A DNA stretch of 64,000 nt from Asterias rubens (Eukaryota): assembly GCF_902459465.1 (NCBI RefSeq), contig NC_047070.1, positions 10,602,001-10,666,000 of the forward strand, read 5' to 3'. The position numbers and the translations under genes were made by a program. The notes below the pieces were generated by a model, which was not told the DNA's origin, made no database searches, and saw only the letters and a program-made list of their open reading frames with translations. Positions within the stretch are counted from its first letter, which is position 1. The number at the start of each line of letters is the position of its first letter. Shown piece by piece: positions 1 through 64,000 of the stretch.

Positions 1-2254
1 ACAAACGTATTGAGAAACCATTGCACACAAGTGGTAATTTGACACTCTTTTAGGATTGTTGACACCAGACAATCTTTCTTTTACAAAACAGAACAAAAAT
101 CAAAAATAAACATGGAGAAAATTTTTTTTAAAGCAGAAGAGAGACGACGGAAAACACGCTTCGTATAAAAGTGTACGAATGACCCGTTTGCTTATCTAAA
201 AAATAATATGTAATATAAAGTTCACACATGCCAGGTTGATTCATATTAGCACTTCTTGAAATACTTGTACCACCAGCATTTATGTTGTCAGCTCCTATAA
301 ACAGCTCTCTAGTACTCAAACATGTACAACCAATGCACAGTCAATTTCAACAATAAAAAATTTGAAAAAAGTGGAAGATTAAACTAGAAACTCTACAAAT
401 GTAAAAATCTAGTACAGTTCATTTTATGTGCACGTTTTTTTTGTGTTTTTTTTTTCACTATTTTTTTTTCCGCCCTTCTTTATATAGCACACATTAAATA
501 GACACAGATTGCATATTAACATTATATGCATGTTAGTTTGGGAGTCACAATCTCATTGCACAACAGATACATACTTTGGTGCTTGAAGTTTTTTACCAAT
601 TTATTTTTTTGTTTTTTCTTTTTAAGTCTAAGCTTAGTGAAGCACAGTACTTGCCTATTGCCTCCATAACGAGATATTCTTGACATTTTAAAGCTCAGCC
701 GGTCTAATTTCTCTATTACGTGACTAAATCTCTCTATTTTGTCCGAAACCTCAGAAATGAGGCAAGACCTAGTCCGCTTAAAAGTAGGCAAGACTACTAG
801 CTGACAACTATCTCACTAGAAGTAACGCAATTTGTTGATGTTGAATAAACTTTAGTTCTGGGTGCAGAGAAAGCCCTCTGTCCTTCCATACAAGTCGAAG
901 TAGTCAGGGCCCCCTCTAGTGTATCAGCATTATTATCACTACTGCACACATGGCGCCAGACAATGATGACTGCGGTATGGCTGAGGGTTATACAGCCCGG
1001 CATCAATACAGACAAGTTTCAAATACATGTTAGCCGAAATAGTATCATAAACGTGCGTCAGTTTTTAATTTTATTTTACTAATCACGGAGCCTCACCTTA
1101 AATGAGAAGCATCCGTTATGAACTTCACTATATTAAGCAGGCACAATTTGTCTTTGTTAAGTCTACTCATTTTTTCTTAAACTCTCCCTACACTGAGTCA
1201 CCTTAAATACAGGAACATGCTTATTTTGTAGGACAGGCTTCAGTTTCGCTCAGACACAAACAAGATTTCTGTGACGCCGCTACACTAGCCGGAAACAGGT
1301 CGAGTTTATAAAATGTAACAAAGGAACCTTGAAGCTGCCTTAATACAATCAACCCTTTCAAGTTGTTGAGGGGCGTACAGCACAAGACTGAAGCCAAGAC
1401 GGTTAATATTTCGAGATAAAACTTTTAGCACACATTCGCGGTACACAAACGTCAAGAACTGAATGTAATAACATGGCATGTTTTTGACACTAATGTCCAA
1501 TGGACTTCCAATAATTATACTAACATGTCATGTCAAATGATTGCTTTCTACAATGTACATGTATGAAGAAGAGACAGCTGGTAAATGTTAATTAAATCCC
1601 AAACCAAGCCCCTTTTCCCAATTTTTTTTTTTATTCACCCACAGACAACTGGCCCTTTTAGCAAAATTAAATGAGTTGTCAAAGAAATAAAATAAAACAT
1701 GTGAACATTCTTTGGACATTCACACAGAAATGATAAATATATCTCTGGTATGTTGCTCCAGTAATTGATCACATTATGTGACAAACGGTTTGGCATCGAC
1801 ATCAGTTGTGTGTTTTTAATTCACTTTTACGAGAAGAAGGCGTTTGTCTGTGATAGTGCTTCTTAAGATGGTTGTTGCCTGGACCCCTTTCCCCCCCTCC
1901 CCCGTAAGCTCTCCTACAGAGTGCAGCCAGAGAGCAGCCTCGAGCTATCATCCAAAAAGCAATTCAATTCCCAAGTGCGTCCTCGTGTCAGATAGATGGA
2001 AAGTTGTCTGAACCAGAAATCAAACTAATACAATATAACATTACAAAAATAGTTCATTTGAAATAATTAACGGTTTAGACACATTTCCACAACAACGACA
2101 CTGACAAACACTTCCACAAAAATGTAAGATAGTTTCAACACTTACACCTTCTTGTTTTTCGTTTGAAAAATCTTGGCAGTCAACGATGTAACATCTCTTT
2201 CACTCCCTGATGCTACTGATGATTTCTTTTGCCCCCCCCCCCCCCTCCTCATTC
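1..2254 (-). other. Probable long CPEB 3' UTR
   Basis: Downstream of the stop codon. U-rich on the mRNA strand, with UUUUAU elements and candidate AAUAAA hexamers near 1070 and 1630. The true 3' end is unknown. Confidence 0.55.
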
Positions 2255-2479
2255 TTACCATCGGAAGGGTACTGAGCGAGGTCTGTCCCCACCTTCCTTG
2301 ACGAGGGGCTTGTGAAACTCTCGTCCTGGGCGGGCATGTATGGCGGCCCAGCAGAAGTCGCAGTAGTATTGGAGGCAGGTGACGTTGGCGCAGAAGAAAG
2401 GAGCAAATTTACCTCCACAGCGAACACCCTGACACTCATCGCACATCTGATCATCAAGGACGTAGGGTTTCACTTCAAC
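2255..2479 (-). CDS. CPEB4: CPEB last coding exon, ZZ/zinc-binding domain (VEVKPYVLDDQMCDEC...RSVPFRW*)
   Basis: Acceptor ttgtccag|GTT, stop TAA at 2257-2255. Cys/His pattern conserved. Confidence 0.97.
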   Translation of the reverse strand, partial: VEVKPYVLDDQMCDECQGVRCGGKFAPFFCANVTCLQYYCDFCWAAIHARPGREFHKPLVKEGGDRPRSVPFRW

Positions 2480-5400
2480 CTGGACAATGAGTAAATGTTG
2501 CAAACATTTTACTTTATTAGAGTGGAAAATCAGGATCAAATAATATCAATATTTGATGTATTACAGCATCGTTTGTTTCAATTTTCTAGAATAACTTCTC
2601 TCAAAAATGTCTTTATTATGAACTTGTCTTTATTAAGAATTTGACTTTAAAACACCTTAAAGGGAAGGTTCATGTTTGGTAATTACTCAAAACAAATATT
2701 AACTTAAAAACTGACTTGGTAACGATCATTGGAGAGCTGTTGATAGTATAAACATTGTGGGAAATGACTCCCTCTGAAGTAACGTAGTTTTTGAGAAAGA
2801 GGTAATTTCTCACTTCTAGCTAGAAGTCTTTTATTCCTATCTGAAAGCACACAAACTCGTGTGTTTTTTCTTTCATCATTTTCTCGCAACTCCGATGACC
2901 AATTGAGCCCAAATTTTCACAGGTTTGTTATTTAATGCTTGTGATGGGATACACGAAATGAGAACACTGGTCTTTGACAATTACCAAACGTCAGTGCCTT
3001 TAACGAAAATATATTTTAAAAGAACCCTCTTGCCTCCGCATCAAAATAATTTTACGTTTAATTGCTAATTTTTCTCTCAAGGCTAGTGTACAACACTACA
3101 TACAAACACAAGGAACCTCTTCCTCCCACACCCACAAAAAAAGCATGTAATGATATTCAGTGTCTAGCAATAAATAAGCAAGGGCCACATAGGAATATAT
3201 AAACAGTCTTGGAGTAAATAAATTCAGAACTAGTCTTCGTCTACTCTGTAATTCTATTCACCGGATACCCTTTAGCAGGGAGAACAAAGTATTTTACAAC
3301 AGCAGCATTGAGTATGGGACTAGCAGTATCTGTGGCCGCACCATATGGTTCAAACTGGTTTTGTTTACCAATCTCGCTATGAAATTTCAGCATTTGCGTA
3401 TTGATTGCCGGCCGGAAATTGCACTGCACCCAAATGATGTAAATAAAGGCCGGTTCTGTAAAGGTCAGGACTGAGAAAAGATGGTGTCAGCGGTAACTGA
3501 TTAAACCCGGTCAGCCCACTCCTCTTGAATTGAGAATCCTGTCAAAAAGTGCTCTACACAGATTTCAGCTTCTAGCGTTTCACTTGTCTGTGATATTAAG
3601 GCAGTGGACACTATTGGTAAATACTCAAAAGTATTTATAAGCATAAAACCTTAATTGGTAACAAGTAATGGGAAGAGGTTGATAGTATAAAACAGTGTGA
3701 GAAACGGCTCCCTCTGAAGTGATGTAGTTTTGCGAGAAAGAAGTAATTTTCTACAAATTTGATTTTGAGACCTCAGATTTAGACGACCAACTGAGCTCAA
3801 ATTTTCACAGGTTTGTTATTTTATGCATATGTTGAGATACACCAAGTGAGAAGATGGGTCTTTGACAATTACCAATAGTGTCTGGTGTCTGTTTAAGCGT
3901 ATGGTGAGAGACTCAATCATTTGCTTGATACTACAGAACGGTTAGCCGCTTCCTTCAAATAATAACTTCCATAATTTCTTAAAAAACACGTCACTGTATG
4001 CATTATACACAACGGAAACATTTAATTTACATAGCTGTTAGTTAATATGTTACCAGCATGTTTTGGAACCTTACATTTTACTGCTGTACTTCATGTATTT
4101 TACTGAAACCTTTTTGGAAATTTCTATCATTTTCAGAACAGATCACTCTAAGGATACAAACAAGTTCTTTCAAACAAAATATATTTTTGTTATTTTGTAA
4201 ATGTTTATGTCCCGCAGACAGATCTGTTGTATTCTCTCTCAAGAAGTTCCAATGTTTTCAATAATCGGTATCGTCATTTCAAAAAGAATGTTCATTAAGC
4301 AATTTAAATACTATCTACAAATAACAAGCCCTACCCATGTTCCGCTGACAAAATAAAAAATAAAATGGCAGGTGCATTCAATAATTCCACCCTATGGGTT
4401 GTCGTCCTAAATTTCTACTGCGCCATAACTATACAAACGAGAGGCCCTGTCACGCAGAAGGTAGTGCTTTATACTGCAATGTATTATTATGTGAAAGTGT
4501 GTGGGTGGGTGGTTGAAGGGGAGAGGCTTCCACGACAACAAGAAATTCCTGTCCATATGTTACCTCGCTGTATATTATATTAGCACTCGTAGCTCTCACC
4601 GGTAAAAATTCAACAATTGATGGTGCGTACAATCAGACACGTTAATTATTTATCTTTAGGTGCAGCTTCAATTTGTTATTCTCTACTGTAGAGCCCAGCA
4701 TCCAAAGATACAACATAAGATGCTAAGGTTTATAGAGCCGACAAACAACGGCAAATTAATCTACAGAGTAAATATTAGCAGGGAATGGGTCACTAGAAGA
4801 TTTCGTAGATCGCCTGGTTACATGTTTCTGCTCTACATGACTTTTAGGTTATTTTCAGGTATCTAAAATCTACATCAATTTTGTTCCCTCATGTACAAAT
4901 ATACCTCCGGGTAAAATATAACCATTAAAAGCTGTACCAAGTCAGGCCAAAATAGGAATTTTCCACAAAAACTGTCTTGGTGTCCAACATATTGTTCAAA
5001 GTTGGACATGCACATGTATCATTCACATTATCGTAGAGATTGCAAGCAACTTGCATGCATTATTTGTATTATTCAAAATAAAACCCTTTTGAGTACATAA
5101 ATCTGACATAAACGACTTCACCAAAATTGATTACTACATCAAGATATCATAAATTGATAAAATCTGTTATTTTAAAAAATAGTGCCCCTTTGGATGCACT
5201 GGTTTTGACAGCGGGAAATTTGTTAATAAAATAGCTTTAGATGATAGAGTACTTTTTATGCAATACTTCATTGGCAAACTGGAAAAAAAAAATTCACAGG
5301 AGGAACCAAATTTCCTCTTTGGTCTAGCCTTCTCCGTGAATGTTATTCGTTCTATTTATACTGAATAGACGGTTTTCAATTGTTTCTTGTACTTTCCTGC

Positions 5401-8400
5401 TTCATTGACTGTGAATTCTTTAGAGAGAAATAAAGTACAAATAATGGAAAGATGAAAAGAGTCGACAAACCACAACACAGTATTGTCCATCTTCTTTATG
5501 TAGTTCTGATGTGCCTTAACATAGCATTAGAGAGAGTGCACATGTAATCCATATGCAGCATGCATCACTTCAAAACTCAGGGTAATAATTAAACCAAGGT
5601 TAGACCCGGCACATTATAAGATCAGACATCACTGGAGCGATTCACAATGGCATGTCATTGCCGTGGTTACTGGCAAATAGTTCGTACAAAAAAAACGCCC
5701 ACACAAAACCAAAACCACATTAACGTCAACAATAAACGCCTTTAATTAAGAAATGAAGACTACGCAATGAAACAAGAGGAACATGTGTCTTTAGTATGTG
5801 CACTTACTCGCTTGTCAATATCGCCGTGTTGAAGCTGCACAAAGCGAGCGCTGATGGCTGCTATGTAACTTTGTTGATTAGAGAATGCCACACGGCCGGC
5901 ACCCTTGGGGTATTTCAACTCTGGATCTGTGTCGATGCCAGCATAGCATACCCCTCCGTACAGACGATCCATGATCATGGCCAGCTCAACTGAAACGGAG
6001 AGAAAAACAATCAAGATTCGATCAGAAGATGAAAACAAAAACCTCCAGAAAATCCTCAACGGACGATGTGTCAGACCTCAAGACTGATGCTTTATTAAAG
6101 TAAAAAAAAAAAAGAGTCTGTAACGCTTTGAAAGGAAAAGTTTTATCATGTGAGACTTTCCTTCTCATTTCACTAATGCATTTCTGTAATTGAAGAAGTT
6201 TAAACATATTTTAAGATCCAAGGCACAAATCAAATCTTCAAGGAATGATAGATTTAAGACTGGTGCTTACTGACAGCTTTCTTGTTATGTCTTGAAAAGG
6301 TGTCGTTTCCAAATTCATTGTGTGCAACAACAACATTTATTTACTATTTTGTTTACATCTTTGTTCAAATCAAGAGGGAAAACACAGACAAGAAACCCTA
6401 CAGCTCTTCTTACCAATTTAGAAAAAATTGTTTTTGATAGTTTTCACTTATTGTTCCAAACAGTGCAAGATCAAGATATTTAATGGCACTACAAGTACAA
6501 GGTAAGCCTCTGATGGTCATGCGTTGAATACATGTAGAGTGATCATCTGCTCACTGGCATTATAATTCCCAAACCAACTACATGTATAACCAACCATGTA
6601 TAACCAACCAACCATAGCCAAAAACCTGACAAAAAAATTCCTTGTTTAAGAAGCACGATTCAACAAAAAAACCAAGATTCATCAGTTGTTAGTGTTGCCA
6701 TGAAAGTTTTTAAATTGTGACATCACACTTTGCTTAGCTATTAAGATTGATAAAGACTTCCACTTTCACTCATATACTGGCTGGGACTAGATGAGAAAAA
6801 GATGCCATTCTTGTGCGGGGGGTTGTGAGATTTTGTTGGAGCAGTTGCTTGAACTGCTCTATTAGCTCTTTGTGAATTTGGCCCAGCAAGTGATAATTTA
6901 GAGGGTCTAATATTACACCGAACGATAAAAGCCCCTTTCTCCTAGCTCCCCTTCCTTACCAAAAAATGTAGGGCAACATTAGCATTATGCGGAATATTAG
7001 TCCAATATGAGTCAGTGGGAGACACAGCTGTAGCCGGTAGATTGAGGAAGGAAACAGGTAATTGAGTTCCTATGACTTCCACTGAAGCTCGGTTGTCCAC
7101 TCTCTTGTCTTGTATTGACTACGGGCTGTGAAAGTCCTCAACATGCTTAGTTTGCATTCACACACTTTGCTTGGACTGATCTAGACGGAGCCATTACCTG
7201 CTGTCTGACCACAAGACCTCTTCAAGATAATCATGATAATGGGGCCTAGACTGGCTGAGTGGCTCAATGCAAATGGGCGATATGGTGACAGTGGTCACTC
7301 TGACTTCAAAGAGCTCTCAAAGTCGTGTCTAAAAATTGATTCATTTTTTTTTAACAGGCTAAATAAAACCAGGCATATGTATTCCTTCGAATGCAAAGCG
7401 AGTTTTGACGCCATTGTTTTTACAAGGAATGTTTTGCATGAATACAATTCAACTAGTGTGAATTAATAGTTGCAATTTTTGACGTCCGTCAATATTCGTA
7501 TCGCATTCAATGTGTCCAAACCAGGCTGTGTCCAAACCAGTGCTACGCTCTAGCAATGCATTTGCAGAAAACAGCCAGAACCTGAAGCTCAAACGGTTCA
7601 ATTCCAATTTACTATATGCTGGCTCTTGCATACATAATTGCACACACACACTCATCACACACGTACAATGCTAAAGAGTGGTTGAGTATCGCAACCTTGA
7701 CGGATCTTGAATTGAAATGCCAATTACAGAGTATTTGTATACACCGTATAGGTTAGTAATGAATTTCCAAGACTCGACATTGATTGCTCCTGTAGATGCC
7801 CTGATGAATTACTGTCATCTTATAACTATGCCCAATGAATAACTTTCAATACATTGTCTGGAATTACAAGATCATTGTACATGTACATGAAAATTTGTAA
7901 TATCCGACTGCCGCATTTATGCGAAACTAATTTTCCATTCTTCATATACATTGCATTTTTCTGAGTCTTCCATACATGTATAGGCCTATAGTTTAACTGA
8001 ATGCAATGTGGAAGATCTTGTCTTGGGACCTTCTCCCTTCAACATTACATATCAAACTTGCTTTAAAAAACATGAAATAAGTTGCCAAGAATGCTGACTC
8101 GTTTTGATCGTTTTTCTGGCTGCTCCATAAGAAGTTCAATAGATGGCACCAGGGGGGGAAAAAAACAACTGTTAGTCTAAACATTCTTAGGAACCTATTT
8201 GGTCTTTCAGGGGAAATTAACAGAATATGAATATCCCCAGCTGGACCGACTTAATAGAGACAAAACTCTTCTGTGAAAAGTGAACTACTTTGCTCCAGTT
8301 ATTAATTTGACTCCTCTAGCAATATAAAAACTTACTGGCTCTGAGAGGTCTTGGCACTCCGCCAACGAAGATGGTCTTCCTCGGGTCCAACGGCTGTGAA

Positions 8401-11400
8401 CCGTCCAAGACAAAATCACTGTCTGCAAGATTCCATGGACGAATTTGGACCTGGAAGAAGAGAGAGGAGGAAATGAAACAAAATAACTCTCAGTTGCCGT
8501 TTGTGTCATCAGTTATACCAATTTATAACATTATAACATGTAGTTTTCCAATTACATGTATCTTGCTCACTTAAAGGCAGTGGACACTATTGGTAATTAC
8601 TCACAATAATTATTAGCATAAAACCTTCCTTGGTAACAAGTAATTGGGAGAGGTTGATGGTATAAAACATTGTGAGAAACGGCTCCCTCTGAAGTGAAGC
8701 AGTTTTCGAGAAAGAAGTAACTTTCCACGCATTTGATTTCAAGACCTCAAGTTTAGAACTTGAGGTTTAGTAATCAACCATCTAAACACACACAACTTCG
8801 TGTGACTCGTGTGTTTTTACTTTCATTATTATCTCGCAAGTTCGATGACCGACTGAGCTCACATTTTCACAGGTTTGTTATTTTATGTTGAGATACACCA
8901 ACTGTGAAGGCTAGTCTTTGACAATTACCAATAGTGTCCACTGCCTTTAAATATACATTGGAACTTTTCACCCTGATTTCAGAACCCAACCCCAACGTGT
9001 ATTTTGGAATATTCATCTATAGTGTCAGTTGCATTTTCCAGATGTTTTCTAATTCTTTTCCCAAATGTTTTATTATTTTTGTTGAAAATCGACATACACT
9101 GAACTGGCCAGTAAATTTTGACTTCCATTTCAACCACAGACTTCAGGATTTTGAGTTGAGTACGGTCTTAATTAATCAAAATACCCCTCAAAATCAGCAA
9201 AGGAATTTAATCAGTTCGGGTAGCACCGTGCTGCACGGTTTATTTTAGGTCACCGACGGGAAACATTAGTTTAACCGGTCAAATAAATCTGTGAGCAGAA
9301 AATAACCCGTGAGCCATACTGCATCATCGAGAATATCCTTTTTAAATTAAGCGTCACTCCTAAGAGAAAACACTGCAATAAGTATAGCACGGTGTCTATA
9401 TTTATCCGGTGTTTCCTTCAGGACGGGTTGAAGGGAGACACTTCATAAAATTACTGGTGAATCATTCAACCCAACCACCCCCCCCCCCATGTCCTGCAAC
9501 CCATAAACACACTTCAGAAAGACAAAATAAAGGTCAATACTTTCTGATCATACTAGACCCAATTCTTGTGGTTAGGGCCTCTCGTCTTAACGATTTGATT
9601 TCGTCTTCCTCTTCTATTTCTTTTTCGCTCAGAATTACAGATGAGCCACTCGATGCTCGAATGCTGTGCACGCATATTTTGAGGGTGTTGGCGCGGTCAT
9701 GAAATATACATACAAGGGGTACGAATTCATGACAGGGTTCGAGGGCTCCGGGGCGATCAGCTGTGAATATGCCCAGCTGAGTCTAAATTTAACTCCCAAT
9801 TTATCGGCAAACAGAGAAAATCTTTCCACCCCAAGGGAATTGTAATCTGGAAAACATTACCGTGACACCACAGAGATTGTGCAATGACATTTATCAAACG
9901 ATTTGGTCTAAAGATAGCGGCTAGTAATCTCAAGTCCAATATTGTAAAGCCTGTAAGCAGACATTTTTAGCCAAAACAGTGAGTGCCCTCTGCAGAATTT
10001 CTACTTGATAGCACTGGTTATGGTTTGCAAGTCAAAAGGCAGTCAACTTGCCAGCATTTTTCGCTGACAAAATGAGGTGGTTGCAGATCATACCGCATTA
10101 GAGGAAGATAAAATATTGACTCTTACCGAGATGTCTTCACGAAGGAAAAATGTTACACGACGGTATGTACAGACTATTGTGGACATTTTTTTCAATTCCA
10201 GTAAGAGTAACCAAACCGATGTTGGATTCAAAATTAAGCTGTGTCCAAACAAGCGACTGCGGATTGATCACAGCATTAACATAGTTTAAACATATATGAT
10301 GCCCATAGCATCACCCTTAGCAACAAGCACAGCTGTAGCCGCAGCTGCCAATTCAGTCACGGCTGAAGTCTAGCTCCAGGTTTCTTGCAAACAACTACGT
10401 CACAATGGGCAAAATGGTACCAGACTCGTTTTCTTTCCCGCTTCAGTCTGGTTACAGGATGGTAATAGTTTTTTCCCCGCACAAACACACACACATAAGT
10501 CAGGGCACAAGACAGGAAACTTACCGGTTTGTCCTTGATGGTTGGACTCGAGACGCAAAGATAAAGTTTATCTTCCTCCTTGATGCATGCCTCGATCAGT
10601 GCCTGCACAGACCGCTCATCTTGGAACAGGAGGAATGCATAACCTATAGGGAGAATGTCATGCACTGTAAACATCACACATAGAATTCTGTACATTGGCA
10701 AAAGGTCACGTACATTAGAGTACAGTATATTTAGTGAATGGTCGGTACTCAAATATAAAAGATGTACCAGATCAGCAGAGCTTAAATACAGAGAGAGGGA
10801 GAGATACATAAAGACACACAGAAAAAGATCACCACCAACGACAACAACAAAACGAGTACAGATAGTTACATTTTTTAAGGAAACCAAAGTATCCAAAACC
10901 ATGTATGCCTGGGATGGGGCCAGGGACAATGATCATGATTTACATGATGAATATGCTGACAAGTTCTGATGAGCTGGTAAGATCCAGCCTTACAATTTAT
11001 AAAGTGTCTTTATGCCTCAGCTCAAATAAAGTCACTTGCATGTCAGTTCAGGACCCCAAAACCCCCAGAACTGTTTCAATGCAATACTTGAGATTAGAGC
11101 AAAAACAGTCACCTCTACATGTAGCTTCAGGTGAATTGACAGGGTTTTGACATAGATTGTTTTAAATGTTTTGTCATAAGTGTCTTTTTGTTGATAGCAT
11201 ATATAATTTTCTGTTTTTTTAGTTTTGGTTTTTGAGCAAGTCTTTTCAAGGTAGACAATTGCTGATCCTGAAGAGCAGACACTTTTCTTTTTCCTTCAAT
11301 CCCCCCTCCATGGCCCCCTGCTGAGTTATTTTTCTTGGCGATAATAATATTTGAAGCATTTCCCATACACAATGAAAAAAAACCTCTATACATGAATCTA

Positions 11401-14400
11401 AAATATGCCCTTCCACTTCCTCTGAAGATGGTTGTGCTGACGTCAGCAGAAAGCATCCGTGTATGAGGGAGCGTTGTTTTGTGTATCCCTTCTTTTTAAA
11501 AGACAGTCATGGTTGATGGCAGTGCTTCAAAGTTTGCAATCAGATCCGAGGAGTGTCCTTTCATGTGGCATCTTGTGCACTCCTTCATATCACAAGACCC
11601 ATTATGCTATCGCTTCAGATAACCAGTCTGCAAGGCTGCACCAGGAGAGAGCTGTGTTTTGCCTTCTCAGTGCGACACACTTATAACATGTCTGTTTTAA
11701 AGTCGCCCTGGATTTGATACAGATTGGATCTCTGTCACCCCTCAAGTGCTTTAGAAACCCTCTTCATAAGGAGGGAGGGGGGGGGCTGGGAAGAAATCAA
11801 GGTGAGGAAATAAGAGTCTTTGTGAACAAAAAGCGTGATTCACTGAATGGCTAAAGTTTGACAATACTGTTGGGCCAATGTTACATGATATCCAGCATGA
11901 CAAGACGAGGTACAAAATATGGCAGTGCTAAATGAGAACACGAACACAGTGTGTAATGGGATAGGTCTGCAAAGAGAATCCAGATCAATTCATTGAGATG
12001 GGGTACTTTTGTGTCTCTCTTTTTTTTTACCTTTGGGTGGGAAATATGACTTGCTCTCAGCTTTGTGGGGCCAGTCAACAACCAGGCTGCCAAACCGCCG
12101 AAAGCTGGCTGTGATCTCCTCTGCAAAAAACGAAAAACAGAATTTAAGAAAGTTACAATAAGCTTTACCCTCTGCCAAAATACACAGAAAATACTATATT
12201 CTCTGCTGCAGAACTAATTTGTTGCCAGTATGAGAGGAGTGGGTTCATACATGACCTACTTCCATAATGCAATTATTAAAAAAAAGATCCATAAGAGTAT
12301 TTGTAACTCAGCCATGTATATGAGTTGATATTTTCCAAGCACTTCACAAATATAGATGGACGTGCGATATAATTTCCTTCTTTTAGGGGAAACAATTTAC
12401 AGCATGAACAATTGTTCTTGCATACAAAAATTGCTTTGGAAAATATTGTTGTATTTTTTGTTTTGCCTGATGCCTGATCATTCCTACTAAATCCTAACAA
12501 CAAATGCAGTCAACAACCAAAATCAATGGAAGTTGGTTGATAACATTGAACACAAAACTACATGTATCATCAGGTAGACTGTTTCAAAAGTTGAACACAC
12601 GTGTAATCCCAATGCCAAATTTTAGGATCTCTTCTGTGACCTGATGCTCACAGAGCTTGATATGACCAAACATTTGAGAGAGTGATGATATCAAAAATCT
12701 GTCTTCTTAAGCAGCAGAAATTGATCTCACCCATTAATTGTTCCCTGATCGCCACTTGACCTTTTAGGCATGGTAGATTTTGAACACAAAATATAATTAC
12801 TCCTTAATTCTTTCATCAATTCGTACAAGAACCATAACCCTGCTTTAATAACATATCTTTTTTTTTTTTTTTTTAATTACAAAACTAATTTGCGGCAATT
12901 ACAGGATCAATATGAAATGAGAAAGTTTTAGACGTGGGAGAAAAACCCCACTGGGGAAAACCCACGCAATCAAGGCCCAATGTCAAGGCTCCTCTTATTA
13001 AGAGGGCTGTATGTAAGCACAGAATTCCCCAGTAAGCAGAGCCAGGAAATTGGGTCCAGGTAAGGGACTGAAAACCTGATCCATATTCAAGGCTCTGGTC
13101 TGACTGAGGTGGGATTCAAACCAGGGTCCATAGAGGTGAGAGGCAGGGAAAGAAACCACTGATGAGCCAACCAAGTCGGCAATGATGTCATGATCTACAC
13201 CATGCACAAAATATGACCTTCTTTATGGTCTAAGGAACTATTTTAGGAAGTCTAGTTTACACACTAAACGCAATGATGTAATGATCGATATCATGCATAA
13301 AATGTGACCCTTCGTGATTGTCTCAAGGAACTATTTTAGTCTACACATTTATTCCACTAAACACAATTTTGGAAAACAGACATTTAGTTTCATTCGTTGG
13401 GATAGCATCAATGATGGGAGTGTGCCCCCCGTTCAATGCAAAGTGTTGGTTATGGTTCAAGGGAGCCACGCCTAGAATTGATGTAAACTCACCGAAGCAT
13501 TAAAGCATTCGGATATATAAAGCTACGGTAGTGACCAGTGAGTTCTTTCAGGTCGTTCACTGCTGGTTACCCATATTGTTCGTGTTTTCCTTATATGAAG
13601 TTCTGATAGTGTTATGGCTAATGCAGAGGAGCACGGTTCTGCTTTAAGCACTGAGCTTTTGTTTGAAAAGTTTCAGAGTTATTTCGACAAGAAATTCGAC
13701 AAGTTGGCTAACTCCACTATCACAGATGAAACAGCGGTGAAGGAACTCAAAATAAAATTGGAAGCGAAGGAGTTGACCAAGCCCGGTAATTCTGCCCAAT
13801 TGCTGTTTTGTGGACAGCTAGAGATTATTCTAGATAAAATAAAAGTCGCCTTTTTGCAGAAGGGTGATACAGACAAGGTCGTCGAAGCTATTCACGAGGC
13901 TGAGGACCTTTTAGCGGATAGAAAGCAAAAGATCAAGATCGCTGATAGCAGTAGAGCAGGTTGGATCACCATTCAACAGTTAGAGAAGGGCGGCAAGAGA
14001 GACCAGTCTTCCGAAGATCAGAAGAAGGTGCAGATAGCTGAGGACGCTGCTCTCAAAGAATTGGAAGGAAGAAAGAAACAAAAGACTTCGGATAGACGAC
14101 AGCAAGATGGGGTGGTTTTCAAGAATTTTGGTGACCGTAGTCTTTTTCGAGGTAAAACGTTAAATTCCCCCTTTTGTCTTTGGTTGTTTCAAAGGGCATC
14201 TGAATCCTGGCCCTTATCCAAAGTTGTCATTAAAATAATTCAGAAATTGAATCATTTTGTCGTATAGTGTAATCATTGAGGCTGTTCTTAGAATGAAACT
14301 GTTTTTCATGCGGATGAGCGAAGCGAAGGAGCATGAAAATTTAGTTTCATTCGTTGGGATAGCATCAATGATGGGAGTGTGCCCCCCGTTCAATGCAAAG

Positions 14401-17400
14401 TGTTGGTTATGGTTCAAGGGAGCCACGCCTAGAATTGATGTAAACTCACCGAAGCATTAAAGCATTCGGATATATAAAGCTACGGTAGTGACCAGTGAGT
14501 TCTTTCAGGTCGTTCACTGCTGGTTACCCATATTGTTCGTGTTTTCCTTATATGAAGTTCCAGTTTTTCTCGCTGTTTGTATTTTTTCTCATTATACATT
14601 TTAGGCATGCCAAATGATGTGTGTTTCAGCTGCAGAATGCCTGGCCACTGGGCCCGGGAGTGTCCCTACGCAACAGGCCCCCCACTGTCACACCGAGTCC
14701 GATCCCGAGCTCAGACGGCTCTTCCCCTTGGATACAACACTTTCCACTCCAGAGGTGTGTCGGTTCCATGGCAAGCTCCCGCCTTTCATCGAACAGGGTA
14801 CAACTTCCTACCAGCAATTGCGGGAACCACGCCCACAGGCTCATTCAAGCCCGCAGAGTCAATTGCAGCGCCATCAACGTCAGGCTCAAGCGTCTCTTAA
14901 GGTGGCAAGCCTGTCACATAAGTTTGCTGACGTGTTGGAGGTACGATGTGATTATCAGGATAGCAGTATTAAGAATTTAATTTCTGATAAAGTCAATGTG
15001 AAAGGCAGGTTACGAGCTCACTCACAATTTTGGTTTCATATAGGGGCATCATCCATGGTTTTGTCTGTTATCAATGAGGGTTACCGCATTCCTTTCATTA
15101 CATCACCACCATCCATGTTTTTCAAAAATAACAAGTCGGCAATTAAGGAAGATTCCTTTGTGACGGAGACAATTTCAGAGTTATTAAGCTCTGGTAGAAT
15201 AGAAGAAAAATTAAACCCTTCATTTGTTGTCAATCCCCTTTCTGTTGCATATCAGGCATCTGGTAAAAGAAGGTTGATTTTGGATTTGATTAACGTAAAT
15301 GAGTATGTCCCAAAGATGCATTTTAAATTAGATGACTGGAAAGTAGGTCTTCAATTTCTTTCAAAGAATGCTTACTTGTTTTCATTTGATTTGAAATCAG
15401 GGTATCACCACATTGATATCTCTTCCGACTATCAGAAATACTTGGGTTTTTCTTGGATCATAAACAATGTTCGCAGATATTTTGAGTTTACTGTTCTTCC
15501 ATTTGGGTTGTCTTCCGCACCATTATTATTCACCAAGATGATGAAACCACTCGTGACCCACTGGAGATCGTGTGGCATTCTCATTGCCCTGTACTTAGAT
15601 GATGGTTTTGTGGTGGTACCTGCTTCATGTGATAATAACACAAATGATTTTCACATTGCAAGTAAAATCTCCCAACATGTAAAAGTTGATTTGATAAGAT
15701 CTGGTTTAGTTTATAACATGGACAAATCCTGCTGGAATCCTGTTAACCAAATTGTTTGGCTTGGCATGCATTGGGACTCCGTAGAGGGCACTTTGCGAGT
15801 TTCCCAGAGGCGCGTTGATAAAATTCTGCGCACTATCAATGAGTTGACTTCTGCAGACGTTGTCACAATTCGCAAGCTACATTCTTTTGTAGGCCAGATC
15901 ATATCTCTGGGCCCTGTTGTTGGTAATTTAACTAGACTATCCACTAGGAACTGCCAAGTGAAAATATCACAGGCTCATCATGAAGACGATATTATCAAAC
16001 TTGATAATTTGTGCTTGTCAGAAATTGAATTTTGGAAGAGTAATGCTTCAAAAAGAAATGTGCGTTATCTATTTGTTTCCACCAGAGTGAACAAGATAGT
16101 ATGTGGGGATGCAAGTGCAGTGGGATCTGGTGCTATATTATGTAATGATATCCATACAGCTCACAAAAATTGGACTGAAGTTGAGGCAAAAAGAAGTTCC
16201 ACTTGGCGAGAATTGGATACAATACTATTTGCAATTTCATCATTCCTGCCAATAGTATCCAATTCACAACTCAAAATCTTCACAGATAGTCAGTCAGCAG
16301 CTCGTATAGTGGAAGTAGGAAGCATGAAGGTGGATTTACATAGTTTGGCAATTGATATTTTCAATATTTGTATTAATAACAATGTGCGTCTAGAAGTAGA
16401 ATGGATACCAAGAACCATGAATGACAAAGCAGACTTTGTCAGTAGATTGATCGATTTAGATGATTGGATGATTTCAGACAAATTCTTCAGCATAATCAAT
16501 GATACATGGGGTCCTTTCTCAGTTGACTGTTTTGCAAGTTATTATAATGCTAAAGTGTCCCGCTTCTTTTCCAGATTTTGGAATCCAAATACAGCCGGCG
16601 TAGATGCCTTAGCACAGGATTGGTCAAAAGAGAATTGTTTGTTAGTGCCCCCTGTACTTTTGATCCCTAGTGTTCTAAGACATTTGTACTTATGTAAAGG
16701 CAGAGGAGCCCTTGTTTTCCCCTGGTGGCCCTCCTCCCCCTTTTGGCCTTTGTTATGGTCTTGTTACAGAACATGGATTACGGGAATGATAACTCTTGAA
16801 GGTTCAGACATCTTAGAGTTGGGGAATAACAAGAATTCTTATTTGGGCTCAGATACGTTTACTAGTCCAGTATGTGCCATATATATTGATTGTACTGAGA
16901 TTTGATTAAGTTACATGAGTTGATTATTTATTCTTAATTAATTTTCTCTTAATTGCTGTATAGGTCATTCGCAGTCAAGATTTTTGGTCAAGCTTTCCCA
17001 ACAGTATAGACGCATTCAAGGAACAAATTTTTCAGGATATTTTGTTAGCCAAAGCAGAGAGTACTCTAAACAGTTATCTTTATAAATGCAGAGATTTTTT
17101 TCGCTTGGTTGGTTGCTCATAAAATTCCTCTCCGATTCCCAGTTCAAGACACTGTTGTTGCTGCTTTTATCATCGATAAGAGTAATTTGTCGCAATCTGA
17201 AAGTTCAATAATTACGATTTCCGCTGCAATTAAATGGCTTCATTCTCTCCTGAATATCGAGTCAAACCCAGTAGACTCTCCACTACTGAAACAGATTGTA
17301 ATCAGCCAAAGAAAATCACTGCATAAACCCCCAGAGCAGAAGGAACCTTTAACAATTGATCATGTGAGATCTATAGCTGATAAATTCGCTAATCAAGAAA

Positions 17401-18001
17401 GTAGTCTCATACAATTAAGGACGGCTTGTTATGTGACGTTAATGTTTTCTCTTCTGTTCAGACACGATGAGATGGCACAACTAAAAGCATGCCACATCAC
17501 TGAATTAGAAAATCAAGCCGGGTTGAGAATTTTTATTCCCCGTTCTAAAACGGACATTTTTAGAGATGGCAACACTACTTTTCTGTCGTGCACACAGAAT
17601 ACTTACTGTCCAGTAACAATGTTACGTAGATATATGCATCAATGTGATATACAATGTGGCGAAGATGTGTATGTATTTACAGCCTTATCATTTCATTCGA
17701 GCACAAAATCTTACAAACCGGTAAAGCACAAACCTCTTAGTTATACCAGATGCAGGGAAATCTTTTTAGATGCAATGAAACAAATTGGCATAGAGCGTCC
17801 GCAGTCTTTTGGTTTACATAGCATGCGTTCTGGAGGCGCTACTCATTTGGCCAATAAGGGTATATCGGAAGAGTTAATCATGCAGCATGGTAGGTGGAAA
17901 ACCCAACAAGCCAAAAACAGGTACATTAAGCGGGATATAGAAACTCGCTTGGCCTTATCGAGGTCTCTGTGCGAAAAGTAAAGGAGTTAGAATTGATTGG
18001 T

Positions 18002-18062
<61 letters not shown>

Positions 18063-21000
18063 TTCGGTGAAGAGAAATGGACTGAGGACAAAGTTCAGTA
18101 GAGCCTCAAGGGCCAAAGTTTCATGATTGGAACTTGAGAGAGGTGAATTCTTTGTTATTAATGAGTTTTTTGGCCGGACAGATAATCCGAAGAGCCGTAA
18201 GGGCTAAAATTCCTCGGTGGAATTATTGGTGATATTGAATTATGTAATTTCTTTTCAAATAGATTTTCAATTGAAATGTATCATGAAAAATTATGGATTA
18301 TTAGTTTCATATTTAATGAGTTGTCAAAACAGTATTTTGCTTATAATTTAATCTGAATGTTTTTAAAGAAATAATATTATTGTTATAAATTACTCCAGGG
18401 TAATCGGCATCTGAATCCTGGCCCTTATCCAAAGTTGTCATTAAAATAATTCAGAAATTGAATCATTTTGTCGTATAGTGTAATCATTGAGGCTGTTCTT
18501 AGAATGAAACTGTTTTTCATGCGGATGAGCGAAGCGAAGGAGCATGAAACTTCCATGAAAATCTAACGAAGCCCATCCACAAAATACACTGAATACACAT
18601 AATCTATAGGTTTATGCATGTAGTATCAGAACCACAAACCCATTTTTGCAACTGAAGTTAAAGGCAGTGGACACTATTGGTAATTGTCAAAGACTATCCT
18701 TCACAGTTGGTGTATCTCAACATATGCATAAAATAATAAACCTGTGAAAATTTGAGCTCAATCAATCATCGAACTTGCGAGATAATAATGAAAAAAAAAA
18801 CACCCTTGTCACACGAAGTCATGTGCGTTTAGATGGTTGATTTCGAGACATCAAGGTCTAAATCTGAGGTCTCGAAATCAAATTTGTGGAAAATTACTTC
18901 TTTCTCGAAAACTATGGCACTTCAGAGAGAGAGCTGTTTCTCACAATGTGTTATACCATCAAACTCTCCCCATTACTTGTCACCAAGAAAGGTTTTATGC
19001 TAATAATTGTTTTGAGTAATTACCAATAGTGTCCACTGCCTTTAACAGTAAATACGTACCAAAATAAAACAACTCACAAAATGAGCTTGAAGTTAATAAA
19101 TATTTCTCACAGTAAACTAAAGTTGACTTGTCAACCAAAGTTAATATTAATCAGAGCAAACAGATCAGCTTATTGGTGGATCCGTGCCTCTTATTTTTAT
19201 ATCGTAGGCAGACATTTTGCTGGCACACTTAAAGTAATCTTTCTGATTCAATATGTCCTAAACGAAAAAATACATGGATCACAATCTGGATCGTTTAATT
19301 CAGAGTCAACCCACGCTCTTTCTACCCACCTTCATCAATATCAGGAGGTAATCCACCCACAAACACTTTCCTTGAGAACCTTTCAATTCCATAGTCCGGG
19401 TTCGATCGGGGTGAAATATGACCCGGCGAACTCAGGGATGGAACAATTTGATCATGGCGGCCATCATCCAGCAAACCATCTGCAATTAACAAATAAATGT
19501 AGTTTTCATTAACATACAGATTGGATATCACTTCTGTTTGGAGTGAAATTTGAAATTTAAAAACAGGGCATCACAAACGCAATCAAAAATATAAAATTAT
19601 TAATTAAAGCCACAATTTATTTATTTTATTTCAAAGAGAACCCGACATTATAACAAATTTAGCAATTATGCACTATCCTAAATGCATTGATAGTTAAATA
19701 TTCCACAACAAACTTGATAGTGAAAATAATGTGTAAATTTATTGTCAACAAAACATCAATATACGATGAAATTATTATCACAAAAGAGATATGGTCATCG
19801 TAAGGTGCCATTCAAATTATTATAGTCAATGTTTTTTAACATTGACAAGAAGAAGAAGAAGAAGAAGAAGAAATACCCAGCTGGCCAAGATCATCATCAT
19901 TTGTGACTAAACCACACAGCTCGTTTGTTAAAGACACGAAAAACCATTAAAAATGCCTGATGTTAGAGATCTTTTGTCTAATACATATAGTTCAGATGAG
20001 GCATAATTACTTTGTTCTTCTGTAATATAATATTATAATATGAAGAAGCCATTCAACATTTAAAGATCTAAATTTGGGGCAGTTGACTAGGTGGGTCAAA
20101 CTAATTCAGAAAAAAACAATCAACATTTTAGAACATTAACAAATCTGAATGGCCCCTTTAATGGATATTTCTAATAATAAAAATGCTTAATATTTCTGTC
20201 AAGAATATTATATAAGTGTACTGCACACATCTACCTGTGCATAAAACAAAAGCCATTGCACACACTTTCTCGTTTCCTCTTTCGTAGTCACATGAAAAGC
20301 AATATTTTAAGTGGCTGAAGAGATGAAGATTTATGCCGGTGGTTGCATGTACGCAATCGGATTTCCCTGGCAACTAAATGTTAATCACACTGCTCAGCCA
20401 GGGCCAGCTGTTTTATCTTATTTGCTAGGGCTGCAATAATACAAACGATGTATGACACCGAGATAATACAGTGTACATGAATATTGTGTTTTTGTAGTTG
20501 GCTGCTGAAAATTGCAAAACAGACGAATGCGCAATTTCCCTCTATATATTTACAGTTGGGTGTAGTTACAATTTACATAACTAGATATAGAAACATATTG
20601 TACCTGCCCTTAGAATATTCGGATATCATTTAATTCAATTCAAAAAAACTTATTTCAAGAAACTGCTAATTAAATAGCATTCCCCATCCAAAAGTCTAAA
20701 GCGTAAAAAACCTTGGTACATCTAAAAAGAAAAAAAATTTAAAAAAAGGACACCGCACCGTAGAAATTGTAATGATTTTTCTTTTAGCAACAAAACACCA
20801 GCTGGTGCGTTTCCATGCACAAGAAAATATAATGTGATTATCACACCTTTCTGTGGTGGTAATTAGGTTGTTTTTTGTGCCACAGCTTAGATACGTACGT
20901 ATAAATACACACAACATCATGGGAAAATACAATCTGGATATTAGTCATACAGTAGTACGTACAGTATAAATTTAATCATTTTGAAAATATGTGTATTGTC

Positions 21001-24000
21001 TTGTGAAATCAATTGATATAAATAGATAATATGGATCACCAACAGCCTAAATTCACTTTTGCATCTTAAAACGCAAAAGGCTACTTTTGCGTCTTAAAAC
21101 GCAAAAGGCTACACTGACATTTGTGTATTAAGGGTACAATGTGTAGTCTCTATGCTGTATGCATACATGTACATATTGATTACATTTGTTTTAGGTTTTG
21201 AGATGGTTTTGGTTTTGCCATTATGTAAATATACATTGTGTATTGCATATACATTTGCATTGTGTGTACAGTAATGACAGTACGACAGCTGATCAGCCTG
21301 CTGATAGACTTTAAAGGAACACGTTGCCTTGGATCGGTCGAGTTGGTCTTTGAAAAGCGTTTGTATTCATTTGTTATAAAATGCATGATTAGAAAAATAT
21401 TTTAAAAGTAGAATATAATGATCCACACAAGCATCACTCGAAATTGCGTGGTTTTCCTTTTACCTCGTCGACAAACACGGTCGGCCATTTACGGGAGTCA
21501 GATTTTTGACTCCCATAAATGGCCGACCGTGTTAGTTCGCAAAGTAAAAGGAAAACCACGCAATTTCGAGGCAAATGTGTGTGGATCATTGTATTCTACT
21601 TTTAAAACATCTTTCTAACCATATGCATTTTATAACAAACGGTTACAAAGGCTTTTCAAAGACCAACTCGACCGATCCAAGGCAACGTGTTCCTTTAATA
21701 GCTTGATGCAATCAAAGGCCATATAATTACTGTACAGCTAATTAACATTAGAGAAAAGCTACCATGCATTCCACATAATGAGATTCGGATAATAATAACC
21801 CCACCAAGGTCCGACACAGATGACCTAGGCCAGCAATGAAGGCTTATAATTTATGATTAAATTATTAATCATTTGTTTTTGCGTAAACTCAACGCTAAAA
21901 GATTGTAGGAATGATTGTGCACCTTATCCAGTACCATGTACAAGATAGAATGTAAAATATGAAATGTGTTTAGCCTACATAGTGCAGGTGGGTGGGTCCC
22001 ACCAGGCTAATGCTTGTGTTTAGCCTACATAGTGCAGGTGGGTGGGTCCCACCAGGCTAATGCTTGTGGGACAGACAGTTCCCTGGTAGTAATAAAACAG
22101 AGTAATATGCTGGTTACAATTGCTGCGTTCATTCAGCACCCCAATAAGAGAATTTTGTTGTAGAAATTTAATACAAAATTAAATTTGATGAAAATAACAA
22201 CAATTTATCTTGTTATTTAAAAGAAATTTGCAGTGTTTTAAATTCTGGGGACAGTATGGGATAAAAATACATCTAAGGTGACGGCACTTGTCTAGAACCA
22301 TCTTGTCTATTTCACCTTCTAATTGTCTACACATACCAGGAGGCTTGTATGACATTTTGCTTTCTAAATTTATAAAAAGCTATTTCAGTATACTAATTAA
22401 AAATAGCCTAAATATTATTCATGATATTACTATTAGTCAAGTTCTGCAGTTCTTCCATTTTTACTTTAATTACAGCCCATCCCATCAATGTATTTAAACG
22501 TAGTTAACAATTTCGTCTAAATACCTTGTGACACATTTATTGCTCAATTATATATATTTTTTTTTAGTGAGGGGATAAGAACATTCATTATACGCCACTG
22601 GAAAACCCGGGAAAAAAATTATCTCAACTTTCCCACGCCTTAAAATGTCATGAAATATATGCACGAGTGCAGAGAAAGACCTTGTAGAGTATTAAGCCAG
22701 CAGTATTTAACTACACATGTGTTGCAATTGCAGACAAAATTAAATTCAATAAAGGCCTTCATGAAATTTTATATGGAAACAATCTAAATATAAATTGCTT
22801 TCCAGACAGTCCTGCAATAAGGGTGTTTAAAAAGGGACTTGAAGTCCAAACTCGTTCTTCAATCCACCTGCATTTGAGAATCTATTTTCCAATCTCAACA
22901 AGAAGCAGGGGGAGACAGTGTGGGATGCAGACGACGGGGGACGAGGGGCTTCAGCCCCCCCTTGGCTAAACGCTTTTCTGTTTTCCATAGCCACACTATG
23001 ACGTCAATGGCAGGCCTTTCAGCACAGGTTAATTCTAGGTTCGTAATTATGGCCCGATGTGGGTTGTGTATTGATTGCACACTGTCAGAGTGTCCACACC
23101 TTCACGTGTGTATGTACAGAGCGTTGGTTTGGGACAGTGTGGCACGGTCCCATTGCACCGAAATGAAATGGCGCAGAACGGATACTGTTCTAGCCAGTGG
23201 GCTCACATGAATAATAATGAAGGAATCTATTTGTGTCGTTAACACACCCTTGCATTAATCAAGCAGTTGGACTAGTACAAAATTTAGTTCAATCATTAAA
23301 AATTTTGTCTCTTCACCACTATTTCTAAAAAAAATTACATTTAAAGAATTATGCAATTTCTTCACTTCAGTTTGTTATTCTTTACATTTCTCATAGTATT
23401 GTAACAAATTAACATAATAAGTAATTGCATTCCTTCCCCATATTAAATTGGATATAATGAAACACTGATCAAATTATTACTTCTTATTTTGAGGGTAATT
23501 ATATGGAAATTTCTGTGTGGGTGTGTTTGTTTGTTATACATGTATGTCAGCGTCTGCAGAGCTGAAACGTATAACATAAATTAAAATTAATAAAAAAATT
23601 GCATGGTGAGAAAATATTTTGGGCGCCACTCACCACTCATTATCCAAACCCAACATTAATATTTTCCTCAAAGCCGCAGGCACATTTACGAATTCAACGA
23701 AGGAATCTATTAAATATTAGATTTCAATCTATCTAATCCATCAAGCTTATTTACAATTCTAAGTGTAGCTTGGGGACCAATGAATCAGAGTTCAGCTGCG
23801 GGTGTCCCCCATCCTCATGCAAATACGTAGTGAAACATACCCTCGCAGGAATGGGGATTTTCCTAAGTGAAGGAACACAATTTTCTTGGTAAAAACATGA
23901 ACTTTGCACATTTTCCCATACTTCGTTCATAAGCTCTGATGTAAAGTAAGGAATCTGAAGATAAGGCAGTTTAATAATATGCAAGGTGACTCAGTCTGGT

Positions 24001-27000
24001 GAATTTACAGTATAAATTTATGCAATATAATGACTTAATGCCACTTATTTAATCAGATTCTTAAAATTCAGCATAAAAAAAAGTGGACCCTGATTTAACC
24101 CAAGATTATACAGAAGGGTAGTTGCCCAAAGACCCGCAGTAATAATATAATTATGCCATATGCAGGAATATTATCAGTGCATGTTAAGCCTATGAGATAG
24201 GGAGAACGGACTGTACACAGTCTAGGGTCAAATGTGACCTGGCTGTACATACAGTTCGTACGTACAGGTGTATACAATTATGCATGAAGGCTTTATTCAG
24301 TACAATTTATTATGCCTGGTACGTTACAACATACTGTACATTACAATATGCACAGGGAGATTTCTCTTGTATGTATGACATAACATTGCGCTACGCAGAA
24401 ATTTGTCAGATACTACTCAAAACTATTATTCTTTCTCAATATTATTGAACATTCATTTTACAATTGTTTTCAAATCAACGTTCTAGTCTTTTATTTGGCT
24501 TTGCAAAATACACGAAATAGGTCAACCAAGGGGGGCAAAAATCCTGTTTTTCGTTTTAATTATTTCTGAATTGATTGATTTCCACCCATTAACCTGGTTC
24601 AAAATGGGTTTTTCATGGTTAGTAATTTGTCTGACCTTTTTACGGAAGCCAATTGGAGGAGAAAACAACTTTCAAATCAATACACATAAAAATGTGGTAA
24701 ATGTATTTATAGACAATTTTGAAAACAATTTTTAAGAAAACATCACCTCACAATTAAAAGCATTTTAAGAGCAAAATTGTAAAGGCTGTGCACACTGGTT
24801 TTATTCAATGACACAAAATGGGAAAAGATACCCCACAAAATAATATGATAATGATGGATTTTGATGCAGGCTGTGAAAATTAAACCAAAAACACAGGGAT
24901 AGAGCCAATTTCTCAATCTGCATCCGTGTTCCCAGGATGCAGATTGAGAAATTGGCTCTAAGTGTAATCTTTAAAAATGGTTTTAAAAGTTCAAAATATC
25001 CCCCAAAAATGTTGTGAAATATTTCACAATGTTCTTGACGCTTTATACACAGTTCAATGTCAAGGGGTAGAAGTCTCAACAGTTCAGTTGGGTTCCATCA
25101 ACAAACAACAAAGCAGAGAACCTCCCCTACACAATCCCAACGCATCCATACAATAGGCATTGTTGACAGGGGACTCAAATCTTCGTAACGCTATAACTTG
25201 TTCATACACTTTGTAAGGAGTGCAAGGTTGACAGAATCACAATGCATAAAGTTCACACCAATTTGTTTTCATAAAATAATGGGGTTTTTTTTAAAGGTTT
25301 TTTATCTTGAGTGTACTTTGGAACAGGGCAGGCCTGGGCCACCTCCCACAACTAACTCAGAATAGATATTACGATACAGAAATGTACAAAGCACAATATT
25401 AAAACAATGCCAAAACATGTTCTGATGCACAATCAACTGGCATCTGTAAAATTACAGTCAAAGTTTATTCACTTCATGGGTACGCTAAATGAAAAAAACT
25501 TTTTGTAATAAAAAAGAATCGCAGGTAAGCTAGCCATTTAAATAAAAATGTACCACTACCTATCAAAAGCTAGGTACTAGACAAGGCTACAGTGAAGGTT
25601 TCATATTAAAATACATACACCTCTAGGTTGTTTTTCACAAATTATAAAACAGAACTTCTGTTTAATTGCATGAATAATACTTCGCCGCGACATGACCATA
25701 ACAATTTCAAAGTTCCTGTTTTTCAGGCCTGATTATCAAGAAGGCCAAGGAGGCCATGACCTCTTTGCCCTGGTCTTGGCCTCGGTGCCCCGTCCAAAGT
25801 TGACTGTAAGATTTGGAGTGTGCCCTTTGCAAAATGAAAATGGCCTTGCCCTTTCAAAAGATGAAGCTCCAGGCCTAGAATACATGTATGTCTTGCACAA
25901 AATCTAAAGAAGAAAATGTTTACTAAACAAGTGCATTTAAATATTTTCCCATTAACAATGAGGGAATCAATGTGTGGTGAAGAGGTTTTCAACTAGTGGT
26001 TTAATCCCAACGAGGCCTGGTTCTTGACAATGTTACCGAGACGAAGTCGAGGTAAATTATCAAGAACCAGGCCTCGACGGGTTTAAACCACTAGTTGAAA
26101 ACTGATTCAACACACTTTGATTCCCATTCATAAATACCTTTTTTGGTAAAAAACATCAACACTTTTTGGTCAAAAAGTAAAATAAATGTCAAAATTATAA
26201 TTGTTCAATGATTTCTTTCAACACAACACCCCTCCAGCTATGAAATGGTAAGGCCCTCGGGTAAACAACTTCTTATAAGGAGATTGCTGCGCATGTCACG
26301 CGTATCGCGTGATGTGGTACAACTGTTTCAGCCATTCCTCTTGACCAATAGGAATGAAGAAACTCTTATAAGAACAGGTGCAAGTTCGCGTGTCACGCCC
26401 ATGTTTCAACACTTTTTACTGGTCATAAACAAAGGTTTATACACACCCACGTGACGCGCTCTCCACCCATAGGAATAGCGAAACTGTCTGAGGTATTTAT
26501 GAATGAATAATTAACCACCAAAGAATTGAGACTTCTTCCTAGAATGTGACATTCAGTACCATGACAGTTGACAATCACATCTGTCTATTATAATATGACA
26601 ATCAGTAACATCTGTCCCAATGGAATACATGCACAGACATGCAGAAAACCATCTTCTTTCTAAACAGGATGATGTGCATAAAAGCCATACAGGAATTACA
26701 TGTACCTGAGCATAGAGGCTTATTTTTAGCTGGGCATGGAAAAATAGAAAAGATATATAACGAACAGCGCACTTCAGCCAAAACAGCTGCACAAGGATTA
26801 TTTCTAGAATTGCACTTTTTGTTTATGGTTGATGTTGTTCGAAACACCTGTGAAAACCAATGGATATTATCTTGTAGCACGCGCTAATCCACCAATCAGA
26901 TGCTCAAACTGGAGGGTGATAAGGGTGTAACAAACCTCCCATAAAATATAAAATGAAAAAGTAAATGGCGTTATTTGGAGGGGAAAAAAAAACAGTACTG

Positions 27001-30000
27001 GAAATGTATGCCATCATTTATTATCAAACCCTTATTTCCATTAAGACGGAAATAGTTTGCAGCTATTGGAAAGTGGAAGTGTTTCCAATTAACTTCCAAT
27101 GCCAGTATAAACAGTAAACATATAGCCTACACATACTGCGCTGGACCTTCTTGTAGTTTTGATCTACAGACAAATATCGCTTTGTCTATAAATCAAAGCC
27201 ACCATTAGTGTATTACTTCGTATGTGTACTAGGGGTACCCTGATGCATTGACCATTATTTATTATGCTAATTGGAAGGTTTGTTTCAGAATTGGACAACA
27301 ACCACTGATCAAGTGTTACATAACACTAGTTTGACTTTGGTATCATTATTGCCAAAAGATAACCGTGTGTACATGACTACCTAATTAACAATACCTTTTC
27401 CCCCAAAACAACTACTTGTTAACCTTTCAACTACCTATAAATAGAAGGGTGCTTGTTTGTTTAGTTCACTCAATCCACTTAGAACTCTTGTCATTAACTT
27501 TATACAACCACCGATACACCCTTGACTAACCTAACCTGTGATTGAGCTTGTTCAAGTTGTCTTTTTAGAATTAGTTCCAGAAAACTGCCTTGAGAATTTT
27601 AATTGTTGTAAATGGAGTACACTGTTCACTCAACAATCTAAGTATGATCTCATAGATGAAAACACTTCTTAGGAAATATACATTTCAGGTTGATTGGTAT
27701 TAATTTTACTTGTACTCCAATCATACCCTTTTTGACACTTTAAAGAGTTTTTACGTTGGGTTGTTGCCAAATTTGCAGTCCCTATCTGCGCAAAAACAAC
27801 TATTATGTAAACTCGAATCGGAGGTTGGTCTACTAATCTGTAATTTCGCTCCAGATGAGAAACAAGTTACATGAAAAAAGAAACTATCCTTCAATCAATT
27901 GAGACAATAATTGCATCCGGAGATATAAAAGCATATATTATTGTATTGGATTTTTACTCGTGATTAATATAGGCACTTCACTCTTATTGGTTTCAAACTC
28001 ACTATTTTATAGCCACTAGAAAACCAAGCATGCCTGATGGCCTGATAAAAAAACATGTAATTGTTGCAGTTTCATTGACAAATTATATGAACAAAAATAA
28101 AGTTTTTTGTTTTTATATGACAATTGAAAACTTGGTTAAACCAACAACACTATTAATTACTAGACTTGATCAATGATGATCATAGATAGAAAACTAGCTC
28201 ACAAACTGTGCCTTTTGCTCGAGGTCATTCATAAATAATATTCTTTTGCTCTTTTGATTTGAATGGGGGGGGGGGTCTTGGTCGGTTATTTAAAGATAGC
28301 TGGGTACCAGCAACACTGAGTTATGTAGGAAACAGGCAGGGCACATGCCTGAATTGTATTGGCTGCCAGGCATTAAAATATACAGTATTTGTTTTATGTC
28401 CTTGATTTTCGTTCAAGCAGTTGTTCCTGAAGAAGAAAAAAATGTCCTCGAACAATTAAAACCACCCCTCCCCCACCACCATACAAATCAATAATACATT
28501 ATTTTAATTACTCCACAATAAAATACTCTACAGGGCCTGTACATTTACTGTTTTTGTAGATGATTCAGGTTATTGTCAAGGCTATTATTTTTTAATGCAA
28601 ATGTTGATGAAAGCACCAAAACATCTAATTTTATTTTAGTCAATCAGAATTACTGATTATATCATACATCTTATAGATATAGGCATACGTAACTGTTAAA
28701 AGCAATAGCAAATGATGCATGCTTGTTCTCCACACCCTGTTATTATTTTTGTCGTTTTAAAATCTAACAAAGTGAACGACTACTGATGCATTGCATATCT
28801 GACCATCTCTCGAAAAGGGGTTTATGTGTAAAATAAAATCACCATGACAACAGAGTACATGCAAACTACATGACAAACAATCCAATTGCAGTGTACTGGA
28901 AATTACTTTGATCATCTTGAGTATAAAATGGAGGAAATGGGGTCTTTAAGTCCACTTTACCGTTTGCATTTTAATGGTCTCAGTTCTGGGATCAATTACT
29001 AATCTGAAATGTACCGTAATGTTGATATCTATAGAGATCTGTTCAAACTGTTGTTGTTGAAACATGTACAAGGACATAGCTTTAATCTCATGACAATCAT
29101 TACTGCGTTGCACCACACTGTATAGTGAAAACTACCTGGAAATGTATTGTGTATAAAGTGGATCACATGTCACAGCTATTTAGGTTCCTTAGAAGATATT
29201 TGTTGTGAGTTTTAAACAAAGAAACTGTACAAGGCCATAGGAAAATGACCCGGTAAAGCTAACAAGATACATGTATTTCTTGTTGGGACACAATACTTTC
29301 TAAGAAGATAGAAATGGAAAACTTCCTAAGAAGATAGAAACTGAAACTTGCCTTCTGATCTGGCACCCAAGTACATGTAGTAGTCATGTAACATGTGAAG
29401 TGCACAGTGTACATTCATGATTCACAAACTAAATGATACATGGTAGTGCATTCAGAGAATAATATGTGGTAAATTTCCATACCAAACATTTAGGGTCCTA
29501 CTACTTGCCGTCAACTCGCCGTCAACTCACTTGCGCCGTCAACTCGCCGTCAACTCCACCAATATACATTTAAAATAGAAACATAGAACTGTAAAGTATC
29601 AGCTCATCAAAGAGAATTCGCGAAAGTTTTAGGTCATATTTCGTAATAAAAATTGAGGTTTTTTTTCTCGTGAAAAAATTATATCGAAACAGCAAAACCA
29701 TCGGCCGCCATCTTGTTTTTTCACATTGATTAGTCTTGGCCCAAGATGTCAATGATTGGTACTTTTTTTTATCAACACAAAGTCGTTTTTGTGAATGAAT
29801 TTTTACCGAAAACCATGAGGAATATGTAGTTTAGCCCAGACTTAACACTTCCGTGTCCCATTTATAAATTTTTCATGTAAATTTAATGAGTTGACGGCAC
29901 GAAAATGAGTTGACGGCGAGTTGACGGCAAGTAGTAGGACCGAACATTTAACATCAACTCACACACGTTTAGTGTATAGATATAAGGAATGAATGTCAGA

Positions 30001-33000
30001 CAATGATCAAATCTATCTGATCATATAGCTTCATGGTCTGATCTTGCTCTATGGTCCGATGAAGTCAGATTTGAGGTTTCAAGTTGTATACAACAATCTT
30101 ACAACTGTGCACTAGGTACAATGTTATGTACAACACGTATTAGCGCACGCCACCCTCCCTCGATCCCCAATGTCTGAATTTAGAATTTTCTGCACAGGTG
30201 TTTTGGGCAAGTGATCTGAAAAAGAGTGACATCGTCTGACACAACACTGGTATTGCATTACATCTCTAGTCTTTTCTTGGTGCAAGGTGATACAAGAAGT
30301 CAACCAATGGCGCCACGGTTTAATGTGCATTATTCTGTACTCCTCCTATACCTTTCCAAAATGGATGCTTCACAGCAGGAATCATTTTACAAAAACATTT
30401 ACCAGCAGTCACTGAACCAAAAGGCCTGTGCCAAACTCATGTCAATTTATGCACACACCGCACAACCCTCATTACTGCCAAAACTCATGTCAATTTCTGC
30501 ATATACAGCAAAAACCTTTTTAAAACATGTTAGTGCCAACTCCGTGGATTTCTACTTTTTGTACGTATTCAGAATCACTTAATATGCCTTCCTTGGGATT
30601 AAGGAAGTTTGTCACAGAGATTTTGCAAATTAACTGCAGGTTATAAGGTGAACACAAATGGCAATAATTCCTTAAGCCACCACGTTAAGCACTACTTCCC
30701 TGCAGCAACTTAATTTCAATCAGTTATTTCCTAAAATATAAATCACAAATTTCCTCTTTTAATTAAATGACTATGCTTGTCTGGATGTATGTGTCTCCAC
30801 TTGGTGTCTCTATAAATTGGGTGAAATGATGTGACTTTCCCAAAGAGCATAAAATATTCCCCACAAATGTGCGGCTTGTACATTGTACAGTTTTGAGTGT
30901 TTTTGCAAGTTCTGAATCTGTGGAATTTTCACAATACAAAACTTCTCCATACACAGGAATGAGAACAAATTATAAAAACAAAACAAAACAATCATGGTTT
31001 GGGATAGATTTGTTATTAATATGATTTATGTAAATTAGAGAGCCAGATTTGAAGCTTTGTACTTTCAACTGCACAAAGTAGGATAAAAGGTGTATTTACG
31101 TATGTTACTGAACAGGTTTTAAAGAAACCCATTTGGGGTGCAGAAATTACTTCTTTTCTTTTCAGTATAAATAAACCCAATGTACACAATGTAGATAAAA
31201 TACTAGTCATTTAGTACACAAAATTCACAAACAAAATCACCAAGAGTTACACATTGTTCAGTATATCCAAAGTGAATGAGTTATCAAACTGTTACAGAGT
31301 TTCCTTTCCTTCTCTTTGTTGGTTTAATACTATAACTAATTGAATTTTTGTGGAGAATCTGCAGACAAAAATAGCTTGCACTGGCCTTGAGGAATGACAA
31401 GAATCTGTGTCAATTTATTGACAAATTGACCAGGTTGAATTCAACTTCCTCAGTCATTACCTCTGAACTGAATGACCCCAGGAAGCAGTCAGTACTGCGG
31501 TATACACATCTAGTACCATAACAATGAAAATACCTGACAAAAACAAAATGTAACATTCAGGGAACGATTTCGTACAGCAGTTTTGCACAGCCAAATATTT
31601 AGGTTGAACTTATTTTGCGCACACTGAATACTTAAACTACTTAAACTGAGTAGCAAATGGTGAGTTTTGAGTAGCAATCTGATACACTTTGTGAAGCATT
31701 TTGCTCTGCTATACAAGGGTAGGCGTTCGTTGAATATTACTCATCATCTGTGCTGGTTTCTCTCATTCAACCTTTAGGTCAACTTCAAAGACATAATCAA
31801 TAAAACAAAGACAGGACTTGCTCTTTCTGCGCATGCTCTGGTTACACATGGAGGAATAAGAAACAGTTGTAAGAGTATATATTTGTCCCCATGGCATTTT
31901 ATTCTCCACACCTACTTGCACTATGACGCCGACGGTGAACAGACCGGGGTCACTGAGACCCTTGCCACGCGCCACATTGAAAATATTCTCAGCATTTTAT
32001 GGGACATAATTATGTGGTTTTTGTGGTGTTATGAGCCCTTTCAAAGCCTTCAAATTGCTGCACCTCCTTTAAAAGTTGTGCTTTGTACGGATTACAGTAT
32101 ATAACATGCACACATAATGTACTTTATACACCAACTCTTTTATTTAGTTTTCAGGAGAGTAAAGGTATCTCAATGTATATAAATCCTCCCACCACAAGCA
32201 AACAAGATAAGAAGCAATGCAGGGTGGCATAACTCCCCATTGACCTAAAATGGACAACTAGTATAGTGGGGTTTGAGTGGTACATGATGCAATGTACATG
32301 TACCATCAGTGTTTACCAACAAAGAACAATGCCTCAATCCAGTTCAAAGTTTAGGATAAGTTGATTGTTTTAAGCAGTAATGGTGATTAAAAAATCTGTT
32401 TCTTAAGCAATACAAAAACCACAATAAAATTGTGATGAGCAGTTTGAATACAAAATTTACCATTACAAAGTAGTACGATATTAGCCAATCACTCAGAAAT
32501 GAAAAATGTAGCCTACACTGCCAAACAGAAAACGGCTGACAATTCTTTAACTGCTGAGTATACAAATGGCAAAGTGCCAACCCCCCTCCCCCCACCATTT
32601 TACATATCAGGTAATTTTTTCTCTCTTGTAGATTGACCTGTTGGAAAGGCACTTTTCAATCTTCGGTACTCATAGGAAAGACGCTTTGTCAAAGTTAAAT
32701 GTAAACGCTCATGATGGCGGTGCCGTTGGTGTGGCAGTGCTGATGGGAGGGGGGGCGGAGTTCTTGGAAGAAGGATTGTAAATGTATACTTACAAGAGTT
32801 TCGACTGTAGTGCTCCATGGGGTGCTCTGTGCCACGCATGATATCAAAAAGTTGATGCTCAAGGGAGGACAATTTCATGGGGTCAACCCCAGCATTGTGC
32901 CCTGCTCTTTCCTGCAATAACAAAATAAACATAACAACATAACATTTTAAACATTGGGCACAACTACAACTATCGCAACAAAAAGTTCCTTTTTTCAATA

Positions 33001-36000
33001 ATTATGCGTTTTTATTGGAAAAATCTAGGCGAGTTTAATATTTGTTCTTCAGGGACAGTATAAGAGATGTTAAAATTACATCAGGGATAAAGAATATTAA
33101 TTTTTGTTTTTTACCCATACACCAATGTGTGTTAGTACTGTATACTCAGTACTTGCCCGAGGCCTGTGAAAAAAAATATCACAGTCATGTTACTCCAGTG
33201 GGATTCGAACCCACGAGCCTTGCAATTCTAGAGCAGTGTCTTATCAACTACACTAGCGAGGTGGGCCTATAAATTTGTATTTGTCTGATTCATCTCATCA
33301 GTGTCTAAATGGTAAGTGAACATTGAGATGCCACTACACTGTTAACAATTTCCTGAGAAAAGTTTTTGTTTTTGTTTGCATTGAGTGCATTTAAGATGAA
33401 GATGTACTACTAGAGAGCTCAGTATTATGTACGAAAATAAGATCTAAATAATTGACAGCTTCTTTGGACTCCTTCAAGATGTACATACTGCTGTAGGGTA
33501 ATGGAAACCTCATTGATTATTGATTACTTACAATTGTTATGCAGACATTGTAAATCAATAAATTCTAAGCTACAGGGAGTATAGTACTGTCACGATTCAA
33601 CAAAGCATGGTTTCACCAAGATGTTTCTCTACATGCAGCATCTTCTTTTCATACACTATTGACATCCAGGTGTTTAAATATTCAACAAAGGGTAACCCTC
33701 TTATCAAACAAAATGGAAACACTCAATATTTCAAATGATTCCAGGGGCTACATGACATTGCATTTTGCATTACAACTTTAACTTCTAAAGCTTCGGGCAT
33801 CACCATTATTCACAGAAGTCATTTTTAAAGAGGATATCATATATAAAGTACCTGAATACACTGTAAATATTGATTTACCCTGAAGTCAATTTACATTCAG
33901 ACAAGTAAATTCTTTTCAGTGATATATCCCAAAAATATGTTCTGCAATTTTGATGTTTGAGTAAAGATGGAATGTTAACTTTCACATTGAGTTGTTCCCC
34001 CCACAGTACTTTATGTTGGAAACTAGAACATAACTAGTATGGTTTTTTTTGTAGTTTACAGTAAATCAATTCAGTAGGCCTAGATTCAGAAATAAAAAAA
34101 TTACCTAAATGTAAGCCTATATATGAGAGACTCTACACTACAACCTTTTTCAGATTTGGAATAACCTTATTGTAGGTCAAAGGCTAGGGCCATTGACTGA
34201 GGCTTGCTGCCTAGTTAGTTCAACCATAGAGTAAGGACAGAGACCAATAATGTACATATTTTGTATCTCCAGGGGTCGATTTCAAAAAGGAACTTAGGAC
34301 TACATGTAGTCCTAGGAGATATTAAAAACTTAAGTCGTGTCCTAAGTTAGGACGAATAACTCGTCCTCACTCGAGATAAGAGTAGTCTAACTCTTTGAGA
34401 AATCGACCCCAGATACAATCTTTTGCCTGGACAAATGATTTTATCAAGTTGTTCACTGGATCTGTCCTGAATCTTACTAGCTCCACGGTCCAATGGAAGC
34501 CCCTAAAATGCATCTTTGTATTAATTAAGTCTTTGTGTCATTTCTGTATCAACAACAAATTTCAATTTTTAATTTAATCCCACAAGGTAAAATGTAGAGC
34601 TACTACTGCTCTATTAAAATGAACTGCTGAGTTAGACTTGTGCATCAAAATAAGGTCACATGGCCTCATGGAACCTTGCCAAGGTCAGGGTGGTTCCCTA
34701 GCGTTGCCAAATTTGGCAAAGGGGTATTGCCAGCATAGCTACTGCATTACATGCACAGTACACTGTTCAATCAATGGTTGTCTTTATGTATGTAGAGCAT
34801 TGGGTACTGTGCCTCTCTGTCTACATAGTGCATGATTGCGCCATAAAATGCTTTCATTTAGTACTCGCCTAGGTGTTTAGTACTCGCCTAGGTGATTATG
34901 CCAAATGCATAAAAAAATATATGTCATCATCTTTCAATTAAAAAGTAATCCATGAACATCAGGGTCTTTCCTGTTCTATACAATGCACTTTTTTCTTCAC
35001 GATGTGCGTAACCAGTGCCACTAGCATCAACATCTTAGTCCAGATCTATGGGAAACAGTATTTCAGGATCGCTTGCAGCATCCTTTAGTGATGCCAATAA
35101 AAAAAGTTGCTCCTGCACTCTGTGTAATATGTATGCAATTTAATCGGTTCATTTGAGATCTCTATTTTAATAATGTCCTTACCGATTTTAGGCCCCTATC
35201 ACATATCCAACCTCTTCACAAATTGTGTGTGTTGAACTCTATAAGATTCCAGAGATGCTTGTCTGGAGTGGGCATTCCACAAAGTACACCCAGACTTTTA
35301 TTAGTCAACCCTGAGCCAAAAAATTGACAGAGGAATCTGGAAAGAATGTCTTGACATCTCACGAGTTTGAGCATTGGTTTCATTGCAATGAAATATTTAG
35401 TTCAACATTGAAGCTGAAACTGTAGACCACATGTACAGTACATCATGCTTGGTCAGCATTATAGTACACATACGGGTACAATATAACATTGTAAAGTCAG
35501 TTCACAAAAACAGCAATAATGGTATAGCATAATCTTGTATTTCTAATGTCAAATGAACATGTTGTATTTTAAAATACACCGCTCAGTGACCATGTTACAC
35601 TATATTTTATGTAATGTCCTCTCCTGTTTTATAACACCAAAGTCCCCATACCCTGGCAAAAACTAAAAGTACACTGTGCAGTTTTATTTATAGCCCAATC
35701 ACAAGACTCAAAACACACATGGTATTCCCTATGACTAGACAAAAAGAACCTACTGAATGTAGTTTCAAACTACCTACACAAGGTTGCTTGGGAAATATTT
35801 GGCCAGCAGACATCTGCATTGTCCAACATTACATAATAAAAGCTCAATATAGACAGATAAGGATCAATATCCAATGTGACCCATGCACATGTTAAAACAT
35901 GAAGGGGGTTATTGACAAAAAGACATGCAAACAAGGCCTGTGTATTTACAGCAGAGCTCTTCTATGCCATGGTATGGTACAATGGACAAGAGTTCTTTTC

Positions 36001-39000
36001 TTCAGCTGAATTGCACTTAACAACTTAGTGACTTTTGTGGAGCAATAAACATTATATGCATAAGTGATCTTAGATCACTCATGCTGTTACGAACTTGTAG
36101 AAGTGTGATTGATCATGGATTGATACAACACCTTTGTATGCTGTCCCTATATGTTTGCATAGATCTATGTTTTGTTATGCGAACAAGGTACTGAGGGGGA
36201 CAAACAAAACCAAAAACGTACACCCACCAAAAAAACTGTGTTATCTCACAGTGTCAGATCTCCAGGATAAATTAACTGAAGTCAACAGCTATTTTTACTT
36301 TGCAATTGCCATTTCAGTGAGCATTTCTATGTAATATCATATACCGACCTCTGTGGTAATGTTTGCTTTACCCAAAGTTTGTTTATCTTTATATTTAGGC
36401 CTACCACTTAGTATCCAGGTATCAAACAAAGGTCACTGGGTCAAACTTATTCCACTCCCACCATTTTTCATTATACAGTGATGTACATGGTGCACTTTCT
36501 CCTTATGTGTGTAGAGGTGAAAAGATGGCTTCAAACCTTGTAAGAATTTTGTTAGTCATGTAAGCAGGGCATTAATTGGGGTCAAACAAACATGGGGTCA
36601 AGCCATGGTCAAACCAAGGTAAACGGTTAAAGCATGTTAAAGCATGGAGGAAAATTAATTCTTCCTCCATGGTTAAAGCATGGAGCTATGTGATACTATC
36701 ACACTATTAACTCCAGACCAGATTTGTGTTTTTTGGGACAGGAGTCTTGTTTGAGCTGGTAAAGAAATGTCCACATTCGACAAAACATTACGAAAGACCT
36801 TCAAACAAAACAATGCAAATCTTGGTACACCTTAAATACTGGTAGGAACATGAATGCCAGCAGTGTAAAACTAAAATGTATAGGTCTCTCCTTGCAGAAT
36901 TTTATGTAATTTCCCAATGCTCTACACCCCATCGATAAACTGATCCAATTCTAAGTTTTGACCCTGTGACATTTTGTAAATTGTATGCGAGCCAACATAA
37001 ACATTCACATCATAATTTTGTGCTGTGTGAGCAAGTACTTTGACATTTTATTTTTTAGACTAGATGATAAAGATGGTCTATTTAAAGCTTTTAACATTAT
37101 TTATGGGCAAGATCAGGTCAAAAAGCAATTATGTGATTCATTCCAGACTGCCAGTGTCGGAAAACAAATCAAGTGAAGCTGGTACTAATTTAATAGAAAA
37201 CTATCGACAAAAAACAGACAATTCTTTGAAATACCAGTTTGTAAAAAGATGGTCCATTGCATTGTACCATATTGTACAAAGACAAACATTGAGGGGCTAA
37301 AATCTTGGTATGGGAGCAAATATTTTTCTGATGTACATTGTAACTTTATTGGGATGTTATTTTTATAAAATACATAGTGCCTAGTGCGTTAGGTCAAAGA
37401 GTGGTTAGCATGGTTAGGAGAGTATATGAACATGGTGTGAATGAGACCTCTTCTTTCAATATGGATGCTTTTTTTGTGTTAAAAGTTAAACCTTAAACAC
37501 TGGCCTACAACATGTTTGACATATTTTGAAATTTAGAGCTTGCTTTTTAGAAATCAAACCAAACAATTTTACTGGGGAAAACTGTATGTTACACAAATGG
37601 TTTTATAACGCCCAACATTTAAGTTTTAACAGAATGCTTTTTCAGTAGATAAAATGAGTTCAAAATGTTCTCACCTGGTATGGAAAGAGTGTGTTTGTGT
37701 TAGCATCTGTTCTCTTCCCATCTGCTCTGGTGAACTCCAACCCTGGTGCTGTGTTCATCCCCGATGGATACTGCTGCTGCTGTCCATAGTGTTTTGCTGG
37801 CAGTGATGTGCTCCGCTGAAACTTGGGTGGCGAGATGATAGGGTTGGAAAGAACACGGCCTTTATGGGGTGAAATTGAGGGGTGGCTACCCGAGTGATTG
37901 GTAACGGTTGGCATGGAACGCCTCTGCTGCTGCTGCTGTTGCTGCTGCTGTTGCTGCTGCTGCATTTGGTTTGCAACTGATGGGGCCGGACCACTGGGTG
38001 GGGAGCCGACCGTCCCCCAAGGATTCCCTTGCTGCTGTTGTTGAACTGATGGCTGCATGCCCTGCTGTTGGTGTCCTTGCGGCGATGGCCATGATGTTGC
38101 TGCTGCTGTTTGTTGGGCAGCTGCCGAGTTCCAGTTTGCTGTGTACTGCTTGTTTTGGAGGTAAAGACTTCCAGCTTGAGCTTGCGCCTGCAGCTGAGCT
38201 TGGGCCTGTTGGAGCTGAGTCGCTGTCTGGTAGATGTTTTGTTGCTGTGTGGCTGCCTGGTGAGGGGGTAGGTTGCGCCGTTGCTGCTGCTGCTGGACAG
38301 CCTGCTGCTGCTGCATCCCAAGCTGTGGGGTTAATGTAGCCTGATTTGGACTAAAGAGTGGTGATGAGTTGCGTGGAAAGTTCTGAAACTGCATTGTGCC
38401 ATTCATGGTTGGCAGCCCCTGGCCCTGGAAATAAGATTCTTCCGCTGCTGTGGCAGTAGACCAGAGATTTTGGGAGCTTGAAAAACTGCTTGAACTTGCT
38501 ACCGAGTTTACTGCACTGTTACCCGAACTTGCTGCAACGTTGTTGATGTAGTTGCTGGGATTTACGTCCTGAATAAGCTGCTGTTGTTGCTGTTGTTGCT
38601 GCTGCTGTTGATGTGCTTGAGCCTGTGCATGGGCCTGAGCCTGTGCGTAGTAACCAATCTGATGCTGCAGTTGCAAGAGCCCAACTGCACCGGACGATGT
38701 TGCTGTGATGGGAGGTCCCTCTGACTGTGCTTTGTTCTTATCAGGAACAGTTAACGGACTCGAATCACCCGATTTCGACTTTGACCCGGGAGACAAGTCG
38801 TCCGAGTTGTCGGAGCTGAGATCTGGATTTGGCGATAGCTGCTGCAAATGCTGCTTACTGGCAGTTTTCTCCATCAGCATGTCATCTTGCATCGTTAGCG
38901 CCTCGGGAGAAAACAAAGACACGGTGCTCGAATTTGGGTACAATTCCAGCGGTGAGAGGGCCCTCGTATCGTGTGGATGAACATCCAAACCGAAATCCCC

Positions 39001-39003
39001 CAT
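2255..39003 (-). CDS. CPEB4: Cytoplasmic polyadenylation element-binding protein, CPEB2/3/4 (Orb2-like) subfamily. Whole-gene span; 8 confident coding exons give 775 aa, or 803 aa with two candidate small exons
   Basis: The exons join in frame through GT-AG introns and match vertebrate CPEB4 motifs (MGDFG start, [55 protein letters not shown], C-terminal ZZ domain). This is probably the single invertebrate pro-ortholog of CPEB2/3/4, so the symbol is approximate. Confidence 0.95.
2661..2999 (+). mobile_element. TTAA-flanked MITE (Kolobok-type, family A variant)
   Basis: TTAA-AGGGAAGG...GTGCCT-TTAA; the internal sequence recurs at 63154-63513. Confidence 0.75.
3600..3892 (+). mobile_element. 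Kolobok-type MITE family A, internally deleted copy
   Basis: Starts GGCAGTGGACACTATTGGTAA and shares the family body. Confidence 0.75.
5808..5989 (-). CDS. CPEB4: CPEB exon, RRM2 ([13 protein letters not shown]...QHGDIDKR)
   Basis: Acceptor ctctccgtttcag|TT, donor CGA|gtaagt. 182 nt. Confidence 0.97.
8336..8450 (-). CDS. CPEB4: CPEB exon, RRM1/RRM2 linker ([38 protein letters not shown])
   Basis: Not in the ORF track; translated by eye. Acceptor ctctcttcttccag|GTC, donor A|gtaagt. 115 nt. Confidence 0.97.
8575..8946 (+). mobile_element. Kolobok-type MITE family A, full copy
   Basis: TIR AGGCAGTGGACACTATTGGTAATT at both ends and TTAA TSD. Confidence 0.85.
10525..10643 (-). CDS. CPEB4: CPEB exon, RRM1 ([40 protein letters not shown])
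   Basis: Acceptor ctccctatag|GT, donor CCG|gtaagt. 119 nt. Confidence 0.97.
12031..12120 (-). CDS. CPEB4: CPEB exon, RRM1 (EEITASFRRFGSLVVDWPHKAESKSYFPPK)
   Basis: Acceptor tttttttgcag|AG, donor G|gtaaaa. 90 nt, near-identical to vertebrate CPEB2-4. Confidence 0.97.
13040..13180 (-). mobile_element. Decayed tRNA-derived SINE
   Basis: B-box-like GGTTTGAATCCCACC preceded by a decayed A box on the minus strand. Confidence 0.5.
13382..13603 (+). repeat. Split direct repeat A1 (222 bp, 5' terminus)
   Basis: Identical by eye to 14339-14560. Contains TATATAAA at 13514-13521. Confidence 0.95.
13614..14900 (+). CDS. Retrotransposon gag-like ORF1, two exons (13614-14151 + 14605-14900), 277 aa, with CCHC zinc knuckle
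   Basis: Donor CGA G|gtaaaa and acceptor ttttttctcattatacattttag|GC join in frame: ...RSLFR-G-MPNDVCFSCRMPGHWAREC... Intron 14152-14604 is 453 bp. Confidence 0.8.
14195..14338 (+). repeat. Split direct repeat B1 (144 bp, internal)
   Basis: Identical by eye to 18406-18549 and directly abuts A2. Confidence 0.95.
14339..14560 (+). repeat. Split direct repeat A2 (222 bp, internal)
   Basis: Copy of A1, with TATATAAA at 14471-14478. Confidence 0.95.
14614..16905 (+). CDS. Retrotransposon pol: reverse transcriptase + RNase H + DNA N6-adenine methyltransferase-like domain, 763 aa, uninterrupted
   Basis: RT motifs DLKSGYHH, LPFGLSSAP and YLDD; RNase H GDAS / REL / TDS; MT-like DCFAS...RFFSRFWNP...VDALAQDW...LVPP...PWWPSSPFWP. 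Overlaps gag exon 2 in the +1 frame. Confidence 0.93.
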   Translation: MMCVSAAECLATGPGSVPTQQAPHCHTESDPELRRLFPLDTTLSTPEVCRFHGKLPPFIEQGTTSYQQLREPRPQAHSSPQSQLQRHQRQAQASLKVASLSHKFADVLEVRCDYQDSSIKNLISDKVNVKGRLRAHSQFWFHIGASSMVLSVINEGYRIPFITSPPSMFFKNNKSAIKEDSFVTETISELLSSGRIEEKLNPSFVVNPLSVAYQASGKRRLILDLINVNEYVPKMHFKLDDWKVGLQFLSKNAYLFSFDLKSGYHHIDISSDYQKYLGFSWIINNVRRYFEFTVLPFGLSSAPLLFTKMMKPLVTHWRSCGILIALYLDDGFVVVPASCDNNTNDFHIASKISQHVKVDLIRSGLVYNMDKSCWNPVNQIVWLGMHWDSVEGTLRVSQRRVDKILRTINELTSADVVTIRKLHSFVGQIISLGPVVGNLTRLSTRNCQVKISQAHHEDDIIKLDNLCLSEIEFWKSNASKRNVRYLFVSTRVNKIVCGDASAVGSGAILCNDIHTAHKNWTEVEAKRSSTWRELDTILFAISSFLPIVSNSQLKIFTDSQSAARIVEVGSMKVDLHSLAIDIFNICINNNVRLEVEWIPRTMNDKADFVSRLIDLDDWMISDKFFSIINDTWGPFSVDCFASYYNAKVSRFFSRFWNPNTAGVDALAQDWSKENCLLVPPVLLIPSVLRHLYLCKGRGALVFPWWPSSPFWPLLWSCYRTWITGMITLEGSDILELGNNKNSYLGSDTFTSPVCAIYIDCTEI
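16964..17981 (+). CDS. Tyrosine recombinase (phage integrase family), with a 1-nt frameshift in a T7 run at 17095-17101
   Basis: Catalytic residues R (LFRHDE), K (RSKTD), HxxR (LHSMR), H/W (QHGRW) and Y (NRYI). The N-terminal part (VIRSQDFWSSF...LLAKAESTLNSY...RDFF) lies in another frame, starts at a splice acceptor and has no ATG. Confidence 0.88.
18003..18060 (+). repeat. A58 homopolymer inside the retrotransposon, just after the YR stop
   Basis: Directly visible run of 58 A. Confidence 0.95.
18406..18549 (+). repeat. Split direct repeat B2 (144 bp, 3' terminus)
   Basis: Copy of B1. Contains ATTAAA at 18440-18445. Confidence 0.95.
18662..19041 (-). mobile_element. Kolobok-type MITE family A, reverse orientation
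   Basis: Same TIRs and TTAA TSD; body reversed relative to the 8575 copy. Confidence 0.85.
19330..19479 (-). CDS. CPEB4: CPEB exon: start of RRM1 (DGLLDDGRHDQ...[14 protein letters not shown])
   Basis: Acceptor ttaattgcag|AT, donor G|gtgggt. 150 nt, phase 1 to 1. Confidence 0.95.
21315..21694. mobile_element. TTAA-flanked, almost fully palindromic MITE
   Basis: AGGAACACGTTGCCTTGGATCGGTCGAGTTGGTC at the left end and its reverse complement at the right. Arms pair over most of the length. TTAA on both sides. Confidence 0.88.
23841..23862 (-). CDS. Candidate CPEB 22-nt microexon (ENPHSCE+G)
   Basis: Strong acceptor ttgtgttccttcacttag|G and strong donor AGG|gtatgt. Read phase 0 to 1 it gives ...SCE-D-GLLDD, matching vertebrate ...PME-D-GFLDD. 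Confidence 0.5.
25961..26510 (+). mobile_element. Interspersed hairpin-bearing repeat (family F), copy 1
   Basis: Homologous to 48205-48913 (reverse) and 63940-64000. Internal 118-bp hairpin at 25985-26102 centred on ACCGAGACGAAGTCGAGGT. Confidence 0.8.
29493..29942. mobile_element. TIR MITE with 8-9 bp TSD (MULE- or hAT-like)
   Basis: TIR GGTCCTACTACTTGCCGTCAACTCGCCGTCAACTC; direct repeat AACATTTA on both flanks (29485-29492, 29943-29950). Confidence 0.8.
30154..30215 (-). CDS. Candidate CPEB variable-region exon (62 nt, YHLPKTPVQKILNSDIGDRGR)
   Basis: Strong acceptor gtcactctttttcag|AT and an open frame from phase 1. The donor AGG|gtggcg (phase 0) is weak. Restores frame only together with the 22-nt exon at 23841-23862. 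Confidence 0.4.
32794..32911 (-). CDS. CPEB4: CPEB coding exon 2 (ERAGHNAGVDPMKLSSLEHQLFDIMRGTEHPMEHYSRNS)
   Basis: Acceptor ttattgcag|GAA, donor T|gtaagt. SLEHQLFDIMR resembles the CPEB4 SLESSLIDIMR motif. 118 nt, phase 0 to 1. Confidence 0.9.
33182..33267 (-). mobile_element. tRNA-derived SINE head
   Basis: A box (TAGTGTAGTTGATAAG) and B box (GGTTCGAATCCC) on the minus strand; acceptor and anticodon stems do not pair. Confidence 0.7.
34273..34409. mobile_element. Small PIF/Harbinger-like MITE
   Basis: TIR GGGTCGATTTC / GAAATCGACCC with a 3-bp CAG TSD. Confidence 0.7.
37675..39003 (-). CDS. CPEB4: CPEB coding exon 1: Q/S-rich low-complexity N-terminal domain, 443 codons
   Basis: ATG at 39003 (MGDFGLDV..., MQDDMLMEK...QQLSPNP resembles the CPEB4 N-terminus). 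Ends CAG|gtgaga, phase 0. Confidence 0.93.
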
Positions 39004-39852
39004 TTAGTGAGAGCTATGCGGCTACGGTGAACCAAAATTTCCACGTTTAAATATTTTTCTTCCTACTTCAAATTATGATCAGATTGGCTGGCTGATGTAG
39101 TAACCTCTCGAGCCCAGCTGTTCACCGTGCAGCCGCTGCGTTCGTGTACGTGCAACACACCACTGTACCTGCCTCACACGGAATCTGTATGGTTGGTATG
39201 CTGTTGATGCATGAAAAACTTGCACTAAAAATTTGAGTCCGGAGTTTCTCAGGCCACCGGCAAATTGTGTACGGACATCCACCATGTACACACACACGGC
39301 TGAAAACCACCAGCAGTAAAAAGCAGTGACGTTGAGTGGCGGTTTCTTTTACCCCAACTACGTCTAAACATGGAAGCAATATTTTCCCTTTCTATGAGAT
39401 ATTGAACTTAAATTTTCCCAAAATAACTTAAACTTGTGATAAAAGGTTATGTATTCTATCAAAATTTAAGGTACAAATTGAGAAAATCTCCAACATTTCT
39501 TATTTTCGAATATAAGAATTCGTGGTCACCACTAAGGGTAGTAGAAACAGACAGCGGTCACGAGCGAGCGGCAACGGGACAGCTGCTACTGTCTCACATA
39601 CAGCTGACGAGAGGGCGCTTTGTCCACAAAAGAGTTTCATGAATGGCTAGCGTAGAGGGGGGACAATAATACAACCAAGTTTGGGTTTCCCTTTGTAAAA
39701 ACCTGCTCGTGCCATAGGTGGGTTCTTTTTATTGTCTGTTCGTCGATAAATAACCGTCACAATAAGAAAAGGCGCCAAAGTGAGCCGTAAGCCAGTTTTG
39801 TAGTCCTTTATGCTTAAGTGTCACTAAATCGTGGGCTCTGTGATCTGCTTAC

Positions 39853-40040
39853 CGGCACTAGTCGGATCTAATTCTCCAGTGTTAAGGACTTTTGGTGAAG
39901 TTTTCTGTGTCTACTCCAGCCGTTACTAATCTAAGTTAAAGACAAATCCCTTCATCTAGTTTTCTTTTAGTTTCCCTATTCCCCAATGACATGCCAGTAG
40001 CTTATTTTGACATCAGGGTGACGTATCGGTTTCCTCCACA
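39853..40040 (-). other. Possible non-coding 5' exon of CPEB
   Basis: Strong minus-strand donor CCG|gtaagc at 39853/39852 in a CpG-richer region. The upstream boundary is a guess. Confidence 0.3.
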
Positions 40041-40680
40041 GACGGTATTCAGAACTTCAATATTAAAAGGGGTATACTTTTCAATCAGAATTGACTTTAA
40101 ACAACAGGAACTTGTTCGTTTCTTTTAAATTTAAATCTAGAATTTACCGCATTTCTCCAAATACCTCATTTGTTATTTTGGGGTTCATTTCATGAATGTG
40201 TTGGACTTCGTGTGGCTCACAATCGGCATTTCCGTGACTTGAAGTTCAAATACACATTGATTTTGAATGACACTCATGCATGGTGTTTGTTGTGTCAAAC
40301 TCAAAGCGTGGTAAAAAAAAAAAAAACAAGTATGGAGCGTTTGTTTTCTTTCTTCTTTTTTGAGAATGTAATCCCGGTGCCTCCCGTGAAAAGTCGAATA
40401 CCCGAACAAAGCTCAGTGATTGACTTTCAAAAATACAGTGCTGGTGCCCTGATTTTTAGAAGAATTGGAAAGAAAGACAAAAACAACGCTGATTGATATT
40501 TTTATGACTAGAGCCGCTCCAAACCAATTAACTAATTCGCGACAGGTGAGACAAAAAAACACAAGAATGTGTGTCATCTATTGGACCATTCAGCTCGTCT
40601 GTTCGCGTGGCCGGCACGCGACCTATTACGGGGTTGACAAAGACCTACCAGACGTTTTGAAAAAGTAGTTGGCGAGTCGA
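40040..40680. promoter_or_regulatory. Putative bidirectional promoter between CPEB and MARCH5
   Basis: Lies between the 5' ends of the divergent genes. CCAAT/ATTGG motifs near 40523 and 40579 and local CpG enrichment. TSS positions are inferred, not seen. Confidence 0.4.
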
Positions 40681-40920
40681 GTGAAAGTAACAAAGCGTGC
40701 AAAATCACAAAGAAAGAATAATGAGCACAGAGGGGCAAAAAACGAAGGTACCCTGCAGTGCTATATGTTTGTCGTCGGGTCGCGGTACGTAAATAACTTT
40801 GTTCAGCGGTGAACAAGAGAAACAAAAATGAAGGAAAAAGAGGAGGAATCACGAGGAAGGACAAAGAAGTTATGGCCTTCGGGCCTCAGCACGTGTGGAT
40901 GGTGTAGTCTCAATGTGGAG
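40680..40920 (+). other. Probable MARCH5 non-coding (5' UTR) exon 1
   Basis: Strong donor GAG|gtatgt at 40920/40921. The next strong plus-strand acceptor seen is ttatttcctttttatag at 49017. The start is approximate. Confidence 0.5.
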
Positions 40921-41487
40921 GTATGTGTGGTCCCTTTATACATGACCATATAAAGAGGGTGCTTTATCAGCTGTTATGGTTAACTTCAAACACAGTATCA
41001 TGGACAAAATACATACTTTTAAGGTTTCCTGACGTATCAGGAATTTCGGAAATTATTTAAAAATTATCTGAGAGCTATAGTAGTCAAGCTGATATCGGCA
41101 TTTTGGCTTCGACAGTTTTTTCAAAAGATTAGTAAAACTGGAACAAGTGCAAACTAATAATGACATGGACATTCTTGTTTCTATTATTTTTATTTGGAAA
41201 ATAATATGCTGAATGAAATCGCTTGTAAACAATATGATATTATAAGAATCCTACGAGTTTATTTTACACAGTAGGAAAATGGCTGCTTTAAATCATAATT
41301 TTAGTCACAGGTATTTTTTCACCAGATATAGGGCATAATGTGACCCGTGCAAGAAAAACATTGTGTTTTCTTTCGTCGATGAAAAGGGATCGATTTAGTA
41401 CATCTGTTAAAGTACAACTGTTATACAAACTGTTCACCTAGCTGTTAATGCCTAAATAGCCCCTGTGCGTTTAAGTTCAAAATGATA

Positions 41488-41489
<2 letters not shown>

Positions 41490-41518
<29 letters not shown>

Positions 41519-41525
41519 AGATAAG
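41490..41525. repeat. (ATAAG)n pentanucleotide microsatellite
   Basis: Directly visible. Confidence 0.9.
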
Positions 41526-41895
41526 AAAGAACTTTATTATCCCACACAGGGGAAATTAAAACTGGCCATGATTCAAACAGTACAGACAAAAACGCTTAAA
41601 ATTATTTAACAACAAACAGATAGATAAAAATATTAATTAATTAAGAATATCAGGTAGAAAAATATGTATCTAGCATGGATTAAAAATGCACAGCAATATT
41701 TATATACAAGGTAAAATGTACACAAGAGAAGTCCTTAAAACCGACAACGCATAAAACACAGCAGACTTAAGGGCCAAATACTAAGTTCATCTGAAATTAT
41801 CTATGGCATTTTGTTGTAAATGCTGTTGACGTTGTTGTTGCTTTTACTATGCTCAACTTGTATTGGCATGGTGCTCTTCCCATTGTTTTCTTTAA

Positions 41896-42247
41896 AGCCA
41901 TTGGACCCTTTCGGTAAACAGTAATGTACAAGGCCCACACTTCGTGTATTACAACTTCTTTATAAAAATAACAAACCTGTAAAAATTTAGGCTCAATCGG
42001 TCATCGGAGTCGGGAGAAAATAACGGGAAAACCCACCCTTGTTTCCGCACGTTTCGCCGTGTCATGATCTGTAATTCTCAATTATCGAGAATTGATATTG
42101 TTTTAATGGTTTCTCAAAATATCAAAGCATTTCATGGAATAATATTTCAAGAGAAGTCTTCCACCTTACCTTCTGTAAACCCTTTAAGTTATTTGTAAAT
42201 CTGTGATCTTTTACAAAAAAATTCTGTACCGAAAATGTCCAATGGCT
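41896..42247 (+). mobile_element. Kolobok-type MITE family D
   Basis: TIR AGCCATTGGACCCTTTCGGT, TTAA on the left; the family recurs four times. Confidence 0.82.
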
Positions 42248-43509
42248 TGAAAAATAATCCTTTTGCCTGCAAAATACCTTTTGTCGAAAGGATAAAAATA
42301 AAGATATACCAAGAGCAAACAGGCCGCCAACATTCATGGCAAAACAAAGGACATGTCAACAACATTAATGATGGGTTTTATTTTCATTTTCCCAAACACA
42401 CAATGGTCATTTCATGTGAAGTTTTTACAACATTCTATTCAAACAACACACTGACAAAAGATAATGTATGTTGATTGGTTTAAAAAAAGTGGTGCTGAAT
42501 GTACAGCTGCTGTCGTGGGACGCACGACCTCGCAAGAGACAAAAGTTTGCTCTGGACAGGTGCACGGCATGCGGGGCTCGAGCCGCACTTATCGGCTATG
42601 GGGGTGCACTGATATAAGTGCAGACTGGACATCATTGTGTTCTTTCAACAACAATATATTTTCAAAAAACCTCGACAGGTGTGGTTGCACTTTGTTATGA
42701 CCACAAACTTACTTTACTCATGGTAAAACTTGTTTTGAGGGACTAAAATGCACAAACATGGCAGTGTGATATGGATAGTAAATGATGTTAAATTAATTTG
42801 AAGGAAAGTGTTTGGTTCGTGAAGCTTTCGGACTTTTAAATGATTATCAACGACCTTACGAATGACCTTACGAATCTTACAACATCACAGAGCCTCAAAG
42901 CGCCTTTTCCGACAAAATCAAAGCGCTATAAAATGAGCAAACCAATGGAACTATGCATGCGCAACATAACTTTTTTTTTTAAACAAATAAGTTGCGAGAT
43001 TTCTTGAATTGGCAGATTTACAGTTTCTAATCTGAGAATGTTACACATTTTGGGAAGCAACATTTATGTGAAAGTCCGGTTGTGAGCAGATGAAAGTGTT
43101 CTGGGCACAGTTTTACAAAAAAAATTGTTAACCATGAAATTTCTTCCCTGATAACAACGGGCGAATACCATCAAAATTTCCACGTGATTTTCAGGATCAG
43201 CAAACAACAGCTGAATACCAGTAACAAGCGAAATGCAACCAATAATTGTGTTTTAACTATTTATTCTGATTGAGCATACATACATACAAAACCGGCTAAA
43301 AGACAATAAAATAAAGATAAACAAAAATAGAACACAAGAGCTACATTTTTGCCGCCATTAAATTATTATTCATAACGTAAATACTTTGGACAGGTGTACA
43401 GCCGTAGGGTAGGCCTATTGAAATAGTTATCAAGTGTCGCCGATGTCAGGGTATGTATGCGGCCTGGCAACGATCCGACGCACACCAAAAATACTGCAAT
43501 GAAAGAGAC

Positions 43510-43930
43510 CTTTTACTCAAAATAACTATCAGCCTAAAACCCTACTTGGTAACGAGAAATAGGGAGAGGTTGAAAGTATCAAACTTTGTGAGAAACAGCT
43601 CCTTCTGTAGTTGCGATAACGTAACCCTCCTCCCGACGGCCGCCAGGAGGAGGGTTACGTTACCGCAACTACCTCTGAAGTGACGTAGTTTTCGAGAAAG
43701 AAGTAATTTTCCACGAATTTGATTTCGAGACCTCAAGTTTATAATTTCTCGAAATCAAGCATATGAAAGCACACAACTTCGTTTGACAATTTGTTTCTTC
43801 TTTTATAGTTATCTCGCAACTCCGACGACCAATCAAACTAAAATTTTCACAGAATTGTTTTTTTTGCATAATGTTGCACCAAGTGGGAAGACTGGATTTT
43901 GACAATATTACCAATAGTGTCCAGCGTCTT
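43510..43930 (+). mobile_element. Family A MITE (left end decayed) carrying a nested 66-bp hairpin insert
   Basis: Family A body interrupted at 43607-43672. Confidence 0.75.
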
Positions 43931-45104
43931 TTTTATGGTCTATGCACAGGTAGGAAGAAAAAACCCCGATAATAATTGTATCTGTTCACCGATGTTAAAA
44001 CCCAAACTAATAAATTATAAGGCTCAGCACAAGGCCTCCATCCATGGTCATAACTTAGCCATCATCCACCATGGATGTGGAACTCCATAAAAAAATCAGA
44101 CCATACGAAAGTACCCATTAAGATGGGTACTTTCGTATGGTCTGATTTGTTCTCAGTCGAATGGGGGCGCTACATACATTTATAGGACTATTCTATTGAT
44201 TAATAGGTGAATATTTTATGTCAACTGATCTTAGCTAATTTATATGTACTTATACAGCACAAGCTTATGCAAAGCAGCAATTTAAAAACTAATTTTATTC
44301 TTCATAAACATTAAATAAGTGTTGCCAAATGAGAAATTTAACTTCATAGTGTGTAAAAAAGTGTTTGTGGAAGTATTGAATTCCTATGTTAACATGAAAG
44401 AATCCAGTTAGCAGGAGACGCCGCCATCTTGTTTTAAAGTCCAATAATTGCATGCATTGCGAAGGTCAACAATATTTTAGGCGAATTTGCTCGAGTTGCA
44501 AGCTCAATCTCCACCGCAATTTGATTGAGGATAGCGTATTCTACAGAGTCTACTTGATGTAAGTTGTCAGCTTTAATGTTAAATTTCGTTGAAATTTCGT
44601 CACACAAACAACCTCACAGCTGCTGCACAAAGTACAACGAACGGATTGTTCGGGATAAAAACCAAAAAATAAATTGTTATTATCACCGATGCAAACTTAA
44701 CTTAACTCTAAGTATTAATGTTTGTGGGTCAACGTCATCAGTTAACATTAAATTCAATATTCAATCATTGTTTGTTGTTCGTATTTATGTTGTTATTTCC
44801 TGAACGAAAGAAATTTTGATTTGTTTGAGACTTGAAAATTGATTCTTGAATTGAATTGACAGACATGACAGCAAACTGTTGTGTTTAGTTACGTTATTTT
44901 TCTCTCTTTTTTTTTCTGGATGTATAATGCGGTAACCCTTCTTCTCAGGTAAGAAAAAAATTCAGTGGTTTTGGAGTTAATTAACGCGGATAAATTGGTG
45001 GCGACGTCCGGAAGATTATCCATGTCAAAATCCAATAGTGGTCAGTCAAAAAATCTTGAAGAGGTGCGTCGAGGTACGTCATGTTCCGTCGATGTCCATT
45101 TCGG

Positions 45105-45233
45105 AAAAGTTTCCGTATGGCGCCACCACTTTTTCATTTGATATGAAATAATATAGTATCTAATTTACCTCATTGAGATATCCTTTTCGGTAAAAATGAG
45201 TGAAAAAGTGGTGGCGCCATATGGAAAGTTATC
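45105..45233 (+). mobile_element. About 125-bp hairpin MITE; inverted second copy at 46691-46810
   Basis: TATGGCGCCACCACTTTTTCA ... TGAAAAAGTGGTGGCGCCATA. Confidence 0.72.
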
Positions 45234-48204
45234 CTCCATTTCAACATGTATTTGGGCAATTCCATGGTCAGTCGCATTACACTTTTCAGTGTCATTTCTC
45301 GATCTTGGTGCTAGAAGTTCTATGTGAAATATTCTTTCCACTAAGTGTATAAACTGATTTGTACTTGCACCCAAGGATTTGATTTGATAATATTAGAAAT
45401 GTTGTGGGCTTTGTGCTCTTGGATGTTATAACGTTGTAAAAAGCGGTCAGTCGCATTACACAACAAGAACATGGTAAAAAACACACTATTCACAATTCAA
45501 AAATGTCCTCTATCAAAAAGCTTGCGAAAGTGTCACTATAGGTAACACACAACTGTTAAATATGAGTATCCAACAGGATACTTATAAATGGTCAGCAGCT
45601 TGAACTTTTACTTTTATTAGGTAGGCTATACTTGGCAAAACCATGGTTAGTCGCATTACGGTCAGTTGCATTACAGTTTTCCAGACAATGTAGCCACGCC
45701 TACATGGAGCCAAAACTGAGTTCTTATATGGCAAAATTGGGTTCATTCCTTGTCAACAACTAAAAATAAATTGGTTTCATATGTTAGCTATAACTTCTAA
45801 GTGGAAAGAAAGTTGTAACAAAAACTTGATTTTTTTGTGTCATGTCCATGTTTACTTGGAATTGCCCATTTTGTTGATTTGGTGGAGAATCAAATAATGA
45901 AGCCACCTACCCCTCCCCGCCTTCGTATGATGTTGGTATTTGCAGACATTCCAACCTTTCAATGCCACAATCTGTGAGGTCTCTCTTACGAAAAAACTCA
46001 TCCTTTTGATATTTGCTTGATTTAATGTGATCGCTTATTTTGCAGTAAAACAGGCATCCGCTGTCGCTCATCTTTCGAGCGCAATCAACAAATTTGCGCA
46101 ATGATTTTGTACGCAATTTATAACTTGCCCTATGCAGTATAGGCAGTTCCAAGTGGTATCTAGCAATTTGAAGATTGCGCACCATCGTGTACACACGTGC
46201 GCGCTGTGCTTTGAATTGTGGTTATTTGGCCCCCTCTGTTTTCTGTGCGTTTTAATAGCTAGTGCGCTTGGAACCGCTCGTCTCGAAAATCAAGCGGTAC
46301 AACCTCGAACACCTCAACTCATGCATGCACTTGCCAAACCTCGAAACTCGCTCTCGTAGGTATAAGGTTGAATTATTTGGTATTCACTGCGCCTGCGTCG
46401 TTTACAAAAGATTTTCTGTGCATCAGTTTTGTCCATCCGTGGTGCGTCGTTTTCCGCGATTGGTAAGTCAAAAAATCATTCAGAGGACCGTCCAAATCTG
46501 CAACAAGTGTGTCAATTTTTTGACTCAGGGTGGGTCTTTGGACACGCAAATCCGACTCACATATGGACAGTGGTGCACCCTCCCTGGGGGTCCTGTCTTA
46601 CAATTAATAGGTGTAGGGGCCTATAATGTAGAAGTCAATAATAATATATCCCCTGAAGTCTGAACTGAATTGAATGTCAAATTTTGGTCAGATAACTTTC
46701 CGTATGACGCCACCACTTTTTCACTCATTTTTACAAAAAGGGATATCTCAATTGAGGTAAACTAGATACTATATTTCATATCGAATGAAAAAGTGGTGGC
46801 GCCATATGCAGCTTTTTCCATGCTGGACTCCCTCCCCTTCTTAAATTTTGGCCATCCATATGCCTCTATTCTCCAGGATTGCAGTACAGTAGGTGAAATC
46901 ATATCTCAAATAGAAGAAACATATTTTTTTTATTGCAATGCTTTCGTCACTTAACCTTAACCTCGAAAATATGTTTTTAGCTCATTGTGGTGTAATTTTA
47001 TGAAACATTTTTCACAAAAAACATTGTCGGCGCCATGATATGATGTTGACGTGCAAGCGAGACGAGTAGTCTCTGGGTCAAATGCAGTATTCCTTGCTCA
47101 GAGTGCCACCACGGCATTTGAGGTCTCGAAATTAAGCATCTAATAAAAGCACACAACTTTGTGTCACAAGTGGGTGTTTTTTTATTTTGTTATTATCTCG
47201 CAACTTCGACAACCAAATGAGCTCAAATTGTCACAGGTTTGTTATTTTGTGCATAATGTTGAGATACACCAAGCGAGAAGACTGGTCTTTGACAATTACC
47301 AATAGTATCCACTGCCTTATTATTTTATGGCTAAATGTTACTTCCCCAATAATATGATACCCCCATACACTACAGTAAAAACAATAAACTTTTTGAAAAA
47401 ACAACAATTGGGCAACAACGAAAGACCCTTGAAACATGGTTGGCATCAAGCATGTCAAGTAAACAGTTCAAGTAATGACAGCCATATCTTGTTTGAATTA
47501 AATAAATAAAACAATATTTTAAAAATTTAACAAAACGTCATGAGAAAACCATGCCTACATGAAGAATGCTAAAGATTGCACAGTAGTTGAAGGGGTTTTA
47601 AAACCAAGATAAACACCACATAGAAATTATTCAGAGGACCTTGATTCAATTCAGTGTGCTTCAGCCAGAATGTCCCTACAAATCCTGGGGAAAACCCTGA
47701 ACACAAAATGAAAAAGTTTTTACAAAAAGTGCTGATTCTTTTCCAAAAGTAAATGGGTAATTTCCCAAATAACAGAGTACTTAGTTGGGACACTTGGGAA
47801 ATCCCCCTTATGAGAAATATCAAGGCACACTCGACCCCAAGAGTTTCATCCGTACTAGAGTGTGGTGTTTCCATTAGGTTGATTGAAAATTACTGGGATC
47901 AAGGTTGAAACTGTAGGCTTGTCCACCTCCCTCGAAAAATTGTTGACGGAAACGAGAAAAAAAAAGAGAGAAAAAATGCATTGTTTTGAGAGTGGTATTC
48001 ATGAGCTTGTCTTGGAGATCAATTTCATAGGCCTACATCATGTTTCTTATAATATGCACATTGGGAAGGGAGTGAAACTTTGAAGTTTTGTCTTCTTGGT
48101 TAGAGTTTGCTTTCAGTAAACTGAGATGAGAGCACAATTTGTGCATCCCCTAACCATAACCCTGTCCCTAACACTGGTGTGTAGTTCTCGAGGGGTTGTT
48201 GGAA

Positions 48205-48913
48205 CATACATTCATAAATACCTAAGACAGTTTATCCATTCTGATTGGTCGAGAGGGCATCACGAGGGGTTATTTGAACGGATGATATAACACCAGTAAA
48301 AAGTGTTATAACATGGGCGTGACACGCGAGCTTGCACCATCACACACACCGCTTAGGCCCCCGAATTATTATTATTATTACTATTTATTTGACCTCAACA
48401 AATACAAGTACATCAAAAAGTACAGCAAAAGTTAAACGAAAAGCAACGAACCATCAAAATAATAACAAATACAATAAATAAACCAGCAAAAAGCACACAA
48501 TAAATATAAGACAGTTTCTTCATTACTATTGGTCGAGAGCAACGGCTGGAACAGATGTGCCACATCACGCGATACGCGCGACGCGCACATGATCTCCTTA
48601 TAAGGAGTTGTTAACCCGAGGGTCTTGCCATTTCATAGCTGGAGGGGTGTTTTGTTGAAAGAAATCATTGAAGAATTATAATTTTTGCATTTATTTTACC
48701 TTTTGACCAAGAAGTGGTGATGTTTTTTGACAGGAAAGGTATTTATGAATGGGAATCAAGTGTGTTGAATCGATTTTCAACTAGTGGTTAAAACCCGCCG
48801 AGGCCTGGTTCTTGATAATTTACCTCGACTTTGTCTCGGTAAAACTATCAAGTCCAGGCCTCGTTGGGTTTAAACCACTAGTTGAAAACCTCTACACCAC
48901 ACATTGATTCCCT
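48205..48913 (-). mobile_element. Family F repeat, copy 2 (reverse)
   Basis: Reverse-complement similarity to 25961-26510. Confidence 0.8.
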
Positions 48914-49226
48914 TATTGTAAAACTACCTCCAGATTTGATCATAGGGTTGTTGCAGGGTAGGTACCGGTATGTCAGGTATAGCATTCAATAACAATTTAT
49001 TTATTTCCTTTTTATAGATTCCTGACAGCAAGGGGGTGATTTGATATTTAAAGATTCATCTTGGTTGAGGAAAAAAAAAGAGAGAAAAAGGCAGCTCCAC
49101 TTTCTTTGCGTTTTGTTTGTGGCAACAATCCTCGGGAAAAGAATATTTTTGAACTATGGTCAGCAGTATATACATCTGAGACCCATGTGAAAGCTGTAGG
49201 AGGTGGAAGACGTTTGAGTGTTCATC

Positions 49227-49300
49227 ATGAGCAGTAACGAACAGGACGAAGAAGTCCCAAGGAAGGCGCCCTCTGTTAGAAGTAGGAGCATTGATGACAG
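49227..49300 (+). CDS. MARCHF5: MARCH5 first coding exon (MSSNEQDEEVPRKAPSVRSRSIDDR); the exon probably begins at 49018
   Basis: catcATGa start. Donor AG|gtgggt is phase 2 and matches the next exon, giving DDR-KTCWVCF (human LDR-SCWVCF). Confidence 0.8.
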
Positions 49301-52300
49301 GTGGGTTGACCAAGCAAAGGAAATGTATTCATCCATTCCTTTGTCATGACCAAAGGTTCTTAGGGTTTACACTTGTCTCCCAATTTCAATTGTATTCAAA
49401 ATGAAGTTTCTCTAGTCCCTTAAACCCGAGAACTGAAAACTAACGACCATTGTTTTGGGCACCAGTTTTCTGTACCAAAGGTTGCATGCAATATCATGAC
49501 AAACAGTTACATAATCACACACATTTCGCTCCTTAAGCCCCTTTCTGGGTAATGATGTGTCGTTAATCGATCGTTGGGACCTTGGTCATCATGATGATTT
49601 TTGGAGGAGGTCACGATCCTGGTAGTTTATAACGTGGGTCTGTCGCAATTTCATCACAAGGCTTCATTTCACACAACTCAAATTACGATAATATTACACC
49701 AGTGCGATTTTGTTGGAAACGACCATCATTTAGGGATCTTGTGAGACACAGGCTTTTGTGTAATGATTGTACAAAGTTGTGTACTAGAACTTTTAAAATG
49801 GTGTATGTGTTTACATTGAGTTTTTGTGTCCATTGACAAATTTAAACAGCAAAGAGGATTATTTAATGGGGGGGGGGGGGAAGTTCATTAATAAGTAATT
49901 ACTCCACTGCCAATACAACCCCAGAATGCCATGAAAGCAATACAAATCTGTAATCCTGTTTGAGAAGGTAGTGTTGTGGTTCACATGGTAAACATATGCT
50001 AAGACTCTGGTTGGTTGGTCATGACAGGCAAGAATGTAATTATCATTAGGCTCGGGCATCGTCTTTAGTGAAATTCCATCCATAGGTTAATTCTTAGAGC
50101 ATCTGTTAATGCAAGGTTGGTTGATGTTGGGGATTATGAAGACAAAGAAGACCTAATTAGCTCTTTATGAGGGTGTCTTCTGATGATGGCGGTTTATTAT
50201 GTAACAGTAATGAGTCCTGAACTTGTTTTGATAACAAAATATGGGAGAACAAAGGTCTTGGCAGGGGGGGGGGGGTTGGTGGGTTGGGTAATGACTGTTG
50301 ACAAAGAGCATTGGCAATTGAAAGGGAAAACGATTTGAGCATGTAGTGCTGGACCAAGAAATTTTGTGTTAAGAGAAGTTTATTAGACCATAAATCCTGA
50401 ATTGGGGTTGAGACAAAGACATTGACTATATCGGAGTTTGAACCTTGACTTCGGGTTAAATGTACCAGTGCTCTACCAACTGAGCTATCTAGCCCTTTGT
50501 TGGCGGTCTCCTGGTTTTGTAAATTTGTTAATTTCTTTGTTCAGGGGTGCCGGTCAGAAGCCATAATGTACAACCATTACTTGCTGGGAAGGCAAATTTT
50601 TTATTTTATATCTCAAATTATAAACCACAAGGGAAATTTACAAACCCTACGACAAGTAGGTCCATGTTACATGTACATGTAAATAGTCTTTTGTTTCAAA
50701 TGGACTTTGCAGATAATAGCTTTGCACACTTGACATGAGATTGTGAGTGTAGGTTCAAATCCTGCTCATGACACTTTTGTGACATAATTTCTTCACATCA
50801 CCCAGGAATAAATGGGTAGATATAGGAGGGTAGAGATTGTTGATGTGAATGATTAGCAACCTGTGTGCCCATTTGGCTGCCTGTGTTTTCTCAGCACCTT
50901 AATAATTACATCAAAATAAAAAAGCCTAGTTGAAATGAAAACTCTGCTAAATTCAGCGCTAGGATTGTTTTGCATTGTAAAGTACACTGACACTAGCCTT
51001 GGTACTGGGCACTTACTCAATCTATAAAGACTGCGGGCATACTAAAAATGATGTCAAGGCCGTGCCAAGAACCCTGCTGTTGCAGCACAGTGCACAGTGT
51101 TTGAGTTGACTGCTAAATGCACAAAATGCAAAAGTTTTTACCAATCGTTGCACTTTATATTTATTACAGCCTGAGTCAATTTAAAGCCATTGGACCCTTT
51201 CGGTAAACAGTATTGTCCAAGGCCCACACTTCGTGTATCACAACTTATATATATATCAAATAACAAACCTGTGAAAATTTAGGCTTAATTGGTCATCGGA
51301 GTCGGGAGAAAATAACGGGAAAACCCACCCTTGTATCCGCACGTTTCGCCGTGTCATGACATGTGTTTAAAAATAAATCTGTAATTCTCGCTATCGAGAA
51401 TTGATATTGTTTTACTGTTTTCTCAAAAAGTAAAGCATTTCATGGAATAATATTTCAAGAAAAGTCTTTCACCACTACCTTCTGTAAACCCTGTAAGTTA
51501 TTTGTAAATCTGTGAACTTTTTTTTTCCTGTACCGAAAGGGTCCAATGGCTTTAATCTGTTACTACAAAATTGTTTGGGGATAGGAATATAAAAAACCTT
51601 TGAGCATTGTGTTTCATTCTGCGTCCAACCCCATTTCATACCATGCCCAACTCAATTGTTTGGACATCGGAATATTAAAAACTTTTGAATATTGTACTTC
51701 ATTATGTGTCCAACCTATTTCATTCTGCGCCCGTTTGTATTTCATTCTGCGCCCTACCCTATTTCATTCTTGGCTCAACCCTATTTCATTTTGCACCCAA
51801 CTCTATTTAATTCTGTGCCCAACTTGACCCTATTTCATTCTGTGCCTAACCAGACTTGATTTCATTATGCACCTAACCCGATTTCAATATTTGCCCAACC
51901 CTATATCATTCTGTTCCCAACCCTAGCTCATTCTACACCCAACTCTTTCATTCTGTGTCAACTCATTGATTCAACAGGAAAACTTGCTGGGTTTGCTTTG
52001 CCACTGAGGATGACGACCGGACGGCGCGATGGACGCAGCCGTGTCGCTGTCGGGGAACCACAAAGTGGGTCCATCAGATGTGCCTGCAGAGGTGGATTGA
52101 TGAGAAACAGAGAGGGAATAGCTCTGTCAAGGTGTCTTGTCCCCAATGTAACACAGAGTACATCATCATCTACCCTGAATTAGGTTGGTACCCAAGTTGA
52201 CCTTTGATCTCCTCGAAAGAGATGTTCATTTCACCTATCCTAGTGATACGGATGAAAAATGGAGCACAAACTCACAAATTTGTCATAGCTGTTCCCCACT

Positions 52301-55300
52301 TCACTTAGTGGCTTCATCAGACTGGCAACTTATGACAGCTGGTTTTCTCCTCTCTTGTGTTTGGGAATTACAACTTTTTGGTACAAAAGTGACGTCATAA
52401 TTGGACCAAAAATCGTTGATTCCCGCCAAAATATAACAGTGGCGGAGTTCAAATTTTGCACCATGTAAACATTGGATCTGTTTTCATTGTGGTTGCTGTT
52501 GTTGTATAGGCCTAACATTTGTGGTGTTCACCATTTAATCATAAATAGAATCCTTACTCTTATGTTACTTTGCACTTTCTTCAAGATCTAATTTTGTTAA
52601 AGCCATTTCGGTAAACAGTATTGTCCAAGTCCCACACTTCGTGTATTACACTTTATATATTAAATAACAATCCTGTGAAAATTTTGGCTCAATCGGCCTT
52701 CGTAGTCGGGAGAAAGTAACGGGAAAACCCACTCTTGCTTCTGCGCATTTCGCCATGTCATGTGCTTACTATAAGTCTGTAATCCTCTTTGTCGAGAATT
52801 TATGTTGTTTTAATGTTTTCTCAAAAAGTAAAGCATTTCATGGAATAATATTTCAAGAGAAGTCTTTCACCATTACCTTCTGTAAACCCGGTAAATTATT
52901 TGTAAATCTGTGAACTTTTTTTGTTTCTGTACCGAGAGTGTATAATGGCTTTAAAGAAGCCTGCTTTATTCCCACAGTTGCTAAAATTTTTGCTCCAATC
53001 TGTGGCCATTTTTCTGAAGTTTATCACTGGTATAAAAACGGGTGGTCCAATATTTTACAGTAAAACTGTATTCTTTCTTGAACATTTTTGGTGGTTTTTG
53101 TTTCTCACAGGTTCTATTGTCTATATCCTGGATGTCCTTGATAGACTTATATACAAAGTGTGCCCCTTCGCTGCTGGAGGTATCGTTGTGGGTTCTGTCT
53201 ACTGGTCAGCTGTCACTTACGGGGCAGTGACAGTCATGCAGGTCCTTGGCCACAAAGAGGGGCTGGACGTGATGGAGAGGGCGGATCCCCTCTTCCTCCT
53301 CATCGGTCTGCCGACGATCCCTGTCATGCTCATTCTCTCTAAGATGATCCGCTGGGAGGACTACATCCTGAAACTGTGGCGGAAACACTCGCCCAAGCTC
53401 CCCTTCTGGAGTTACTTCTTCCCGGAGATCGGTAGCAGCATGCTGCCCCGGGTCCCCACTGAACTCATGCCGATGGCCGACCCAATATCAGCCACCAGAG
53501 TCCTGTGTGGGGCTCTGATCTTCCCGACTATCGCCACCATGTGCGGGAAACTCATGTTTGGATCACTGCACTCAAATTTACAGAGGACAATGTTGGTGAG
53601 TTGTCTTTTATTTAACAATTCAACAACAAAAGTATATAAATCAAATGGCCAGATTGCGTATGGAAATACCATTAGAAGACATATCGATACAACTAAATAA
53701 ACAGCTTAGAACTGTATTTCATGATAATATCAGAAACATGAACAGGCCTACACTGTAATAGCTGTTCTTGTCAGCAAGTCGATGGTTTCTTAGTTAAGGT
53801 ACCTTTATGAGAAAAATACACAGTTGCATTGGAAATTACAAAGGGCACCAAGGCATTGGGCAGGGGCAAGGCGTTAATTGCCTGATAATATCAGAAACAT
53901 GAACAGGCCTACACTGTAATAGCTGTTCTTGTCAGCAAGTCGATGTTTTCTTAGTTAAAAGGTACCTTTATGAGAAAAATACACAGTTGCATTGGAAATT
54001 ACAAAGGGCACCAAGGCATTGGGCAGGGGCAAGGCGTTAATTGCCTGATAATATCAGAAACATGAACAGGCCTACACTGTAATAGCTGTTCTTGTCAGCA
54101 AGTCAATGTTTTCTTAGTTAAAAGGTACCTTTATGAGAAAAATACACAGTTGCATTGGAAATTACAAAGGGCACCAAGGCACTGGGCAGGGGCAAGGTGT
54201 TAATTGCCTGATAATATCAGAAACATGAACAGGCCTACACTGTAATAGCTGTTCTTGTCAGCAAGTCAATGTTTTCTTAGTTAAAAGGTACCTTTATGAG
54301 AAAAATACACAGTTGCATTGGAAATTACAAAGGGCACCAAGGCATTGGGCAGGGGCAAGGCGTTCGAAAATGCAAGGTCTGGAAAAAAACGTTGACGTCA
54401 CCTTGTTCTTCCTGGCATCTTATGAAGTGTATTTCCCTTCTATAAACAAAAATAGAATTTCTTGCCTTCTCAAATATTTGGAGTTGCTTTCCGCTAAATA
54501 ACTTAAAACATCTGTCAATGACCTATTATCAGAGGCTATAAAATCATCATTTTGATGCTGGTATGTAGCCAGTGTGACCATTAGTTATGGTGGACACAGT
54601 AGGAGTGCACTGTTTGGTTTGGGTGTAGACGGACAAATGTACTCAAATCTAATAGTGTCTCCGCCATCTCAAAGTGGCTTTAAAGGCAGTGGACTAACGT
54701 CCGTCGATATATCGAAAATACTCAAAAACTCGATATTTTTTTGACATCGAAATCGCCGATGTCACTTTTATAATCATATCGTAATATCGGATTTTCGATA
54801 TATCGAAAATTTCGATGTTTTGAAAATTTCGATGTTCCTAAATGATGTTGAAAATACCAAAAGAGTGTCCGATTATTTAAAAGAAATCTGTGTTTGAGTA
54901 TTAGAAAAGCCGTCGTCGTTATGTAGTTTCATCATTTTGAGTTGCCCTATTAATTAAAATACGTTTTACAACCAAGTATGTCTGCTTGTTCTTTGTGTTT
55001 TTGCCATCAGCCGCCGGCCCGCCGCAGAAGTTCACGACCCCGCGGCGAGCGCACGGTAAAACCTCAAAAGAAACCGCCGCTGCTGCCCCAGCCTATCGGC
55101 TGTTTAAGATGCAACTTCCCATTGTGCATGTGATCAAAATCAATGCGTCCTCATCACAGCATTATTGACTTTGCAAAAATACCCCGCAAAAACTTCCCCG
55201 AATCAACAAGACAAAACAAAACAAGGAAGAAAACAATCTTACGTTATACAGTAAAATAATCTTTCTATCAATCCAAGGTATCGTAATGGCATCATTTTGG

Positions 55301-58300
55301 TCAAATAAAGCCTACACGTTGTGTTGTTTTCGGTAAACAAGCTAACATTTTCGAGGAAGTATATGCTTCGCAGACCACGCTGGTGGCCGCTATTGCGTGC
55401 GTACCAGCGAAGACTATGCTGTTGTACGGTTTAAGCGTGCACACCAGCGTGTATGGTTATTGCAATTCGGGGGGAAAACCCGTTTGCCCAAGCATGCGCA
55501 GACAAATGCAGTCTTTGGTCAAGGCGGTATCGCGTGATGCACTGCGTTATTTCGACAATAGAGGGCGTTCTAGCATTCAATGTTTCTTGCCTTTATAATA
55601 GAATGCAAAGTAAAAAGACCACGAGCCTTTATTGGAGACTATGTGACTGCATGCTGCGTGCGTTGTATATTGTGATCGCTGAGTGGTAGGTCTGTGTTTT
55701 GCGGGACTTTCTAGTGATTTTTTTTCGATGATTATCTCAACCATTTTCAACCGTAAAGGTAGTCCGCGCGCCCGTCGGACAACTTGATTGACACTTCTAC
55801 GTCAATGCATCGGCAACTGACACCTTAATGTCGGAGAGTCACGCAACTCACAAAGGCTCTGTGTCATTTTGAGACGGCCAATCATGGCCAATCACGAATC
55901 GAGAATTGTGGTGAGCGTTCACCAATTGGCCAAGCCAGCGGTAGCGGCGATCATACTTTTTTGTAAAACCAGAAATAATCGGGGCGGGACTACGCAATCT
56001 GAAATTGTTTGGACTACAAACAAGTTCGGGGGATCAGACAAAAACAGGTTGAAATGTAACCCTATTAAACTGTCAGTCTACGGTATATATATTTCTACCT
56101 CCATGAGTATACCAAGTGCTGTTTTTAGGCTTCCATCTTGCGAGCGGGAAAAACTTGATATATCGAGTATACTCGATATTAAATTTTCGATATATCGGTT
56201 ATGGGAAAAAACCGACATCGACGGACGTTACAGTGGACACTATTGGTAATTACTCAAAATAGTTATAAGCATGAAACCTTTCTTGGTGACGAGTAATGGG
56301 GAGAGGTTGATGGTATAAAACATTGTGAGAAACAGCTCCCTCTGAAGTGCCATTGTTTTCGAGAAAGAAGTAATTTTCCACAAATTTGATTTCAAGACCT
56401 CAGATTTAGAACTTGAGGTCTCGAAATCAACCATCTAAACGCACACAACTTTGTGTGACAAGGGTGTTTTTTTCTTTCATTATTATCTTGCAACTTTGAT
56501 GACTGATTGAGCTCAAATTTTCACGGGTTTGTTATTTTATGCATATGTTGAGATACACCAACTGTGAAGGCTAGTTTTTGACAATTACCAAAAGTGTCCA
56601 CTGCCTTTAAATAGAATGGTTGGCAACAGCAAAGTTTGTGCACAGGATGCAGTCGATAAATAACTTTATACAAGTTGTGGGTCCATGTCAAAGTTAAAAT
56701 ATAACCTGGTACCAGGAAAGTAACAGGAGAAGGGTCATGTTTAAAGACACTGAACACTATCGGTAATTGTCAAAGACCAGTCTTCTCACTTGGTGTATCT
56801 CAACATTTGCATAAAATAACAAACCTGTGAAAATTTGAGCTCAATTGGTCGTCGAAGTTGCGAAATAATAATGAAAGGAAAAAACACCTTCTCAGACGAA
56901 GTTGTGTGCGTTCAGATGCTTCATTTCGAGACCTCAAGTTCTAAATCTGAGGTCTTGAAATCAAATTCGACGAAAATTACTTCTTTCTCGAAAACTGCTT
57001 CACTTCAGAGGGAGCCGTTTCTCACAATGTTTATACTACCAACCTCTCCCTATTACTCGTTACCAAGGAAGGTTTTATGCTAATAAATATTTTGAGTAAT
57101 TACCAATAGTGTCCACTGCCTGTAAAGGAACATTACAGAATTGGTTTTGCAAACAAAACAGTTGCTGGCAGTGTAAGCACTTTTTGCAATCCACCATATA
57201 CTTAAACTGACAAATCTGTAGAAGTTTGAGAGTGATCGGCCATCTGAGTCACAAGAAAATGGTGAAAAACCGATAACACATTTTGTATGACATCAATGCA
57301 AAAACAAAATGAACAAATTGCTCGCTGAGCGATAAACTCTAAACGGGAAATTTGTTTATTTATTTCTCATCAAATATGGCATTTCAGACACAAATGTCTC
57401 AAGGGATGTTTTCTACTATCATAATCATGAGACCGTATTAGTATAAAAAGTAAATCTGTGATTTTCATAATTTTTGTTTCTTACCAATTCTGTAACGTTC
57501 CTTTAAGGGAATTCATGTTGTTGTTTGTTAATTGAGCAAACTTCAGCAAAGATTCTAAATTGTTGGGATCAAAGTTTCAAAATAGACCAATCCATTGAGC
57601 TCCGCTCCATTTTGTATTGACCAATCACAACCCATTGCGCAACCGAAGGTCCGACAAATAAAAGTCTGACATGCATGCTGCGCATTGCTTGGCTCGCACG
57701 GCAGAGTTGTGCAGAAAGGCATTGGAGAGGCTAACGTGTTCTTGCTCACGCATGCGTAGTGGGCGGAGCCTAATGGATCGGTCTATTGCTGAATGAATGC
57801 AATAAGGGAAAGTGTGATTTGTTTGATTTATCTCTAAAAACAAAACTGTTGATAGAAAGTTTAATGTACGGTGACCTTTGTACAGTTTATGCACTGTTTT
57901 CTTTAAAGCCATTGGACCCTTTCGGTAAACAGAATTGTCCAAGGCCCACACTTCGTGTATCACAACTTCTATATCAAATAACAAACCTGTGAAAATTTAG
58001 GCTCAATCGGTCATCGCGGTCGGGAGAAAATAACGATAAAACCCACCCTTGTATCCGCGCGTTTCGCCGTGTCATGACATGTGTTAAAAATAAATCCGTA
58101 ATTCTCGCTATCGAGAATTGAGTGTTTTACTGTTTTCTCAAAAAGTAAAGCATTTCATGGAATAATATTTCAAGAGAAGGTTTTCACCACTACCTTCTGT
58201 AAACCCTGTAAGTTATTTGTAAATCTGTGAACTTTGATTTCTTTTTCTGTACGGAAAGGGTCCAATGGCTTTAAAGTGTGCCCATTTGTTTCAAGTGAAT

Positions 58301-59138
58301 TCTAGATACATGCAAGCCTTCGTTGAGAATCAAAGGTTGAAATGAATTCTGCATGTCAGGCCTGGCGTCCATTGCCCAAGGTCTTGACCTTGTTCCCCCC
58401 CCTCAAAAGTTTCCCATTGACTTTAAGATTTTCCAATGGAAGTGCCTTTTGCAAAATTAAAATGTTCTTGCCCTTTCATAGATAAAATTCCAGGCCTGGC
58501 ATGTGTGTGTACAATTTACCCCCATCTTAATGCGCAGCATGTGACACTCTTGTGTCAATACGCTATGTGTGTGTTCAGTCCATTGGAGCACTTTACTTGA
58601 AGTTTGAACTGACATGGACAATTTTAGCTGATGACACAACTCAAAATCAAAATCACGAGCTACCTTTAAAGGTTGTGCTTTGGGGAACTATTTAGAGTTG
58701 TACATGTATTTCTGCAAGAGTCAAGAAAAAAGAAAAGAAAAAAAAAATAGCTTCAAATCTGATATCCTTGCATCTCTGTTCCTCATAAACAAATAGCTTG
58801 TGCTATTTTATCAGGTTGACAGATTTTTGAAGTGGTTTTGATAAGCACTTGTGCACGTCAGAAATTCTATGTAGGACAACCCAAAGGACCTATTAGTAAC
58901 AAGAGTGCAGCGTGAAATTTGAGATCGGGCATTAGGAGAGAAACTGTAACGTATTATCGTTAGTGTATTAAGTGCCAGAAGTTGACATTGTTCTGAATTT
59001 TCTTTGCTGTTTTTCTTGTAGGGTGGTATAGCTTTTGTTACGATTAAAGGAGCACTCAAGGTGTTCTACAAGCAGCATCAGTACCTGAGACAGGCTCACC
59101 GTACCATTAAAGATTTCCCCGAGGAGAACGGGCAGTGA
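49227..59138 (+). CDS. MARCHF5: E3 ubiquitin ligase MARCH5/MITOL; 4 coding exons, 293 aa
   Basis: Spliced CDS 49227-49300, 51978-52183, 53111-53595, 59022-59138 is in frame (882 nt). It contains a RING-CH domain and TM segments highly similar to human MARCH5. Confidence 0.95.
50425..50520 (-). mobile_element. tRNA-derived SINE fragment
   Basis: GGGCTAGATAGCTCAGTTGGTAGAGCAC...GGTTCAAAC on the minus strand; a related fragment lies near 59580-59640. Confidence 0.68.
51185..51551 (+). mobile_element. Kolobok-type MITE family D
   Basis: TTAA-AGCCATTGGACCCTTTCGGT...ACCGAAAGGGTCCAATGGCT-TTAA. Confidence 0.87.
51610..51960. repeat. Degenerate tandem array of about 20-22 bp (CCCTATTTCATTCTGTGCCCAA-like)
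   Basis: Recurrent TTCATTCTG / CCCAAC motifs just upstream of the RING exon. Confidence 0.6.
51978..52183 (+). CDS. MARCHF5: MARCH5 RING-CH exon (KTCWVCFATEDDDRTARWTQPCRCRGTTKWVHQMCLQRWIDEKQRGN...CPQC)
   Basis: Translated by eye. C4HC3 RING-CH pattern; acceptor tcaacag|G, donor G|gttggt. Confidence 0.96.
52601..52950 (+). mobile_element. Kolobok-type MITE family D, diverged
   Basis: Family body with TTAA on both flanks. Confidence 0.8.
53111..53595 (+). CDS. MARCHF5: MARCH5 transmembrane-region exon
   Basis: VTYGAVTVMQVLGHKEGLDVMERADPLFLLIGLPTIPVMLIL is near-identical to human. Acceptor tttctcacag|GT, donor TTG|gtgagt. Confidence 0.97.
53722..54364. repeat. Tandem repeat, about 163-bp unit x 4
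   Basis: Units start at 53722, 53883, 54046 and 54209 and are nearly identical. Confidence 0.93.
54684..56606 (+). mobile_element. Family A MITE split by a nested 1.5-kb element
   Basis: TTAA-AGGCAGTGGAC at 54684; the rest of the element resumes at 56231 and ends CCACTGCCT-TTAA at 56606. Confidence 0.85.
54695..56230. mobile_element. Non-autonomous hAT-like DNA transposon, 1536 bp
   Basis: TIR TAACGTCCGTCGAT / ATCGACGGACGTTA; perfect 8-bp TSD CAGTGGAC (54687-54694, 56231-56238); CGAT/ATCG-rich subterminal repeats; no transposase ORF. The superfamily is inferred from TSD length. Confidence 0.85.
56745..57121 (-). mobile_element. Family A MITE, reverse orientation
   Basis: Reverse-complement match to the 56231-56606 copy. 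Confidence 0.85.
57126..57502. mobile_element. TTAA-type MITE (family C)
   Basis: TIR AGGAACATTACAGAATTGG / CCAATTCTGTAACGTTCCT-TTAA; abuts the preceding MITE. Confidence 0.78.
57907..58270 (+). mobile_element. Kolobok-type MITE family D
   Basis: TIRs and TTAA TSD intact. Confidence 0.87.
58357..58498 (+). mobile_element. Short CAGGCCTG-ended repeat; other copies at 25724-25877 and about 59840-59981
   Basis: CAGGCCTG termini and a shared body (TTTGCAAAATGAAAATGGCCTTGCCCTTT). Confidence 0.65.
59022..59138 (+). CDS. MARCHF5: MARCH5 last coding exon (GGIAFVTIKGALKVFYKQHQYLRQAHRTIKDFPEENGQ*)
   Basis: Acceptor tttttcttgtag|GGT; matches the human C-terminus; TGA at 59136-59138. Confidence 0.96.
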   Translation, partial: GGIAFVTIKGALKVFYKQHQYLRQAHRTIKDFPEENGQ

Positions 59139-60099
59139 GTATCGGACGGAAAGTCGCTTTTGCAATTCGGTGGAAATCTTAAGATATTTTAGGTTATCTT
59201 TTGACTGTGGCAAGCAGGCATTGATTCTTCACAATGACTGCCTTTTTTTGTATCCCTGCTTAATCAATTTAAGTCATTCTTTGGGTGTTTACTTTAAGTC
59301 AAAATTAGGTAATTAGGGTGGATACAATTACGCATTTTAAACTTTAAGGTTGAGCATCGTTCACACTACTATAGAAATTGTAAAATTGCATTATCTTTTG
59401 ATTTGATATTTAGGGACTAGACCTCTGAATATGATTAAAGGAGTATTAACTTCATTCCTGGTTATCTCTCCATAGGGTTCTTGTCTAGTAAAGTGATAAA
59501 GCCCACTTTTTTGGAAGTCATTGGCTTCACAACCAGAAAAACTGAAATGGAATGAAATGAAAAAATCCCACCAAAACATCTCGGCGCTCTACCAACAGAG
59601 CTACATGTTGTGTATCTAGCCATATGTTGGCAGTCTCCCCTTGTTCAACCCCAAATTATTTGAAATAACTCCAGTCAGTTTCCCATGTGGTTTTATTACT
59701 TGACTTAGTATTTAATCGAAATACGAAAATAACTAATGCCAAAAACATTGGAAGCGTTCATGGGAATGTTTTGAAAATGACCGCTTCATGATGGTATAGT
59801 TGTATTCTGATCACTGGCCTTGAATCACACGCAGGCCATTGAGACCATGGTCTTTGTTGCCCCTGGTCTTGGCCTTGGTGCCCCTTCAATAGTTTCCCAT
59901 TGACCTCAAGATTTTCTAATGGATGTGCCCATTGCAAAATGAAAATGGCCTTGCCCTTTCAAAGATGAAATTCCAGGCCTGTATCGGGAAGTTCCAACTC
60001 ATTGGAAACAGATATGCGAAATGGGATTGTCTGAACGGTTTGTGCAACTTCTGGAAACAAAAGTCAATCAGAAAAACCTAATTTCTGATTGTGTGTTAA

Positions 60100-60487
60100 A
60101 GGCAGTGGATACTATTGGTAATTGTCAAAGGCTACTCTTCACAGTTGGTGTACATGTATCTCAACATAATTGCATAAAATAACAAACCTGTGAAAGTTTG
60201 AGCTCAATTGGTCGTCAAAGTTGGGAGATAATAATGAAAAAAAAAAAAACCCTTGTCACACGAAGTTGTGTGCTTTCAGATGCTTGATTTCGAGACCTCA
60301 AGTTCTAAATCTTAGGTCTCGAAAATCAATTTCGTGAAAAAATACTTCTTCCTCAAAAACTACGTCACTTCAGAGAGAGCCGTTTTTCACATTGTTTTAT
60401 ACCATCAACCTCTCCCCATTACTCGTCACCAAGAAAGGTTTTATGCTAATAATTATTTTGAGTATTTACCATTAGTGTCCACTGCCT
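60100..60487 (-). mobile_element. Family A MITE, reverse orientation
   Basis: TIRs and TTAA TSD. Confidence 0.85.
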
Positions 60488-61164
60488 TTAAATGGAACTG
60501 TGGAAGTAACCTTCAGAGAAGAAACAGAAAAAAGCTCTAATATTAATTAAGAGAATTGCATCCTTTTTTTTTTAAATTAATGTACATTTATACATAATAA
60601 ATTAATGATGTAATTTTTTGGCATGTTATCTTTTCTCATTACTAAAACCATGCTGGCTTACAACATTTTCTAAAATGTACAGTTTCAAATAATGTGACTT
60701 CTCAGTTTGTCAAATGTTTGCAATTGTAGATGAGCTTAAGACTTATGAATATGAGACTTCTTGAGATATAGGGGTCATTACAAGAAGAGTTTTATAAGAC
60801 TTCTTGAGATAAAACTCATCTAAGGACGTCATCTTGTACTGTAAACAAATTGGGAAAAAATATTCTAAGGAAAAAAAAAACATTGAGAGTGAAACGATTG
60901 ACGAAAATTTATTTTATGTATTATTTTGATTTGTGACCTGTTTCTTCTAGGCAAACTATTTTTGTGGTAGAATTATTTTTCTAACCCAATGATATGAATT
61001 TATTGTTTTCTTATTTTTTGTATGCTTGTTTTTGTTTGCTGTTGTAAGATCGTAGTCCTATAAGGACTGCCTCCTTATTATTATTTGTGTTTATGTGTAT
61101 AAAATGCGTGCTCTGTTATTTTTTTTTTTCTTCTTTCTATTTTTCAATTTATATTAAAAACCAG

Positions 61165-62870
61165 CATGCTTGAGCTTGCACAGAGAAAGCTGGCTAGCCT
61201 GCTGCTTGAACTTGCACATAGATTGCTGGCTAGCAAGCTTCAGCTCGCACAGAGAAAGCCAGTTAGCAAGCTTGAGCTTGCACACAGAAAACCAGTTAGC
61301 AAGCTTGAGCTTGCACAGAGAAAACCAGTTACATGTAGCAAGGTGGAGCCACAAAGAATGCTAGTTAGCAAGCTTGAGCTTGCACAGAGATAGCTGGCTA
61401 GCGCTCTTGAACTTGCAAAGAGATAGCTGGAGCTTGCATACAGATAGCCCATAGCGTGCTTGAGCTTGCACAGAGATAGTGGGCTAGCAAGCTTGAGCTT
61501 GCACAGAGATAGCTGGCTAGCAAGCTTGAGCTTGCACAGAGATAGCGGGCTAGCAAGCTTGAGCTTGCACAGAGATAGCTGGCTAGCAAGCTTGAGCTTG
61601 CACAGAGATAGCTGGCTAGCAAGCTTGGAGCATGCACAGAGAAAGCTGGCTAGCATGCTGGAGCTTGCACAGAGAAAGCTGGCTAGCCTGCTTGAGCTTG
61701 CACAGAGAAAGCTGGTTAGCAAGCTTGAGCTTGCACAGAGAAAGCTGGTTAGCAAGCTTGAGCTTGCACAGAGAAAGCTGGTTAGCGTGCTTGAGCTTGC
61801 ACAGAGAAAGCCAGTTAGCAAGCTTGAGCTTGCACAGAGAAAGCTGGTTAGTGTGCTTGAGCTTGCACAGAGAAAGCTGGCTAGCATGCTGGAGCTTGCA
61901 CAGAGAAAGCTGGCTAGCATGCTGGAGCTTGCACAGAGAAAGCTGGCTAGCCTGCTTGAGCTTGCACAGAGAAAGCTGGTTAGCATGCTGGAGCTTGCAC
62001 AGAGAAAGCTGGCTAGCCTGCTTGAGCTTGCACAGAGAAAGCTGGTTAGCAAGCTTGAGCTTGCACAGAGAAAGCTGGTTTGCAAGCTTGAGCTTGCACA
62101 GAGAAAGCTGGTTAGCGTGCTTGAGCTTGCACAGAGAAAGCCAGTTAGCAAGCTTGAGCTTGCACAGAGAAAGCTGGTTAGTGTGCTTGAGCTTGCACAG
62201 AGAAAGCTGGCTAGCATGCTGGAGCTTGCACAGAGAAAGCTGGCTAGCATGCTGGAGCTTGCACAGAGAAAGCTGGCTAGCCTGCTTGAGCTTGCACAGA
62301 GAAAGCTGGTTAGCATGCTGGTGCTTGCACAGAGAAAGCTGGCTAGCCTGTTTAAGCATGCACAGAGATTGCTGACTAGCAAGCTTCAGCCTGCAGAGAG
62401 ATAGCTGGCTTGCAAGCTTGAGCTTGTGCAGGGAAAGCCAGTTAGCAAGCTTGAGCTTGCACAGAAAATGCCAGTTAGCAAGCTGGAGCTTGCACAAAGA
62501 ATGCTGGTTAGCAAGCTTGAGCTTGCACAGAGATAGCTGGTTAGCAAGCTTGATGTAGCACAGAGATAGCTGGCTAGCATGCTTGGGCTTGCACAGAGAA
62601 AGGTAGTTAGCTAGCTTGAGCTTGCACAGAGAAAGTTGGTTAGCAAGCTTGAGCTTGCACAGAGAAAGCTGGTTAGCGTGCTTGAGCTTGCACAGAGAAA
62701 GCTGGCTAGCATGCTGGAGCTTGCACAGAGAAAGCTGGTTAGCGTGCTTGAGCTTGCACAGAGAAAGCTGGTTAGCGTGCTTGAGCTTGCACAGAGAAAG
62801 CTGGTTAGCAAGCTTGAGCTTGCACATAGATAGCTGGCTAGCAAGCTTGAGCTTGCACATAGATAGTGGC
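61165..62870. repeat. 33-bp minisatellite, about 51 units (AGCAAGCTTGAGCTTGCACAGAGAAAGCTGGTT), with a 330-bp higher-order duplication
   Basis: Visible periodicity; the translated variant order repeats as a block of 10 units. Confidence 0.95.
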
Positions 62871-63153
62871 TAGTGCATGAGTACAAATCCTTTATATTGG
62901 TGAAAATGTCTTGTGTATTCCCATTCAAGTATCAACTTAAATTGAGGCTGAAATGGGAACAACTGTCTGACCCCTTTTGATACGTGTAGAATCAGTATTA
63001 ATTATTTCTTGTGTACACATGGAACAAATCGTTGGGTTAAGCCTGGTAAACATATGGTTTAGGTATAATTTATGTATAATTCAGAATTCCATAAAGCTGT
63101 GGTGTGCCTCTAATATTTGGCTTGCATGGCCTAAAACATGCATTGCATGATAA

Positions 63154-63513
63154 AGGGAAGGTACACGTTTGGTAATTACTCAAAACAAATATTAACTTAG
63201 AAACTGACTTGGTAACGAACATTGGAGAGCTGTTGATAGTATAAAACATTGTGGGAAACGACTCCCTCTGAAGTAGCGTAGTTTTTGAGGTAATTTTTCA
63301 CTAAAATATTAAAAGACTTCTAGCTAGAAGCCTTTTTTCCTATCTGAAAGCACATAAATTCGTCCAAAAGGGTGTTTTTTCTTTCATCACTTTACCGCAA
63401 TTTCGATGACCGATTGAGCCCAAATTTTCACAGGCTTGTTATTTTATGCTTATGATGGGATACACCAAGTGAGAACACTGGTCTTTGACAATTACCAAAC
63501 GTGTACAGTACCT
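63154..63513 (+). mobile_element. Family A variant MITE (same subfamily as 2661-2999)
   Basis: AGGGAAGGTACACGTTTGGTAATT...AATTACCAAACGTGTAC. Confidence 0.8.
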
Positions 63514-63939
63514 TGAATTAGACTCCTAAAATGGTGCGAGATTTATTGTGTGATATCAGGTGAATTAGGTTGGTACAATTTATTACACGATTAATATTCA
63601 TGAAAACAAGTTAACTTTAATTAGTCAAGATTTGCTCTGCAATAGATATTTATCAGTGTTTTTCATGTAAAGTTATTTATGATTGAAATTATTAAATTTC
63701 TTTGAAAATTGTTTGGGGTTTAAAATGCTGTTCGAGTATCTTCAGTTTTAACGGACATTGGCATCTTCATATTATGTTATCTTTAAGGACCATTATGTGG
63801 CTTGCACCATGAGTCTCGGCAGCATTTGATGAAATCAAATAAAACTTCCATGCAGGAAGAATAATCCATATTAAAGTGGAATACAATCTTAAAAGCATAT
63901 CCGACATTAATGTTTATGCATGAAAAAACGGCAGTAATA

Positions 63940-64000
63940 AGGGAATCAATGTGTGGTGAAGAGGTTTTCAACTAGTGGTTTAATCCCATCGAGGCCTGGT
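63940..64000 (+). mobile_element. Family F repeat, copy 3 (cut by the window end)
   Basis: AGGGAATCAATGTGTGGTGAAGAGGTTTTCAACTAGTGG matches copy 1. Confidence 0.8.

Follow-up and report, generated by a model that had tools for sequence, protein, structure and literature searches.

A probable Pat1-like retrotransposon of Asterias rubens encloses its internal B1-A2 repeat junction within a spliced gag intron

We analysed a 64,000-nucleotide stretch of the Asterias rubens genome (the window; contig NC_047070.1, positions 10,602,001 to 10,666,000), in which positions 13382-18549 are occupied by a 5168-bp element. Its parts follow the order A1, gag exon 1, GT[B1+A2]AG, CCHC exon/pol, tyrosine recombinase (YR) and B2. 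This order, the extent of the element and its repeat layout had been proposed in an initial annotation made from the sequence alone; all were confirmed by repeat and reading-frame analysis. The features are as follows, in window coordinates, with slashes marking boundaries within motifs.

13382-13603, plus strand: A1 repeat, the 5' end of the element, with a TATATAA box at 13514-13520
13614-14151, plus strand: gag exon 1, from the ATG at 13614; 179 codons plus 1 nt, phase 1, ending ...SLFR/G
14152-14604, plus strand: intron 1, 453 nt, G/GTAAAA ... polypyrimidine tract-TTTTAG/GC
14195-14338, plus strand: B1 repeat, with an ATTAAA poly(A) signal at 14229-14234
14339-14560, plus strand: A2 repeat, with a TATA box at 14471-14477; a candidate internal promoter, its activity inferred from sequence
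14605-14900, plus strand: gag exon 2, CCHC zinc knuckle and C-terminal tail, stop at 14898-14900
14614-16905, plus strand: pol ORF, 763 aa, with RT, RNase H and a putative Dam-like methyltransferase (MT), in the +1 frame relative to gag
14941-16963, plus strand: probable intron 2, 2023 nt, donor KFADVLE/GTACGA, acceptor CTGTATAG/ directly before the first YR codon
16964-17981, plus strand: YR ORF, whose frame breaks after 52 codons in this copy
18003-18060, plus strand: internal A-run, 58 nt long in this copy, 36-54 nt in the others
18406-18549, plus strand: B2 repeat, the 3' end of the element, with ATTAAA at 18440-18445

The element is likely a young, recently active Pat1-like tyrosine-recombinase retrotransposon (PAT superfamily, DIRS order). 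Pfam matches were obtained for zf-CCHC (9.3e-6, in spliced Gag only), RVT_1 on pol (1e-17) and Phage_integrase on 17109-17978 (2.9e-11). RT_RNaseH_2 (0.003; 18.0 bits, cut-off 29.8 bits) and the Dam-like MT (2.1e-5; 24.7 bits, cut-off 28.1 bits) scored under their cut-offs; the same MT domain is annotated on many homologues. No rve or endonuclease domain was found on pol by Pfam. Traits of the DIRS order were met: a tyrosine recombinase rather than a DDE integrase or endonuclease, RT and RNase H of Ty3/gypsy-like type (the latter under its curated cut-off), and no target-site duplication common to the flanks of 11 copies. The 5' flank of the 11 copies frequently terminated in AA. The PAT trait of split direct repeats, A1..B1A2..B2, was met by two direct-repeat families, and repeat analysis found no inverted repeats of the kind that accompany an ICR. 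A zinc finger in Gag, which separates Pat1 from Toc and kangaroo, was also present, in the spliced product only.

A1 and A2 were identical at 222/222 positions and B1 and B2 differed by a single mismatch, with B1 and A2 together forming a 366-bp block. A conserved inverted repeat, TTTTCATGC-N19-GCATGAAAA, lies at 14303-14339 and extends one base into A2. Between families with only 65-70% identity in coding DNA, the 3' part of B was 87-96% conserved. Most families possess the poly(A) signal in B and the TATA box in A, and the signal was kept ~30-35 nt into B1 in 6/7 families with a complete B1. In this copy the B1 signal at 14229 is 77 nt 3' of the gag donor. From the TATATAA box, transcripts are expected to start at ~13540-13550, without the first ~160 nt of A; from the ATTAAA in B2, they are expected to end within B2, without its last ~90 nt. 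Both ends are inferred, and contigs from runs X2 and X19 continued beyond the end of B2 into flanking DNA, at odds with termination inside B2.

Intron 1 divides gag around this block, leaving 43 nt on its 5' side and 44 nt on its 3' side. Since B carries a poly(A) signal and A a TATA box, the intron encloses a putative internal terminator and promoter. Homologues of exon 1 among Patiria miniata RefSeq proteins are 46-61% identical; exon 2 reads G-MPNDVCFSCRMPGHWAREC, with a tail motif (..FHSR..PWQAP) that is kept in Patiria. Spliced Gag is 277 aa, and the unspliced ORF (13614-14267) is 217 aa without the knuckle. The initial annotation had predicted the splice sites, the in-frame gag fusion and the 217-aa unspliced product, and each of these held.

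Intron 1 is genuinely spliced. The joint 14151>14605 (GT..AG, skipping 453 nt), for which the initial annotation had proposed searching among reads, was found in a contig of run X19 at a depth of 30.8. Contigs of X19 and X2 ended at 14152 or began at 14603, the pattern that diverging spliced and unspliced forms would produce, and unspliced contigs spanned the donor in X1 and X3. The spliced joint had 0 matches at ≤3 mismatches in the A. rubens genome assembly. X19 is RNA-like: its contigs total 139 Mb compared to a 417-Mb genome, and it reached a depth of 30 on a junction present once in the assembly, in an internally deleted copy (C12). Given the contig total and junction depth, X19 likely behaves as RNA, with its library type not on record. 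It is the only source of an explicit spliced joint, the shorter side of that joint is 27 letters, and X19 also covers 64% of a control stretch that is mostly unique and poor in ORFs. Contigs are uninformative on RNA ends, strand and abundance.

RefSeq models show the same splice. XP_033640406.1 (A. rubens LOC117300733) equals the predicted spliced ORF of a sister family, L038, over 216/216 aa, and its model uses a donor and acceptor homologous to those of intron 1. In Patiria miniata LOC119734034, LOC119723154 and LOC119735646, ..LFRG runs straight into the CCHC exon; the loci of the first two were retrieved, and B1A2 lay inside the intron in both. These models are computed predictions whose supporting evidence is not visible.

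The donor, acceptor and phase 1 were kept in at least five diverged A. rubens families, two Patiria families and two distant metagenomic lineages, and intron position and phase were retained down to 24-29% Gag identity. Intron lengths were 453, 431, 484, 481, 501 and 481 nt in A. rubens, 427 and 477 nt in Patiria and 501 nt in lineage L046; five of the nine are not multiples of 3. In all nine, LFR/G^GT...YAG^GC splicing puts exon 1 in frame with the CCHC exon. The gag-frame start of exon 2 is TTG, not ATG, in three families, and the knuckle therefore depends on exon 1. One degenerate copy, L031, has its own frameshift within exon 1.

Splice sites lay within ~30-75 nt of B1A2 on each side in all seven lineages checked. 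The gag gene was uninterrupted in distant relatives: L047, where B1A2 is 3' of YR, and L045 and Amphiura, where A2 is 3' of YR. Because the splice sites hug B1A2 and the sampled relatives with a 3' junction or A2 have no intron at that position, intron and junction travel together. The survey of other PAT-like families suggested by the initial annotation was borne out, the same layout being present in sister families, Patiria and metagenomic lineages. Its alternative of a rearrangement or assembly artefact was not, as the layout recurs in copies, diverged families and other species.

Five full-length copies (99-100% identity) and one internally deleted copy shared an identical 453-nt intron and splice-site contexts; the intron was kept in 6/6 copies carrying both gag exons. 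All five full-length copies encode a 277-aa spliced Gag and a 763-aa pol. No copy with the intron precisely removed was found in the A. rubens assembly, in line with the initial annotation's inference that the intron could not be lost. Copies of the form A-[pol-YR]-B, without an internal junction, were common (3/10 in this family and 3/5 in the L034 family), suggesting either frequent recombination between repeats or junction-less units that can still integrate.

The pol frame opens precisely at the intron-1 acceptor. Its ATG, 10 nt into exon 2, was kept in other families and absent from the degenerate L031 copy. No ATG opens the YR ORF, and splicing of intron 2, which we infer and consider likely, would fuse the first 109 pol-frame codons to it in frame. 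The donor motif and the acceptor are both conserved, and Patiria RefSeq models splice a homologous donor/acceptor pair. No RNA joint for intron 2 was seen in the A. rubens run contigs; the sole RNA hint was an X1 contig ending at 14940. The YR frame break in this copy is a one-base length difference near 17095: the ORF is open for 338 codons in the other four full-length copies, and one base at 17095 is missing from all four runs.

The explanation we consider likely is that a recently active Pat1-like element uses the intron enclosing B1A2 to separate its Gag mRNA from its copying template. In this view A would be the promoter, through its TATA box, and B would provide the poly(A) signal and a conserved terminal hairpin. 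An A1-to-B2 transcript would be short of the outermost ~160 nt of A and the outermost ~90 nt of B, leaving the B1-A2 junction as the only complete copy of the ends. Spliced RNA would join exon 1 to the CCHC exon to give full-length Gag, losing B1A2; unspliced RNA would keep B1A2 as template for reverse transcription and end repair and would encode only the knuckle-less Gag. The intron would be unlosable by retrotransposition because complete progeny would come only from intron-containing RNA. The longer intron (14941-16963) would probably yield a subgenomic recombinase mRNA. Spliced and unspliced RNA forms were both present and all DNA copies carrying both exons contained the intron, meeting a trait of a retrovirus-like strategy.

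The initial annotation had interpreted the intron as an mRNA/genome switch. This is supported, every testable part having held, and expression is likely richer than it proposed: YR probably depends on a second intron, and A2 may act as a promoter. The need for B1A2 and the replication-dead fate of spliced RNA are still inferences from the published PAT/Ngaro model and, for the need, from where the TATA and poly(A) signals lie, and the mode of pol translation is likewise inferred. No circular or cDNA intermediate was observed.

A two-promoter model complements this explanation without excluding it; we find it plausible and stop short of favouring it. A1 transcripts would provide spliced Gag and genomic RNA, and A2 transcripts, starting ~100 nt before exon 2, would serve as pol mRNA and, after intron-2 splicing, for YR. 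Promoter choice, and not intron-1 splicing alone, would then separate the functions. In support, A2 equals A1 including the TATA box, and the pol-frame ATG is kept (L031 excepted) even where gag has H in place of N at the overlapping residue. A 471-aa Patiria integrase model also begins at exactly this ATG, and on full-length RNA a long gag ORF and many AUGs precede pol and YR. Against it, transcript 5' ends are absent from the data and cannot be revealed by contigs, read-through from A1 might occlude A2, and in the spliced mRNA the pol frame is already open within exon 1, from 14038 onwards, which would allow a +1 frameshift from gag.

A bolder reading can be offered only tentatively, the balance lying slightly against it: a whole Pat1-like clade, present in asteroids and at least two further marine hosts, would have made an obligatory intron of its replication junction and would follow a retrovirus-like two-intron programme. 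Polyadenylation at B1 may be silenced by the 5' splice site of intron 1, whose removal would complete Gag. Intron 2 may remove RT-RH-MT to express the recombinase, and A2 may drive a subgenomic pol/YR mRNA. If true, the DIRS order would gain its first described spliced member, in which a replication cis-element and an intron are fused into one unit.

Generic retrovirus-like retention is unlikely. Here the intron would persist since unspliced RNA is packaged and copied, and B1A2 would have become frozen there by accident and would lock nothing in. Cer1, BARE, Arabidopsis Ty1/copia and retroviruses keep splice sites in this way (PMC10309623, PMC3735527, PMC5580714), and the probable intron 2 contains no repeat yet is equally conserved. 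However, splice sites hug B1A2 in 7/7 lineages, and that point in gag carries no intron in the sampled relatives whose junction, or A2, lies 3' of YR.

Very unlikely is a heterodimer, in which the full-length element would be a recombinase-joined head-to-tail tandem of A-gag exon 1-B (X) and A-CCHC/pol/YR-B (Y). Each single unit is indeed found inserted on its own, bounded cleanly by A and B (L011, 957 bp; L006 and L007, 4.2 kb; L033, L035 and L041). However, the donor (unit X) and acceptor (unit Y) co-evolve within one Gag frame across lineages, the five full-length copies are all X-Y with none permuted (Y-X), and single units are equally explained by A1/A2 or B1/B2 recombination or by resolution of a two-junction circle.

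The absence of functional splicing (a 217-aa Gag, a separate knuckle peptide and a chance GT..AG) is all but excluded: an ATG at 14607 could begin a 97-aa CCHC ORF in this family, but it is TTG in three families, splice sites and phase hold constant across introns of differing length modulo 3, read-through tails vary by family with stops 16 to 136 nt beyond the end of homology, and the reading is contradicted by the joint and the RefSeq models.

Pat1-like elements are defined by a zinc-knuckle Gag, RT-RNase H-MT, YR and split direct repeats (PMC4157794). PAT of Panagrellus redivivus and SpPat1 of Strongylocentrotus purpuratus, the echinoderm form, share with the starfish element the zinc-knuckle Gag, RT-RNase H followed by a Dam-like MT (putative in the starfish element, where it scores under the Pfam cut-off), a same-strand tyrosine recombinase and the A1..B1A2..B2 repeats. 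No intron in any PAT or DIRS element was mentioned in the open-access literature searched. Internal repeats are placed differently in nematode-form and echinoderm-form Pat1 (PMC4157794): in the nematode form, to which the comparison was limited, they lie between MT and YR, whereas in the starfish element the junction is inside gag and spliced out. The 3' junction described as the textbook layout by the initial annotation held only in part, being one among several known placements (PMC4157794).

Ngaro and VIPER (A1-[ORFs]-B1A2B2) also have split direct repeats, and in their replication model the internal B-A copy restores the missing ends of the transcript (PMC6681497, PMC8547959). Unlike the starfish element, whose MT is putative, they have no MT domain, a junction downstream of YR and an uninterrupted gag. 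The distant relative L047 has a Ngaro-like 3' junction, and L045 has A2 3' of YR.

Replication of the DIRS order is still disputed between circular and linear single-stranded cDNA intermediates (PMC7192593), and to our knowledge there is no account of how these elements express overlapping ORFs. Because junction and gag intron coincide, they would provide a natural marker: each new copy would have to descend from unspliced RNA, and spliced and unspliced RNA can be told apart, and their ratio and fate followed, straight from sequence data. Any model of the intermediate must also account for the derivative copies, which take the forms A-x-B and A-y-B and include none that is permuted. The Gag and YR of such elements are invisible to intron-blind ORF annotation, which may be why PAT elements have been reported with 'missing' zinc fingers or with YR ORFs that have no start.

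In Cer1, BARE, Arabidopsis Ty1/copia, Drosophila copia and retroviruses, the unspliced RNA acts as genome and the spliced forms as mRNAs (PMC10309623, PMC3735527, PMC5580714, PMC5035971), and splice sites survive retrotransposition for this reason. Retroviral packaging signals extend beyond the major donor into the env mRNA intron; by analogy, the starfish element may also place a replication cis element between splice sites. A nearby 5' splice site suppresses a promoter-proximal poly(A) site in the HIV-1 5' LTR and in U1 telescripting; the B1 signal, shortly 3' of the gag donor, may, purely by analogy, be similar. New here are the probable second intron and the intron-enclosed putative terminator and promoter. 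Retroviruses and LTR elements make Gag from unspliced RNA or splice out pol, whereas in the starfish element splicing completes Gag, the intron holds the putative end-repair junction and integration would proceed via a tyrosine recombinase. It may exemplify an intron that formed around a cis sequence of a mobile element and is held in place by it.

The element under study, a PAT-like (Pat1-like) tyrosine-recombinase (YR) retrotransposon of the DIRS order, occupies 13382-18549 (5168 bp, bounds set by junction inspection). A repeat finder applied to 12500-19500 returned exactly two direct-repeat families and no inverted repeats; A1 and A2 were identical at 222/222 positions and B1 and B2 differed by one mismatch.

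Features of the element (window coordinates, given strand)
13382-13603: repeat A1
13614-14151: gag exon 1
14152-14604: intron 1 (453 nt; GT at 14152, AG at 14604)
14195-14338: repeat B1
14339-14560: repeat A2
from 14605: gag exon 2, with zf-CCHC (Pfam)
14614-16905: pol ORF, 763 aa, with RVT_1, RNase H and Dam-like domain (Pfam; the RNase H and Dam matches fall under Pfam's own cut-offs)
14941-16963: probable intron 2
16964-17981: YR frame
17109-17978: Phage_integrase (Pfam)
18406-18549: repeat B2

Read without splicing, the gag ORF starts at 13614 and stops at 14267, giving 217 aa. Splicing of the phase-1 exon 1 onto exon 2 yields ...SLFR-G-MPNDVCFSCRMPGHWAREC..., a Gag of 277 aa. The 366-bp B1+A2 junction fills intron 1 but for 43 nt upstream and 44 nt downstream. 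An A-run of 58 nt lies inside the element at 18003-18060, 22 nt past the YR stop; it measures 36-54 nt in other copies, and shorter ones precede B2 in the Patiria locus L044 (10670-10690) and in the metagenomic lineage L046 (10699-10712).

Contigs from four sequencing runs (X1, X2, X3 and X19) were compared with 13300-18650. One X19 contig carried the joint 14151>14605, with GT..AG ends and 453 nt skipped, at a depth of 30.8; exon 1 had a depth of 69.9. Contigs ended exactly at 14152 in both X19 and X2, and another X19 contig began at 14603; these breaks are where spliced and unspliced forms part in the assembly graph. Unspliced contigs spanning the donor were present in both X1 and X3, the latter a true metatranscriptome. 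The library type of X19 is unrecorded, and a control stretch at 20000-27000, mostly unique and ORF-poor, was 64% present in X19, so that the control did not decide between RNA and DNA. X19 contigs total only 139 Mb, yet reach a depth of 30 on a junction found once in the assembly (that of a deletion copy on contig C12). A DNA library of such depth would have assembled the whole genome, and X19 is therefore likely to be RNA or RNA-dominated.

The spliced junction sequence had no match in the assembly with up to 3 mismatches allowed. RefSeq XP_033640406.1 (A. rubens LOC117300733) is identical at 216/216 aa to the ORF predicted in this analysis by splicing a sister family on contig C17 at its homologous donor and acceptor. 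In Patiria miniata LOC119734034, LOC119723154 and LOC119735646, ..LFRG runs directly into the CCHC exon, and the first two of these loci are both ordered A1, gag exon 1, B1A2, CCHC exon. The initial annotation had placed an essential B-A junction inside a gag intron and proposed splicing as a possible switch between mRNA and genome. Its description of the repeats, the intron, the in-frame gag fusion and the gain of the CCHC knuckle held (repeat finder, ORFs, Pfam), as did splicing at 14152-14604 (X19 joint, RefSeq models, junction absent from genomic DNA).

Two further joints were seen in these contigs. One, at 14709/16306 in X2 and X19, skips 1596 nt and corresponds to an internally deleted copy (G000:C12:6026468-6030018); this defective copy, represented in both runs, is probably transcribed. 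The other, in the RNA-like X2, joins the A repeat (14337-14560) to foreign sequence on its upstream side, TATTATAATCTCTCAAAAGGTTTAACTT, with a depth of 234, about 5x that of the rest of the element; this suggests that an A repeat lies within a strongly expressed locus elsewhere.

A copy search of the 417.6-Mb A. rubens assembly, in which the window is G000:C10:10602001-10666000, found five full-length copies with 99-100% mutual identity and a sixth that has lost an internal segment (element positions 1329-2924). Three more span A2 to B2 only (A-[pol-YR]-B), and one of these has an internal deletion as well. The remainder are an A-gag exon 1-B copy of 957 bp and a 178-bp A..B remnant. An A. rubens RefSeq protein placed on a different contig of this assembly identifies the host as the common starfish. 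Repeat identity within copies, together with the identity between them, indicates very recent activity. No full-length copy lacked the intron: in all six copies containing both exons the intron is 453 nt long and the splice-site contexts are the same. Spliced gag (277 aa) and pol (763 aa) were intact in 5/5 full-length copies, and the YR frame was open for 338 codons from the acceptor in four of the five. In the window copy, gag and pol are intact and the YR frame breaks after 52 codons; at 17095, contigs of all four runs lack one base relative to the window, and the other four full-length copies also differ from it by one base in length, the difference that disrupts the frame.

Inspection of flanks revealed no target-site duplication at any copy of the element's family. 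The 178-bp remnant, in L019 (G000:C1:31640569-31643704, oriented positions 1459-1636), consists of 42 nt of A and 136 nt of B with the same ~22-bp host sequence, agttactgcaatcctagcacca, on both sides; other insertions are without duplications. Clean-ended derivative copies (L006, L007, L008, L011; L033, L035, L041) were of two forms: A-[CCHC/pol/YR]-B, 4.2-4.4 kb long, and A-gag exon 1-B, 957 bp long. A-[pol-YR]-B copies were frequent in two families. Either A1/A2 or B1/B2 recombination or the resolution of a circle carrying two B-A junctions can explain these derivatives. Among the copies found, none had the permuted order A-pol-YR-BA-gag-B, which argues for unequal use of the two junctions.

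The layout was also found in sister families, in Patiria and in L046. Diverged Pat1-like families in the A. rubens genome keep it and both splice sites (donor ..LFR|G^GTA.., acceptor Y-tract-YAG^GC), at 44-63% Gag exon 1 identity and 65-72% coding DNA identity to the element. Intron 1 measured 453, 431, 484, 481, 501 and 481 nt in A. rubens, 427 and 477 nt in Patiria and 501 nt in L046. Five of these nine lengths are not multiples of three, and in 9/9 splicing alone joins the gag halves in frame; one of the nine, the degenerate copy L031, has a separate frameshift in exon 1. The motif recurs in another metagenomic lineage, L054, whose intron contains A2. Identity of L046 and L054 to the element is only 24-29% in Gag exon 1 and 45-47% in pol, and the arrangement is therefore old. 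Read-through tails vary in length between families, their stop codons lying 16 to 136 nt beyond the end of homology. Exon 2 opens with TTG in the gag frame in three families, which makes the knuckle dependent on exon 1.

Relatives with another layout were also recovered. The metagenomic element L047 is ordered A1-gag-pol-YR-B1A2-130 nt-B2, and in Amphiura filiformis (L045) A2 follows YR; each has a gag that is a single uninterrupted ORF with the knuckle (FFRG...CFSCG in Amphiura). Distant Gags were reached by an exhaustive profile search with three Patiria Gags, whose hits carried no taxonomy; a word-indexed Patiria Gag search reached only asteroids. Close profile hits ended at profile positions ~176-187, as expected of read-through into the intron, and many distant hits continued through the knuckle uninterrupted. 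Within this sample, intron and junction occur together or not at all. A nine-taxon RT tree, which included L048 without a determinable layout, was consistent with the intron layout having arisen once; the key branch was weak and left this unresolved.

The repeats carry candidate transcription signals. AATAAA or ATTAAA was found ~30-35 nt into B1 in 6/6 asteroid families with a complete B1, and no such signal was found in B1 of the distant L046. A TATA box lies ~110-130 nt into A in four of eight families checked. From these positions, and from sequence alone, an A1-to-B2 transcript would be expected to lack the outer parts of A and B (~160 nt and ~90 nt), and both a terminator and a promoter internal to the element would lie within the gag intron. 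In the published PAT/Ngaro model, the internal B1A2 is needed to restore exactly such missing ends (PMC6681497). The B1 poly(A) signal lies 77 nt downstream of the 5' splice site. In HIV-1, a splice site permits polymerase read-through of a nearby poly(A) site; by this analogy only, and without data, the gag 5' splice site might permit read-through past B1. Contigs in X2 and X19 extend past the end of B2, a misfit with simple termination there. The last ~45 nt of B show 87-96% conservation between families (L034, L036, L038, L044, L053) that share only 65-70% identity in coding DNA. This end of B bears a 9-bp inverted repeat at 14303-14339, TTTTCATGC-N19-GCATGAAAA, bordering A, its final base being the first base of A; it is likely to be a recombination or priming site.

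YR expression probably involves a second intron. No ATG precedes the catalytic domain in the YR ORF, which in every family opens immediately after a pyrimidine tract and AG. A donor, KF.DVL[EQK]|GTA, is conserved at a pol-frame codon boundary ~109 codons into pol. In Patiria, joining the pol-frame ATG segment 9010-9309 to 11323-12438 reproduces the annotated 471-aa integrase length exactly, as a leader-YR protein, and the X2 isoform of the gag gene is also spliced at this donor and acceptor. The homologous pair in the window, 14941-16963, is in frame. No RNA joint for it was found in contigs of the four runs, the sole hint being an X1 contig ending at 14940, and we rate its existence as probable. 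A first placement at 16870-16963 (GTATGT..TATAG) was rejected: the peptide that would be lost, VCAxYIDCT, is conserved across families, and RNA-like contigs cross the site without a break. Donor 14941, whose homologue the Patiria models use, took its place. A stop-start overlap in this family, where the TGA of a uORF from A2 overlaps the ATG of pol (ATGATG at 14614), was dropped as a general mechanism because it is not conserved in the L034 family, whose gag ATG itself lies in A.

The likely best explanation is that spliced RNA would serve as Gag mRNA and unspliced RNA as genome. Only the unspliced form would carry B1A2, which would lock the intron in. The initial annotation's claim that the intron is impossible to lose and separates mRNA from genomic RNA is kept on these terms: its splicing part held, and the need for B1A2 and the fate of spliced RNA remain inferred. 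An alternative, that a promoter in A2 drives pol and YR, rests on the TATA box in A and does not exclude the mRNA/genome reading; we consider it rather more doubtful than probable. Generic retrovirus-like intron retention would give B1A2 no special role and is unlikely; in the relatives sampled, the gag intron was found only with the junction inside it. A tandem of two units is very unlikely, this order alone being seen in the five full-length copies, and an absence of splicing is all but excluded by the X19 joint and the RefSeq models.

The intron layout is real and is of interest to transposon biologists. On novelty, raised by the initial annotation, no intron in DIRS, PAT or Ngaro elements, nor any junction-bearing intron, was found described in the searchable literature; the founding SpPat1 papers lay outside the search, and prior mention is not excluded. 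PAT-like elements and variable placement of their internal repeats were already known (PMC4157794). Separation of mRNA from genomic RNA by splicing is standard in retroviruses and is known for Cer1, BARE and Ty1/copia (PMC10309623, PMC3735527, PMC5580714).
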